Source: an uncultured delta proteobacterium (GTDB lineage Bacteria; Myxococcota; UBA727; VGSZ01). Taken from it: a stretch of 64,000 nt of DNA. The translations under genes and the position numbers were made by a program. Under the pieces are notes generated by a model. The model had not been told where the DNA came from, searched no databases, and saw only the letters and a program-made list of their open reading frames with translations. Positions 1 through 64,000 of the stretch are shown piece after piece. The DNA is taken from assembly GCA_963775425.1 (NCBI GenBank), contig CAVZJB010000006.1:96001-160000 (forward strand), read 5' to 3'. Position 1 is the stretch's first letter, and every line of letters begins with the position of its first letter.

Positions 1-124
1 TGTCGGCGCCGTCGACCTTCCGGCGCCGCACGCCGATGCCGTGGTCCCCGTCCTGCCTGCGCCTGGCCGCGTCGGCGAACGTGGACCCGTGGGGGAAGAC
101 CTCGGGCGGCTCCCTGGCGCTCAT
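1..124 (-). CDS. Xanthine dehydrogenase-family molybdopterin-binding large subunit, N-terminus only (runs off the left edge)
   Basis: Manual translation MSAREPPEVF...HGIGVRRRKVDGAD resembles the IG..R.DG.DKVTG start of CoxL/HcrA-type subunits. ATG overlaps the stop of the 2Fe-2S gene (ATGA). Confidence 0.7.
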   Translation of the reverse strand, partial: MSAREPPEVFPHGSTFADAARRRQDGDHGIGVRRRKVDGAD

Positions 125-672
125 GGTTCCTTCCCGGCGTCGTGGGGCGGCGGCTTGTCCGCCGCGGCGTCGCGCGAGGCAGCGTCGTCGCCGCTCGCCG
201 CGAGCAGGCACGCCTCGAGGATCTTCGTGTACCCCGTGCAGCGGCACAGGTTGCCGGCGAGCGCCTCGCGCACCTGATCGAGCGTGGGCGTGGGGTGCTC
301 GTTGATGAGGGCGCGCGCCGAGATCATCATCCCGCTCTGGCAGAAGCCGCATTGAAGCGCGCCGCAGCGGTCGAACGCGTCCTGCACGACGTCGAGCGCC
401 GGGCCCTTGTCGGTGCGCTCCGCCAGGCCCTCGATGGTGACGACCCTCTTGCCCTCGGCCACCGCCGCCAGCGTGATGCACGACAGCACGGGGGCGCCGT
501 CGACGAGGACGGTGCAGGCGCCGCAGTCGCCCTTGTCGCAGCCTTGCTTGGTGCCGGTGAGCCGCAATTGGTAGCGAAGCACCTCGCACAGCGTGTGGTG
601 CTCGGCCGCGGCGACGTCGTAGCCGTCGCCGTTGACGTCGAGGTGCAAAAGCCGCGTCCGCCTCTCGTTCAC
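121..672 (-). CDS. (2Fe-2S)-binding small subunit of a molybdo-hydroxylase (CoxS/HcrC family)
   Basis: GTKQGCDKGDCGACTV, QCGFCQSG and GNLCRCTGY motifs. Confidence 0.95.
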   Translation of the reverse strand: MNERRTRLLHLDVNGDGYDVAAAEHHTLCEVLRYQLRLTGTKQGCDKGDCGACTVLVDGAPVLSCITLAAVAEGKRVVTIEGLAERTDKGPALDVVQDAFDRCGALQCGFCQSGMMISARALINEHPTPTLDQVREALAGNLCRCTGYTKILEACLLAASGDDAASRDAAADKPPPHDAGKEP

Positions 673-726
673 GATCCGGGCTCTACCAGACGGTTCGCGT
701 CCGACAACGCCCTCCGGCCGGGCCCC

Positions 727-1515
727 TCACCCGGCGGCGCTCTCGAACCGGCCGGCGGCGTTCATCACGATCCGCGTGCGCCCGGGGAACACCCGCTCGC
801 GCACGGCGTGCAGCGGGTCTCCGGGGAGCGCGAGCACCAGGCCGTCCGCGCCGGAGACGATCTTCGGGCACACGGGGCGCACGGGCGCGCGCACGGCCCG
901 CGCCGCCTCGTCGACGGAGGCGTAAGGGGCGAGGTCCTCGAGCGTGGCCAGCGTCGGCGGCGCGAGCACGATGTCGCCGCGCGCGTACGCCGCGAGGGCC
1001 GCCGGAGGCGACAACCAGGCGAAGGCGACGGCCTCGTGCTCGTCGACGACGGCGACCGCGCTCGCGGGGACGGCGGCGATGAAGAAGCGCGTGTCGAAGC
1101 GCTTGGGCTCCTCCTCGGGCGTGATCCACCACGACCACGGCAGGAGCGCGCGCGCGTCGACGTCGATGCCGGCCTCCTCTTTGGTCTCGCGCACGGCGCA
1201 CACGGCGTAGGTGGCGGCCTCGAGGGGGGCGAGCGGCGCGCCGCCGGCGTCGTGCCACGTGGCGGCGAACGCCGGCGTGCCAGCGCCTCCGCCGGGCGCG
1301 CCGGCGGCGAGGAGATCGGCGGCGAGGAGGTCGGCGGCGGCGTCGGCGTCGGCGTCGTCGACGCGGCCGCCGGGGAAGACGTGCGCGCCCGCCATGAAGC
1401 CGCTCTTGCCGTGGCGCTTGACGAGGAGCACCTCGAACGCGCCGCCGTCGCCCGCGCGCGCGGGGCGTCCGAGGATGATGGTGGCGGCGCGGCGCGGCGG
1501 AGGCGTAGGGCTCAT
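727..1515 (-). CDS. NUDIX hydrolase (NUDT19-like)
   Basis: VFPGGRVD...AVRETKEEAG Nudix box, WITP...RFDTRFF and APPT motifs. Start placed at MSPTPPPRRAATIIL. Confidence 0.88.
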   Translation of the reverse strand: MSPTPPPRRAATIILGRPARAGDGGAFEVLLVKRHGKSGFMAGAHVFPGGRVDDADADAAADLLAADLLAAGAPGGGAGTPAFAATWHDAGGAPLAPLEAATYAVCAVRETKEEAGIDVDARALLPWSWWITPEEEPKRFDTRFFIAAVPASAVAVVDEHEAVAFAWLSPPAALAAYARGDIVLAPPTLATLEDLAPYASVDEAARAVRAPVRPVCPKIVSGADGLVLALPGDPLHAVRERVFPGRTRIVMNAAGRFESAAG

Positions 1516-1569
1516 GGGCGGTACACAGGCCGTACGCTGTATAGTCGCGCTCGTGAAGGGGCTCACCGG

Positions 1570-2022
1570 ATGAACGGCATCGTCCTCGTCGTCGTGCAGG
1601 GACCGGACCGCGGCCGCGAGTTCCCCGTCGACGTCGGCTGCTACCGCGTCGTCGGGCGCCAGGACGGGCTCGGGGGCGGCACCGCCGTCGTCCCCCACGG
1701 CGAGCAGCGCCGCCTCGCGGCCGAGGACCAGCGGCGCATGAGCGACCACCTGCGCCGCCGCGCCGCGCCCGGGCTCCTCGGCGCGCGCAGCGAGGTCGCC
1801 GCGTTCGAGCGCGCCCCCGACGTCGAGATGAACGACGAGGCCGTCAGCCAGACCCACGCCATGGTGTTTTGCGACGAGGCCGGCGCCTCCCTCGTCGACG
1901 TCGCGTCGACCAACGGCACCTTCGTCAACGGCGACAAGGTCAACGAGAGCGCCGTCGTCGTCGGCGATCTCCTGCGCGTCGGCGAGTCGCGCATCGAGGT
2001 CCGCGGCTCCAGCGCCGGCTAG
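1570..2022 (+). CDS. Stand-alone FHA domain protein
   Basis: VVGR, VSQTHA, DVASTNGTFVNG and GDLLRVG motifs. It is the C-terminal part of the 142..2022 ORF, starting MNGIVLVVVQGPD. Confidence 0.85.
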   Translation: MNGIVLVVVQGPDRGREFPVDVGCYRVVGRQDGLGGGTAVVPHGEQRRLAAEDQRRMSDHLRRRAAPGLLGARSEVAAFERAPDVEMNDEAVSQTHAMVFCDEAGASLVDVASTNGTFVNGDKVNESAVVVGDLLRVGESRIEVRGSSAG

Positions 2023-2046
2023 AGAGCTGATCTTGGGTCAGCTCTC
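2022..2046. terminator. Hairpin between convergent genes, possible bidirectional terminator
   Basis: Perfect 9-bp stem gagagctga/tcagctctc with a 7-nt loop, directly after the FHA stop. There is no U-tract. Confidence 0.45.
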
Positions 2047-2108
2047 CAGGCGTCTACGGCGCCGCGATGATCGCGGACGGTGACGTCGTCAGGCCGTCGC
2101 CGGCGGGC

Positions 2109-2726
2109 TCAGGGGCGCTCGGGGGAGCGCTTGCGGCCGAAGAGCCGCGCGTAGTCCGCGGGCGTGTCGACGTCGTCGCAGACGCGGGGGTCGCTCCAGG
2201 GGACCTCGACGACGTCGTCGCCGAGGGCGTCGAGCACCGCGCGCGGGCCGCCGTCGGCGCCGCAGGTCCACAGCACCTCGTAGGCCGGGCGCGCGAACAC
2301 CACCGGGTGGCCGCGCTTGCCGTCGACGACGGGGACGGCGGCGGGCGCGCCGCGCTGGAGCCCGTGGCGCAGCCCCGCGAGCAGCGCCTGCACCAGCGCG
2401 ACGTCGGCGAAGGGACAATCCACGGGCGCGATGACCAGCGCTTCGGCGTCGGGCGCGTGCGCGAGCGCCGTGATCACGGAGCCGGTGAGCCCCTCCGCCG
2501 GGCGCTCGTTGCCCACGGTGGACACCGACAGGTGCTCGAGCCGGCGCGCGATGCTGTCGGCGAACGCGTCGGGCACGGTGACGATGACGGGATCGAGGCC
2601 GGCGGCGACGAACACCTCGGCGAGCCTTTGGACGAAGCACACGCCGTCGGAGAAGCGCAGGAGCGCCTTGCACGCGCCCATCCGCGTCGACGAGCCGGCG
2701 GCCGCGATGAGCCCCCCAACCCTCAC
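2109..2726 (-). CDS. mocA: Molybdenum cofactor cytidylyltransferase-like nucleotidyltransferase
   Basis: LIAAAGSSTRMG..KALL, PVDCP, GHPVVF and DVDTP motifs; adjacent to xdhC. Confidence 0.82.
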   Translation of the reverse strand: MRVGGLIAAAGSSTRMGACKALLRFSDGVCFVQRLAEVFVAAGLDPVIVTVPDAFADSIARRLEHLSVSTVGNERPAEGLTGSVITALAHAPDAEALVIAPVDCPFADVALVQALLAGLRHGLQRGAPAAVPVVDGKRGHPVVFARPAYEVLWTCGADGGPRAVLDALGDDVVEVPWSDPRVCDDVDTPADYARLFGRKRSPERP

Positions 2727-2757
2727 GGCGCAGTCCCCATGGCGCGATCCCGGACCC

Positions 2758-3573
2758 TCACGCAGGCACCGCCTTGGCCCCGCGCGTGCGGCGCGCCGCG
2801 GCCTCGGCCCGGCGGCGCACCTGCACCATCTCGGCGACGATGGACAGCGCGATCTCCTCGGGGGTCTCGGCCCCGATGTCGAGGCCGACGGGCGAGCGGA
2901 GCTTCGCGACGAGGGCCTCGTCGATGCCCTTGTTCACGCAGCGCTCGCGCGTGAGGAGCGCCTTGCGCTGCGAGCCGACCAGGCCGAGCCAGCGCCACGA
3001 CAGCGGGAGCGTGCGCTCGACGATCTCCTGGTCGACCTTGTGATCGTGCGTGGCGACGACGACGAACGCGTCGGGACCGAACGGCAAGCGCACGAGGTCG
3101 TCGCGCTCGTAGTCGTCGATCAGCGCGGCGGCGTCGGGGAAGCGCTCGGCGGTGAGGAGCTCCTCGCGCGGATCGGCGACGCTGACGTCGAAGCCGGCGG
3201 TCGCGGCCACGCGGCACAGCGCCTGGGCGACGTGGCCGGCGCCGAAGAGCACGAGGGGAGGCCGGACGCGCAGGGCCTCGATGAAGAAGGTCATGGTGCC
3301 GCCGCAGCACATGCCGAGCTGCTTGGTGAGCGACACCTCGAGCGTGCGCGGCCGCGTGGTGGCGATGACCTCGAGCGCGGCGCGGCGCACCTCGTGCTCG
3401 ACGGCGCCGCCGCCGACGGTGCCCTCGACGGCGCCGACCTCGCTGCCGTCGGCGATGACCACCATGCTCGCCCCGGCCTTGCGCGGCGTGCTCCCCGTGG
3501 TCTGCACGACGGTGCAGACGGCGGCGGGGCAGGGGCCGTCGGCGATCTCGGCGAGCCTTCGTGGGTCCAGCAC
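2758..3573 (-). CDS. xdhC: Xanthine dehydrogenase accessory protein (XdhC/CoxI)
   Basis: GSTPRKAGASM, GTVGGGAVE, GMCCGG, FGAGHV, THDH and PVGLDIGAETPEEIALSI motifs. Confidence 0.93.
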   Translation of the reverse strand: MLDPRRLAEIADGPCPAAVCTVVQTTGSTPRKAGASMVVIADGSEVGAVEGTVGGGAVEHEVRRAALEVIATTRPRTLEVSLTKQLGMCCGGTMTFFIEALRVRPPLVLFGAGHVAQALCRVAATAGFDVSVADPREELLTAERFPDAAALIDDYERDDLVRLPFGPDAFVVVATHDHKVDQEIVERTLPLSWRWLGLVGSQRKALLTRERCVNKGIDEALVAKLRSPVGLDIGAETPEEIALSIVAEMVQVRRRAEAAARRTRGAKAVPA

Positions 3574-3639
3574 GACGTCATTGTAGTGAACGGATCCGGG
3601 GCCGCGCCATGTTCCTGCGGACCGCGGGCGGCCGCGCCG

Positions 3640-4667
3640 TCAAGGGCAGGGGCCCGGCGGCCGCGCCGGGTCGGCGCTCAGGCAGGTGGCGCCGGCCGAG
3701 CACACCTGCGTGGCGCACGAGCAGTGATAGCTGACGCCGCCGCGCGTGAGCGTGGGCTCGAGGAACGTCGCTTCGAGCTCGGGGCTCTCCGGTGGGTAAA
3801 ACGCGCTCGCGTCGCGGGGCATCCCGTCGACGAACGGGACGAGCGCTTCCTCCCAGGCGCAGACGAAGCCCATCTGGTGGTAGCCGACGCGCAGCCGATG
3901 GAGCCTCGGTGCGTCGCGCGCGGCGTCGTCCTCGAACACCACCTCGAGGCTCTGTTCGGCGGCGATCACGCGGCACGCGGCGCCGGCGTCGAGGGCGCGG
4001 AAGCGGTCGCAGAAGCGCTCGCCTGCGACGGCGAGGACACCGCGGTTCACGTCGGCGTCGAAGAAGGGGAACCCCGTGGGCGACAACGCGTCGGTGGGTG
4101 CGGCGTCGGTGGCGAAGTCCGTGGGCGCGAGCTCGGTGGGCGCGTCGACGCGGGTGGACGAAAACGGGAGCGCGTGCGCGAGCACGAGCGGCGCGAGCGC
4201 CGCCGCGTCGACGAGATCGTCGTCGTTGTCGACGAGCTCCGCGTGCGCGTTCACGAACCAACGGCCGAGGCTCGCGTCGAGCCGGACGCCGTCGACGTCG
4301 AGCTCGGCGCTCAGCGTGCGCCGGCAGTCGCCGGGGACCCGGTGCCCGGGGCAATCGTCTTGCGTGCGTCCGCCGAGCGCGGGGTAGCGAAGGACGTCCC
4401 CGGCCAGCAGCGGGAACGAGGGCGCGACGGGGGCGCCGCTCGTGTCGCTCGCGCCCTCGCCTTCGCCTTCGGCCCCGTCGTCTGCGCCGCCGCAGACGCC
4501 GTTCACACGCACGACGACGGCGCGCACGCGCGGGCATCGCAGGGCGCGCCCGCGCAGGCGACCCCGAGGCCCCCCGCGACGAGCGCGGCGGCGACCCCGA
4601 GGGCGCCGGCGGGGAGCGCAGTCCGCGCTCCGGACGCCCTCTGCGATACCGAGATGCTGATCGTCAC
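3640..4667 (-). CDS. Cys-containing exported (lipo)protein with an apparent frameshift near 4504
   Basis: A signal-like N-terminus (VTISIS...LGVAC...APSSCV) joins NGVCGGADDGAEGEGEG in another frame if a duplicated TG in GTGTGAAC is removed. The GTG start overlaps the upstream stop. Confidence 0.6.
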
Positions 4668-5098
4668 CGCTCCAGCTCGGCGCGGGTGAGGGCGACGAGG
4701 GCGACGTAGTCGCTGCGGAGCCACTCGCGCGCCTGCATCTTGCGCAGGTCGCGGCGGAGCTGCGCGCGGCGGAACGCGCTCTGCACCGCCGCGTAGCACC
4801 CGGGCGTGACGCCAATCTGCGCCGCGTGCGTGCGTCGCGTCGCCACCGACGCAGCGGCGAAGCCGGCGACGAAGGCGGGGATCATCGCGAAGGCGGCGAT
4901 GGGATTGAGCGCCGTGATCATCCCCGTGGCCAGACCCGACGCCACGCCGGTCACCACGCCGACCACGAGCGCGCGGTTGTCGGCGCTTTGCAGGATGGCG
5001 AGCAGCATCTCGTCGTCCAGCTCGCGCGCATCGTCAATCAGGCGGCGGGGCGCGACGACGGTCGGCAGCGCGAGGGCGGTGGTCGAGGTGCTTCGCAT
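4664..5098 (-). CDS. Hypothetical membrane protein
   Basis: 144 aa ORF with normal composition and two hydrophobic small-residue helices. Confidence 0.65.
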   Translation of the reverse strand: MRSTSTTALALPTVVAPRRLIDDARELDDEMLLAILQSADNRALVVGVVTGVASGLATGMITALNPIAAFAMIPAFVAGFAAASVATRRTHAAQIGVTPGCYAAVQSAFRRAQLRRDLRKMQAREWLRSDYVALVALTRAELER

Positions 5099-5172
5099 GC
5101 CGCCAGGCTACTCCGCGGCGCGCGCGCGGGAAATGCGTCGCTGTGGACGACGAGCTCCCGCGGCCTTGGGGC

Positions 5173-7665
5173 TCACCCCGCGTTGCGGACGCCCGCGGCG
5201 ATGCCGAGGATGGTCGAGAGCAAGGTGCGGTCCACGACGTCGTCGCGCTCGCCGCGGCGGCTGCGTGCGAGCAGCTCCACCTGCGCGCGGTGGATGGGCT
5301 CGATGTAGGGGTTTCTCAGCTCGATGGAGCGCAGGAGGTTCGGCTCCGACGACAGCAGCGGCGCCTCCGCAATCTCTTCGACGAGCGCGATGGTGCGCCG
5401 GCGCGCCTCGAGGATCTTCGGCCCCAGCGCGGAGCCGGCGTCGTCGAGGGCGAGGTACGCGCGGAAGACCGCTTCGTCGCTCTTGGCCAGGCTCATCTGC
5501 ATGGTGTCGGTGAACGAGCGAAACGCCGCCCACTCGGCGCGCATGCGGCGAAGGAGCGAGACGCCCAGGGGGAAGAGGCCCTCGTGCACGCCGTACCAGC
5601 CCGGGAGGTTCGCGCGGTTCTGCGTCCACGACATCACCCACGGGATGGCGCGCAGGTTCTCGAGCGTGGCCGGCCCCGGGCGGCGCACGGGGCGCGACGC
5701 GATCTTCAGCCGCGCGATCTCCTCGATGGGCGTCACCGCCGAGAAGAAGCGCAGGAAGTCCTCGTCCGTCACCAGCGCGCGGTACGCGGCCGCCGAGCGC
5801 GCCGACGCCTCTGCGACGGCCTCGAGAAAGTCCGGCGGCGCCTGCGGCTCCGGCGCTCCCTTGGCCACGAGCACGCCGTAGATGCCCTGCTCGAGGTTCC
5901 TGCGGGCGAGCGCGGGGTCGCCGTACTTGTCGGCGAGCGCCTCGCCTTGCTCGGTGATGCGCAGGCCGGCGTCGATGGTGCCCGGCGGTTGCGCGAGGAT
6001 GGCGCGCGCCATGGGGCCGCCGCCGCGCCCGAGCGACGTGCCGCGCCCGTGGAAGAAGCGCCAACGCACGCCGTGACGACGACAGACGGCGCTGATGCCG
6101 TGCTGCGCGTCGTACAGCGCGAACGTGGCGGCGAGCGGCCCGGCGTCCTTGTTGCTGTCGGAGTAGCCGAGCATGAATTCCTGCTCGCCACCGGGCGCCG
6201 CGGCGCCGCTGGCCGCGCGGTACGCGGGGCTCGCGAGCAGCGACTCGACGACGCGCGGCGCCGCCTCGAGATCCTTCAGCGTCTCGAACAGCGGGACGGG
6301 CTGCACCCGCGCCCCCGCCTCGCGCGCGACGACGAGGACCTCGAGGAGATCGGAGACGTCGTCGGTCATCGACACCACGTAGCGCGTGCCCTCGATGCCC
6401 GCCGCGCGCAGCACGCGCAGCGGCTCGAGGACCACGGCCACCTCCTCGCTCACGGCGTCGCCCACGCCGAGGAACGGGCGGCGCGTCGCGAGCTCCGCCT
6501 CGAGCGCCGCCCGCCGCCCATTCTCGTCGAGCGCGGCGTAGCCGGGGGCGCCGCCGGCGGCGAAGAGCGCGGCGACGGCGGCGCCGACCTTCTTCGAATT
6601 CTCGCGCAGGTCGAGCGCGGCCAGGTGGCGCCCGAACAGCGCGGCGCGGCAGCGCGCGGGCGCAAGGAGGACCCCGGCGGTGCGCACCTGGCCCGCGTCG
6701 AGGAGGGCGCGCGACAGCGCCTCGACGGCGGGGACGGGATCGAAGTCGGGGTCGTCGTCGAGGGCGGCGACGGCGGCCTCGACGAGCGCGCGATAGGGCT
6801 CGTCCGCGCCGTCGGCCGCGCCGCTCTGGCTCACGTCGGCGAACAGCGCCACCAACGTCCGCCGCAGCAGCGCGTCGGCCTCGCGGCGGTGCACCGCCAG
6901 GGTGTCGCGCGTGACGTCGGCGGTGACGTTGGGGTTGCCGTCGCGGTCGCCGCCCATCCACGAGTGCAGCCCGAGGGGCAGGGGCGCCGCGAGCGGCCGG
7001 CCGAAGCACGCGAGGAACGCCGCGCGCATGGCGCGGTCGACGTCGACGACGGCGTCGGCGAGCACACCGACGTAGTGCAGCCCGCCGTTCACCTCGTCGT
7101 GCACCGTGGGCGCGCGGTCGCGCAGCTCGGCGGTGCCGAAGAGCGCCTCGACGTGGGCCGCGATGCGGGCGCGGGCGCCGTCGTGGTCGCGGTCGCCGAG
7201 GCCGCCGATGTCGTCGGCCACGGCGGCGAGGTGCTGGCGCACGGTGCGCCGGCGCATCTCGGTCGGGTGCGCGGTGAACGTGAGCCGGAGCGGCGTGCTG
7301 GCGACGAGCGCCTCGACGTCGTCGGCGGAGCGTCCTCGCTCCTTGAGCAGCGCGAACGCGGCCTCGAACGACTGCTTGCCGCCGGCGGTGCTCGCGCGGC
7401 GGCGGCGCACGCGCGCGTGCTCCTCGGCGAGGTTCACGAGGTTGAAGTAGAGGCCGAACGCGCGGACGAGCGTCTCGAGCTCGGCGGCGCTCAGGCCCGC
7501 GAGCCGCGCGGCGACGTCGGAGGTGTCCTGGCCGGCGCGCCGGCGCTCGACGAGCGTCTGGCGCAGGGACTCGACGAGGTCGAACGCGTCCTCCCCCGCC
7601 TGCTCTTTGAGGACGTCGCCGAGCAGCGCGCCGAGGTCGCGGACGTCATCGTGGAGCTCGCGCAT
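5173..7665 (-). CDS. ppc: Phosphoenolpyruvate carboxylase
   Basis: TAHPT, WMGGDRDGNP, VPLFET, MLGYSDSNKD, FHGRG..GRGGGP, TEQGE, LRAIPW motifs and C-terminal RNAG. Confidence 0.97.
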   Translation of the reverse strand: MRELHDDVRDLGALLGDVLKEQAGEDAFDLVESLRQTLVERRRAGQDTSDVAARLAGLSAAELETLVRAFGLYFNLVNLAEEHARVRRRRASTAGGKQSFEAAFALLKERGRSADDVEALVASTPLRLTFTAHPTEMRRRTVRQHLAAVADDIGGLGDRDHDGARARIAAHVEALFGTAELRDRAPTVHDEVNGGLHYVGVLADAVVDVDRAMRAAFLACFGRPLAAPLPLGLHSWMGGDRDGNPNVTADVTRDTLAVHRREADALLRRTLVALFADVSQSGAADGADEPYRALVEAAVAALDDDPDFDPVPAVEALSRALLDAGQVRTAGVLLAPARCRAALFGRHLAALDLRENSKKVGAAVAALFAAGGAPGYAALDENGRRAALEAELATRRPFLGVGDAVSEEVAVVLEPLRVLRAAGIEGTRYVVSMTDDVSDLLEVLVVAREAGARVQPVPLFETLKDLEAAPRVVESLLASPAYRAASGAAAPGGEQEFMLGYSDSNKDAGPLAATFALYDAQHGISAVCRRHGVRWRFFHGRGTSLGRGGGPMARAILAQPPGTIDAGLRITEQGEALADKYGDPALARRNLEQGIYGVLVAKGAPEPQAPPDFLEAVAEASARSAAAYRALVTDEDFLRFFSAVTPIEEIARLKIASRPVRRPGPATLENLRAIPWVMSWTQNRANLPGWYGVHEGLFPLGVSLLRRMRAEWAAFRSFTDTMQMSLAKSDEAVFRAYLALDDAGSALGPKILEARRRTIALVEEIAEAPLLSSEPNLLRSIELRNPYIEPIHRAQVELLARSRRGERDDVVDRTLLSTILGIAAGVRNAG

Positions 7666-7723
7666 GCGGCGAGCCTTTCACGTCGACGTCGGGCGAGCCA
7701 AGCGGCCGGACGCCGAGGGCGCG

Positions 7724-8845
7724 TCAGGCGAGGGCGGACAGCGAGTTGAAAAAGCCCATGCGCTTGGCGACCTGCGCGCCGGGGTTGCCGGGGACTTCGT
7801 AGTTGCGCACGAGGGCGTCCACCATCTGCTGCGGGCTCGAGTTGCCGAGCAGCGCGTTCTTGGTCTTGGAGAAGCGCGGGTTGTGGGTGATCTCCCAGAC
7901 GGCGGCCTTGGTCTGCTCGGCCACCGTCATGTCCTTCGGCTCCTTGCCGAACTCCTTCTTGATGGCGGCGGCGCGCCCCGGATCCCACTGCACAATCCCC
8001 TGGGACATGTGGCGCACGTCCCAATGATTGTCGTTGGGCTTCGACAGCGACTCACCGGTCATGTTCGCGACGAGCGCGCGCGCCGCGGTCGGGCTCAGCG
8101 GGGGCACGCCGTGCGCCGGGTCGCCCTGGAGCGCGGCCTGGTAGGCCTCCTTCTGGTTCGCCGAGAGGCTGCCGCTCGGGATGCCGACGGCGTCCTCGAC
8201 CCCCTGGCGCATGCGCGTGAGCATGCCGGGCTGCTGCGGCCCGGGCGCTTCACGCCGCGAGACCGACGACAGGCCGCCGGCGCCGGCAGCGCTGCCGCCG
8301 CTCGTGCCTCCGGCGTTGCCGACGCTGCCCGTCGACGACGCGGTGCGGTTGTTGTTCTGGTTCTGCGCCGCCTGGACGAGCGCGAGCAGCGTCTCCAGGT
8401 CGAGGTGCCCCGTGGGGTTGATGCCCGCGGCCTCCTGGAGCTTCTTGATGGCGTCCATCGTCTTCGGGTCTTCGAGGGTGTCGCCGGTCTCGAGCCCGAG
8501 CTTCCTGAGGTCTCCGATGGCGTCGACGTTCTGGAGCGCCTGCGAGAGCTTGCCGAGGTCGAGCGGGGTGTTCGGGTCGAGCCCGAGCGCCTGCTTGAGC
8601 GACTGCAGCCCCTTCATCATCTCCGGATCGGTGGCGCCGAGCGTCAGGCCGAGGTCCTGGACGTTGGCGTTGCCCGCGAGCTTCTGGACGCCGGGGAGCG
8701 CGGGGGCGCCGAGCGTTCGTGCCGTGCCGCCGTGGGTGAAGGTGGCGGCCGCCTGCTGCGCCTTCTTCTGACACAGGAGCGACTCCGGATCGTCCGTGGC
8801 TGCGTTGAGGGCGCCGGGTCGAACGCCGCCAATCTCGAGGGACAT
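7724..8845 (-). CDS. Peptidoglycan-binding domain plus phage-tail-type lysozyme domain protein
   Basis: TMDAIKKLQEAAGINPTGHLDLETL (PG_binding_1-like), a S/G linker, then ANMTGES...QGIVQW...EQ...YEVP (Phage_lysozyme2-like). GGAG RBS upstream. Confidence 0.78.
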   Translation of the reverse strand: MSLEIGGVRPGALNAATDDPESLLCQKKAQQAAATFTHGGTARTLGAPALPGVQKLAGNANVQDLGLTLGATDPEMMKGLQSLKQALGLDPNTPLDLGKLSQALQNVDAIGDLRKLGLETGDTLEDPKTMDAIKKLQEAAGINPTGHLDLETLLALVQAAQNQNNNRTASSTGSVGNAGGTSGGSAAGAGGLSSVSRREAPGPQQPGMLTRMRQGVEDAVGIPSGSLSANQKEAYQAALQGDPAHGVPPLSPTAARALVANMTGESLSKPNDNHWDVRHMSQGIVQWDPGRAAAIKKEFGKEPKDMTVAEQTKAAVWEITHNPRFSKTKNALLGNSSPQQMVDALVRNYEVPGNPGAQVAKRMGFFNSLSALA

Positions 8846-8932
8846 GGGGGCTCCTGGTCCGTAGGGGTGACGCGGCGGTTATCGGCGCCGGTCCCGGCCC
8901 CCGCCATGTCCCACATCCCGTTGGCCGACGCG

Positions 8933-9742
8933 TCAGCGCTTCTTTTTGACGGGGGGCTTGGCGGCCGGCTTCTTCGCGGACTTGGGCGCCGGCTTGCCCG
9001 AGGGCTTCTTGGCGGCCGGCGCCTTCTTGGCCGGGGCAGCCGCGGCCTTCTTGGGCGCCGCCTTGGGGGCGGCCTTGGCCGGCGCGGCCTTCGCGGGCTT
9101 GACCGGCATGGCCGAGCGCGGGGCGGCCGGGGCGGGCCGCGTGGCCTGGCGCGGGGGGTTGGCGGGCTGCGCGCGGGCGCGTTCGGCGGCGGCGGCGGCC
9201 TCGCGGGCCTTCTGGGCGTCCGCCTCGTTCTTGGGGATGGGCTTGGCGGTGCGCCGCTCCTTGATGGTCTGTGGGGCCACCGGCGGCCACGGCGACCGGG
9301 ACTTCTTTTCGTCCTTGTCGTTGCGCCACAGGACGCAGGTGATGGTCCCCTGCATGACGCTGTCGTGGTTCTGGTTCTCGGCCCAGACGTCGACGTCGAC
9401 GCGGGCCTCGCCGTTGCTCTCGTAGCGCTCGGCGACCATCCCCGTCATGCGCAGGATGTCGCCCGGCCACACGAGCTTCCGGAAGCGCCCGGACACGCTC
9501 AGGATGCGGCCGTTCTCGAGCCACTTGCCGACGGCCTCGGTGGCGAAGGACAGCGCGATGGCGCCGTGGGCGAAGACGCCGCCGTAGCCCGCGCCCTTGG
9601 CGAAGTCGTCGTCGAGGTGCAGCGGGCTCCAGTCCTGCGACGCCCCGGCGAACTTGGCGATCTGCACGCGCGTGACAGCCGGCTTCGACACCGGCGTCAC
9701 TTGCTCGCCCTTTTCAATCGAATCCCAATACAGCTTGGGCAT
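8933..9742 (-). CDS. MaoC/HadB-like (R)-hydratase with Lys/Ala/Pro-rich histone-H1-like C-terminal tail
   Basis: Hydratase-2 motif FAGASQDWSPLHLD...AHG; tail PAKAAPKAAPKKAAAAPAKKAPAAKK. ATG overlaps the upstream TGA. Confidence 0.88.
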   Translation of the reverse strand: MPKLYWDSIEKGEQVTPVSKPAVTRVQIAKFAGASQDWSPLHLDDDFAKGAGYGGVFAHGAIALSFATEAVGKWLENGRILSVSGRFRKLVWPGDILRMTGMVAERYESNGEARVDVDVWAENQNHDSVMQGTITCVLWRNDKDEKKSRSPWPPVAPQTIKERRTAKPIPKNEADAQKAREAAAAAERARAQPANPPRQATRPAPAAPRSAMPVKPAKAAPAKAAPKAAPKKAAAAPAKKAPAAKKPSGKPAPKSAKKPAAKPPVKKKR

Positions 9743-10191
9743 CAGCGCCTCGGCAGCCCGCCGCGGACAACGAGAGTGCGCTGGGCCTCGAAGCGGACGT
9801 CGTCGGCTCGCTTGCCGGTGCCCACGACGTCGATCACGACGAACCCCATGGGGTTCCCGCTGGCCTGCTGCTCGTACACGTCCCGCAGCGTTGTGGTGAT
9901 TGTGAGCTCGTCGCCGACGCACACCGGCGCGAACATGCTGACGTATTCCTGCGCGTGAAGCACCTGCTTGGGTTTCAGCTCGAGCAGGTCGATGACGTGC
10001 TGGAAGTCGCCGAGGGTGGCGGCGGCGGCGTGCGGGAGCATGAGCCCGGAGAGGCCGGCGGAATGCGCCACCTTCTCGTCCACGGACATCGGGTCGGTGA
10101 CCTCGAGCGCATCCACGAAGCGCTGCACGAGCCCTCGCTCGACCACGATTGTCTTTTGGACCTTTTCGCCAAGATGGGCTTTATGCTTCAT
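9742..10191 (-). CDS. MaoC N-terminal/HadA-like hot-dog partner subunit
   Basis: VERGLVQRFVDAL and VLHAQEYVSMFAPVCVGDEL motifs; coupled to the HadB-like gene. Confidence 0.82.
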   Translation of the reverse strand: MKHKAHLGEKVQKTIVVERGLVQRFVDALEVTDPMSVDEKVAHSAGLSGLMLPHAAAATLGDFQHVIDLLELKPKQVLHAQEYVSMFAPVCVGDELTITTTLRDVYEQQASGNPMGFVVIDVVGTGKRADDVRFEAQRTLVVRGGLPRR

Positions 10192-10282
10192 CTTTTCAAG
10201 GACCTACGCGACAACGCAAAGCGTCAAAAGTGCCTGTTCCAGCCTCTAACGTGCATCAGACCTGAGCGAAAAGCAAGAAAGA

Positions 10283-11344
10283 TCAATGTTCTTTTGAGCG
10301 GCGGTTCAACAGGAACTTCACCGGGTCTTCGCGCAAGCCCTTCAAAACGGCGTGGAGGTCCGACGCCGCCTCTTCGTCCCAGAAGAGCTTGCCGGCGCCG
10401 CCGCGCTTGTCCTCGACGGCGCCGAGCAGCCTGTCGGCGCGCTTCATCACAGCGTCGAGGGAGCGCATGGCCTGCGTGACGTTCGCGAGGAGCTGCGCCT
10501 GCTTGTGCGGGTCGGCGAGCGCGGGCTGCTTGTCGAGCAGGTCGAGCGCCTTGTCGACGCGGGCGATGGCGTCCTTGCCCTCGGCGAGGAGCGCGGGCAC
10601 CTGATCGGATTCGAGCTTCGCGGTGGCGTCGAGGACGCCGGGCAATCGATCGAACGTCCCGCGCAGCGCGCGCCCGTCGCCGACCCCGACGGCCGCGCCG
10701 TGGACCAGCGCGCGCAGGTCGTCGGTGAAGGCGCGCAGGTCGTCGCCGCCCGGGACGTCGTCGTGCGCGAGCAGCGAATCGAGGCGCCGCATCAACGCCG
10801 ACAGCGAGCGCATGAGCTCGATCGCCTCCTGCGATTTGGGCAGGAGCTCTTCGAATTTGCCGAGCAGTCCCGAGGCTCGGGACAGCAGCAAATCCGGTCG
10901 ATCCTGGGAAATCCCATCGATGCGGGCGCCGTCCGCGAGGCGCGCGCCGCCGGGGACCGGCTCGAGGTCGAGGTAGTGCTCGCCGAGGACGCCGAGGGTG
11001 GTCACGCGGAAGCGCGCGCGGTCGGTGACGACGGGCATCGCGCGCTCCTCGATGCGCGCACGCACGCGCACCATCTTGTCGGGGCCGGCGGCCCGGTCCT
11101 GACCGGCGAGCAGCACGACGTCCTGGACGGCGCCGACCTCCACGCCCGACAGCCGCACCGACGCGCCCGGCTTGATGGGGCCCGCGAAGGCGAAGTCGAC
11201 GTCGATGGTCTCGCCGCGCACGATCTTGAGCGGCCCGGTGACGACGAGGATCGCGACGAGGATCCCCATGGACACCAGGGCGAGGAGCCCCACGCGGAAC
11301 GCGCGCGCCCGGTCCGCCGCTCGCGCCGGCCTCGGCTCCGTCAC
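10283..11344 (-). CDS. mlaD: MCE-domain (MlaD family) protein with a long helical C-terminus
   Basis: N-terminal TM (RVGLLALVSMG), GPIKPGASVRLSGVEVGAV, LGVLGEHYLDL and late GGAGKL motifs. GTG start overlaps the upstream stop. Confidence 0.9.
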   Translation of the reverse strand: MTEPRPARAADRARAFRVGLLALVSMGILVAILVVTGPLKIVRGETIDVDFAFAGPIKPGASVRLSGVEVGAVQDVVLLAGQDRAAGPDKMVRVRARIEERAMPVVTDRARFRVTTLGVLGEHYLDLEPVPGGARLADGARIDGISQDRPDLLLSRASGLLGKFEELLPKSQEAIELMRSLSALMRRLDSLLAHDDVPGGDDLRAFTDDLRALVHGAAVGVGDGRALRGTFDRLPGVLDATAKLESDQVPALLAEGKDAIARVDKALDLLDKQPALADPHKQAQLLANVTQAMRSLDAVMKRADRLLGAVEDKRGGAGKLFWDEEAASDLHAVLKGLREDPVKFLLNRRSKEH

Positions 11345-12003
11345 GCGGCCTCCCGGTGGACGCGGCCGCCGTCGACACGCACCACGTCGGGGCGCAGGCG
11401 CAGGAGCGTTCGCGGGCTGTGGGTGATGACGATGAGCGTGGTGCCCGTCAGGGCCGCGAGCGCGTCGTCCACCTGGCGCGCCGCCACGGGATCGAGGCCC
11501 GTGGTGGGCTCGTCGACGACGAGGACGCCGGGCTTCAAGCACAGCGCGCGCGCGAGCGAGACGCGCTTTTGCTGGGCGATCGACAAGGACGCCGGGGCCG
11601 CCCGGCGCACGTCGTCGAGGCCGAGCTCGGAGAGGGCGGCGTCGACGCGGGCCTGCGCTTCGTCGCGGGACACGTCCTGGCGGTCCACGGCGAACGCGAC
11701 GTTCTCCTCGACGTCGAGGGTGTCGAGCAGCGCGGGGTCCTGGTGCACGAAGACGAGCGGCGGCGCGGAGACGTGCACGCGGCCCTTCGCGAGCGGCAAG
11801 AGGCCCGCCGCGGCCTTCATGAGCACGCTCTTGCCCGCGCCCGATCGCCCGACGACGGCGTGCACCCGGTCGCGCGCGAACGACAGCGTGACGTCGTCAA
11901 TGACCACCCGGCCGCCGAGGGCGACCGTGACGCCTTCGAGCGCGAGCGCCGGTGTGTCGTGGGACGCGGCCTCGCCCGCCGCGGGGACGTCCTCGACCGT
12001 CAT
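11341..12003 (-). CDS. MlaF-like ABC ATPase 2 (degenerate signature motif)
   Basis: Walker A GRSGAGKS, signature LSIAQ, Walker B VLVVDEP, H-loop ITHS. Confidence 0.9.
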   Translation of the reverse strand: MTVEDVPAAGEAASHDTPALALEGVTVALGGRVVIDDVTLSFARDRVHAVVGRSGAGKSVLMKAAAGLLPLAKGRVHVSAPPLVFVHQDPALLDTLDVEENVAFAVDRQDVSRDEAQARVDAALSELGLDDVRRAAPASLSIAQQKRVSLARALCLKPGVLVVDEPTTGLDPVAARQVDDALAALTGTTLIVITHSPRTLLRLRPDVVRVDGGRVHREAA

Positions 12004-12749
12004 ACGGCGCTCCTGCCGACGAACCACGCGACGTCGAACAACACGCTGGCGATGAGGCACGCGACGACGCCGCCGACGACGGCGTTGGTGGCGGCGCGGC
12101 CGACGGCTTCGGCGCCGCCGCGCGCGCGCAGCGCCGTGCGCACGGCCATCACGAACACGAGCGCGCCGTTGACGGCGCACTTGGCGACGAGGAGGCCGAG
12201 GCCCGCGAGCGTGACGGCCTCCGGGTGAAAGAACGTGAACGGGTTCACGCCGCTTCGGCCCCACAGGGTGATCACGCCGGCGATCTCCCAGGAGACGAAG
12301 CCGAGGAGCCCGAGGCCGACGGCGCCGGCGACGAGGGCGGCGCCCATGGGGGCGAGCACGCTGCGCGCGGGGTCGAGCCCGAACAGCGAGAGCGCGTCGA
12401 GCGTGTCCTCGGACTGCAGCGTGGCCACCTCCGCGGCGAAGCCGGCGCCGACGCGCTGCGCGAGGGTGAGCGCGACGATGAGCGGGCCGAACTCCTCGAC
12501 GCCCAGCACGATGTACTCGGGCCCGATGAAGCTCTGGTCGCCGAGCAGCCGCATGGCCTGCCGCGCGGCTTGATCGCCGAGCGCGACGCCGACGGCCGCG
12601 ACGGTGACGGTGACGAGCAGGAGCGACCCGGGCAGCACCTCGTCGAGCCGGCGGAGCAGCGCGCGGCCGTCGAGGCGCCAGGGCGTGAGCGCGAACGTGA
12701 GCGCGCGCGTCGTCGACGCCAGCGCGAGCTGCGGCGCGGCGGCGGTCAT
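12000..12749 (-). CDS. MlaE/YrbE family permease 2
   Basis: EEFGPLIVALTLAQRVGAGFAAEVATL...DAL...G.DP and VGRAATNAVV motifs. Confidence 0.9.
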   Translation of the reverse strand: MTAAAPQLALASTTRALTFALTPWRLDGRALLRRLDEVLPGSLLLVTVTVAAVGVALGDQAARQAMRLLGDQSFIGPEYIVLGVEEFGPLIVALTLAQRVGAGFAAEVATLQSEDTLDALSLFGLDPARSVLAPMGAALVAGAVGLGLLGFVSWEIAGVITLWGRSGVNPFTFFHPEAVTLAGLGLLVAKCAVNGALVFVMAVRTALRARGGAEAVGRAATNAVVGGVVACLIASVLFDVAWFVGRSAV

Positions 12750-13585
12750 GACGCGCCTCCGACGAGGGACAGCGCCGCGTTGAGGACCATGACGCCACAC
12801 AGGGAGAGCACGCTGCCCGCGTAGACGGCGCGGCCGATGGCGCCGGCGGAGCAATCGGCGCTCCTCTCGACCGAGACGCCCGCGTGGCACGACGACAGCC
12901 CGACGACGGCGCCGAAGAGCGTCATGCGCACGAGGCCGTTGGCGAGGGACGCGGGCTCGAGGTACTCGACGAACGACCACCAGCTCGTGGCGATGGATTG
13001 GCCGCCGACGAGGTCGGCGACGACGAAGCCGACGGCGAGCACGACGCTGCACGAGGGCACGTACAAGAGCGCGGACGCGGCGACGGTGGCGACCACGCGC
13101 GGCGCGATGAGCACGCGCTCGGGGTCGAGGCCGAGGGCGCGCACGGCGTCGAGGCGCTCGCGGGCGGCCATCATGGCGACCTCGGCCGTGTTGCGGGCGC
13201 CGGTGCGCGCGGCGAGCCCGACGCCGAGGAGGAGCGGGCCGACGTCGCGGTACGACGACAGCGCGGCCGCCCAACCAAAGACCTCGCCGGCGGCGTACCG
13301 CTTGATGTAGCCGAGGCCCTGCATGGCGACGATGCCGCCGACGGCGGTACAGGCGACGAGCATGAGGGGCAGCGCGTCCCTGAGCAGGCGATCGAGCTGG
13401 CGCAGCGTCTCGCGCCCGTCGACCTTGAGGCGCACCATGCCGTCGACGGTCTGCGCCGCGCGCACGAGGATCGCGCCGAGCTCCTCGATGACGAACATCA
13501 CGCGGAACCCGAGCGCCGTGATCAGCGGCGCGCCCAGCGCCAGGGGCAGCGCGGCCGTCGTCGGAGGGTGCGCACGCCTGATCAC
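12746..13585 (-). CDS. MlaE/YrbE family permease 1
   Basis: RDVGPLL...ARTGARNTAEVAMM...ERLDAVRALGLDP...PRVVA motifs. Start uncertain. Confidence 0.9.
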   Translation of the reverse strand: MIRRAHPPTTAALPLALGAPLITALGFRVMFVIEELGAILVRAAQTVDGMVRLKVDGRETLRQLDRLLRDALPLMLVACTAVGGIVAMQGLGYIKRYAAGEVFGWAAALSSYRDVGPLLLGVGLAARTGARNTAEVAMMAARERLDAVRALGLDPERVLIAPRVVATVAASALLYVPSCSVVLAVGFVVADLVGGQSIATSWWSFVEYLEPASLANGLVRMTLFGAVVGLSSCHAGVSVERSADCSAGAIGRAVYAGSVLSLCGVMVLNAALSLVGGAS

Positions 13586-13619
13586 GCCGCCCTCCGCCGT
13601 CCGGGGGACACCGGTGCCG

Positions 13620-14318
13620 TCACGGGGAGGCCTCGACGGGGGCGAACGCGGCGGTGCGCGCGTCGGCGGCGAGCGCCGCGGGCGTGCCGAGGAAGACCGG
13701 CTTTCCCTCCTCGAGGACGAGGGCCTGCGCGCAGCGCGGGAGCACGACGTCGACGTCCTGGGTGGCGATGACGACGCAGCGCTCGCGCTCGCCTTCGAGG
13801 AGGAGCGCGAGCACCTCGGCGGCGGTGTCGGGGTCGAGGCCGGCGGTGGGGTCGTCCGCGAGGAGCAACGCGGGGGCGACCGCGAGCGCGCGCGCGATGC
13901 CGACGCGCTTCTTCATGCCGCCGGAGAGCTGCCGCGGCAGCTTGTCGGCGTCGGTGCCGAGGCCGACGCGCGCGAGCGCCTCGCGCGCGGCCTCCCGCTC
14001 GGCGACGACGGCGACGTTGCCCAGGGCGGTCTTCGCGTCGTCGAGCGCGTCGCGCTGAAAGACCATCGCCACGCGCCCCGCCGGCGTCGCGAGCGCGCCC
14101 TCGCTCCCGCACAGCCCGGCGAGCGCCGCGAGCAGCAACGACTTGCCGGCGCCCGGCCCGCCGAGGACCGCGAGCGGCGCCCCCGGCTGCACCGTGAACG
14201 ACAGCGGCCCGAGCGCGAGCCCGCCGCGCCCGCGGGCCGACAGCCCGTCGACGACGAGCCGCGCTCCCGCGTCGGCTGCCGCGGTCCCGCGCGCGCCGTC
14301 GTCTGCCTCGCCGGTCAT
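13620..14318 (-). CDS. MlaF-like ABC ATPase 1 (degenerate Walker B and H-loop)
   Basis: Walker A GGPGAGKS, signature LSGGMKKR, Walker B LLLADDP, H-loop IATQD. Confidence 0.9.
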   Translation of the reverse strand: MTGEADDGARGTAAADAGARLVVDGLSARGRGGLALGPLSFTVQPGAPLAVLGGPGAGKSLLLAALAGLCGSEGALATPAGRVAMVFQRDALDDAKTALGNVAVVAEREAAREALARVGLGTDADKLPRQLSGGMKKRVGIARALAVAPALLLADDPTAGLDPDTAAEVLALLLEGERERCVVIATQDVDVVLPRCAQALVLEEGKPVFLGTPAALAADARTAAFAPVEASP

Positions 14319-16096
14319 TGGCCCTCACCGCCGGCGTCGTAGGGCGGGGGCTTGCCCCCCGCGTCGGGCTGGACCAAGCGGCGCCGCCCGCCGGCCGCGA
14401 GGAGGCCCCGCACGGTCAGCTTCGGCAGGCGCCCGCCCGTCAGGTACCAGGCGAAGGCGACGCCGAAGCAGCCGCCGGCGACGACGAAGAGCGCGGCCGC
14501 GATGAGCGGAGCCATCACGAGGGACACGCCGGCGCGGGTGAGGATGTCGAAGCCGCCGAGGATGCAGGCGGCGGCGAGGGCGCCGCCGAAGATGGTCATG
14601 CCCAGGCCGCGCAGCGCGTTTTGCAACCCGTCGAGGTCGGCGCTCTTGACGACGACCTGCACCTGGCCACGCTCGAGATCCATGAGCGCCTGGCCGAGCT
14701 GCAGCGGCACCTCCTGCACGAGGAGCCCGAGCTGCAGCGCGGTGCGCAGCCCGCCGGCCTTCCACTGCCGCGGGTCCACGCGCTCCATGAGGAGCTCTTC
14801 GGCGCGTCGGGTGAGCACCGGGCCGGGGTCGAAGCCCGGATGCAAGGTGCGCACGATGCCTTCGATGGACACGCTCGCCTTCGACAGGATGGCGAACTCG
14901 CGGGGCAGGCGGACGCCGAACCTCGTCGACAGCTCGACGAGGTCGGAGAAGACGCCGGCGGTGCTCACCTCGGACACCGTGAGCCCGAGGTAGCGATCGA
15001 GCAGCCGCGCCACCTGCGTGCGCAGGTGTGCGATCTCGATGCGCTTGTCGCTCTCGCCGATGCGCACGATCAGGCGGGCGAGGGTGTCGGCGTCGCGCAG
15101 CGACAGCGCGAGGAGCACGAGGAGCAGGCGGTCCTGCGTCTCCCGCGACACGCGTCCGACGAGGCCGAAGTCGATGAAGGCGATCTTGCCGTCGTCGGTG
15201 ACGAGGAGGTTCCCGGGGTGGGGATCGCCGTGGAACATGCCGTCGATGAACACGTGCTCGAAGGCCACCTCGACGAGGCGCTCGATGATCGTCTCGGCCT
15301 CGGGGGTGCCCTTCAGCTCCGTGATGCGCCGGCCGTGGATGCGCTCCATCACGAGCACCGTCGCCGACGACAGCTCCGGATACGGCCGCGGCACGTGGAC
15401 CCCGGTGCGCGTCGCGTTGGCGGTGGCGAACGCGCGCAGGTTCCTCAGCTCGGACGTGAAGTCGAGCTCCACGCGCAGCGCCTCCTGGAACTCGCGCACG
15501 AAGTCGGCGGTGTGGTACCGGTGCGCCTCTTCGACGACGCGCTCGAGCAACTGTGCGAGCACCACGAGCATCTCGGCGTCGCGCTTGACCTGCTCCTGGA
15601 TGCCCGGCCGTTGCACCTTGATGACGATGTCGTCGCCGGAGGGGAGCTTGGCGGCGTGCACCTGCGCCATCGACGCCGACGCCAGCGCGGTCTCGTCGAC
15701 GGACGCGAACACCTCGTGCATGGGCCGGCCGAGCGCGCGCTCGACCTGCGCCCGCACGTCGGCGAAGGGAAAGGGCGGCACCTGATCCTGCAGGCGCGAC
15801 AAGGCGGTGATGAAGTCGGCGGGGAGGAGGTCGCCGCGCGTGGACAGGATCTGCCCGAGCTTCACGAACGTGGGCCCGAGGTCCTCGAGCATGGTGGCGA
15901 AGCGCTCCGCCGCCGGCCGCTGGTCGACGCCGCGGCCCGTGTCCCGCACGAAGCGGCGCACGAGCGGGATGGTGCGCATGGACGGCGCAAAGCCGTGCCG
16001 CGCCATCACCGCCGCGATCTCGCGGAGCCGCCCGAGCCGCGACGTCGCATGCTCGAGCGCGCGCTCCTGTGCCTCCGGCCGGGGGTCCGCCGCCAT
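14315..16096 (-). CDS. AarF/ABC1/UbiB family atypical kinase with two C-terminal TM helices
   Basis: LGPTFVKLGQILS, ASASMAQVH, IKVQRPG, FHGDPHPGN and IDFG motifs. Confidence 0.95.
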   Translation of the reverse strand: MAADPRPEAQERALEHATSRLGRLREIAAVMARHGFAPSMRTIPLVRRFVRDTGRGVDQRPAAERFATMLEDLGPTFVKLGQILSTRGDLLPADFITALSRLQDQVPPFPFADVRAQVERALGRPMHEVFASVDETALASASMAQVHAAKLPSGDDIVIKVQRPGIQEQVKRDAEMLVVLAQLLERVVEEAHRYHTADFVREFQEALRVELDFTSELRNLRAFATANATRTGVHVPRPYPELSSATVLVMERIHGRRITELKGTPEAETIIERLVEVAFEHVFIDGMFHGDPHPGNLLVTDDGKIAFIDFGLVGRVSRETQDRLLLVLLALSLRDADTLARLIVRIGESDKRIEIAHLRTQVARLLDRYLGLTVSEVSTAGVFSDLVELSTRFGVRLPREFAILSKASVSIEGIVRTLHPGFDPGPVLTRRAEELLMERVDPRQWKAGGLRTALQLGLLVQEVPLQLGQALMDLERGQVQVVVKSADLDGLQNALRGLGMTIFGGALAAACILGGFDILTRAGVSLVMAPLIAAALFVVAGGCFGVAFAWYLTGGRLPKLTVRGLLAAGGRRRLVQPDAGGKPPPYDAGGEGQ

Positions 16097-16151
16097 GAGC
16101 CCGCACGATCGCAGCCCCCATCATCGCAAGCCAGAAAACGGCGCGAGGGCA

Positions 16152-16305
16152 CGGCGGAGCTGCCGCCGAAGCCGGCGCGCGGGCCCGAGCTGGCAACGCC
16201 GTCGAGCCAAAAAAAGCGCGGCGGAGCTGCCGCCGAAGCCGGCGCGCACGTGAGCTCACGTTGGCGAGCCCGGGGAGCGCGCCGGCTTCGAAGGCAGCTC
16301 CGCCG
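16152..16305. repeat. REP/BIME-like cluster of three 29-bp copies (two direct, one inverted)
   Basis: cggcggagctgccgccgaagccggcgcgc at 16152-16180 and 16219-16247; inverted copy with 2 mismatches at 16277-16305; perfect palindrome acgtgagctcacgt at 16248-16261. Confidence 0.85.
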
Positions 16306-16373
16306 CTCCGGGCGCCCGGAGGGCGCGGCTGTTCGCGAGCGTGAGCGAGCAAAAACCGCTACGATCCTCGCGC

Positions 16374-17006
16374 ATGAGCGGGCGCACCTACATCGCCATC
16401 GCGGGGAACATCGGCGCCGGCAAGTCCACGCTCGTCGAGTTCCTCTGCCGCACCTACGGCGTTCCGCCGTTCTTCGAGCCCAACGAGGACAACCCCTACC
16501 TCGCCGACTTCTACGAGGACATGAAGGGGTGGGCGTTCCACTCGCAGGTCTTCTTCCTCACGCACAAGTTCCGCATCCACCAGGAGCTCGACAAGACGCC
16601 GGGCATCGTGGTGCAGGACCGGACGATCTACGAGGACGCCGAGGTCTTCGCGCACGCGCTGCACAGGAGCGGCAAGCTCACCGAGCGCGACTGGAAGACG
16701 TACTGCGAGCTGTACGAGACCATCTGCAACGCCATCCAGCCGCCGGACCTGATGGTGTATTTGAAGTGCTCGCTCAAGACCACCAAGCAGCGCATCAAGC
16801 TGCGCGGGCGCGACATGGAGCAGAGCATCCCCACGTCGTACTTGAAGCTCCTTCAGGAGAGCTACGACGCGTGGTTCGCGCGCTGGAAGAAGAGCGAGGT
16901 CCTCGAGATCGACACCGACAAGCTCGACTACGTGAGCGACCTCGTCGATCGCCTCGACGTCCTCGCGCGCCTCGAGCGCTACCTGCCCCGCACCCGCGCG
17001 GCCTGA
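16374..17006 (+). CDS. Deoxynucleoside kinase (dNK family)
   Basis: IAIAGNIGAGKST, EP...NPYL..FY, QDRTIYED, PDLMVYL and RGRDME motifs. Confidence 0.93.
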   Translation: MSGRTYIAIAGNIGAGKSTLVEFLCRTYGVPPFFEPNEDNPYLADFYEDMKGWAFHSQVFFLTHKFRIHQELDKTPGIVVQDRTIYEDAEVFAHALHRSGKLTERDWKTYCELYETICNAIQPPDLMVYLKCSLKTTKQRIKLRGRDMEQSIPTSYLKLLQESYDAWFARWKKSEVLEIDTDKLDYVSDLVDRLDVLARLERYLPRTRAA

Positions 17007-17166
17007 ACGAACGCTGCGCGCTCCGTCGCTGCGCGCTCCTACATCGGCGCCGTGGGCGTTGGCGCCGCGGTTGTGTGCGCTCACCCTGAGCGAACGCGCT
17101 GCCACGCCGCCCTCCCGTCGGCCCAGGTCGAGGCGCGAGCGGCATGAGCCGTGCATCAGACGGCGC

Positions 17167-17541
17167 ATGCTCCACCGATTCATCGACGACATCCACACCG
17201 TCTCCGACATGCTCGACGCGACCGCGCCGCGCGAGACCGCGGCGGTGCTGCGCGCGAGCCTCGATGAGCTCGCCGCCGACGTCGCCCACGCGCGCGCCGC
17301 CGGCCCCCTCGACGCGCACATCGTCGACGCGGCCGTGCTCTTCGACGCGGTCCAGGACGTGCGCCGCCTCGCGGGCGTCCTCGATCCCGACCTGCGAGCG
17401 GTGGCCGAGCGCGTCGACCGCCTGCTCAAGGACATCACCGCCGCCGTCGCCGACGACCTCAGCGCGGCCGCCCTCGATGACGCGACCGGCGAGACTCCGG
17501 CCGCGGCGCCGCCGGCTTTTGAGCCCCGCGCGTCTTCTTGA
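17167..17541 (+). CDS. Hypothetical helical protein
   Basis: MLHRFIDDIHTVSDML... has coding-like composition; its 3' end overlaps that of the RluA gene. Confidence 0.6.
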   Translation: MLHRFIDDIHTVSDMLDATAPRETAAVLRASLDELAADVAHARAAGPLDAHIVDAAVLFDAVQDVRRLAGVLDPDLRAVAERVDRLLKDITAAVADDLSAAALDDATGETPAAAPPAFEPRASS

Positions 17542-18337
17542 CGGCCCCCGCCGCCTTGCCCGGCCCCGCGCGCGGCGCGGCGCGTGTGTCGCTGCGCTTG
17601 AACTTCTCCACGAGCGCCGCGATGGGCGCGGCGTCGATGCCGCGCTCGGCGAGCGCGCGCGAAAACGCCTGGGGCACCGGCGCCGTCACGAACGCGCGGC
17701 CGCCCTGCGGCAAAGGGAACGAGAGGCAGAGCGCGAGGAGGCCGATGCCGGCGGCGTCGGGCCAGCGGGTGGTGGCGCCGTAGGCGACGTCGCCGGCGAT
17801 GGGGTGGCCGACGTGCGCGAGGTGGCAGCGGATCTGGTGCATGCGCCCGGTCTCCGGCCGGCACTCGAGCAGCGCGCCCCCGGCTTCGCCCGCGGCACGC
17901 GCGAGGACGCGGACGCGGGTGAGCGCTCGCACGCCCTGTTCGTCGACGGTCTGGTGCGCGAGCGGCCCCTTCCTGGCGCCGGGGTCGTCGATGCGCGACA
18001 GGCGCGCGTCGATGTCGAGCTTGTCCCACGGGGGCGACCCCTCGACGAGCGCGAGGTAGCGCTTGTCGACGAGGTGCCGGCGGAACGCCTCCGACAACGC
18101 CTGCTGCCCGAACGGCGTCTTGGCCACGACGCAGACGCCGCTGGTGACACGATCGAGGCGGTGAACGGGGCGCGCGGCCGGGGACCGCTCCTGCGCGACG
18201 TCGAGGAGCGTCGGCCGCGGCACGCCACGCCCGGCGACCACCGTCATGCCCGCGGGCTTCACGAACACCGCGTGGTGCGGCCCTTCGTCCACCAGCGTCG
18301 CGCTCGATTTGCGACTGGAGGGAGCGGCCGCGTTCAA
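17459..18337 (-). CDS. RluA-family pseudouridine synthase
   Basis: VKPAG, VHRLDRVTSG, TGRMHQIRCHL and GHPIAGDVAYG motifs. A TTG start overlapping the upstream stop is assumed. Confidence 0.92.
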   Translation of the reverse strand: MNAAAPSSRKSSATLVDEGPHHAVFVKPAGMTVVAGRGVPRPTLLDVAQERSPAARPVHRLDRVTSGVCVVAKTPFGQQALSEAFRRHLVDKRYLALVEGSPPWDKLDIDARLSRIDDPGARKGPLAHQTVDEQGVRALTRVRVLARAAGEAGGALLECRPETGRMHQIRCHLAHVGHPIAGDVAYGATTRWPDAAGIGLLALCLSFPLPQGGRAFVTAPVPQAFSRALAERGIDAAPIAALVEKFKRSDTRAAPRAGPGKAAGAVKKTRGAQKPAAPRPESRRSRHRGRPR

Positions 18338-19797
18338 TTGAGCGACAGGATGAGCGGGATGCGCGCGTCGGTCGGTGGCCCCGGGAACGGCGCGAACTTC
18401 CACTTCTTCGCGGCGCGCACGATGCACTCGCCGCCGGGCGACGCCTGGGTGAGCGCGTCCTCGAAGCGCGCGCCGGAGACCCTGCCGTTCGGCTCCACGC
18501 CGACGACGAGGTACTTCTTGCCGTGCGGCACGCTGCCGCTCTTGGCCGCCTTCTCGATGCAGTCCTGGATGGCGGGCTGGTTCTGCTTCACCACCGCGGC
18601 GACGTTCTCCGGATCGAGATCGCTGCCGTCGATGAGCGTCTTTGTGGCCGCGGGCGCGTGCAGCGTGACCGCCGCCGCGTGCTTCTCGTCGTGCTGGAGC
18701 AACGCGAGCGAGGCGCGCTCCTTGGCGGAGATGTCCGCGGCGAGGCCGCCGCCGACGTCCGCGTGCGCGACGCCGCCGCTGCCGCTGCCGCCGCCGGTGT
18801 TGAACGCGCCGCTGAGATCGGAGGCGCTCACGCCGCCGGCGGCGCGGGCGCGGTGGCGGGCGGCGTTTTGCGCGCGCACCTTCTTTTCGCACAGCGCCGG
18901 GTCCGGCATCAGCTTGCACTTGAGCTTGGGATCCTCGTCGCCGCTGTCCCAGGCGACTTGCTCGGGCGGCTTGAAGTCGTCGTGCTTCTGGGCGACGACG
19001 GCGATGGCGCTGTGCAGGCCGGGGATCTCGATGACCTCGTTGTAGTCGAGGAAGCAGACGCCGGCCAGGAGCAGGAGGCCGCCGACGGCGACGCCGGCGT
19101 ACATGCGCTGCTTCTTGGCGCGGTTTTGCAGACCCGCCTGCATGATGAACACGCGGGTGCTGTCGCGCGGCGGCTGATCGCCGAAGCCGGGGTTGCTCAC
19201 GGCGGCGAAGGGATCGTTGACGGGGATGCCCGTCGCGGACTCGCGCGCGCGCTTGGCCTCGTCGAACGGAATGATCTCCGCGCCGGCCTGGCCCTCCTCC
19301 GACGGCGGTGGCGGCGGCGGCCGCTTGGGCGGCGGCGCCGGCCGCGCCTCCTCGAGCAGGAACGAGAACTGCGGGACCTCGCGCAGGCGCGTCCACGCCG
19401 ACATGGTCTCGTTCCACAGATAGGTGCGCTCGGTGATCCGTCCCTCGCGGTACAGGCGCGTCACGTCGTCGCGCTTGGCGGGGCCGTGCTGCTTGCCCTT
19501 GATGGCCACGTACCAGTCGACGTCGGCGCCGCGGGGCGGCGGTCGCCGCGCGGGCGGCGGGGACGGTGACGTCGTTCGGCGATTGGACGGAGCAGCCGTG
19601 CTTGATCGCGGCGCCGCGGCGGCGGGGGCGCCGCCGGCAGACTGCGCCACCGCCTGGTGGGAGCCCGACAACGCGCCCGGCTCGCGCACGACGAGGATGT
19701 TGCCGCAGGTCTTGCAGCGGATCTTCAAGACCTTGCCGCGCACCTTCTCGTCGCCGATCGAATACCGCGTCTGGCAGCGGTCACAGCTGAACTTCAC
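18334..19797 (-). CDS. AgmX/GltJ-like gliding motility protein (zinc ribbon, GYF_2, TM, TonB-C-like)
   Basis: MKFSCDRCQTRY...KIRCKTCG, WYVAIKGKQHGP...YLWNETMSAW, single TM, IQDCIEK...ECI...KWKF. Confidence 0.82.
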   Translation of the reverse strand: MKFSCDRCQTRYSIGDEKVRGKVLKIRCKTCGNILVVREPGALSGSHQAVAQSAGGAPAAAAPRSSTAAPSNRRTTSPSPPPARRPPPRGADVDWYVAIKGKQHGPAKRDDVTRLYREGRITERTYLWNETMSAWTRLREVPQFSFLLEEARPAPPPKRPPPPPPSEEGQAGAEIIPFDEAKRARESATGIPVNDPFAAVSNPGFGDQPPRDSTRVFIMQAGLQNRAKKQRMYAGVAVGGLLLLAGVCFLDYNEVIEIPGLHSAIAVVAQKHDDFKPPEQVAWDSGDEDPKLKCKLMPDPALCEKKVRAQNAARHRARAAGGVSASDLSGAFNTGGGSGSGGVAHADVGGGLAADISAKERASLALLQHDEKHAAAVTLHAPAATKTLIDGSDLDPENVAAVVKQNQPAIQDCIEKAAKSGSVPHGKKYLVVGVEPNGRVSGARFEDALTQASPGGECIVRAAKKWKFAPFPGPPTDARIPLILSLN

Positions 19798-19870
19798 GTA
19801 GTCACCCGGGGTCGGCCGAGGATAGCAACGCGCGGTTGTCTTCGTCGATCTCCCACCTTATCTGGCCCCC

Positions 19871-20968
19871 ATGATTCGGCGAGTGGGAATCCTCACAGGC
19901 GGTGGCGACTGCCCTGGCTTGAACGCAGTGATCCGCGCCGTCGTCACGCGTGCGGAGCAGGTCGGGGTCGAGATCCTCGGGATCCGCGGCGGCTGGCGCG
20001 GCTTCCTCGAGAACGACACCGAGGTCCTCACGCGCATGCGCACGCGCGGCATCCTCCACGAGGGCGGCACCATCCTCGGGACCACCCGGGCCAACCCGTT
20101 CCAGGTCAAGGGCGGCCCCGAGCGCGTCGACGCGGCCTTCCGCGCCTGGCGCCTCGACGGTCTGATCGCGGTCGGCGGGGAGGGGACACTGACGCTTGCC
20201 ACGCGGTTCCACGAGCGCGGCCTTCGCGTGGTGGGCGTCCCCAAGACCATCGACAACGATCTCGACGGAACCGAGGTCACGTTCGGCTTCGACACCGCCG
20301 TCTCCGTCGCCACGGATCTCATCGATCGGCTGCGCACCACCGCGGAGGCGCATGAGCGCGTGATGGTCGTCGAGGTCATGGGCCGAAACGCCGGCTGGAT
20401 CGCCGTGCACGCCGGCCTCGCCGGCGGCGCCGACGTCATCGTCGTGCCGGAGCGCCCGGCCACCATCGACGACATCGTCCAGGTGGTGCTGACGCGCCGC
20501 GCCGAGGGCAAGCACTTCTCGCTCGTCGTCATCGCCGAGGGGGCGCTGATCCAGGAGAAGGAGGGGGTGTCACCGCACCTCGTCCTCGCCAACAACGAGC
20601 CCGACGCGTTCGGGCGCCCCCGCCTCGGCGGCGTCGCCAACTACGTCGCGCGGTGCGTCGAGGACGCCACGGGCATCGAGACGCGCGTGACCGTCCTCGG
20701 CCATGTCCAGCGCGGCGGCATCCCCACCGCGCGCGACCGCGTGCTCGCGCTGCGCTACGGCGTGCGCGCCATGGACGTCATCGCGGAAGGCCAAAGCGGC
20801 GTGATGGTGTCCTTGCGCGCCGACCAGATCGTGGTGGTGCCGCTGTCGGAGGCCACCAAGCAGCGCAAGCTCGTCGACGACGCGTGGCTCGCCCTCGCGG
20901 ACGTCTTCACCGACGTCAAGTACGCCCGCGGAAAGAGCGAGGGCCCCCGCGCCGCCACGGCGGAGTGA
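19871..20968 (+). CDS. pfkA: 6-phosphofructokinase
   Basis: TGGGDCPGLN, GGTILGT, PKTIDND, EVMGR and LGHVQRGG motifs. Confidence 0.96.
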   Translation: MIRRVGILTGGGDCPGLNAVIRAVVTRAEQVGVEILGIRGGWRGFLENDTEVLTRMRTRGILHEGGTILGTTRANPFQVKGGPERVDAAFRAWRLDGLIAVGGEGTLTLATRFHERGLRVVGVPKTIDNDLDGTEVTFGFDTAVSVATDLIDRLRTTAEAHERVMVVEVMGRNAGWIAVHAGLAGGADVIVVPERPATIDDIVQVVLTRRAEGKHFSLVVIAEGALIQEKEGVSPHLVLANNEPDAFGRPRLGGVANYVARCVEDATGIETRVTVLGHVQRGGIPTARDRVLALRYGVRAMDVIAEGQSGVMVSLRADQIVVVPLSEATKQRKLVDDAWLALADVFTDVKYARGKSEGPRAATAE

Positions 20969-20974
20969 CGGCGC

Positions 20975-21613
20975 TCAGCCCTCGAGGACGCGCGCCGCGA
21001 GCCCGTCGAGGTGATCGCCGGGCGACATGACGAACTCGCAGCGGGCGTCGCCGCGCGCGAGGCAGCGGATTTCGCGCGCGTGCAGGTCGAGGTCGAACGC
21101 CTCGGAGCACCAACCCGCCGAGTACCCCGCGGAGAACAGGCACGCGGGCTCCGTGACGGTGCGCCCGTTGGCCGCGAGCACCTCCGACTCGAAGGTGTTC
21201 GGGTGGACGTAGTGCAAGCAGTAGCTGTCGTCGGGCGTGGGGGCGCTGTCGGGGAGGATGTCCACGAAGGCCCAACCCGCGTGCGCGAAGTGCACCGGCC
21301 CCGCCGCCAGCCGCGCGACGCCGTCGGTGACGCCGAGGCGGGCGGAGAACACGCCGCAGTCGGCGCGCCCAATCTCGCGGGCGGTGTTGTACAGGAGCTC
21401 GCGAGCCGCCTCCTTGCCGAAGCTCTGCTCGAGGGCGTGCGACCAGGCGAGGTAGAAGCTCTCGGCCCGCATCAGCACATAGCGGTCCTCGCCGACGTGG
21501 ATGGTGCCCTCCTCGGGGTTGCGCCGAAAGCGCGAGAACAGGCTCTCGACAAAGCCCTCCGCGACGGCGAACGACGGCTCGAACCGCTCCGGCACGCGGA
21601 CGCTCTTGAGCAT
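20975..21613 (-). CDS. Stand-alone XylR_N/V4R small-molecule-binding protein
   Basis: EGTIHVGEDRYVLMR, CLFSAGYSAGWC and EIRCLARGDARCEF motifs; GGAGG RBS before ATG 21613. Confidence 0.85.
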   Translation of the reverse strand: MLKSVRVPERFEPSFAVAEGFVESLFSRFRRNPEEGTIHVGEDRYVLMRAESFYLAWSHALEQSFGKEAARELLYNTAREIGRADCGVFSARLGVTDGVARLAAGPVHFAHAGWAFVDILPDSAPTPDDSYCLHYVHPNTFESEVLAANGRTVTEPACLFSAGYSAGWCSEAFDLDLHAREIRCLARGDARCEFVMSPGDHLDGLAARVLEG

Positions 21614-21679
21614 CGTGTCCTCCTGCTTCACTTCAGAAGATATCGTCGTCGTCGGAGCTGCGGAAGCGGGCGACCCGCG

Positions 21680-22372
21680 TCAGCGCTTGGCGAGGAAGCG
21701 GGCCTGGATGAGCAGCGCGTCCGGGTTCACCGGCTTGTTGACGACGAGGCTCGCTCCCAGGCGCAGCAACCGGTCGTTGACCTTGCCGCGCGCGCCGAGG
21801 ACGAAGCAGTGCACGTGGTTCTTTCCCGCCCAGCGCACGACGCCCTCGGCGCCGTCGGAGGCGGCGTCGAGCACGACGAGATTGGGGGGCGGATCGCCCT
21901 CGATGATCTCGCCCGCGGTCGCCGCGCTCCGGACGCGGCAGCCGCCGCGCGCGAACACCTCGGTGAGGTGGGCGCGGAAGGCTTCGTCATCGTCGCGCAC
22001 CACCACCGAGAGCGAGGTGCGCGCGAGACCGGCCATGGCCAGCTCGTCGCGCAGCTCCTCGAGGCGGACGGGCTTTTGCAGGAAGTGATCGGCGCCCGCC
22101 TCCTCGGAGCGCGCGCGCCACTCGCGCGGCTCGAGGGCGGACATGACGATGACGGGGAGGTCGGGCGCCGAAGCGCGGATCGCGCGAATGACCTCGAGCC
22201 CGTCGATGTCCGGCAGGTTGAGATCACAGAGGGCGACGTCGAGCTCGAGCAGCGCGGCGCTCAACGCGAGCCGCCCGGACGCGCAAGTGACGACCTCGTG
22301 GCCGTCGGCGCGCAGGGCCTTGGCGCACATCCGGAGGATGTCCGGATCATCGTCGACGACGAGGATCCTCAT
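21680..22372 (-). CDS. Response regulator with two receiver domains and no output domain
   Basis: ILVVDDD...CDLNLP...QKP followed by VVRDDD...VVLD...NKP. Confidence 0.88.
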   Translation of the reverse strand: MRILVVDDDPDILRMCAKALRADGHEVVTCASGRLALSAALLELDVALCDLNLPDIDGLEVIRAIRASAPDLPVIVMSALEPREWRARSEEAGADHFLQKPVRLEELRDELAMAGLARTSLSVVVRDDDEAFRAHLTEVFARGGCRVRSAATAGEIIEGDPPPNLVVLDAASDGAEGVVRWAGKNHVHCFVLGARGKVNDRLLRLGASLVVNKPVNPDALLIQARFLAKR

Positions 22373-22767
22373 GGGCGGCCGGCGCCGGCTGCGATCTCGA
22401 TGGCGTGGCCGATGATGGTGAAGCCACGCTCCTTCAAGTGAGCGACGAGCCCGTCGACGTGATCGTGCACCGCGCGGCGGGCGGCGGCGTCCTCTACGAC
22501 GAACGTGGCGTGCATGCCCTCCGGCGTGCGCTTGAGCTTCATGTGCAACCCCCCGAGCACCTCGGCCTTGAACACGAGGTGAACCTCGTGACCGCCGCTC
22601 GACGATTCTTCAGCGGACACGAACACCATGTCCACCAGCTCGCCGAGCATCTCCTCCGTGCCCGGCGGGGGCGGCGCGAGGTCCCCGCCGTCCTCGAGCG
22701 CCGCCGGCGCCGCGCCGGCCGCCTGCCGCGCGATGTCCGGCGGCGCGCGCAGCACCGCGGGCCCCAC
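22369..22767 (-). CDS. FliK/SctP C-terminal-domain-like protein (start uncertain)
   Basis: EVHLVFKAEVLGGLHMKLKRTPEGMHATFVVEDAAARRAV...LVAHLKERGF resembles the hook/needle length-control domain. Its stop overlaps the ATG of the receiver gene. Confidence 0.6.
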   Translation of the reverse strand: MGPAVLRAPPDIARQAAGAAPAALEDGGDLAPPPPGTEEMLGELVDMVFVSAEESSSGGHEVHLVFKAEVLGGLHMKLKRTPEGMHATFVVEDAAARRAVHDHVDGLVAHLKERGFTIIGHAIEIAAGAGRP

Positions 22768-22880
22768 GACGAACGGCCCCTCGGGGGCCTCCCTGGCGGC
22801 CGCGGCCTGCCCCGCGGGCTGGCGCGACGCGCCGAGCCGCGCGAGGGCGGCGCGCGCCTTCGGGTAGCGCTCGGCGGCCT

Positions 22881-24242
22881 TCAGGCCTCGGCCCCGCGGC
22901 GCAGGCCGTGACGGCGGGCGAGAACCCAGAAGTTCTTGCGATCGATGCCCGCGATGCGCGCGGCCTCGCTCATGTTGCCGTCGGCGCGCTCGAGGACGCG
23001 TCGCAGGTAGTCGCGCTCGAACTCGGCGACGACGCGGCGCTTCTCGTCGCGGAACGTGCCCGCCTGCGGCGGGGCGAACGCCGCCGGCCCGCCGTCGCCG
23101 ATGTCGATGACGTGGATGATGGGCTCGGTGGCGAGCACCACGAGCTGTTGCACCCGGTTTTCGAGCTCGCGCACGTTGCCCGGCCACAGGTGCGCCTTGA
23201 GCTGCGACAGCGCCGCCGGCGAGAAGCCGCGCACGTCCTTGTCGTACAGGCGGCGGAAGGTGTTCAGGAAGTATGACGCGAGCACCGGGATGTCGTCGCT
23301 GCGCTCGCGCAGCGGCGGCACCAGGATGGGCACGATGTTCAAGCGATAGTAGAGGTCCTCGCGGAACAGCCCGTCGTGGACCATCTGCTTGAGGTCGCGG
23401 TTGGTGGCCGCGATGATCCGGACGTCGGCGCGCAGCGGCTTGGGCGAGCCGAGCGGCTTGTACTCCTTGGACTGCAGGAAGCGCAGCAGCTTCACCTGCA
23501 CGGCTGGCGACACCTCGCCAATCTCGTCGAGGAAGAGCGTGCCGCCGTTGGCCTCCTCGACGAGGCCGGCGGTGTCGCGGTGGGCGTCGGTGAAGGCGCC
23601 GCGCTTGTATCCGAACAGCTCGCTCTCGAGCAGGGTGTCGGAGAGCGCGCCGCAGTTGACGGCGACGAAGCGCTTGTGGCGCCGGCGCGACAGCTCGTGG
23701 ATGCGCCGCGCGACCAGCTCCTTGCCGGTGCCGGACTCACCGGTGACGAGGACGGTGGCGTCGGTCTGCGCGGTCATGGGCAGCCGCCGCAGCAGCGACG
23801 TGAGCGCGGGCGTGTCGCCGATGATGAGCGTCTCGCCCGACGCGAGCATGCTCGCACGCAGCTCCTTCACCTCGCGCGCGAGGCTGACGCGCTCGAGGAG
23901 GCCGCGCAGGCGGTGGCTGAACACCTCGTGCGAGATGGGCTTGGTGATGTAGTCGTCGGCGCCGCGCTTCAGGAAGCGCACGGCGTCGTCGACGGTGGGC
24001 TGCGCGGTCATGATGAGCACCGGCGTCTCCGGGCTCTGCTTCTTCACCTCTTCGAGCACCTTCTCGCCGGAGACGTCGGGCATGAGCACGTCGGTGACGA
24101 TGGCGTCGATGTCGCCCTGGGCAAAGCGCGCGAGGGCCGCGCGGCCGCTCTCCGCGAAGACGGCCGTGAACGGCTCGCCGCGGCAGTACAGCTCGAGGAG
24201 GAACCTCGTCTGCGCGTCGTCGTCGGCGATGAGCACGAGCAT
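22881..24242 (-). CDS. Sigma-54-dependent NtrC-family response regulator
   Basis: Receiver domain (LIADDD, TDVLMP), GESGTGKE, GAFTDA, LFLDEIGE, WPGNVRELEN and Fis-type HTH. Confidence 0.96.
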   Translation of the reverse strand: MLVLIADDDAQTRFLLELYCRGEPFTAVFAESGRAALARFAQGDIDAIVTDVLMPDVSGEKVLEEVKKQSPETPVLIMTAQPTVDDAVRFLKRGADDYITKPISHEVFSHRLRGLLERVSLAREVKELRASMLASGETLIIGDTPALTSLLRRLPMTAQTDATVLVTGESGTGKELVARRIHELSRRRHKRFVAVNCGALSDTLLESELFGYKRGAFTDAHRDTAGLVEEANGGTLFLDEIGEVSPAVQVKLLRFLQSKEYKPLGSPKPLRADVRIIAATNRDLKQMVHDGLFREDLYYRLNIVPILVPPLRERSDDIPVLASYFLNTFRRLYDKDVRGFSPAALSQLKAHLWPGNVRELENRVQQLVVLATEPIIHVIDIGDGGPAAFAPPQAGTFRDEKRRVVAEFERDYLRRVLERADGNMSEAARIAGIDRKNFWVLARRHGLRRGAEA

Positions 24243-24301
24243 CGGCGAGGACGATATCGAAGGACCCTCCGTCGCGCACGCCCCGCGGCGTGCTGCGCCC
24301 G

Positions 24302-24920
24302 TCAGATCACCCGCACCCGCACGACGCCATCGTCTTGCCCCGGGGTGACGAGGACGGCGTTGTCGGCGCAGGCGAGGGCGACGCCGTGGTCGACTTCGTC
24401 GCGCGCGGGGCCGCAGTCCTCGCGCGCGCCGCCCTCGAACGGCTCGCGCCACGCGCGCCCCTCGTCGAGGATCACAGCGCGCCGCGCGCTCGTCATGCGA
24501 CGGGAGGGAGGGGCCGCGCGCGGTCCGCGCGAACGCGTCGACGGCGTCGCGGAGCCCGCGGGTGCTCGCCGGCGTCCCGTCCCACACGACGCGCCCCGGG
24601 CCCGCCCCCGGCGCCGCGAGGGCCGCGTCGATCTCGGCGTCGTCGAGCGCGGCGAGCTCGGGCTCGATCCCGGGCGCGCCGCGCTCGTCCGCGACGAGCA
24701 GCACGTCGCGCGCGCTCGCGAGCCAGCGCAGCCACGGCAGCGCGCCGGTGAAGCGCGGCACCACCGCGATCATCGCCGGGCAGGGGGCGCGCGCCGTCCA
24801 GCTCTCCCATGACGCCCCGAGGCCGAGCGCCTCGAGGAAGCCGGGCGTGCGCTTGCTGCTCCAGGGGCGCGCGGCGCCGAGATCGAGGAGGTCGACGATG
24901 CCGACGCGCGGGAGAGGCAT
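24302..24920 (-). CDS. Hypothetical protein with an apparent frameshift near 24500
   Basis: MPLPRVGIVDLL... reads as coding until about 24500, after which the coding-like frame is the 24302..24496 ORF. Confidence 0.5.
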
Positions 24921-25031
24921 CCGTCCTTCGTGGCACGCCCGAGCGCCGCGGAACAAGCGCCACGGCGCGCACGCTCGGCGCTGCGCAACTCTCCCTTGCG
25001 GAGCACGGCTCGTTGCTGCGACAAGGGGCGC

Positions 25032-26639
25032 GTGAGCGAGCTGCCGCAGGGCGTCAAGGAGAGCATCGACCCCGTCGATCTGCGCATGGTGGCGCACGAC
25101 CTCTGGCCGCGCCGGCTCATCGAGCGCCGTGACGAGCAACCCGTCACGCTGCCGCAGCGGGTGTTCTGGCCGGACAACGACGACCAGGTCGCCGCCGTCG
25201 TGCGCGCCGCGCGCGTCGCGCGCAGGCCGCTCGTCCCCTTCGGCGCCGGCAGCGGCGTGTGCGGCGGCATCTCGCCGACGTCGACGTCGTGGATCCTCGA
25301 CCTCAAGCGCCTGTCGCGCGTGGTCTCCGTCGACGCCGCCCAGCGCACCTGCGTCGTCGAGGCCGGCGTCATCGGCGAGCGCCTCGAGGAGGCGCTCAAC
25401 GCGCGCGGCCTCACGCTCGGCCACTTCCCGTCGTCCTTGTATTGCTCCACCGTCGGCGGCTGGGTCGCCACCCGCGGCGCCGGCCAGCTCTCGTCGCGCT
25501 ACGGCAAGGTCGAGGACATGGTCCTCGCCGTCGAAGGCGTCGACGGCCGCGGCAAGAAGATCCGCGCCGCCGTCGACGAGCCCCAGACCGGCCCCGGCGC
25601 GCTCCAGCTCCTGATCGGCTCCGAGGGCGCCCTCGCCGTCATCACGCGCGTCACCTTCAGGGTCCACCCGCTCGCGTCGCACCGCTGGCTGCGCGCCTAC
25701 GCCTTCGACGACCTCGGCGGCGCCCTCGCCGCGATGCGCGCGGTCATGCAGGGCGGCGAGGCCCCGAGCGTGCTGCGCCTGTACGATCCCAACGACGCCG
25801 CCCTCGCCGGCTCCCTGCCGCAGCGCGAGGGCGACCCCGACCGCATCGTCGCCGGCGGCATCGCCCACGCCGACCTCGAGGACAGCGGGCCCAAGCCCGA
25901 GACCGACGAGGAGCCCACCCTCTTCGACACCCTCGCCGAGCGCGTCGACGAGCTGGCGCTCTTCGTGCGGCCGCGCGCCGCGCGCAAGATCGTCGGCGAG
26001 ATCCTCGGGCGCCCCACGCTCGCCAACGCCGTCCTCGACCGCATCCACGCCAAGCCCCGGCTCATCATCGGCCTCGAGGGCCGCGCCGACGAGATCGCCG
26101 CGCGCGTGCCCGCGTTGAAGGCGCGGCTGCAGGCCATGGGCGCGCGCGACCTCGGCGACGAGCCCGGCACCCGCTGGCTCATGCACCGCCACCGCGTGAG
26201 CTACCGGATGTCGCGCGCGTTCGCCGCCGGCACCTGGGTGGACACGTTCGAGGTGGCCACCGGGTGGGAGGGCGTGGTGCCGCTCTACCGCGACGTGCGC
26301 GAGGCGCTGCGCGACGTCGCCGTCGTCATGTGCCACATGAGCCACGCCTATCACGACGGCTGCTCCCTCTACTTCACGTTCGCGGGCTTCGGCGCGCAGG
26401 GCTCCGGTCCGCGCTCGGCGCTCTCGCGCTACGACCTCGCGTGGGAGCGCGCGCTCACCGTCGCCCGCCGCCACGGCGCCGCGCTGTCGCACCACCACGG
26501 CATCGGCCGCAGCAAGGCGCGCGCGCTCCGCCCGGCGGCGGGGGCCAACGCGCTCCTGCATGCGCTCAAGCGCGAGCTCGACCCCGACGACATCCTGAAC
26601 CCGGGCGTGCTCGGCCTCGGCGGCGAGGCCGCGCGGTGA
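25032..26639 (+). CDS. FAD-binding oxidoreductase, alkyl-dihydroxyacetonephosphate synthase (AGPS)-like
   Basis: PFGAGSGVCGG, GHFPSS...STVGGWVATRGAGQ.S.RYG..ED, GSEG, CHMSHAY..G.SLYFTF, HHHGIG and DP..ILNPG motifs. Confidence 0.88.
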   Translation: MSELPQGVKESIDPVDLRMVAHDLWPRRLIERRDEQPVTLPQRVFWPDNDDQVAAVVRAARVARRPLVPFGAGSGVCGGISPTSTSWILDLKRLSRVVSVDAAQRTCVVEAGVIGERLEEALNARGLTLGHFPSSLYCSTVGGWVATRGAGQLSSRYGKVEDMVLAVEGVDGRGKKIRAAVDEPQTGPGALQLLIGSEGALAVITRVTFRVHPLASHRWLRAYAFDDLGGALAAMRAVMQGGEAPSVLRLYDPNDAALAGSLPQREGDPDRIVAGGIAHADLEDSGPKPETDEEPTLFDTLAERVDELALFVRPRAARKIVGEILGRPTLANAVLDRIHAKPRLIIGLEGRADEIAARVPALKARLQAMGARDLGDEPGTRWLMHRHRVSYRMSRAFAAGTWVDTFEVATGWEGVVPLYRDVREALRDVAVVMCHMSHAYHDGCSLYFTFAGFGAQGSGPRSALSRYDLAWERALTVARRHGAALSHHHGIGRSKARALRPAAGANALLHALKRELDPDDILNPGVLGLGGEAAR

Positions 26640-27499
26640 AGCACCTCGACACGCGCCCCAACGACCTCATCGAGCTGCTCCGCCGCGCCCGCGTCGAGGG
26701 CACGCCGCTCGCGCTGCGCGCGCCGCCGGGCACGGACAGCGCCATCGTTCGCCTCGTCGCAGGGCGCGAGGCCACCGTCAGCCTCGACGGTCACAACGGC
26801 ATCGCGGAGATAGACGGCGCGCTCACGCTGTCGTCGGCGGCGCGGCGGCTCGAGCGCATGGGCGCGGTGTTTCCGCTCGCGCGCCCGCTGCCGCCGCTGT
26901 CGTTGGCCGTGGCGTGCGCTGCGCTGCCGTTCTTCGTCGACGCCTACGTGCAGCAGGTGGAGGCCATCACCTTCGACGGCGATCCCTTCGACACGCCCCG
27001 CGCCCCGCGCGCCGCCGCCGGCCCCTCGCTCATCGCGGCGCTGTGCACGCGGCCGCCGCTGGCGCTCGCGGTGCGCGCGCGCGTGCGCGTGCTCCTCACC
27101 ACGCACGCGGTGCTCCACCGCGAGGAGCACGACAACGTGCGCGCCGCCGCCGCCCGCGTGCGCGCGCTCGTCGACGACGGGCGCGCCTTCACCGTGGACG
27201 CGTGCGGCACCTCGGTGCTCGTGCTCGGCGGCGCCGGCCGCGCGACGTCCCTGCCCGCCGAGAGCTTCACACACGAGGGCCGCGGGCGGAGCGCGTCGTT
27301 CTCCCGTTCGCGCTCGCTCCGTCCCGGCGACGAAGACGCGGTGGCCGCCGCGCTCGACGAGGGCGCGCGCGTGGTCGCGGCGCCGTTCATGGGGCGCGTG
27401 GCGGCGCTGTCGCGCGGCTTCGAAGCCATCCCGGTCGTCGAGGTCGAGCGCGGTGTGCGCGCCGTCGCCGACGCGCTCGTGAAAGGTCCCTCCGCATGA
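26636..27499 (+). CDS. Degenerate FAD-binding/GlcE-like partner subunit
   Basis: VKHLDTRPNDLIELL...; overlaps both neighbours; TPRAPRAAAGPSL resembles the second half of the FAD_binding_4 fold. Confidence 0.55.
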   Translation: MKHLDTRPNDLIELLRRARVEGTPLALRAPPGTDSAIVRLVAGREATVSLDGHNGIAEIDGALTLSSAARRLERMGAVFPLARPLPPLSLAVACAALPFFVDAYVQQVEAITFDGDPFDTPRAPRAAAGPSLIAALCTRPPLALAVRARVRVLLTTHAVLHREEHDNVRAAAARVRALVDDGRAFTVDACGTSVLVLGGAGRATSLPAESFTHEGRGRSASFSRSRSLRPGDEDAVAAALDEGARVVAAPFMGRVAALSRGFEAIPVVEVERGVRAVADALVKGPSA

Positions 27500-28615
27500 G
27501 CGACTCGCTGCTCGACGCGCTCGCGCGCCCCACCACGCTGTGCGCCTTCTGCCCGAAGATGTGCCGCTCCGCGTGCCCGGTGTCGGAGGCCGAGGGCCGC
27601 GAGACGGTGACGCCCTGGGGGAAGATGTCGCTCGTGCACCTGGCGCGTACGGGGCAGATGGGCTTGTCGACGATCGGCGCGCAGAAGAGCCTCGAGGCGT
27701 GCACGGGCTGCGGCTCGTGCGTCGAGAAGTGCGCACACGGAAACCCCGTGGCGGAGACGCTCTTCTCCGCCCGCGGCGTCGCCAACAGCGAGCGCGCGCA
27801 GCGGCACCGCGCGCAGCTCGAGAGGACCGGCGACGTCAAAGGCCGAAACCACGCCGCCGCGCTCGAGGGCGTGCCGCGGAGCCGCGCGTCGCGCGTCGCG
27901 TACTTCCCCGGCTGCGCGCGCGCGGCCGTCGACGGCGGCGCCGCCGTGCGCAAGGACCTGCGCGCGCTCGCGCGGGCCACCGGGGAGGACGTGGCCGCCT
28001 GCGACATCGGTCCCGCGTCGGGCGTGCAGTGCTGCGGCTATCCGTTGTACGCCGACGGACAGCTCGACGCCGTCGAGGAGAACCTCATGCGCATGGCGGA
28101 GGTCCTCGGCGGACACGAGGTGGTGATCACGCCCGATCCCGGCTGCGCCTACATGCTGTCCACGGTGCAGAGCGTGCTCGTCGGACGGCGCGGCAAGGCG
28201 CGCACGTTCCCCACGGTGATCCCGCTGGTCGAGGCGCTGGCCCAGGGCGCCCACCGCTTCGAGGGCGCCGCCCGCGGCGTCGTCGTGCGCTACCACGACG
28301 CGTGCTACCTGGGCCGCCGCGGCCGCACCTTCGACGCGCCACGCCGCCTGCTCTCGAGCGCCACCGGCCGGCCGCCGCTCGAGTTCTACTTGAACCGCGA
28401 GCACGCCGACTGCAGCGGCGCCGGCGGCCTGTACCCGATGTCGAACCCCGACGGGGCCAAGGCGATCGCCCGGCGCCGCGTCACCCATGACGGCTACGCC
28501 CACGACCCCGCCGAGCTCGTGGTCACCGCGTGCCCCTCGTCGCGCCGGAACTTCCAACGCGCCGGCATCCGCGCGGTGGATCTCGTCGACGTGCTCCTCG
28601 GGGAGCTACCCATGA
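27496..28615 (+). CDS. GlcF/GlpC-like Fe-S oxidoreductase subunit (in-frame stop lost, probable indel near 28610)
   Basis: CAFCPKMCRSACP and CTGCGSCVEKC ferredoxin motifs; CCG domains (YFPGC, QCCG, YHDACYLGR, TACP). The end coordinate is approximate. Confidence 0.82.
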
Positions 28616-28654
28616 GCGTCCGCGTCGCGCGCCCCGCAGCACGAGGTGTCAGCC

Positions 28655-29581
28655 ATGAGCGGCGAGATCGTCTTCATCGTGAACCCGCGGTCCGCAAACG
28701 GCGCGACGCTGCGCCGGTTCGAGCGTGTGCGCGGGCGCTTCGCGCAGGAGCTCGGCGACATCGAGGTGAAGCTCACCGAGCGGCCCCGGCACGCCAGCGA
28801 GCTGAGCCGGGCCGCCGTCGACGGCGGCGCCCGCGCCGTCATCAGCGTCGGCGGCGACGGCACCAACAACGAGGTCGTCAACGGCTTCTTCGACGACGAA
28901 GGGCACGGCGTCGGCGACGGCACCTGCGCCTTCGGCGTGGTCACGAGCGGCACCGGCGGCGACTTCCGCCGCACGTTTTCCTGGAGCACCGAGCCGCTCG
29001 ACGACCTCGCCCGCCTCAAGCGGTTTCAGACGCGCAAGATCGACGTCGGCCGCGTGGTCTTCGCCGACGGCGCCGCCCGCACCTTCGTCAACATCGCCAG
29101 CTTCGGCATGAGCGGCGAGGTCGTCGACGTCGTCAACCACTCGAGCAAGGCGCTCGGCGCCAAGCTCTCCTTCATGCTCGGCTCCGTGCGCACGATGATC
29201 GGGCACAAGCCGCAGGCGGTGCGCATCACGCTCGACGACGGCGAGTCGTGGCAGGACGACGTCACCCTCGTCGCCGTCGCCAACGGCCAGTACTTCGGCG
29301 GCGGCATGTGGATCGCGCCCGAGGCCAAGGTCGACGACGGCCAGTTCGACTGCGTCGCGGTGAGCGGAGGCGGACTGGGATTCTGGTTGCGCGAAGGTCT
29401 CAAGGTGTACGGTGGCAAGCACATCGGACTCCCCGGGGTTCGCGTGTCGCGCTGCAAGAAGGTGCGCGCGGAGCCGCTGCACGCGGGTGAGCGTGTCCTC
29501 GTCGAGATCGACGGGGAGCAGCCCGGCGTCCTGCCTGCCACCTTCGAGATTCTCCCCGGGGCGCTCCCGCTGCTCGTGTAG
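28655..29581 (+). CDS. Diacylglycerol/lipid kinase family protein (YegS/DgkB-like)
   Basis: IVNPRS, VGGDGT.NEV.NG, GTGGDF, NGQYFGGGM and IDGE motifs. Confidence 0.93.
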   Translation: MSGEIVFIVNPRSANGATLRRFERVRGRFAQELGDIEVKLTERPRHASELSRAAVDGGARAVISVGGDGTNNEVVNGFFDDEGHGVGDGTCAFGVVTSGTGGDFRRTFSWSTEPLDDLARLKRFQTRKIDVGRVVFADGAARTFVNIASFGMSGEVVDVVNHSSKALGAKLSFMLGSVRTMIGHKPQAVRITLDDGESWQDDVTLVAVANGQYFGGGMWIAPEAKVDDGQFDCVAVSGGGLGFWLREGLKVYGGKHIGLPGVRVSRCKKVRAEPLHAGERVLVEIDGEQPGVLPATFEILPGALPLLV

Positions 29582-29649
29582 GTCCGCCGACGACGCAGGG
29601 TCCGCGGGTCGCAATTTTGCCCGACGTGGCCGCTCCCCCAGGCCGCAAT

Positions 29650-29664
29650 TGGCACCGGCGACGC
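29650..29664 (+). promoter_or_regulatory. Possible sigma-54 (-24/-12) promoter
   Basis: TGGCACCGGCGACGC has exact GG-N10-GC spacing about 45 bp upstream of the FHA-GAF gene. The -12 box lacks TT. Confidence 0.35.
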
Positions 29665-29707
29665 CGGGTGTGCTTGAATCGGAGCGCGTACGCGTTGGGA
29701 GGCCCTG

Positions 29708-31845
29708 TTGGCCGGATCAAAACAGGAAGCTCGCGCGGCCCCCGCTCAGCCGGGGCCGGCCGGGCAGGGAGCGGGGGTCACGCCCGCTGCGTTCACGCTC
29801 GTCCACTCGGTGATCGGCAAGAAGAGCACGCTCTTTCCGCCGACGCGGCTGATGAACCCGGTGACGTACATCGGGCGCACGCCGGGCAACGACATCATCC
29901 TCGAGAGCGACAACGTCTCCCGCCGCCACGCCAAGCTCGTCGTCGGTGACACCGGGATCACCGTCCACGACCTCGACAGCCACAACGGCATCTTCCTGAA
30001 CGGCAAGAAGGTGCGCTCCACGCCCGTCAATGTCGGCGACCTCCTGTACGTCGCCGACATCTGCATCGAGCTCAAGAAGAGCCCCGACGCCGACCAGTTC
30101 GCGCACCAGCCGTCGCGGATCGCGTCCCATGACGAGATCACCGGGGAGGAGGACCCGGCGGTCCGCTCGCTGGCCACGCTCCTGCGCGCCACCGAGCTCA
30201 TCAGCGGCGACGACGACGAGGCCTGGCCGGTGCAGGCCATCGAGCTGTGCCGCGAGCTCACCGAGGCCACCGTCGCGGTCCTCGTGGCCGTCGACAGCGA
30301 CGGCGCGCTCGAGACGCCGGTGGTGCTGCAGCCGGAGAACAACCGCAAAGGCGAGGTCCCCGTCCTGTGGCCCATCGTCAAGAAGGCGCTGGACGAGGGG
30401 ACCGCGCAGTTCTCGGCGGACATGAGGCGCGAGCCAATCTCCAAAGACGAGTCGGTGGTGAAGAGCGACGTCGGCGCGGTGATGTGCGTGCCGGTGCTCG
30501 TCGACGGCCAGAGCGACGGCGCCGTCTACCTGGCGCGGCCGTCGCCGGGCCAGGTGTTCACCGAGCGCGAGCTCGAGGCCGTCTCCGCCGTCACCCAGCT
30601 CTTCGCGCTGCGGCGCCGGCGCTCGCAGAAGGCCGCGTACGACTTCGAGCCCCACGGCGACATCGTCACCGCCCGCGCCAAAGCCGAGGCCGCAGAGGAG
30701 AAGCTGCGCGAGGCGCAGAGCGACGTGCGCTCGCTCACCGAGCGCATCCACGGCCTCGAGGCCGACGCGCTCAAGCTCCGTCAGCAGATCGACATCGAGA
30801 AGCAGAACGCCGTCGAGGCCAAGCGCGAGGCCGACCGCGGCCGCGCGGAGGCGCACAAGCTCGAGCAGGGGCTGCACAAGACCGACGAGGACGTGAAGAA
30901 GCTGAAGGACGCCCTCGTGCGCAGCGAGGAGGAGCGCCAGCGGCTCAAGGAGACCCTCAAGGAGCGCAACGCGGAGCTCGACAAGCTGCGCGATGCGGTG
31001 AAGCAGAGCGAGGCCGACCAGGAGCAGCTCCGCAGCGAGATCGCCGACCACGTCCGCCGCGGCCAGGCGGGGGACGACGACCTCAAGGCCAGGCTCGACC
31101 AGCTCGAGCAGGAGCGCGCGGCGCACGAGGCCACCAAGAAGGAAGCCGACGAGATGCGCGACGGCTTCGAGAAGGCGGTGGCGGAGCAGGCGGCCACCGT
31201 GGAGTCGCTCAAGCAAGCCATGCGCGCCACGGCGCCGCCCATGCTCGCCGACCACGTCGAGGGCGCGGCCGTCGAGGGAAAGCCCCTCGTCACCGACGTC
31301 GCCACCGGCACCATCGCCGCGCTCTACATCACCCTCCACGGCTTCGACGCGTGGGCGCAGTCGGCCGAGCCGGCCGCGGTGAAGAAGCGGCTCGACCACT
31401 TCTGCAACTCCGTCGCGCTGCGCGCGAAGGCGAACGGCGGCCGCGTGCAGCAGGTGCTCGGCAGCGCCCACCTCGTGGTCTTTCCCGCCGACGCCGCCAG
31501 CGTCCGCGCCGCCGTGCGCTGCGGGCTCGAGATCGAGTCGCTGGTCCCGGTGGAGGACGGCGTGGGCGTCGGTTGCGCGCTCCACGTCGGCGGCTCGTCG
31601 TCGGGCTTCTTCGGCGAGGGCGACAGCGCCACCCTGGTGGAGGCCGGCGAGGCCCTCTCGGTGGCCCGCGGCGTCGGGGCGCTCGCCCACGAGCCGCTGT
31701 TCTACGCCACGCAGGCCGTGCAGAAGCTCGTCACGGGTGATCCCACCTTCGCCTTCGCCATCGCCGGCCCCGCCGCGCTGGTCGGCGGACCCACGGTCTT
31801 GCTCTTCAGGGTATCCTCGGCGGAAGGCGCGGGAGGGGGCGCCGC

Positions 31846-31849
<4 letters not shown>
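29708..31849 (+). CDS. FHA-GAF-coiled-coil protein with a degenerate class III nucleotide cyclase domain
   Basis: IGRTPGND...VSRRHA...SHNG (FHA), AVMCVPV...GAVYL...FTERELE (GAF), long E/K/Q/R heptads, cyclase-fold C-terminus. GGGAGG RBS before the TTG start. Confidence 0.82.
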
Positions 31850-33939
<2,090 letters not shown>

Positions 33940-33953
33940 ACCGCGGCCGCGCC

Positions 33954-34013
33954 CGATCCAAGCGGCGATCCAAGCGGCGATCCAAGCGGCGATCCAAGCG
34001 GCGATCCAGGCGG
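33954..34013. repeat. 12-bp tandem repeat, 5 copies
   Basis: (cgatccaagcgg)x4 plus cgatccaggcgg, between convergent genes. Confidence 0.92.
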
Positions 34014-34038
34014 GCGCGAGCCCCCTAAACCGACGGCG

Positions 34039-34482
34039 TCACTCGACGGTGATCGGGACGGTCACGCGATCCGTCATGCGCTGGCACCAGGCGTCGGTGC
34101 AGATGAAGAAGCTCACCTTGGCGTCGATGGACGCCGCGCCCGCCTTGCCCGCGCGGAACGTGGTGCGCACCTCGGGGGCGGCGCTCTTCTTGTCGACGAT
34201 ATCGCCGCGGCTGAGCTTCGGCTTTTGCGGCGTCACGCCCTTGGCGTTTTCGAACACGACGTCGAGGGGCGCCTCCGGGTGGATCTTCTTGCCGTTCTTC
34301 GGCCGGATGACGAGGTCGAACTTGCCGGTGGCGCCGGCCTTGACCGTGGTGTCCGTGCCGCTGAGGTCGAGGGTGTAGTCGTCCTTGGTGGCCTTCTCTT
34401 CGGCGGCGGGCGCGGCGTTCACGGGGCCGGCGGCGGCGAGGGGCGCGGCGGCGAGGGCGAGGGCGAGGGCGATGCGGTTCAT
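34039..34482 (-). CDS. Secreted Ig-like protein with C-x4-C (DsbD N-terminal-like)
   Basis: Signal peptide MNRIALALALAAAPLAAA; FFICTDAWCQR near the C-terminus. Confidence 0.7.
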   Translation of the reverse strand: MNRIALALALAAAPLAAAGPVNAAPAAEEKATKDDYTLDLSGTDTTVKAGATGKFDLVIRPKNGKKIHPEAPLDVVFENAKGVTPQKPKLSRGDIVDKKSAAPEVRTTFRAGKAGAASIDAKVSFFICTDAWCQRMTDRVTVPITVE

Positions 34483-34538
34483 GGAGCTCCTCACGGTTCG
34501 GACGCGCAGGCGCCCGGTTTGATTCAAAGGCGGTCGCC

Positions 34539-35559
34539 TCATTCGAGGGCGGCGCCGAGCCTCTCGATGAGCGCCCGGGCGTCCGGTGTCAGGGCTTTCG
34601 GCACGCGCAACTGGACGGTGACGAGGACGTCGCCGGCCTTGTCACCGCCGAGCCGCGGCATGCCGCGGCCGCGGATGCGGAACACCTGCCCCCCCTGCGT
34701 GCCGGCGGGGATGGTCATGACCGCGCTGCCGTCGGGGAGGGGGACCTCGGCGCGCCCGCCGAGCAAGGCGTCCTTGATGCCGATGCGCAGCGTGGTCTTC
34801 AGAATCGGCGCCGCTGCGCTCGAAGCGCGCGTCGCCGCCGACGTCGACGACGACGTAGAGGTCGCCGGGCGCGCCGCCGTTCTTCCCCGCTTCGCCGCGG
34901 CCCTTCAGGCGGAGCTTGGTGCCGGTGTCGACGCCGGCGGGCACCGTGACCTTGAGGCGCTCCTTCTCGCGGCGCGTGCCCTCGCCCGCGCACGCCTTGC
35001 ACGTGTAGCGGCGGATGGTGCCGAGGCCGTCGCAGCGCGGGCAGGTGCGCTTGAGCGGGAACGTGCCCCCTTTGGTGCCCGTGCCGTCGCACGCCGGGCA
35101 GGTCTCCGGGGGCTTGTCCTTCGGGTAGCCCTTGCCGTCGCAGGTGGCGCAGGGGCGGCCGAGCTCCATCTCGAGCATCTTGTCGCAGCCCGTCGCGGCC
35201 TCGGTGAGCGTGATGTCGAGGGTGTGCTCGACGTCGACGCCGGGCTCCGGCCCGGCGTTGCGCTTCTGGTTCCTGCGCAGCACCTCGCTGAACGCGTCGG
35301 CGAAGCCGGCGAACGGCGGGTCCGGCGCCGACGACGACGACGGCGCGCCGAACAGGTCGTAGCTCCGGCGCCGCTTGGGATCCGAGAGGACGTCGTAGGC
35401 CTCGGTGATGAGCTTGAAGCGCTCCGTGGACTTCGGGTCGTCGCCGGTGACGTCCGGGTGGAGCTGGCGCGCGAGCTTGCGGTAGGCGCGCTTGATCTCG
35501 GCTTCGCTGGCTCCCTTGGGGACGCCGAGGGTGCGGTAGTAATCACGGACGGCAGCCAC
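34539..35559 (-). CDS. dnaJ: DnaJ-class chaperone, apparent frameshift (extra base) near 34804
   Basis: DYYRTLGV, HPD, four CxxCxGxG repeats and GDLYV. Removing one T in GATTCTGAAG restores ADLKTTLRIGIKDALLGG...IPAGTQ. Confidence 0.88.
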
Positions 35560-35621
35560 GGCGGAAACGTAAGGCAGGCGACGTCGACGCGCCACCCCCG
35601 GCCGTGACATGTTGGGCGCCG

Positions 35622-36614
35622 ATGACCGACGGTTGGGACGAGCGCACCGAGGCGATCCCGGGCCACAAGGGCGACAAGTCCTTCGAGCTCGAGCTCGACT
35701 TCGACGAGGACGTCGAGCTCGAGGAGACGCAGGCGCTGCAACGCCCGACCGTCGTCGTCTTCGAGCCCGCCCCCATCGGGCTCGCCCACGCGCTCTCGGT
35801 CCTCGGGTACTCGGTGCAAAAGGGCGTCACCGGCGTCGACGTCATGGGCCTCGTGGCGTCGCAGGCGCCGGCCGTCGTCGTGTGCGCGCCGGCGCCCGAC
35901 CCGGAGCGGCGGCGCCTGCTGGCAGCCGCGCTGCGCCTGCGCTTTCCGGGGCTGCCCGTGATCTACGTGTCCACGCACGCGCGGCAGGAGGAGGCCGTCG
36001 TCGGCGCCGTGCGCGAGGGCGCGCGCGCGGTCATCGCGTGGCCGCTGCCGGCGTCCGAGGACGTCGCCCGCGTCCTCGGCCCGTACGTGCAGGCGGACGG
36101 CGCGCTCGCCGTCGACGAGGACGCGATGGTCACGCCGCCGCGACCGCTCACCCGCCCCCGGGACCTGCGCCGCCCGCCGCCCCGCGGCGCCGGCACGCTC
36201 GTGGAAAAGACCGCGCCGGCGTCGTCCGAGGACGCTTCGTTCGAAGACGTGGCCACCCAGGTGACCTCGCCGCCACCGCCGCCGGAGCTGCCGGCGAGCG
36301 CGCTCAGGCCGATGCCGGTGTCCCTCCCGTCCAACCGCAACCTGCTGTTGGGCTCCGACGAGCCCAACACCCAGCCGAACCTGCGCCCAGCCGCCGTCGT
36401 CGCCGAGGAGGCCGCCGCCGACAAGCGCGGCGAGATCGGCCAGCTCCTCGCGGCGGTCTCGCCGTTTTTGTGGTCCCTCGAGGACGCCGCGCGCTGGGCC
36501 GAGGGCCTCGCCGACGCCGGCGACTCCGCCGCACGGAACCACGCGCGCGCGATGCACCTGCTGGCCAAGATCCTCGCCCAGCTCCAGGCCCGCATCGACG
36601 AGACCGGCGCCTAG
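35622..36614 (+). CDS. Pseudo-receiver domain protein with Pro-rich linker and helical C-terminus
   Basis: Receiver-like fold (VVVFEP, PAVVVC, PVIYVS, GARAVIAWP) lacking the acidic pocket and phospho-Asp. Confidence 0.65.
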   Translation: MTDGWDERTEAIPGHKGDKSFELELDFDEDVELEETQALQRPTVVVFEPAPIGLAHALSVLGYSVQKGVTGVDVMGLVASQAPAVVVCAPAPDPERRRLLAAALRLRFPGLPVIYVSTHARQEEAVVGAVREGARAVIAWPLPASEDVARVLGPYVQADGALAVDEDAMVTPPRPLTRPRDLRRPPPRGAGTLVEKTAPASSEDASFEDVATQVTSPPPPPELPASALRPMPVSLPSNRNLLLGSDEPNTQPNLRPAAVVAEEAAADKRGEIGQLLAAVSPFLWSLEDAARWAEGLADAGDSAARNHARAMHLLAKILAQLQARIDETGA

Positions 36615-38090
36615 CTACAGCACGACCTTCTGCCAGCCGCCGGACCAGAACTTGATCCCGGTGGCCGTCAGCAAGGCCGCGGCGTAGCAGGCGGTGGCGT
36701 ACCAGCAGCCGATGAGGCCCTGGTCGAGGACGATGGCGAAGACGTACGCGAGCGGGACGAGACACGTGAAGTGCAGCGTGAACTCGACCACCATGACGAA
36801 GCGCGACTTGCCGGCGCCGTAGAGCGCCTGTGTCAACACGAGGGCGCCGGCGGCGAGGGGGGCGATGACGCCGCAGAAGCGCAGGCTGCGGGTGGCGATG
36901 ACGATGACGGCGTCCTTGAGCGCCTCGTTGCGCGTGGCGTCGGCGGGCATGAACAGGCGCAGCACAGGCTCGGGGAACAGCGACAACAGCACGCCGACGC
37001 CGGACATGACGAGCACGATGACCAGGACGCTCTGCCACCCGTAGCGCGCGGCGAGGCCCGGCTTCTTGGCGCCGAGCGACTGTGACACCAGCGTGGCCGT
37101 CGACGTGCCGAACGCGATGCACGTCATGAAGATCACCATGGTGACGCTGATGATGAGCTGTGTCGCCGACGTGTTCACGCCCGCGAGGTGCTCGCGCGCG
37201 TCGATCTGCCCCACGATGCCGTAGAACAGCAGGAAGCCCGTCATCACGAAGGTGGTCGCGCAGCCCGAGAAGAACGACAGGCGCGCGACGGTTCGCGCGA
37301 TCTCTCCGTCGAGGTTCTTCATGCGAAAGACGCGGAACTGCCGGCGGTCTTCGGCGCGCAGCGCCCACATGAGCATCATGATCGTGCCCGCGGAGCTCGC
37401 GATGACCGCGGCCCAGGCGGCGCCGACGACCTCGAGGCGCGGCGCGCCGAGGTGGCCGAACACGAACACCCAGCACAAAAGCGCGTTCAGGATGTTCATC
37501 AGGATGGCGACGGTCATGTGCACGCGCACCCGGCCGATGCCGTCGTAGAAGCTCTTCATCGACGTGATGAGCACGAGCGGGATGATGCCGAGCAGGCGGA
37601 CCCGGCAAAACGACACGCCCAGCTCGCGCACCTCTTCGTCCGCGGAGAGGTGCTTGATGATCATGGGACACACGGCCAGCGCCACCGCGGTCACCAGCAC
37701 CGACGAGATGGTCGCGAGCGCGAGCGAGTTGCTGAGGACGCGGCCCGCGCCGGTGACGTCGCCGCCGCCGTAGCGGCGCGCGGTGAGCGCCTGCGTGCCG
37801 ACGGCGATGGCGGAGAGGAAGCCGCCGAAGCCCCAGTAGATGATGATGGAGAAGCCGAGCGCGGCGGTGCCGGCGACGGCGGTGCGCTCCGGCAGCCTGC
37901 CGACGAAGATGGTGTCCACCTGGTTGATCGCGGTCTGCGTGAGCATGCCGATGATGACCGGCAGCCCGAGGGCGATGATGCGCTTGAGGAGCACCGGCTC
38001 GAAAAAGAGCACCCGTGCTGTGAGGCCGGGATCGCTCACCAGCGTCGACGGAACGGTGCCTACGAGGGCGGTTGTCGACGGTTGCTCCAC
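36615..38090 (-). CDS. MATE family efflux transporter
   Basis: VDTIFVGRL, NILNALL...FG..GAP.L.V.GAA.A and LVSQSLGA motifs; about 12 hydrophobic segments. Confidence 0.93.
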   Translation of the reverse strand: MEQPSTTALVGTVPSTLVSDPGLTARVLFFEPVLLKRIIALGLPVIIGMLTQTAINQVDTIFVGRLPERTAVAGTAALGFSIIIYWGFGGFLSAIAVGTQALTARRYGGGDVTGAGRVLSNSLALATISSVLVTAVALAVCPMIIKHLSADEEVRELGVSFCRVRLLGIIPLVLITSMKSFYDGIGRVRVHMTVAILMNILNALLCWVFVFGHLGAPRLEVVGAAWAAVIASSAGTIMMLMWALRAEDRRQFRVFRMKNLDGEIARTVARLSFFSGCATTFVMTGFLLFYGIVGQIDAREHLAGVNTSATQLIISVTMVIFMTCIAFGTSTATLVSQSLGAKKPGLAARYGWQSVLVIVLVMSGVGVLLSLFPEPVLRLFMPADATRNEALKDAVIVIATRSLRFCGVIAPLAAGALVLTQALYGAGKSRFVMVVEFTLHFTCLVPLAYVFAIVLDQGLIGCWYATACYAAALLTATGIKFWSGGWQKVVL

Positions 38091-38250
38091 GCGTCCGCTG
38101 TCCTATCCGACGGGTCGCCGGCCGGCAAGCAGCGCGGCGGAGCGGAATGAACAACAGCGACGGAGGTTTATCGCCGCGCACGGATTTTTTCCGGTTGCGG
38201 TGTGGAGGAATCTGGCCGTACGGTGCCCGCGCAAGATCAGGGGTTTGTCG

Positions 38251-38994
38251 ATGTCGCATGCCTGCCGGTTGGCCGCTCTCGCCCTCGCCCTCTCCCTCGG
38301 TGGCGCCTTCCTGGCCGCCTGTCCCGGGCCGGAGTACCCGAAGTGCGAAAAGGACGACCAGTGCAAGAAGAACAAGGACGGCAAGGCCATCAACGAGTAC
38401 TGCCTGTTCGGCAAGTGCCAGCAGTGCGCGAAGGACTCGCACTGCGCCGCCGGTGAGCGCTGCAACAAGGGGCGCTGCGAGAAGGCGTGCACGGCGGACA
38501 CCCAGTGCGGCGCCGGTCAGATCTGCGAGGAGGCCGCGTGTGTCCCGGCCCAGTGCGGACCCTCCAAGCCCTGTGGCGGCGGCATGAGCTGCGACGCGGG
38601 CCGCTGCAAGGCGCCGACGACGACGCCGACGACGACGACGGACACCGGCACGGCGGTCGACTGCCAGAAGAAGCAGACGGTGCACTTCGACTTCAACATG
38701 TCGGATCTGCAGCCCCAGGCCCGCGAGGTCCTCGACACGTTCGCCAAGTGCATGCAGAAGAACGCGGACTGGAAGCTCACCATCGAGGGCCACTGCGACG
38801 AGCGCGGCACCACGGACTACAACCTCGCCCTCGGAGAGCGCCGCGCGAGCTCCGTGAAGGACTACATGGCGCGCCTGGGCGTCGAGAAGTCGCGCATCAA
38901 GACCATCTCCTACGGCGAGGAGAAGCCCCTCGATCCGGCGTCCACCGAGGCGGCGTGGGCGAAGAACAGGCGCGCCGAGCTGGTGGTGCAGTGA
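38251..38994 (+). CDS. pal: Peptidoglycan-associated lipoprotein (OmpA-C) with Cys-rich N-terminal repeats
   Basis: Lipobox LAAC; VHFDFN, IEGHCDERGTTDYNLALGERRA, SYGEEKP and NRRAE motifs; directly upstream of cpoB. Confidence 0.9.
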   Translation: MSHACRLAALALALSLGGAFLAACPGPEYPKCEKDDQCKKNKDGKAINEYCLFGKCQQCAKDSHCAAGERCNKGRCEKACTADTQCGAGQICEEAACVPAQCGPSKPCGGGMSCDAGRCKAPTTTPTTTTDTGTAVDCQKKQTVHFDFNMSDLQPQAREVLDTFAKCMQKNADWKLTIEGHCDERGTTDYNLALGERRASSVKDYMARLGVEKSRIKTISYGEEKPLDPASTEAAWAKNRRAELVVQ

Positions 38995-39878
38995 CCCGTC
39001 TTTGGCGCGTGTGCTGCGCGGCGGCTGCGTCGGCGGCGATCGTCGCCGGGGGCTGCGTGACGACGAGGGCGGAGGGCGAGACCCTCAAGCGCGACATCGC
39101 CGCGCTCAAGAGCCAGGTCGCCGCGGTGCAGCGCCAGGAGTCGGACGCAAAGACCAAGGATCGCGCGCAGCTCGACGAGCTCGACAAGCGCGTCGCCGCG
39201 CTCGAGCAGACGCTGTCCACGCTCAGGCAGGCCGACGCCGACACCGGTGTGCAGCTCGACAAGGTGGTCGCCGAGGTGCAGTCCCTGCGCGGCGACGTCG
39301 AGACCGCCAAGCACGGCCTCGAGGAGACGACGGCGTCGGTGCAGAGCATCCTCGCGCACCCGCCGGTGGCGGTGGCCGCGGGCGGTGCCACGGCGCCCAA
39401 GGAGGCCGACCCGAACAAGCCGGTGACCATCGCCGGCCAGGAAGTGCCCGCGGACGCCAAGGCGCACTACGACTTCGCGAAGAAGCTCTACGACGAAAAG
39501 AAGTTCCAGGACGCCGCCGACGCGTTCGACCTCTTCCTGCGCCGCCACAGCGCGGACGCGCCCGACTTCAAGACCAACGCCGCCTACTGGAAGGCCGACA
39601 GCACCTACCAGCTCGCGGACTCGTTGAAGGATCCCGAGGCCAAGAAGAAGGCGCTCAAGCAGGCCATCCTCGCGTACCAGACGGTGCTCGAGGACCCGAA
39701 GAGCAAGAAGGCCGACGTCGCCCTCTACAAGGTGGGCCAGGCCTTCGAGGACCTCGAGTTCAAGGACGAGGCCGGCACGTTCTACGAGGAGCTCTTGAAG
39801 AAGTACCCCAAGAGCATCTACGCCAAGGACGCCAAGTCCCGGCTGCGCAAGCTCAAGCGCTCCCGCCACCACCGCTGA
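38991..39878 (+). CDS. cpoB: Tol-Pal-associated coiled-coil/TPR protein (CpoB/YbgF-like lipoprotein)
   Basis: Lipobox-like AGGC, coiled coil, TPRs (NAAYW, ALYKVG, KYPKS); GTG overlaps the pal stop. Confidence 0.82.
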   Translation: MTRLWRVCCAAAASAAIVAGGCVTTRAEGETLKRDIAALKSQVAAVQRQESDAKTKDRAQLDELDKRVAALEQTLSTLRQADADTGVQLDKVVAEVQSLRGDVETAKHGLEETTASVQSILAHPPVAVAAGGATAPKEADPNKPVTIAGQEVPADAKAHYDFAKKLYDEKKFQDAADAFDLFLRRHSADAPDFKTNAAYWKADSTYQLADSLKDPEAKKKALKQAILAYQTVLEDPKSKKADVALYKVGQAFEDLEFKDEAGTFYEELLKKYPKSIYAKDAKSRLRKLKRSRHHR

Positions 39879-39946
39879 TCAAGCGCGGCCGCTCCCTCCG
39901 GTCGCTGATCAAGCGCGGCCGCTCCCTCCGGTCGCTGATCAAGCGC
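39873..39946. repeat. 30-bp tandem repeat, about 2.5 copies
   Basis: cgctgatcaagcgcggccgctccctccggt x2 plus cgctgatcaagcgc, beginning at the cpoB stop codon. Confidence 0.92.
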
Positions 39947-39954
39947 AGAGCGGG

Positions 39955-42900
39955 TCAGCGCACGAGGACGTTGCCGCGGGCGCCGGTGGGGCCGGTGTTG
40001 CCCGCGGAGCTGCCGCCGGTGCCGGCGTTGCCGAGGACGAAGGTGTTGCCCACCTGCGTGACCGAGGAGCCCCCGACGGACGCGATGCCCCCCGACGGGC
40101 CGCCCGCGCCGCCGCCGCCGTGGCCGCCGCGCCCGCCGTGGCCGCCGTTGCCGCCGCGGGCGCCGTTGCTGCCGTCGTCCTGCTCGCCGCTGCCGCCGTA
40201 GTCGTTGCCGGCGTTGTCGCTGCCGTTCAGGTGCCGGCCCCCGCCGCGCCCGCCTGCGCCGCCGTCCTGCCCGGTGCCGCCCTGGCCGCCGTTGCCGCCG
40301 CCGCCGGTGTTGAGCGTCGACGACGTCACCGTCACCGTCGACGCGAACGCGTAGATGGCGATGCTCGCGCCGCCCGAGCGCCCGCCGCCGCCGTGGACGC
40401 CGCCGCAGCCGCCGGCACCGCCGCCGCCGCCGGCGCCGCCGTAGGAGTCACAGTCGGTCTCGCCGCCCCCGCCGCCGCCGCCGCCGCCTCCGCCTCCGCC
40501 CGCGCCGCCGTCGGTGCCGTTGTGTCCATCCGTGGGAGCGTAGCCGCCGGCGCCGAAGCCGGCCGCGCCCGGCAGGCCGTCGGTGCCCCCCGTTCCGCCG
40601 CCGCCGTCGTGGCCGCACACCTGTAACGACGTCCCCGTGCACGCGCCGGCGTACGAGGCGTTGGACTGGTGCGCCGTCACGCCCTTGCCGCCCGCGCCGC
40701 CGGCGGCGGAGCCCTGGGCGCCGGTGTTGCCGGACTTGCCGGCGCGGCCGCCGTCGCCGCCCGCGTGGCCCGTGCACTGCGGGTTGTCGACGCCGGCGCC
40801 GCCGACGGGCTGGGAGCACGTGTTGCACAAGAACGTGGAGTCCTCGCACCCCTGTTGGCCCTTCTTGCCGTCGGGGCCGGGGGCCGCCGGCGTGCCGCCG
40901 CCGCCCGCGCCGCTCGCGCCGTTGCCGCCGCGGCCGGCGGTGATGGTGGACGAGCGCACCTCGATGGTCGACGACGTGGCGAACAAGCCGTAGGCGCTGC
41001 CGTCGCCGGGAGCGCTCTGTCCGACGAGCTCCACGCGATCGAGGACCACGCCGCCGATGTTGTCGGCGCGCGCGGCCATGGCGCTGTTGACCTGGATGAC
41101 GGCGACGTCACCGTCGTCGCGCTGCCAGTCCGCGCTCGAGTAGCCGCCGAACAGCGACACGCCGTCGGCGAGCGAGAGCGTGCTCGACAGCGTGTAGCTG
41201 CCGCCCGCGACGTACACGTCGAGGCCGCCGAGCGCCGCACGCGCCACCGCGGTGTCGATGTTGCGCAGCGGCGCGTCCGGGGTGCCGGCGTTGCCGTCGT
41301 TGCCGTTGGTGGCGACGAAGACGGCGCCGCCGATGGAGCCGTCGATGCCGTCGCAGTCCTGGTCGGTGAAGGGGGCCGAGGCCTCGGGCAGGTCGGGCCC
41401 GGGGACGACGGTGCACGCGTACTCGCAGCCGTCGGTGCCCGCGGTGCCGAGGTCGCCGTCGAGGTCGACGAAGCCGCCGGCGCAGCTATAGGTGCACTGC
41501 GCGCCGTTTTGCACGACGGTGGTGCCAAAGATGGGGTCGCAGACGTGGCCGGCGCCGACGAGCGAGACCGCCGCCTGCGGCGTGGCGCCGTCGTTGGAGG
41601 CGATGGAGAGCGTGGCCGCCGCCGGCCCGGGGGCGCCGGCGCTGAACGTGACGTCGACGAACAACGACGGGCCGCCGAGCGCCACCGCCGCCGGCAGCGG
41701 CGTGCGCGGCACCGCCGTGAACGACCCGGGCGGGTTGATGGTGAGCCCGGTGACGACGAGGGAGCCGAAGCCGTTGTTGCGGATCTCGAGCGGCAGCGTC
41801 TTTTGCGTGCCGACGTCGATGGTGCCGAAGTCGAGCGCGCTCGCGGGCAGGGCGATCACGGGCTGGATGCCCTGACCGGTGAGATCGACGTCGACGGAGG
41901 GCACGTCGGGGTCGTCGGTGTCGACGCGCAGGGTGGCGGCGTCGACGGCGCCGGTGGGGGCGGGCGGCGCGGTGTAGGTGACGTTCACCGAGAGGTTGGG
42001 GGTGTCGTCGCCCGGGTTTTGGAGCGGGGCGACCTCGGCGGGGAGCGCCGGCAGCGCGAGGGAGAAGCGCGCCGCCGCCGGCCCGGTGACGGAGAGGCCG
42101 GTGACGTGCAGGCGCCCGGGGCCGCCGTTTTTCACGACGAGCGGCAGCGCGCGCCCCGTGCCGACGAACACGTCGCCGAACGCGAGTGTGTCGCCCACCT
42201 GCACGCTCGGCGCGAGCCGCGCCGTGGCCGACAGCGCCGCGGAGGCGACGTCGCCGGCGTCGGAGGCGACGCGCAGGGTGTCGGCGAAGACGTCCTCGGT
42301 CTGCGGCGTGACGGCGACGGTGACCGTAGCCTGGCCCTGGGGCACGAGGACGAGCGGCAGGGCCGGCGCGCTCTGCACGGTCCACGCGGCGGCGCTGGCG
42401 AGCGACACCGACGCCACCGTGACATCGGCGTCGCCCACGTTCTGGACGACGATGTCGCGTGACGACGTGCGGCCGACGAACGCGTTGTCGAAGGCGACGC
42501 TGCCGGGGGTGAGCAGGAGCGCGCCGCTGGTCCCCGTGCCGTGGAGGACGACGTCGTGCTGCACGAGGGCGCCGTCGTCGGCCAAGGTGCCGAGCGTGAA
42601 CGTGGCGGTCTGCGCGCCGCCCGCGGCGGGGGTGAAGGTGGCGTGGACGACGAAGCTGTCGAGGGGGGCGCCGTCGGCGCCGGTGCAGATGCCGCCGGTG
42701 CAGGCGTCGGCGCCGGCGGGGCAGTCGCCGACGCCGCCGGGACAAAAGCCGGTGAACGACGCGAGGAGCGCCGCGTTCGACGACAGGTCGGGGACCGTGA
42801 GCGAGAACGGGCCCGTCGCCGGCGTGAGCGTGGCGGAGGCGACGGTGAGGAGGGAGTCGGAGGCGCCGCGGTTGCGCACGAGGACGTCCACGGACTGCGA

Positions 42901-43590
42901 CGCGCCCACGGGCACCTGGCCGAGGTCGACGTCGGTGACGTCGGGGACGAGGGCGGCGGGATCGGTGGTGATGCTCGGGACGGGGATGCCCTTGAACTCG
43001 GCTCGCAAGGTGACGGACAGGAGGCCGCCCTCGCCGCTGTGGAGCACCTTGAGCTCGGAGACGTCCGGGACGCCGTCGTTGGGGACGTGGGTGAGGAGCA
43101 GGCCGAGCTCGTCCCCGGGCGCGAGGTCCTGTTGCAGGAAGCCGGAGGGCTCGACGCTGAAGGTGCCGGCGTCGTTGTCGTCGATGACGATCTGCAAGAC
43201 CGTGAGCGGCGCGTCGCCCGTGTTCTTGAGCGTGATGTTGCGCTCGACGGGAACGCCGAGGCGCTCGGCGCCGAACTCCACGTCGCCGGGCGGCAGCGCC
43301 TCGAGGACGCCGGCCGGCTCTCCTTCGCCCTCGCCCTCGCCTTCCCCTTCGCCTTCCCCTTCGCCGACGATGACGTCGTCGGGGGGCGCGCAGACGCCGG
43401 CGTTGCACAGCTCGCCGGCGCCGCAGTCGATGTCGAGGACGCACTCCGCCTTGGGCGGCGCCTGGGGAGGCTCGGTACAGCCGTCGCACGAGCCCGCGAG
43501 CGCCGCCGCGAGGAGCGCCGCGAGGAGCGCGAGCTGTTCCGACGTGCGCGTCGCGGAGACGGGCACGGAGCGGGCTCTGGTGGGTGCCAT
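39955..43590 (-). CDS. Large exported protein: GEGEG linker, several ASH/choice-of-anchor-D Ig domains, DUF1565-like region, PGRS-like Gly-rich tail
   Basis: LAGSC lipobox-like; repeated F(G/D)...V.N.G...L.V; DQDCDGIDG; VFVATNGNDGNAGT..AP; GGxGGxGG tail. Confidence 0.85.
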   Translation of the reverse strand: MAPTRARSVPVSATRTSEQLALLAALLAAALAGSCDGCTEPPQAPPKAECVLDIDCGAGELCNAGVCAPPDDVIVGEGEGEGEGEGEGEGEPAGVLEALPPGDVEFGAERLGVPVERNITLKNTGDAPLTVLQIVIDDNDAGTFSVEPSGFLQQDLAPGDELGLLLTHVPNDGVPDVSELKVLHSGEGGLLSVTLRAEFKGIPVPSITTDPAALVPDVTDVDLGQVPVGASQSVDVLVRNRGASDSLLTVASATLTPATGPFSLTVPDLSSNAALLASFTGFCPGGVGDCPAGADACTGGICTGADGAPLDSFVVHATFTPAAGGAQTATFTLGTLADDGALVQHDVVLHGTGTSGALLLTPGSVAFDNAFVGRTSSRDIVVQNVGDADVTVASVSLASAAAWTVQSAPALPLVLVPQGQATVTVAVTPQTEDVFADTLRVASDAGDVASAALSATARLAPSVQVGDTLAFGDVFVGTGRALPLVVKNGGPGRLHVTGLSVTGPAAARFSLALPALPAEVAPLQNPGDDTPNLSVNVTYTAPPAPTGAVDAATLRVDTDDPDVPSVDVDLTGQGIQPVIALPASALDFGTIDVGTQKTLPLEIRNNGFGSLVVTGLTINPPGSFTAVPRTPLPAAVALGGPSLFVDVTFSAGAPGPAAATLSIASNDGATPQAAVSLVGAGHVCDPIFGTTVVQNGAQCTYSCAGGFVDLDGDLGTAGTDGCEYACTVVPGPDLPEASAPFTDQDCDGIDGSIGGAVFVATNGNDGNAGTPDAPLRNIDTAVARAALGGLDVYVAGGSYTLSSTLSLADGVSLFGGYSSADWQRDDGDVAVIQVNSAMAARADNIGGVVLDRVELVGQSAPGDGSAYGLFATSSTIEVRSSTITAGRGGNGASGAGGGGTPAAPGPDGKKGQQGCEDSTFLCNTCSQPVGGAGVDNPQCTGHAGGDGGRAGKSGNTGAQGSAAGGAGGKGVTAHQSNASYAGACTGTSLQVCGHDGGGGTGGTDGLPGAAGFGAGGYAPTDGHNGTDGGAGGGGGGGGGGGGGETDCDSYGGAGGGGGAGGCGGVHGGGGRSGGASIAIYAFASTVTVTSSTLNTGGGGNGGQGGTGQDGGAGGRGGGRHLNGSDNAGNDYGGSGEQDDGSNGARGGNGGHGGRGGHGGGGAGGPSGGIASVGGSSVTQVGNTFVLGNAGTGGSSAGNTGPTGARGNVLVR

Positions 43591-43643
43591 GGGACCTCCG
43601 CCCCTGCAAGGCTAGCAGCCGCGTCGACGACGTCGACCCGGGA

Positions 43644-44453
43644 TCAGCGAAAGGAGGGCGCGGCGGCGCGGGCGATGACGTCATGCAGCGCGTCGAGGCC
43701 GTCCCCGAGGGCGGCGGGTCCCGGCTGCAGGATGAGCTCGCTTTCGATCTCGTGCACGGGGAGCGCCTCGAAGCCGGGGCGCGCGCGGATGGCGGCGGCG
43801 TCGACGCGCTTGCCGCACCAGCTCGCGATGACGACGTCGGGGCGGCGCGCGACGACGTCGGCGACGGTGACGATGCGCCCGGACGCCGCCTGCGACAGGC
43901 GGGTGTGCGCGCACACATCGACGCCGCCGGCGACCTCGACGAGCTCGCTGACCCAGCGGATGCCGCTGATGAGCGGGTCGGGCCACTCCTCGAAGAACAC
44001 CCGGGGCCGCCGCGGGAGCGCGGCGCTGCGCGCGGCGACCTCACGCACGTGCTGCGCCAGCTCGGCGGCGAGCGCCTCGGCCGCCGCGGCCTTGCCGACG
44101 AGCGCGCCGGTCATGCGCACGCACTGCAGGATCTCGGCGACGCTGCGCTGGTTCTGGACCCAGACCGGGACGCCGCGCTTGACGAGCTCGCGGGCGATGT
44201 CGGCCTGCAGGTCGGAGAAGCCGATGACGAGGTCGGGCGAGAGGGCGAGGAGCTTGTCGAAGTTGGCGTCCAGGAAGGAGCTCACCCGCGGCAACGTCGT
44301 CGCCTCGCGTGGCCGCTTCACGAACGCCGACACACCGACGACGACGTCGCCGGCCCCGATGCGAAAGAGCGTCTCGACGGACTCCTCCGTCAAGCACACC
44401 ACCCGCCTCGGAAGCGGCGGCGCGGCCGCGAGCAGCGCGTCGACGTCGTCCAT
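43644..44453 (-). CDS. Cobalamin/iron-complex-binding (BtuF-like helical backbone) protein
   Basis: RRVVCLTEESVETL, PDLVIGFSDLQ, EEWPDP and ILQPGP motifs; no signal peptide. Confidence 0.85.
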   Translation of the reverse strand: MDDVDALLAAAPPLPRRVVCLTEESVETLFRIGAGDVVVGVSAFVKRPREATTLPRVSSFLDANFDKLLALSPDLVIGFSDLQADIARELVKRGVPVWVQNQRSVAEILQCVRMTGALVGKAAAAEALAAELAQHVREVAARSAALPRRPRVFFEEWPDPLISGIRWVSELVEVAGGVDVCAHTRLSQAASGRIVTVADVVARRPDVVIASWCGKRVDAAAIRARPGFEALPVHEIESELILQPGPAALGDGLDALHDVIARAAAPSFR

Positions 44454-44497
44454 GCGCCGACGCTACAGCGCCCCGTCCGCACCCGAAACCGCGGCGG

Positions 44498-47400
44498 CTA
44501 CGCCCGGCGCCGCGCGCGCCACACGTAGAAGGCGGGGACGGCGACGAGGTTCAGCGCGGTCGACGTCACCAGGCCGAAGCACACGATGAACGCCATCGGG
44601 GCCTCGAGCTCGCTGCCCGCCGCCGCCAGCGACGCCGCCAGCGGCAGGAGCCCGAAGAACGCGGCGCCCGCCGTCATCGCGATGGGCACCAGGCGCTCGC
44701 GGGCCGCCTGCAGCACGACAGCCTCCACCTCCGCGCTCGACGTCACCCGGCCCCGCGCGAGGAGCTGGTTTTTGTGCGCGACCAGCATGATGCCGTTGCG
44801 GCTGATGATCCCCGCCAGCGTCACGAAGCCCACCAGGCCCGCCATCGACAGGCCGTCCGGCAACAGGAGCGCGCCCACGACGCCGCCCGCCATCCCCAGC
44901 GGCAACCCGCCGAGGATCACGCCCGCGTCGACGACGGAGCCGAAGGCCATCCACAAAAAAGCGAACAGCGCGCACGTGACGAGCCCCGCGACCAGCGCCA
45001 GGCGCGCGCTCGCCGACCGCCGCTCCACCGCCTGCCCGGCGAGCTGCCACGCGGCGCCCTTCGGCAGCGCGGCGGCGGCCATCACCCGCTCGATGCGCGC
45101 GGCCGCCCCCGACAGCTCCCCCGGCGCCGCGCGCGCGGTGATGGTCACCACGCGCCTGCCGCCCTCGTGGTCGATGCGCGCGGGCTCGGCGCCGTCCTCG
45201 AGGGTCGCCAGCGACGACAGCGGGAGCGCGCTCGCCCCACCGCCGCGGTGGGAGAAGACCGGCAGGTCCGCGAGGCGCTGGCGGCCGCGCCAGCCGTCGC
45301 CGCCGGCGATGACGACGGGGACGCGGAAGCCGCCGGGGGCGTTGGCGTCGGCGACCTCGAGCCCGCGGCGCCAGGCCGCCACCGCGTCGACGACGTCGCC
45401 GCGGCGGACGCCGGCGACGGCGAGCCGCGCGTCGTCGAGGGCGACGTCGGTGGTGGGCACGTCGACGAGCGACGCCGCGCGGGCCGAGCGCACCCCGTCG
45501 ACCGCGGCGAGCCGCGGGAGCAGCGTGCGGGCCGCGCCCCGCAGCGCGTCGAGGTCGTCGCCGAACAGCTTCACCGCGATGGGGGCGCGCTCTCCGGAGA
45601 GCAGCTCGTCGATGCGCTCGCCGAGGAACCCCTCGACGCCGAAGCGCACGCCCGGCACCTCGGCGATGCGATCGCCGACGGCGGCCGCGACCTCGTCGGG
45701 GTCGCCGGCGTCTGCGGGCAGGACGAGATCCATCTCCATGCGGTTCACCGGCGCGGCGTCCTCGTCGAGGGAGGCGCGTCCGGCGTGCACGGCCACGTGC
45801 GGCAACCCCGGCGCGCGGCGCAGCGCGGCGTCGACGCGGGCGCCGAGCGCGGTGGTCTCCTCGAGCGACGTGCCCGGCCACGCCGTGACCTCGGCGATGA
45901 GGACGCCCTCTCGAAATTCGGGCAGGAAGCCGCCGCCGACGAACGGGAGCACGGCGAGCGCGGCCGCGGCGACGACGGCAGCGACCACGACGACGGCGCC
46001 GGGGCGGCGCGCGACGCCGGCGAGCACGCGGTCGTAGCCACGGCGCAGCGCGCGCGCGAGGCGGGTGTCGCCGGCGTCGTGTCCGTCGTGTTCGTCGTGT
46101 TCGTCGTGTCCGTCGTGTCCGGAGGCGATCGCCGGCAGCAAGAGCGCGCTCATCGCCGGCGTCACCGTGAGCGCCACGACGAGCGACGCGGCCACGGCGA
46201 GCGCGTACGTCACCGCGAGCGGAGAGAAGATGCGGCCGGCGAGGCCGCCGAGGAGGATCACCGGGAGGAGCACGACGACGACGATCAACGAGGCGTAGAC
46301 CACGGCGCTGCGGACCTCGGCGGACGCGTCGCGCACGACGTCGAGGGCGGCGCGCGGGACGGCGCTCGCGGCGTTTTCGCGCAGGCGCCGCCAGATGTTC
46401 TCGACGTCGACGATGGCGTCGTCGACGACCTCGCCGACGGCGATGGCGAGGCCGCCGAGGATCATCCCGTTGAGCGTGACGCCGCGAAACAGCAGCACCG
46501 CCGCCGCCGCGAGCACGGACAGCGGGAGCGCCGTGAGGCTCACGGCGGCGAGCCGCGGTGAGCGCAGGAACGAGACGAGCACCACGACGACGAGCAGCGC
46601 GCCGAGGCCCATCGCGCGGGCGAGCGCGACAAGCGACGTGCGGATGAAGTCCGCCTGGCGAAACGTGGGCGCCTGCCGCACGGCGCCCTGAGGCAGCTCG
46701 GCGTCGAGCGCGACCAGCGCGCGCTCCACGGTGGCGGTGAGGCGCGGGGTGTCCGCCCAGGGCAGCTTCTCGATCTGGAGGTACACCGCGGGGTGTCCGT
46801 CGTACAGCGCGCTGCCCACCGGCGGCGCTTCGCCCGCGACGACGTCGGCGACGTCGCCGACGCGCACGGGCAGGCCGTCTGTTTGGCGGATGACGGTGGC
46901 GGCGACGGCGTCGAGGTCGCCGACCTCGAAGAGCGCCTGGGCGCGCACCGGTTGCTGTTGCGCGCCGACGACGACGTGGCCGAGGGGCGCCAGGCTCTGC
47001 GCGCCCGCGAGCGCGTCGCGCAGGTCGGACAGCGTGACGCCGCGCGCGAGCATCACCTCGGGGCGCGGCCGCACCTCGACGCGCGGCGCGCCGCCGCCGT
47101 GGACGGTGACGCGCGCGACGCCTTCGATGGCCTGCAGGCGCGGCGCCGCCTTCCACCGCGCGAAGCGGCGCAGGGCGCGGAGCGCCTCGGGATCGTCGCC
47201 GGGGACGGTGTAGCAGAGCTTGAGGAGCGCCCCGACGGGCGCGGTGATGGGTGCCATCTGCGGCGCCGGCAGCGACGGCGGGAGCCGCTCGCGCGCGGCG
47301 GCGACGCGCTCCGCGACGAGCTGGCGCGCGCGAAACACGTCGACGTCGTCCTCGAAGGTGAGCTGGAGGACGGCCAGCCCCGGCGACGACGTGGAGTGAA

Positions 47401-47653
47401 GGCGCGCGACGTCGGGGATGCCGAGGAGCGCCTGCTCGAGCGGCGTGGTCACGAGGCGCTCGACGGCGGAGGCGTCGAGCCCTTGTGCCTCCGCCTGCAC
47501 GGTGACGAGCGGCGGCGTGAAGTCCGGCAGCGCGTCGAGCCGCGCGTTGCCCGCGGCGAGCACACCGCCGACGACGAGCGCGGCCGCGGCGAAGAGCACG
47601 AGGACGCGGTGCCGGATGGAGCCGCGGATGACGGCGTCGAACAGCGCGTTCAC
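44498..47653 (-). CDS. CusA/CzcA family heavy-metal RND permease
   Basis: LDALPD, VE..VT.PLE, GGLAIAVGEVVDDAIVDVEN, GGFLPEF.EG, GIISRNGI and ERLVPIAMT motifs. Confidence 0.95.
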   Translation of the reverse strand: MNALFDAVIRGSIRHRVLVLFAAAALVVGGVLAAGNARLDALPDFTPPLVTVQAEAQGLDASAVERLVTTPLEQALLGIPDVARLHSTSSPGLAVLQLTFEDDVDVFRARQLVAERVAAARERLPPSLPAPQMAPITAPVGALLKLCYTVPGDDPEALRALRRFARWKAAPRLQAIEGVARVTVHGGGAPRVEVRPRPEVMLARGVTLSDLRDALAGAQSLAPLGHVVVGAQQQPVRAQALFEVGDLDAVAATVIRQTDGLPVRVGDVADVVAGEAPPVGSALYDGHPAVYLQIEKLPWADTPRLTATVERALVALDAELPQGAVRQAPTFRQADFIRTSLVALARAMGLGALLVVVVLVSFLRSPRLAAVSLTALPLSVLAAAAVLLFRGVTLNGMILGGLAIAVGEVVDDAIVDVENIWRRLRENAASAVPRAALDVVRDASAEVRSAVVYASLIVVVVLLPVILLGGLAGRIFSPLAVTYALAVAASLVVALTVTPAMSALLLPAIASGHDGHDEHDEHDGHDAGDTRLARALRRGYDRVLAGVARRPGAVVVVAAVVAAAALAVLPFVGGGFLPEFREGVLIAEVTAWPGTSLEETTALGARVDAALRRAPGLPHVAVHAGRASLDEDAAPVNRMEMDLVLPADAGDPDEVAAAVGDRIAEVPGVRFGVEGFLGERIDELLSGERAPIAVKLFGDDLDALRGAARTLLPRLAAVDGVRSARAASLVDVPTTDVALDDARLAVAGVRRGDVVDAVAAWRRGLEVADANAPGGFRVPVVIAGGDGWRGRQRLADLPVFSHRGGGASALPLSSLATLEDGAEPARIDHEGGRRVVTITARAAPGELSGAAARIERVMAAAALPKGAAWQLAGQAVERRSASARLALVAGLVTCALFAFLWMAFGSVVDAGVILGGLPLGMAGGVVGALLLPDGLSMAGLVGFVTLAGIISRNGIMLVAHKNQLLARGRVTSSAEVEAVVLQAARERLVPIAMTAGAAFFGLLPLAASLAAAGSELEAPMAFIVCFGLVTSTALNLVAVPAFYVWRARRRA
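46076..46120. repeat. 9-bp in-frame tandem repeat x5 encoding GHDGHDEHDEHDGHD
   Basis: gtcgtgtcc/gtcgtgttc units inside the RND gene. Confidence 0.9.
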
Positions 47654-47675
47654 TCCGGCGCCTCGGCGTCGGGTG

Positions 47676-48875
47676 TCACGGAGGAGCCCCCGGCCGCGCG
47701 CCGCCGGCCGCGCCGAGCTCCCCGAGGAGAGCGGCGGCGCCGCGCGCGACGACGGCGTCGCCGCTCGACAGGCCGCTGTAGATGACCGCGCGCAGCTCGT
47801 CGCTCGCGGCGACGTGCACCTTGCGCGGGGCGAAGCGGCCGGCGGCGACCTCGACGAACACGAGCCGCTCGCGCGCGCGCCGGACCACGGCGCGCGCCGG
47901 GACGACGACGCCCGCGACGTCGCGGCGCACCTCGACGGCGACGGTGGCGCCGGGCAGGAGCGCGCCGGCCGCGTCGGGGGGCACCTCGAGGCGGTCGCGG
48001 CGCGTGCCGTCGGCCTGCACGACCAGGCCGCGGCTCAGCAGCGTCGCATCGATGGTGGCGTCGATGCCGCGGACCGCGTACGCGTCGCCGGCGGCGTCGC
48101 CGGGGGGGACGGCCAGGTCGATCCAGCGGGGCCCCGGCTTGACGATGCGCGCGACGACGGCGCCCTGCTCGACGAGCGCGCCGGCGCCGCTTTGCAGCTC
48201 GGCGACGACGCCGCCGGCGGGGGCGCGCAGCTCGACGCGGCCGCCGGTGGTGCGCGCGAGGTCGGCGCCCGCGCGCTGCAGGCTGTCCGCGCGCGCCTGC
48301 TCCCCGGTGAGCTTGGCCTCGGCCTGCGCCCGCTCCGCGTCGGTGGCGAGGCCGGCCTTGACGAGCGCGGTGACGCGCTCGAGGTCGCGCTTGTTGGCGT
48401 CGACCTCGGCGCGCGCGGCGTCGATGCGGCCGGCGAGCTCGTGCTGCTGCGCCTCGAGGCTCGCGCGCGACGCGGCGTCGACGAGGGGCTCGAGCGAGGC
48501 GAGCAGGGCCCGCGCCTCGACGTGCTCCCCGAGGCGCGCGGAGGTGGCGGCCAGGCGCCCCGTGACGGGCGCGACGACGAGCGCGTCCTCCTGAGGGCGG
48601 CCGACGACCTTGCCGAAGCGGAGCGCGCTCGTGGTGAGCGTGCCCTGCGCCGCCGGCGTGGTGAGCAGGCCGAGCGCGGCCCGCTCCTTGTCAGTGAGGA
48701 CCACCGCGCCGCCGGCGTCCACGCGCGAGATGGGGGCGCGCGCCTCTTCGTCGTCATCGTCCTCGTGCGCGCCGCAGCCGGCGCCCGCGACGAGCGCACA
48801 CGCGGCAACGAGCGCCCCCGTGACGGCGGCGGCGGCGGCCGCGCGCAGGGTCACGAAGAGAGCTTCAGGATCCAC
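47676..48875 (-). CDS. RND periplasmic adaptor (membrane fusion) subunit
   Basis: AGC lipobox-like, VVAPVTGR, helical hairpin, LRAPAGGVV, VFVEV..G.F and GLSSGDAVV..GA motifs. Confidence 0.9.
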   Translation of the reverse strand: MDPEALFVTLRAAAAAAVTGALVAACALVAGAGCGAHEDDDDEEARAPISRVDAGGAVVLTDKERAALGLLTTPAAQGTLTTSALRFGKVVGRPQEDALVVAPVTGRLAATSARLGEHVEARALLASLEPLVDAASRASLEAQQHELAGRIDAARAEVDANKRDLERVTALVKAGLATDAERAQAEAKLTGEQARADSLQRAGADLARTTGGRVELRAPAGGVVAELQSGAGALVEQGAVVARIVKPGPRWIDLAVPPGDAAGDAYAVRGIDATIDATLLSRGLVVQADGTRRDRLEVPPDAAGALLPGATVAVEVRRDVAGVVVPARAVVRRARERLVFVEVAAGRFAPRKVHVAASDELRAVIYSGLSSGDAVVARGAAALLGELGAAGGARPGAPP

Positions 48876-48902
48876 GGCGCCTCCACCGGGAGCGTAGCTC
48901 GA

Positions 48903-49552
48903 TCAGCGGAACAGTTGCATGACCTCGAGGACGTAGACGGTGCCCGCGGCGGTATCGTCGTCGACGGACAAGCGCACGTCGGTGCCGCCGTCGATGGCGT
49001 CGACCTCCGTCTGCAGGAAGCCGCGGCTGGCCGAGGCGAGCAGCGTGCCGTCGTAGCTGCCGTCGCGCAGCTCGAGCGTGGCGGTGCGCCCCTCGAACAC
49101 GAGCTCGAGCGCGTAGACACCGCCCGCGGCGAGCTCGGCCTCGTCGAAGTCGGCGGCGGCGTCGCGCACGCCCTCGCGGTTGATGAAGAGCCCGGCGGTG
49201 GCCGAGGCGTCGTCGAGGTCGAGCTCGAAGCCGAGCCCGGGTGCCCCGCCGGCCTCGAACAGCGCGATGCGCGTGGGCGCGGCGGCGTCGACGAGCCGGA
49301 AGCGCATGCGCAGCGTCGTTCGCCGGCTCACGTCAAACGTGACGTCGGTGGGCACCGTGAGGGTGGGCGCCGGCGACGTTGGTCGTAATGGACTCGCGTC
49401 GAGGCGCCCGCTCACCACCATCTGCGCGGCCGACGTGCGGATCTCGAAGGCGCGCGCACCGTCGAGGGCGCCGAGGCCGGCGCGAACGCCGGCGGCGCCG
49501 CCAGCGCCACGACGACGCAGACGAGTTGGAGGGCAGGGGCGAACGGCGACAT
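48903..49552 (-). CDS. Secreted beta-sandwich hypothetical protein, apparent frameshift near 49467
   Basis: Signal peptide MSPFAPALQLVCVVVALA joins LDGARAFEIR... if one base is added to the ggg run at 49466-49468. Confidence 0.55.
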
Positions 49553-49688
49553 GCGGCGCGATGCGACCCCGAGTCTCCGCGTCAGGTACGTGCACATCGC
49601 ACCTCGAGCGAATCGGCGCTCCCGGCCCCGCTCCCGCAAATTGGCCGGAATGACGACGAGGTGGCGGATCGTGGGCTAACGTCCCCGC

Positions 49689-52600
49689 GTGACTCGAGCG
49701 GCCGTCCTGCGCGCGCCACGGGGGCGCGCCCCGCGTCCGGGAGCACCTCGGGGAGCGCCCGCCCTTGTCGCGGCGATCGCGCTGATCGCGGCGCTCGCGT
49801 GCGGGTCCGGCGCTCGCCACCGCCGACGGCACGCCCCTCGACGCCGTCGTCACCCAGCACGTGTTCGGCGCCGCCGTCGGCGTCGGCAACACGCTCATGG
49901 AGTTCAGCCGCGGCGTGAACTTCGCCGTGCGCAGCGATCGCTCCGAGGCCACCATCCCGCTGTCGCGCATGGATCCGGACGCCACCGTGGTGCAGGCGTT
50001 CCTCGTGTGGGCGGGCACGTTCCAGCCGAGCCAGGGCATCCCCCTCGATCGCGACGTCGACTTCACCCTCCCCGACGGCACCTTCTTCAACGACCTCAGC
50101 GTCGACGCGCCCGAGCCGGGGGAGACACCGTCGGCGCTCAACCGCTGCGTGTCGCGCAACCTGAACATCGGCGGGCAGACCCAGCCCATGTTCGAGTGCC
50201 GCCGCGAGGTCACGCAGCTCCTGCAGCGCCTCGGCCCCGGCGGCGCCGTCGGCACCTACGGCGTCGAGGACGTCCAGCTCGAGGCCGGCGACTGCAACAA
50301 CGACCCCGGCCGTTGCGAGGCGGCCTACGGCGGCTGGGCCATCGTCGTCCTGTGGGAGTCGCCGACGGAGTCGGTCAAGCGCGACCTCGTCGTCTACGAC
50401 GGCTTCTTCGCCCTCGACGAGCAGGGCAGCACCTTCGGCGGCTTCTCGTCGGGCATCGGACCCGCCTTCGACATGAACGGCTTCACCATCGGGCCCACCG
50501 CCGACGGCGAGCTCACGTTCCTCGCCTTCGAGGGCGACGCCGACCTCGGCGTGCCGCCGCAGAACCTCCCGAGCAACCCGGTGCGCTGCAACGACGGCAA
50601 GTGCGAAGACTTCATCCAGATCCGCACCGACGGAAACCCCACGTTCAAGAAGCTCCAGGACGCCGCCAACCGGCCCGGCAACCTGATGAACGGCTCCGAC
50701 AACACCGGCGGCGTGCACCCCGGCCTCGACATCGACACCTTCGACATCGGCCCCTCGGGGCTCAACGTGCTCCGCGCCGGCGACACGCACCTGTTCCTGC
50801 AGCCAGGCTCGGGCGATGGCGTCGCCGACGACGGCAGCGGCGGCTCCGGCGAGCTGTTCCTCCTCGGCATGACGTTCCTGTCGGTGGAGACGTTCTCCCC
50901 GCGCTTCCTCAACAACTTCACCGAGAAGGTGGTGCTCGAGCCCGTGGCGGGCGCGGGCGAGACGCTGCACTACCTCTTGCGCGTCGAAAACGACGGCAGC
51001 GCGCCGGCCGAAAACGCCCTCATCCGCGACCAGCTCCCCGCCGGCGTCAGCTACGTCCCCGGCTCCACCTCCAACACCTGCGGCGTCGCCAGCGGCGACA
51101 GAAACGGCACGAGCCCCGTCCTGCAGGGCACAGGGCTCAACGTCGGCACCATCCCCATCAACGGCCGCTGCGAGGTGCGCTTCAACGTCACCGTCGACGC
51201 CGACGTCGCCGACGGAACGGTCCTCGACAACTTCTTCACCGTCGCCGCCGACGGCGTCCCGCCCATCCTCATCGGGCCCGCCACCACCGTCATCCAGGCC
51301 GCGTCCATCGGGCAGCCGACGAAGACCGTCAGCGTGCTCGGCGGCGGCGAGCCCTCGCAGGGCTCCACCCTCAACTACACCATCCGCGTGCCCAACACGG
51401 GCACGCGCAACGCGCCGGGGGTCAGCGTGACCGACGCGCTGCCGCCCGAGCTCGAGAACCTCCAGATCGTGTCGTTCCCCGCGGGCGCCGACAACCGCTC
51501 CAGCGCCACAAACGTCGACATCACCGGCATCACCATCGCGCCGGGCGCGTCGGCGGACGTGGTGTTCACCGCGCGCGTCAAGGCGGGCACGCCCACGGGC
51601 ACGCGCATCTCCAACCAGGGCCGCGTGGACCAGCCGTCGCTGTCGACGCCGCTGCGCACCGACAATCCCGCCACGCCGGCGCGCCCCGACCCCACGGTGA
51701 TCACCACGGCGTCGGGCGTGTCGCTCACGTCTTCGAGCAAGAGCGCGCGCGACAAAAACGGCGGCCGTTTGCAGCCGGGCGACGTCGTGGAGTTCACCGT
51801 CCACGTCGCAAAGACGGGGAGCGCCTCCACCGTCATCGACCTCGACGACAGCCTGCCGCTTCACATGGGCGGCTGCGTGGTGGTGTCGTCGCCGCCGGGC
51901 GGCTTCGCCAACTGCACGCCCGGCGGCGCCAACGGCACGGGGCGCGTCGTGGGCGCGGTCGCCGTGGCCGGCGCGGGCGGCGGCGACTTCGTGTTCTCCG
52001 CCGTCGTCGACGCCACGGCGCCCGACGGGTTCTCCTTGGTGAACACGGCGCACCTGACGCCGGAGGCGGACCCGTCGTTCGCCGTCGACGTCAGCTCGGC
52101 GCCGCTGGCCGTGTTTGCGCGGCCCGACTTCACCACGTCGCGCAAGGCCGTCGTCGACGGCAACGGCGGCGACGCGCGGCCCGGAGACGCGCTCACGTAC
52201 ACGGTGACGGTGGTGAACAACGGGAGCGTCGCGGCGCAAAACGTCGTCGTCACCGACGCCGTGCCCGGGGGGCTCGGGAGCGTGGTCGCGCTCGACGGCG
52301 GAGCGTTCGCGCCGAGCGGCGGCGCGCCGCCGGCGAGCCCGGGCACGGTGACGTGGACCGCGCCGGCGTTGGCGGCGGGCGCCACGGCGACGTTCCGCTT
52401 CACCACGCAGATCCTCGCCGGGACGCCGAACAACACCCGCATCCGCAACACGGCGCTCGTGCACGGCGACGCGCCCGCAGCGGACTTCACCACGCCGCCC
52501 GTCGACGTCGTCGTGCGCGCGTCGCCGGCGCTCGTGGTGACAAAGACGGTGGCGGACCTCGGGCCGCCGCCTTTCCGCCCCGGCGACACGGTGCGCTACA

Positions 52601-55600
52601 CGCTCCGCATCCAGAACACCGGCGACGGCGCCGCCAGCAACGTCGTCCTGCGCGACACGCTCGACCCGAGCTTCGAGACGGCCCTCACCAACAACGGCGG
52701 ACGCGTCGCCGGCGGGGACGTGGTCTTCGACACCTCCACCGTGGCCGCGCTCTCCCGCCTCGAGCCGCCCGGCGTGGGGGCGCCGGGTGCCGACGTCGTG
52801 ACGCTCACCTTCGACGCGCGCCTCTCTGGCGTGCTCGCGAACGGCACCGTCGTCGCAAACCAGGGCCGCACCACCGCGGATCAGCTCCCGTCGCCGGTCT
52901 TGTCCGACGACCCGGGCACCGCCACGGCGAACGATCCCACGCGCTTCACGGTGACGAGCCAGGCCGTCGTCAGCATGGACAAGACCTTCGTCGACGACAA
53001 CGCCGGCGCGCTGCTCCCCGGGGACACGGTCACCTACACCCTTACGCTGAACGACACGGGGGACGCGCCGGCCGGCGCGGTCGTCGTCACCGACGTCCTC
53101 GACAACCGCCTCACGTTCGTCGCCTCCCCCGACGGCGGCGCCGTGTCCGGCGTCGGCGGCGGCGGCGCGGGCGGGACCGTCACCTTCCCCGCGCGCGACG
53201 TCGTCCCCGGCGCCGCCGTGCAGCTCCGCTTCACCGTGCGCGTCGCCACCGGGCTCGCCAACGGCACCGTCATCGCCAACCAGGCGCGCGCGGCGTCGCC
53301 GGTGGCGGCCACCACCGTGTCAAACGATCCGAGCACGGTGACGCCGCTCGATCCCACGCGCCTCACGGTCGAGTCGCGCCCCGTCCTCGACGACGTGCAA
53401 AAGACCGTCACCGACCTCGACGGCGACGGGCGCTTCGAGCCCGGCGATCGCGTCCGCTACACGATCACGGTGCCGAACACCGGCAGCGAGGCCGCCGCCG
53501 CCGTCGTCGTCACCGACGTGCTCCCGGCCGCGCTCGAAAACGCCGTCGCCGGCCAGGGCGGCGTGGTCGTGGGGGCGGCGGCGCGGGGAGCGGCGGCCCC
53601 GGCGGCACCGTCACGTGGCCGCTCGGCGCCGTCCCCGTCGGCGTCACGCGCACGCTCACGGTGGACGCGGACATCGTGCGCCCCTTCGGCGACGCCGTCC
53701 CCGTCGACAACCAGGCGCGCGTCACGGGGAGCAACTTCGCCGCCGTTGTCTCGGACGATCCGGCCACGGCCACGCTCGACGATCCCACGCGCTTCCTCAC
53801 GTTCTCCAAGCCGCACCTCGTCGTCGAAAAGGCCGTCGCCGACCCGGCGTCCCCCGGCGGGCCCGGCATCGTCGCGCCCGGCGACACGCTCACCTACACC
53901 ATCACGCTCAGCCAACGACGGCGGCCGCGCCGCCGACGCCGTCACCGTCACCGACCTCGTCGACACCCGCCTCGACACCGTCACGCCCCTCGACGGCGGC
54001 GCGCTCGCGGGCCGGACCATCACGTGGAGCGTCGCCTCCATCGCCACCGACGCCGTCGCCACGCTGCGCTTCACCGCGCTCGTGCACGTGCCGCTGCCAA
54101 ACGGCGTGATCATCCCGAACCGCGCGCGCGCGGTGCTCGCCGAGCCGGGCGTCCCCGGTGTGCCCTTCCTCTCCGACGACCCGCGCACCGCCGCCGCCGG
54201 CGACACCACCGACGTGCAGGTGGTGTCCGCCGCCGATCTGTCCGCCACCACGCTCGAGACGCTCGACCCGCTCAGCGGCGCCCCCATCACGTTCGCGCAG
54301 CCCGGGCAGGCGGTGCGCTACCGCCTCGTGGTGCAAAACCGCGGCACCGACGACGGGCGCCGCGTGCGCGCGCGCCTGGTGCTGCCGCCGGAGGTGGAGC
54401 TCGTGTCGGCGCCCGGCGCCACGGTCAACGGCGCCACCCTCGTGTACAACCGCCAGGGCGTCGCGGCGCTCGCGGACGTCGCGCCCGGCGACGTCGTCAC
54501 CCTCGACGTCGACGTGCGCCTCAAGGCGCCGCTGTCCGTCACGCAGCCCATCTCGGCGCAGGCCGAGCTGACGGCCGCCGGCGTCGCCAACCCGTTCCGC
54601 TCGGACGATCCGTCCACCGCCGCCTTCGGCGATCCCACGCTGCTCGATGTGCTCAGCCTCGTCGTCACCAAGGACGTGGCGCCGTCCCGCACGGCCGCGC
54701 CCGGCGACGTGCTCACGTGGACGATCACCGCGGCGTCCGGCGGCACCATCGCCGTCGGTCCGAGCACGCTCACGGACGTCGTCTCGCCGGCGCTCAGCAC
54801 CGTCACGCCCGGGCCGGGGCTCAGCTTCGACGCGGCGAGCCGCACGCTGTCGGGCGCCCTCGCACCCATCGCGCCAGGGACCTCGCGCACGCTCACGTTC
54901 ACCGCGCGCGTCGGCAACACCGCCGCCAACGGCACGCGCATCGAGAACCAGGCCACCGTGCAGAGCGCCGCCCTCGGCGCCGTGCTCTCCGACGACCCCA
55001 CCACCGCGGCGGCGCTCGACCCCACCGTGGTGCTCGTCGACGCCACGCCGGTGCTCACCACGTCCACCAAGGTCGCCGCCGACGTCGACGGCGCGCCGCT
55101 CTTGCCCGGCGACACCGTCCGTTACGTCGTCACCGTCGTGAACTCCGGGCGCGGCACCGCGGACGACGTGCGCGTGACCGACGTCCTCGACGCCAACCTC
55201 TCCGTGCTCGCGGTGGAAAACGGCGGCAACAACGCCGGCAACACCATCTCCTGGGACGCGTCCACCACGCCGGCGCTCGCGGCGGTGGCGCGCGGCGCCA
55301 GCGTGGTGCTCGCTTTCACGGCCAAGGTGAGCCCCGCCGTCGTCGACGGCACGTCCATCCCCAACCAGGCGTCCATCGTGTCACGCGACGTGAGCGGCGC
55401 CGTGCGCACCGACGATCCGTCCACGCCGGCGCCGGGCGATCCCACCGTCGTGCGCGTGACCGCGCCGAAGCTCTCCCTCACCAAGCGCTTTGTCGACAAC
55501 ACCCCGCACCCGGGCGGCGGGGTCGACGTGGAGCCCGGCGACGCCGTCGAGTACGACGTCACGGTGCGCAACACGGGCGGGGTGGCCGCCACCGGCGTCG

Positions 55601-58600
55601 TGGTCACCGACGTCCTGCCGCCCGGCGTCCTCGTCGACGTCAGCGTGCTCGACGGCGGCAGCGACGACGCCGGCCTCGTGACGTGGACGGTACCCCGCGT
55701 GCCGCCGGGCGGCAGCGCCGTCGTGCGCGTGCGCGCCACCGTGGATCCGCTCGCCACGGGAGGCACCCGCATCGAGAACCGCGCCGAGGCCACCGCCAAC
55801 GAGGTCGGCCTCGCCGTCCGCTCCGACGACCCGGACACGGCCACGCCCGACGACGCCACCGTCCGCGTCGTCACCGCCAGCGAGCTCTGGCACGGCACCG
55901 TCGAGCTGTTCGACGCCGACAGCGGCGCGCCCATCGTCACGCCGGTCATCCCGCAGCAGCGCATCCGCGGGCGCATCACGTTCCAAAACGACGGCAACCA
56001 GACCGCGCAGGCGGTGGTGCTCACCGTGCCCGTGCAGCAAGACCGCATCGTCGTCGACAGCACCACCGGCGGCGGCGTGGTCGACCAGGCCGGGGTGCGC
56101 TGGGACGCGAGCCAGAACCCCGCGTTCGTGCGCATGTCCACCGGGCAGGGCGCGCAGGTGGAGTTCACCGGCAGGATGGCGTCACCGCTGCCAGACGACA
56201 TCGACATCCCCGTCGAGGGCCTCGTCGTCACTGCCGCCGTGCCGACGCCGCCGGCGGTCATCGGGCCCGCGGTGCTGCACACCAGGAGCCGCCCCGACCT
56301 GAGCGCCACCACCAAGGAGGTCATCGACGACGACGGCGGCCTCGTCGAGCCCGGCGACCTCCTCACGTATCGCATCACGGTCCTGAACGACGGCGGCGTG
56401 AGCGCACCCAACGTCCACGTCTTCGACGCCATCCCCGGCGGCATGGTCTACGTCGCGAATTCCACGCGGTTGCGCGGCCAGCCCGTCGCCGACCCCGCGC
56501 CGTCCGTGTCGCCGCTGCAGGCGCCGTCGTCGGCGGGGCAGCCGGCGGGGCTCGCCGTCGGCGACCTCGACGCGGGCCGCAGCGCCGTCGTCGAGATGAA
56601 GGTGCGGGTGTCGCCGGCCGCGCCGCGCGGGGTGCGCATCGACAACCAGGCCGTCCTCACGGCCTCGGGTGCGCCCGACGCGGTGAGCGACAACCCCAAC
56701 ACGCCGCTCATCCTCGGTGATCCCACGCCCGTCATCGTCGGCGGCGGCGCGTCTCTCGTCGCCGAGAAGGTCGGCGCGCCCTCGCCGGTGGTCGCGGGCG
56801 ACGCCCTGCACTTCGACATCCACATCGAAAACGTCGGCACCGAGCCCGCCCTTGGAATCACCGCCGACGACGTCGTGCCGCGCGGCACGCACTACCTCAC
56901 CGGCTCGCTCGTGGTCGACGGCGTCCCCGCCACCGACGCCGCGGACCGCGACGACGCCGACGTCTCCGGCGCCGGCCTCGTCACCGTGCACCTGCACCGC
57001 GCGCTGCTGGAGGCGGGCGAGGGCGTCACCCTCGGCTTCGACGTCAAGGTCGACAGCGCGAGCGTGGTCGAAAACCAGGCGCAGGTGGCGTCGGAAAACG
57101 CGGGCTCGCTCCTCACCGACGGAGACCCGTTGGTGCCGGGCGCCCAGCCGACGGTGGTGCCGGTGAAGAACGCGCGCGCCATCGTCATCGACCCCGACAC
57201 GGTCCGCATCATCGACGACCGTGGGGGCGTCCTCTTGCCGGGAGACACCGTCACCGTGCGGGCCACCGTGCGCAACCAATCGCTCGAGCACGTGGTGCTC
57301 GACGGCGTCGAGCTTGGCGTCAGCGCGCTCCTCGACGTCGTGCCGGAGGCGGTGACCGCGGCGGATCCGCGGCTGCGCTTCGACGCCGCCCAACGCGTGG
57401 TGCGCTTCGTCGACGGCACCAGCGTCGACATCGAGGACGGCGGCGCGTTCGACGTCACCTTCCCCGCCACCGTGAGCGGCGACGCGCGCACCGGAGACAC
57501 CGTGCGCGCGCTCGGCAGCGCCCACGTGCACACGCTGGACGGCGCGCTCGAGAAGAACGCGAACCTCGGCCGCGCCGCGCTCACCGTCGGGTTGTTGCCG
57601 GGCACCGGCGCCATCGAAGGCACGCTGTTCCTCGACGGCGGCGAGCACGACGAGGTGTTCCAACCCGAGACCGACGCGCGGGTGCGGGGCATGTCCGTGC
57701 TCGCCTTCTGGCGTGACGACACCGAGCCCGTGCAGACCGCCATCGCCGACGACCAGGGCCACTTCCAACTGCTCCCCGTGCCCGCCGGCCGGTATCGCCT
57801 CGAGCTGCGCTCGCCGGGCGGCGCTTCGTTCGGCGCCGTCGGCGCGAGCGAGCTGCAAAGCGGCGAGGTGCGCGAGCGCGACATCGCCGTGACGGCCACG
57901 GGCGCGGTCTACCTGAGCGGCTCGCAGCGCGTGCCCGAGGGGGCACGCGTGCAGCTCTTCGCCGACGACGGCGACGCCGACCCCGACAACGACGTCCTCG
58001 TGTCCGATCGCCTGCTCGGCGAGGGGCAGCAGGGCCAGCCGGTGACCGCGCAGGGTCTGTATCGCTTCGACCCGCCGCCCGGCCGGTATCGCATCGCCGT
58101 GGAGCCGCCCGATCCGCTGACGTCGTTCCCGTCGTCCGCGGTCCCCGTCGCCGCCGACAGCGCGGGCAACCCCTTCGGCGCGTTCGCCGCGCTCGACGGC
58201 GCCGGCGACGTCGAGGGCGTCACCGCGCCGCTGCCGGTGTTCAATCCGCGCGGCGCCGGCGCGGGCGGCGCGGTCAACGGCGGCGAGCCGTACTTCCTGC
58301 GCTTCGACGTGCAGGCCGGCGGGCCGCCGCTGTCGCGCAACTTCATCCCCGTGGACGCGCTCAAGTCGCAGCTCACCTTGACGAAGACCGCGAACCACAA
58401 GCGCGCGAGCGTCGGCGACATCGTGAGCTACACGGTGCGCGTCGACAACCGCGCGCTCGCCGGGGTCACCACGGCAGACGGCGGCGTCGAGATCATCGAC
58501 ACGTTGCCGTTCGGCTTCCGCCTCGTCGACGGGAGCTACCGCCTCGACCGCATCACCACGGACGGCAAGGGACAACAGCGCCGCAGCCAGGTGGTGGTGA

Positions 58601-61600
58601 AGGACCACGGCGGCACCGCGCACGTCTTTGGGCCGTTCGAGATGCTGCCGTCGTCGGCGTACGAGCTGCGCTACAACGTCGTCGTCGGGCCGGGGACGAC
58701 GACGGGCCCGCACGAAAACCGCGCGGCGCTGCGCATGGCCGCCGGGCAGGTGCCGCTGAGCGAAGACGCGCTCGCGTCGGTGCAGGTGGTCGCCGACGGC
58801 CTCTTCGACCTCGGCACCATCCGCGGCAAGGTCTTCTGCGACGACGACGGCGACGGCTGGCAGGACGCGGGAGAACAAGGGCTCCCCGGCGTGCGCATGG
58901 TGGTCGACACCGGGCAGTGGACCGACAGCGACGTCACGGGCAAGGCGCACTTCTCCGCCATCCCGGCGGGCATGCACCTGGTGAAGCTCGACGAGCGCAC
59001 GCTGCCGCCGGGGACCGTGCCCGAGAAGGTGCGCGAGACCTTCTACATGTCGCCCGGCCTCCCCGCCGAGATCTCGTTCGGCGCGAAGTGCGTGTTCTCG
59101 TCCGAGGACAAGCCCGAGGTCGTCGTCAACGAGGCCGCCTACGCCCCGGGCGAGGGCGAAGGGCCGGTGAAGCACCACCTCGAAGGCCAGGCGAGCCCGG
59201 CCAAGCTCACCGTCGACGGCGTCGCCGTGGATGTGCAGCGCGCGGACCTGGGCGTCGGCGTCGAGGGCGAAGATCCTGCGTTCGCCGGCGCCGCGGGCCC
59301 GAACCTCCCCGCCGTCGTCGACGGCGGGCTGCGCCCGCGCGTCGAATTCATCCCGCGCGTCGACGGCGGCGCCGCGCCCGTGGCGTGGCAGATCGAGATC
59401 GAGGCCCTGGGCCTGCCCGCGCCCTCGGGCGCGGAGCCGCCTTCCTCCGGCGTGGGCAGCGCTTCTGCGCCGCGCGCCGTCGAGGTGGATCCGCTCGCCC
59501 AGCCGCGGACGGTGTGGATGTTCGCGGGCCACGGGGCGCCGCCGTCGCACGTGTTCTTCGACGGCAAGGACCCGCAGACGGGATCGGAGGAGCTGTTCGA
59601 GCACCAGCTCTATCGCGCCACGCTCACCGTCGGGTTCGAAGACGGCGCGCGCGCGACGTCGGCGGCGCGCGTGTTCGGCGTGCGCGCGGGCGCGGGCGCG
59701 GACGACGCGCCGGGGCAGACCTTCGAGATCGACTCCGTCGACGGCGAGCTGTTCTCCCGCGCGGGCCGGCCCACGGCCCGCCTGTCGGGTTGGCTCGGGG
59801 GCCACGCCACGGCGCTGCGCGGAAAGAAGGTCACCGTCGTCGTGCACACCGATCAGACCGGCGCGGCGGCGCGCTCGCTGACGGCGCGCCGGGCGGCGGC
59901 GGCAAAGAAGGCGCTCGTCGGCTTCGGCCTCGCCGCCGACGACGTCGCCGTCAAAGGCGCCGGCGACGCGTTCCCCAAGATGCCGAACCTCCGCCGGCGC
60001 GATCGGCTCACCAACCGCCGCGTGGAGATCGTCGTCGACAAGAGCGAGAGCGCGCTGCCGCCGCTGGCGGCGCCTGCCGCCGTTGCGCCGTCGGCGCGGG
60101 TGAACGGCAAGGAGGTCGCCGGCGACGGCGCGTTCGCCGTCGACGTCTCCGTGCCGCGCGGAGACGCGCTCGCGGTGGAGCTCGTGTCGTCGACCGGGGC
60201 GGTGACGCGCGTGGTGAAGAGCGACACGCCGGCGGCGGCGAGCACGGAGACGCCGGCGGCGCCGCTGTCGGTGTCGTTCAATCCGGGGTCGCGCGCCCTG
60301 ACGCTCGACGGCGACCCCGTGAGCGCCGCGCTCCTCGGCGTCCGCATCGCGCGCGCGGCGCTGGCCGCCGACGGGAGCGCGGTCATCGAGCCCGCGCTCC
60401 CCCCGAAGCCCGCGGCGGCGGACGGCGCGAACGCCATCGTGGCGTGGACCGTGCGCGTCTTCGTCGAGAAGGACGGCGCGCCGGCGTTCGCCGAGGACGA
60501 CGCCGCTATCGGTCCCGTGGTGCGCGAGCTTTCGGGTGAGGGCAGGCCGCCGGCGAAGATCGCGTGGGACGGCCTCGACGCCGACGGCCAGAAGGTGCCC
60601 GGCGGGCGGCTGCGCGCGCGGCTCATCGTGAAGACCGCGGGCGGCGACACCGGCATCTCGCCCGACGCGCCGCTTTTGGCCGGCGCCGCGGGCGTCGCGG
60701 GGGCGCCGGTGGTCATCGCCGATCCACTCGACGCGCACGGCAAGCTGACGGCGGCGGCCAACAACGCGGTGAAGGCGCTGGCGGCGCAGGCCAAGGACGC
60801 GGCGGCGGTGAAGATCACCGTGCACAGCGACGACAGCGGCACGCAGCTCAACCGGCGCTTCCGCACGCAAAACGGCGCCACCGCCATGAAGGCGCTCCTC
60901 GTCGCCGCGGGCGTGCCCGCCGCCAAGGTGAGCGCGGTGGGCATGGGCTCGGACAAGCCGTTGGTGCCGAACCTCAGCCGCAAGATGCGCGAGGAGAACC
61001 GCCGCGCCGAGGTGGTGTTGGTTGCGCCCGCGGCGCCGGCGCCGACGTCGACGTCGACGCCGGTGGCGCCCGCGCTGCGCGCCAACGGCCAGCCGCTCGC
61101 GCAAGACGGCGAGCGCCTCGGCGGGCAGGTGCCGGCGACGCGCAGCGGCGAGACCGTCCTCGACCTCCGCGACGCCGACGGCGCGCGCGCCACGCTCCAC
61201 GTCCGCCCGAACGACGCGGGCGAGGTCTGGGAGGGCGACGCCCCCGCGTACGCAGCGTGGGTCGCCATGGCCGCGCCCGTCGAGCTCGCGCCGCCCGCCG
61301 AGGCCGCCGCGGCCCCTGTCGGGGGGGCCGCGAGCGGCACGCCCGTCGAGGGTGCGGGGCGCGCGCGGCCCGTCGCCGGCGCGGCGCCTGTCGACGGCAT
61401 CGCGCCGCTCACGCCGGCAAAGCCGAAGAGCGCGGGCCCGCCCACCTGGTACCCGGACGTCCAGAAGCTCGGGGCGCACGACCTCGTCGTCGAGCTCCCC
61501 GCCGACACCAGCGCGCTCCACGCGGACACGCTCCTCGTGCGCGGACGAACCAATCCGCAGAACAAGCTGCGCATCGGCACCGACGAGGTCGCCGTCGATC

Positions 61601-64000
61601 CCGACACCGGGGCCTTTGTTCACGTCGTCAAGCTGCCCGAGGGCGACAGCGACCTCGTCGTCGAGGCCACCGACCCCACCGGCAACGTCGGCCGCATCAA
61701 GCGCGCGGTCAACGTCGACACCACCGGCTGGTTCGCGCTCCTCCTCGCCGACACGGCGTTCGGCGGCGACGGCGCCGACCTCGGCGAACGCACACCCTTC
61801 ACCTCGGTCAAGCTCGGCGACACGTTCCTCTACGGTCGCGGCGCGGCGTTCGTGCAGGGCCGCTGGCACGGGCCCTGGATGTTCCAGGACTACGCGCTCA
61901 CGCTCGACGTCGACACGCGCCGCTGGCAGAGCGACGTCTTCGATCCCGAGCTCATCGATCCCGAGCGCTTCTTCCCCGTCTACGGCGACTCCTCCGTCGA
62001 AAACGTCGACGCCACACGCTCCGCGTTCCCGCTCTACGTCGACCTCAAGGCGGACAGCTCGAGCCTCATCGTCGGCAACGTGCGCACGGACCTCCAGGCC
62101 GGGTCGCTGTTCCGCTACCAGCGCGCGCGCAGCGGCGCCCAGCTCGTGTTCGACCGCGGCTGGACCGCGCCCCTCGAGACGCCGTACGCCAGGGTGAACG
62201 GGCACGCCGACGGCCCGGCGGCAGCGGCGGACAACAATCCGTGGCGCACCACGGTGACCACGTTCGTGGCCGGCGGCGGCGGACAGCGGCACGCGCGCGT
62301 CGAGCTGCTCGGCACGGGATCGAGCGTGTACTTCCTGCGGCACGAACGCGTGGTCGAGGGCAGCGAGAGCGTCGCCATCATCGTCCGCGACGCCGTCACC
62401 GGCGCGGAGGTCTCGCGCACGCCGCAGGTGCGCGACGTCGACTACAACATCCGCTACGACGAGGGCCGGGTGATGTTCAAGGAGCCCGTGGGCGCGTTCG
62501 CCGACGACATCTCGGGGCTCACCATCAACCACAACCTCGGGCAGGTGCAAAACGCCGACCGCGTCTTCGTCGAGGTCGAGTACGAGCACCAGGAGGACGA
62601 CCCCTTCATGGGCGTCGGCGCCGGCGCCCAGTTGAAGCAGCGCGTGCTCGGCCACGCCGAGGTCGGCGGCGGCTACGTGTATGAGTCCCGCGAGGGCGGC
62701 GCGCTCGGGTACCAGCTCGGCGGCGGACACGTGAGGCTGTTCGTCGACGACAACACGTGGATCCAGGGCGAGCTGCTCGGGTCGCAGTCGGTGGACGCCG
62801 GCAACTTCGTGTCCCTCGACGGCGGCCTCACCTATTCGTCGCTCGGCCAGAGCCTCGATCAGAAGGACGGGCAGATCGGCCGCCAGATCTTCCCCGCCGA
62901 CCGCGCCGGTGTCGCCTTCAAGCTCGAGGGCAACGCGCAGCTCGGCACGACGCTCGGCCGCAAGGACAACGCCGACGCCAACCTCCACGCGTACGTGCAG
63001 CAGTTGCAGCCGGGCTTCTTCGCCGACGCGTCCATCGTCGAGCAGGGGCAGACCAAGTGGGGCACCGAGGCCGCCTGGCGCATCGTCGACGACGGCAAGC
63101 TCAAGCTCCGCTACGACGGCGTGGTGAGCGAGATCCCCGAGGTGCAGCCGCTCACCGAGTTCCGCACGCTGCATCGCGAGATCGCCACGGCGCACTACGA
63201 GCACCGGGTGCTCGCGCCGCTGACCGTCTTCGGCGAGTACGGCTTCGGCTACACCTACGACAGCGGATCGTTCGGCCGGAGCGCCATCGCGCCGTCGCAC
63301 GACTTCGTCACCAACGTCGTCGCGCTCGGCGTCGACTGGCAGCTCCTCGAGCGCGTCGAGCTCGGCTTGAAGCAGGAGCTCGTGCTCACCGGCGATCCCA
63401 ACCAGCTCAAGGGGCCGCTCGATCAGCTCGTGAGCCACCTGCTCGTCAAGTACGCGCTCACCGAGGACCTCTCGCTCGTCGGCGGCAGCGACCTGCGTTG
63501 GAGCGGCGAGAACCAGGAGCACCTCGGCGTCTCCTACGCCATCAACAAGGGCGCGCGCGTCTACGCGAGCGAGCGCGTGGGCGTGCTGCCCGCGCCCGTC
63601 ACCGGCACCATGGGCTTCAACACCACCACCGTCGTCGGCGGGGAGACCGACGTCGGGCCCGGCTCGCAGGCGTACGCCGAGTACCAGCTCGACGGCGGCT
63701 TCTCCGGCGATCAGAGCCGCGGCGTCGTCGGCTTGAAGACCGCGTACCGCCTGCCGTTCGGCTTCGCGCTCAACTTCGGCTACGAGCGCATCATGCTGGT
63801 CGGCGGCACGGTGCCCACCACCGAGGGCGGCAACGTCCCGCCGGGCGCCTTCACCGACGGCACCTTCTACGCCGCGCCCGGCGCCAACGCGGGCGGCGCG
63901 TTCCTCGCCGGCGAAGGCTCGCGCGACGCGGTGTCGGCGGGGGTCGAGCTCAAGCGCGGCGAGGCCGTCGTCGCCAGCCAGCGCTTCGAGCTGCGCTACG
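49689..64000 (+). CDS. Giant (>4700 aa, partial) cell-surface protein: N-terminal domain, about 17 DUF11 repeats, SdrD-B-like domains, two OmpA-C-like domains, an Ig domain and a C-terminal beta-barrel-like region
   Basis: Manual translation: the frame with positions = 1 mod 3 appears open from 49786 to the window end. The signal peptide is in another frame (indel near 49800), and there are compensating indels near 53573 and 53912. Repeats read TK...PGD.(L/V).Y.(I/V)...N.G......V.V.D.LP. Confidence 0.88.

Follow-up and report, generated by a model that had tools for sequence, protein, structure and literature searches.

To our knowledge, MCE transporters (Mla, Mce1-4 and TGD) have been treated as symmetric ATPase motors, even where their permeases are heterodimeric, and work on degenerate ATP sites has been confined almost entirely to type IV exporters such as TAP, CFTR and TM287/288. 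In an ABC dimer, the Walker A, Walker B and H-loop motifs that one subunit brings to an ATP site are completed by the signature motif of its partner. In TAP, Asp and Gln occur in TAP1 and LAAGQ in TAP2. In the excerpts available, the E. coli Mla complex is described as MlaF2E2D6B2 (PMC7790496) and Mce1 as a YrbE1A/B heterodimer with a MceG homodimer (PMC9882608), both agreeing with the original prediction that characterised MCE systems use homodimeric ATPases. For TM287/288, the available part of the source describes a degenerate site in which Walker B has a non-canonical aspartate and the signature departs from consensus, and which holds the NBDs together (PMC5216877).

Six genes with the order K-F1-E1-E2-F2-D were identified on one strand within a window of 64,000 nucleotides, the whole stretch of DNA analysed (Table 1). 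By Pfam, the operon encodes two ABC_tran proteins, two MlaE proteins and one MlaD protein. Start and stop codons overlap by 4 nt (ATGA or GTGA) at four of the five junctions: the stop of K overlaps the start of F1 in an ATGA, E2 shares ATGA overlaps with both E1 and F2, and the start of D overlaps F2 in a GTGA; the F1/E1 junction is a 34-nt gap. Judged from sequence, the permeases and the MCE protein appear to be those of an MCE/MlaFE-type (type VIII) ABC transporter. Full-text literature searches found no MCE system with two ATPases, in keeping with the suggestion that the operon may represent an undescribed MCE subclass; we could find no description, for the MCE family, of a conserved operon with two unlike permeases and two unlike ATPases.

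Table 1. Genes and ATPase motifs of the operon (positions are those of the window; all six genes lie on the minus strand)
Feature	Position	Strand	Basis
K, UbiB/ABC1 atypical kinase-like, 593 aa	14315..16096	-	Pfam PF03109 ABC1, 1.6e-68
F1, ABC ATPase, 232 aa	13620..14318	-	Pfam ABC_tran 1.8e-23
F1 Walker A GGPGAGKS, residues 53-60, intact	14139..14162	-	sequence
F1 signature LSGGM, residues 131-135, canonical	13914..13928	-	sequence
F1 Walker B LLLADDP, residues 151-157; Asp156 at catalytic Glu position	13848..13868	-	sequence, alignment
F1 H-loop IATQD; Gln187 replaces His	13755..13769	-	sequence
E1, MlaE-family permease 1, 279 aa, GTG start	12746..13585	-	Pfam PF02405, 3.9e-40
E2, MlaE-family permease 2, 249 aa	12000..12749	-	Pfam PF02405, 3.1e-30
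F2, ABC ATPase, 220 aa	11341..12003	-	Pfam ABC_tran 3.1e-24
F2 Walker A GRSGAGKS, residues 52-59, consensus	11341..12003 (gene)	-	sequence
F2 signature LSIAQ, residues 140-144, degenerate	11572..11586	-	sequence, alignment
F2 Walker B LVVDEPT; catalytic Glu165 present	11503..11523	-	sequence
F2 H-loop VITHS; His195 present	11416..11430	-	sequence
D, MCE/MlaD protein, 353 aa, GTG start	10283..11344	-	Pfam PF02470, 5.1e-13, above cut-off

In NCBIfam, the match of the permeases to TIGR00056 was below its cut-off, D matched TIGR00996 (Mtu_fam_mce) over residues 18-273, and neither F1 nor F2 was assigned to MlaF or another equivalog, as no MlaF model stood among the top matches and all matches were below the cut-offs. 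Quick trees separated a group of F1, F2 and canonical MlaF-like proteins from MetN and the remaining ABC ATPases with moderate support (SH-aLRT 83-86), placed F2 inside the MlaF-like group (SH-aLRT 90-93) and indicated that F1 has diverged further than F2. The E1 and E2 proteins form separate old clades (SH-aLRT 98 and 99, respectively) with matching internal branching, which speaks for their co-inheritance. An AlphaFold2 model of D predicted an N-terminal membrane helix (residues 7-36), one MCE beta-barrel (strands in residues 44-143, pLDDT 80-93) and a C-terminal region that is helical throughout its roughly 200 residues (helices in 150-350, low pLDDT).

The positions and motifs originally given for both ATPases were reproduced without change by re-reading of the sequence, Pfam and HMMER. 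In HMMER alignments to solved ABC proteins, the "Dd" of the F1 family falls on the Walker B D-E and the LSIAQ of F2 on the LSGGE signature; the Q-loops read VFQRDAL in F1 and VHQDPAL in F2. The Walker B and H-loop defects thus lie in F1 and the signature defect in F2, the reciprocal motifs being intact, which is the pattern of ABC dimers that combine a degenerate with a consensus site. As each site takes motifs from both subunits, the defects of a mixed dimer would gather in one site and leave the other as a consensus site. Nucleotide binding by F1 is expected from its intact Walker A motif and, to judge from the conservative nature of the Glu-to-Asp change, some activity may remain.

We consider it likely that the operon encodes an MCE (type VIII) transporter of composition F1F2·E1E2·D6, in which one ATP site is degenerate and the other is consensus. 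The six genes would form a single operon for an MlaFE-like lipid transporter in which permeases and ATPases each occur in two unlike versions, E1 and E2 forming the membrane dimer, F1 and F2 the nucleotide-binding dimer, and D, by analogy with MlaD, a hexameric ring prolonged by a long helical tube. The Walker and H-loop side of F1 together with the signature of F2 would make up the degenerate site, at which ATP would be bound but hydrolysed poorly or not at all, and the Walker and H-loop side of F2 together with the LSGGM of F1 would make up the single consensus site powering the cycle. The degenerate site probably holds the ATPases engaged or has a regulatory role, as in TM287/288 and TAP. 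What the sequences show is the gene order, the motifs and the conservation of these motifs across the families; the pairing of F1 with F2, the stoichiometry, a single hydrolysis per cycle, and the lipid substrate and its direction are inferred.

Conservation was assessed in loci of related genomes (12 genomes with F1 and 14 with F2) and in a collection of 5.8 billion proteins, all family members originating from metagenome-assembled genomes or metagenomes. The order F1-E1-E2-F2 was found in every contig of sufficient length (12 further genomes, representing four or more families of the phylum). All 12 locus F1s had lost the catalytic Glu, the H-loop His or both, Glu being absent from 11 (replaced by Asp in 8, Ala in 2 and Asn in 1) and His from 7, while [LI]SGG[MQ] was kept in every one. 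Among the window protein and its 52 best database matches listed, Glu and/or His was missing from 52 of 53 (both from 23, Glu only from 19 and His only from 10), the single exception being P0048, which retains both; 55 of the remaining 67 listed matches have both residues. On the F2 side, D-E-P and His were kept in 14/14 locus proteins and LSGG in none, the signatures being LSIAQ, LAVAL, LATAL, MTPGA, LSPSQ (four times), LTPGQ, LSPGA, LSPAL, VSAGA, LSAGE and LGPGQ. Database relatives of F2 covering the region exhibited the same pattern (Glu 117/117, His 117/117, LSGG 0/117), and the Walker A GRSGAGKS and Q-loop VHQDPAL were almost invariant among them; certain F2 signatures are altered just mildly (LSAGE, LSPGQ).

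Being conserved, the motif pattern is far beyond chance, and the family-wide statistics of F1 and F2 indicate that selection keeps the half-sites that would combine into one consensus site and relaxes those that would make up the other site. The F1-side and F2-side losses occurred together in every orthologous operon examined and across the two protein families, so the possibility raised with the original prediction, that orthologues would have canonical motifs, was not borne out. The expectation that the Asp/Gln and signature substitutions co-occur held for the losses on the two sides but not for the individual residues: the change of His to Gln was not universal, and some F1s had lost only His. 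As His is kept in five of the 12 locus F1s and Glu in some, what is conserved is a crippled F1 site rather than the exact triple of substitutions. Decay in one genome or sequencing error was rejected as extremely improbable; nothing favours it except the general expectation of errors in metagenome-assembled genomes. All reading frames are open, and independently assembled relatives with as little as about 30-40% identity show the same pattern.

A different assembly would be two homodimeric motors, with F1-F1 on E1 and F2-F2 on E2, or F2 alone on E1E2; D would then be shared between two transporters or between alternative assemblies. The ATPases of characterised MCE systems are homodimers, the F1-E1/E2-F2 gene order is mirror-symmetric, and altered signatures are tolerated by some ABC proteins. 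However, an F1 homodimer would have two sites lacking the catalytic Glu and/or His and an F2 homodimer two sites lacking a canonical signature, and a fully consensus site is obtained only from a mixed dimer, this complementarity extending over 12/12 and 14/14 loci and 52/53 and 117/117 database relatives. The distribution of genes in two split loci also runs against this reading: K-F1 is on one contig and E1-E2-F2-D on another in genome G038, and E1-E2 is apart from F2-D in G056, so that cuts never separate F1-E1 from E2-F2. We therefore regard paired homodimers as improbable. The scattering of genes in these two genomes indicates that tight linkage is not obligatory; as a point for co-inheritance, 15 F1/F2 database pairs agree in the size of their longest source contig.

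The K protein has hydrophobic C-terminal segments, and its gene is directly upstream of F1 in 10 of the 11 genomes in which upstream DNA was visible. No STAS/MlaB gene was present in the operon by gene list and Pfam, and the genome of the operon (94.6% complete) yielded no match to MlaC (PF05494), for which control genomes gave matches. The adjacency of K and F1 and the absence of a STAS/MlaB gene, along with the retention of K-F1 as a pair in G038 and the greater divergence of F1, could be explained if F1 were not a motor but a nucleotide-binding regulator or adaptor tied to K, with an MlaB-like role, and F2 had another partner. F1s have nevertheless kept the parts needed by an NBD partner, namely the Walker A Lys-Ser/Thr (57/57 members covering the motif), [LM]SGG (58/58), the Q-loop Gln (54/58) and an invariant G-L-D-P D-loop (alignment A2), and an invariant canonical signature is sensible only if a partner NBD relies on it for an active site. 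F1 is thus unlikely to be a regulator instead of a motor subunit; a regulatory function is, however, compatible with the F1-F2 heterodimer and may come on top of it.

A tentative and rather doubtful reading is that the degenerate F1 serves for both docking and control, and that K, as a membrane-bound protein, acts through it to gate an MCE tunnel spanning the envelope. In this scheme, a hydrophobic lipid of isoprenoid or quinone-like type would be sensed or extracted by K, which would pass control on to F2 and its single active site, forming a UbiB-MCE lipid export or import machine that replaces the MlaB/MlaC logic. Such gating would fit the adjacency of K and F1, their persistence as a pair when the other genes are elsewhere, their ATGA coupling and the absence of MlaB and MlaC.

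The operon resembles E. coli MlaFEDB (PDB 6XBD) in having an MlaE-family permease, an MCE protein with an N-terminal membrane helix and an adjacent MlaF-related ABC ATPase in a lipid-transport context. It differs in encoding two unlike permeases and two unlike ATPases where MlaFEDB has two copies of each, in lacking MlaB and an MlaC match, and in the helical residues following the MCE domain of D. F1 and F2 end 45 and 25 residues, respectively, past the H-loop, leaving little room for the C-terminal "handshake" extension of MlaF described in the accessible text. By the same partial account, a "true" Mla pathway comprises MlaFEDCB and MlaA with a short MlaD C terminus, from which the operon is set apart by its long D C terminus and by the missing MlaC and STAS genes.

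Mycobacterial Mce1 (YrbE1A/YrbE1B, MceG homodimer and Mce1A-F, according to the excerpts available) shares heterodimeric permeases and long helical C-terminal MCE parts with the operon. However, Mce1 has six different MCE proteins and one ATPase gene, whose homodimeric product is extended C-terminally by about 120 residues, whereas the operon has just one MCE gene and a pair of ATPase genes whose defects are complementary. Of the hallmarks of actinobacterial Mce systems (two YrbE genes, six Mce genes and an MceG homodimer in common), the operon has the two permeases only. Whereas all characterised MCE members have homodimeric ATPases, the operon has two ATPase genes with complementary motifs that are conserved family-wide.

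The motif logic is that of heterodimeric type IV ABC exporters with a degenerate site (TM287/288, TAP1/2, BmrCD and MsRv1273c/72c), where one chain has Asp in Walker B, the signature of the other chain deviates and a single consensus site is left. In these exporters, which are half-transporters, the membrane domain is fused to the ATPase and differs in fold, whereas the operon has separate ATPases on MlaE-type permeases; hence, the mechanism would be that of type IV heterodimers without membership in their family. If so, the operon would provide a natural MCE system with one catalytic site, in which lipid extraction or insertion by the MCE fold proceeds on one hydrolysis per cycle, and a ready-made asymmetric complex for cryo-EM with every subunit distinguishable. 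It marks a conserved, uncharacterised envelope lipid system of uncultured Myxococcota-like bacteria that is tied to a UbiB-family protein, bacterial UbiB roles being poorly understood.

The genome carrying the operon (G000) also holds a two-permease, one-ATPase MCE locus (C3, L029), which has counterparts in G009 and G056 and is similar in that a pair of MlaE genes precedes an ATPase gene and an MlaD gene. Its single ATPase is, however, fully canonical (LSGGQ, DEP, THD), and its permeases fall together in a clade distinct from those of E1 and E2 (SH-aLRT 85).

Fused tandem MlaF-MlaF proteins were also detected, in 59 database clusters whose sources include Lujinxingia vulgaris and Bradymonadaceae bacterium TMQ3. 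They exhibit the same polarity of asymmetry, with [LI]SGGM in domain 1 (59/59) and, in domain 2, replacement of the first signature Gly (59/59) with retention of DEP and His. Unlike F1/F2, the catalytic Glu is present in both halves of 57 of the 59. The fused halves group together next to canonical MlaF (SH-aLRT 92), indicating an independent duplication.

Six co-directional genes occupy the minus strand of the window between positions 16096 and 10283, in DNA with a G+C content of about 71-75%. They encode a UbiB/ABC1 kinase-like protein (K), an ABC ATPase (F1), two MlaE permeases (E1 and E2), a second ABC ATPase (F2) and an MCE/MlaD protein (D). Start and stop codons overlap as ATGA at K/F1, E1/E2 and E2/F2 and as GTGA at F2/D; the F1/E1 junction alone is gapped, by 34 nt. 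Such overlaps are typical of subunits of one complex whose translation is coupled. Just downstream of D lies a pair of dehydratase genes, and the MaoC-like protein 3' of D has a long Ala/Pro/Lys-rich, histone-H1-like C-terminal tail. This pair was rejected as a component of the system, since only in the two closest relatives (80-94% identity) does it adjoin D; a third has it at a distance of 4 kb.

Features of the window and of a second two-permease MCE locus of the same genome
Feature	Sequence	Position	Strand	Length (aa)	Domain or content
K	window	16096-14315	-	593	Pfam ABC1 (UbiB-type kinase-like domain), 1.6e-68
F1	window	14318-13620	-	232	Pfam ABC_tran
E1	window	13585-12746	-	279	Pfam MlaE
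E2	window	12749-12000	-	249	Pfam MlaE
F2	window	12003-11341	-	220	Pfam ABC_tran
D	window	11344-10283	-	353	Pfam MlaD
Dehydratase pair	window	8933-10191	-		FAS1-DH-like/MaoC-like (HadA/HadB-like)
Second two-MlaE MCE locus	contig C3, locus L029	2866-6313	-		two MlaE, one canonical ATPase, MlaD

The two ATPases had been predicted to carry complementary degenerate motifs, and each motif was found exactly as read. F1 contains GGPGAGKS, LSGGM, LLLADDP, with Asp156 in place of the catalytic Glu of Walker B, and IATQD, with Gln187 in place of the H-loop His; F2 contains GRSGAGKS, LVVDEPT and VITHS together with a signature, LSIAQ, that departs from the canonical LSGG. The signature and Walker B positions were confirmed by HMMER alignments of the ATPases to solved ABC proteins. 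Neither F1 nor F2 could be assigned to a family in an NCBIfam scan, and public annotations describe their relatives merely as ABC or MlaF-like ATPases.

Orthologous loci were fetched from relatives of the window's genome (G000; 8.26 Mb, 18 contigs). The order F1-E1-E2-F2 was present wherever the contig was long enough, mostly with K before and D after (G006, G004, G002, G017, G005, G014, G012, G010, G007, G003, G008 and G157); the last of these genomes, at ~40% identity, belongs to a different family of the phylum. F1 motifs were read off translations from 12 genomes, including that of the window. The catalytic Glu was replaced in 11 of the 12 (by Asp in eight, Ala in two and Asn in one), and the twelfth, the F1 of G157, retains Glu and has Ala for the H-loop His. 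The His was gone in 7/12 (Gln in four, Asn in two, Ala in one), while [LI]SGG[MQ] and the Walker A Lys-Ser/Thr were retained in all 12. F2 was counted in 14 genomes, with G004 left out as its contig ends before the signature; D-E-P and the H-loop His were present in 14/14 and LSGG in none, the signatures being LSIAQ, LAVAL, LATAL, MTPGA, LSPSQ (four times), LTPGQ, LSPGA, LSPAL, VSAGA, LSAGE and LGPGQ. Orthologues with canonical motifs would have spoken against the original prediction; instead, the F1 losses recur in 12/12 and the loss of the F2 signature in 14/14. Decay or sequencing error was rejected as a cause of the motif changes because these changes are conserved. Profile searches of five genomes with the F1 and F2 alignments matched every ABC ATPase and were informative only after the top loci had been inspected.

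The same motifs were counted in a collection of 5.8 billion proteins. Among the window F1 and its 52 best matches (P0006-P0057, ranks as listed), Glu and His are both missing in 23 sequences, Glu alone in 19 and His alone in 10; P0048 is the sole member of the 53 retaining both. In P0198, the presumed F2 partner of this exception, the signature remains degenerate (LGDGP). Both residues were present in 55 of the other 67 F1 matches listed, which are generic MetN-like and MlaF-like ATPases, and five of the 12 exceptions resemble further F1-type proteins. Addition of those five to the ranked sequences gave a partly hand-picked set of 58, in which LSGG or MSGG was present in 58/58 and the Walker A Lys-Ser/Thr in 57/57. 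The F2 of the window, taken together with its relatives (P0125-P0241), provided 117 sequences covering the region; all 117 have the Glu (one with DEA for DEP) and the His, none has LSGG, and GRSGAGKS and VHQDPAL hardly vary. LSGGM is found in the first match outside this family, P0242 (37% identity). In fifteen cases, P0048 and P0198 among them, an F1 and an F2 entry of the database have an identical size of longest contig, which suggests that the two members of each pair sit on the same contigs. A look-up of organism names for clusters of distant members brought no cultured host of the F1/F2 system to light.

Each ABC site is formed by the Walker A, Walker B and H-loop of one domain and the signature of the other. 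This rule is stated for TAP in PMC4242082. In an F1-F2 dimer, the motor side of F1 and the signature of F2 would form one site holding every conserved loss, and the motor side of F2 would join the LSGGM of F1 in a site with nothing lost. Both sites would be defective in a homodimer of either ATPase, and the losses would be confined to one site of a mixed dimer, for which reason we think, judging from the sequences, that the complex would be F1F2·E1E2·D6. ATP would then stay bound at the F1 site, with hydrolysis taking place at that of F2. In TM287/288, the degenerate site, which has a Walker B aspartate and an altered signature, cannot hydrolyse ATP and maintains contact between the nucleotide-binding domains (NBDs) (PMC5216877); by analogy, this is most likely the role of the degenerate F1 site. 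A complex prediction with chains F1, E1, E2 and F2, the last as partner, gave a median score of 0.49, and a control with E1 replaced gave 0.36, a result that counts neither for nor against F1-F2 pairing. No fusion of F1 with F2, or of an E with an F subunit, turned up in a database search for such proteins of this family.

Fused proteins were found in a separate tandem MlaF-MlaF family of about 510-600 aa (P0249-P0307, 59 clusters), whose sources include Lujinxingia vulgaris, Bradymonadaceae bacterium TMQ3 and Kofleriaceae and Haliangiales MAGs. In the first half, [LI]SGGM is kept in 59/59, and two members have Asp for Glu; in the second, another residue takes the place of the first signature Gly in 59/59 (ISEGQ, ISAGQ, ISSGQ and others). 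As proof of F1-F2 pairing these proteins were rejected, since the tree indicated an independent duplication and hence a parallel case; they may provide a way to study an asymmetric MCE motor in cultured bacteria. A metagenome scan for the tandem form yielded 80 loci that were, by match length (about 700-840 bases), ordinary single-domain MlaF genes, and the form was not found in two phylum searches of 401 genomes each.

Among characterised systems, MlaFEDB is MlaF2E2D6B2 (PMC7790496) and Mce1 has a YrbE1A/B heterodimer with an MceG homodimer (PMC9882608). No MCE or Mla system with a degenerate site or a second ATPase turned up in a full-text literature search; the papers listed for 'degenerate site' all concern type IV exporters, and on MlaDE in Gracilicutes the accessible text of a phylogenomic Mla survey speaks of no more than 'several duplications' (PMC10665443). 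In our view the system joins a familiar fold to a familiar type of asymmetry between ATP sites, a combination unreported for this type of transporter.

Quick maximum-likelihood trees of the ATPases and permeases were evaluated with SH-aLRT support only. F2 formed one clade (96 and 94) nested in canonical MlaF-like ATPases (90-93), including the ATPase of the two-permease locus of G000. F1 formed three firm subclades, weakly united as one clade (71), and F1, F2 and MlaF-like proteins together were split from MetN and other ABC ATPases (83-86). A single clade of F1 plus F2 was neither recovered nor rejected (AU p = 0.396), so the pair may stem from one duplication or from two recruitments. E1 (98) and E2 (99) each form an old clade of their own, and the two clades branch internally in parallel; the permeases of canonical two-permease loci form a separate clade (85). 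G000 has three grades of system: on contig C9, a single permease with a single ATPase; on C3, a pair of permeases with one ATPase and MlaD; and, in the window, the fully asymmetric system. The C3 ATPase is fully canonical (LSGGQ, DEP, THD); this locus represents a mycobacterial-style grade of hetero-permease and homo-ATPase, which recurs in G009 (L065) and G056 (L066). MlaD domains are present at five places in G000, on C3, C6, C12, C17 and, below the cut-off, C9.

The model of D (mean pLDDT 62) has a membrane helix at residues 7-36, a confident MCE barrel at 44-143 and ~200 helical residues at low confidence, as would be expected of a part folding only in the oligomer. The actinobacterial Mce family model TIGR00996 aligns to residues 18-273, below its cut-off. 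MlaC (PF05494) had no match in the G000 assembly (94.6% complete), and E. coli and Caulobacter controls matched. These features would fit an MCE system of the tunnel or bridge type rather than one of the MlaC shuttle type.

A search of 401 sampled genomes of the phylum with F2 (E <= 1e-30) gave matches in 14, including the window's own: 8 of the 10 genomes in its family, both of those in a second one and scattered single genomes. One match, G286, was rejected on inspection as an ordinary single-permease MlaE-MlaF pair with LSGGM. Within the window's class, 11 of 38 genomes had an F2 match, and the gene was absent from all 21 small genomes (0.3-3.4 Mb). The family of these 21 genomes, of high estimated completeness, shares order and class with the 8.3-Mb window genome. 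When 185,579 species genomes were scanned with two very specific patterns from the E2 alignment, 12 loci were detected, all in records with Myxococcota-type titles.

Some loci are variant (ARRANGEMENTS). In genome G014, neither K nor D adjoins F1-E1-E2-F2. In G038, K-F1 is on one contig and E1-E2-F2-D on another; its F1 has DDP and Asn for His, and its F2 signature is LGPGQ. The system is scattered in the 11-Mb genome G056 (= G401), where E1-E2 alone and F2-D alone occupy separate contigs (loci L043 and L059). Its F2 carries a mildly altered signature, LSAGE, and none of its top profile matches was recognised as an F1-type gene. None of the cuts in these three genomes falls between the two permeases. 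A literature search returned no paper connecting UbiB with MCE systems. Of the 11 genomes in which the DNA upstream of F1 is visible, 10 have K immediately before it (the window and loci L021-L025, L028, L038, L039 and L058), and K stays beside F1 in G038, whose E1-E2-F2-D genes are on another contig.
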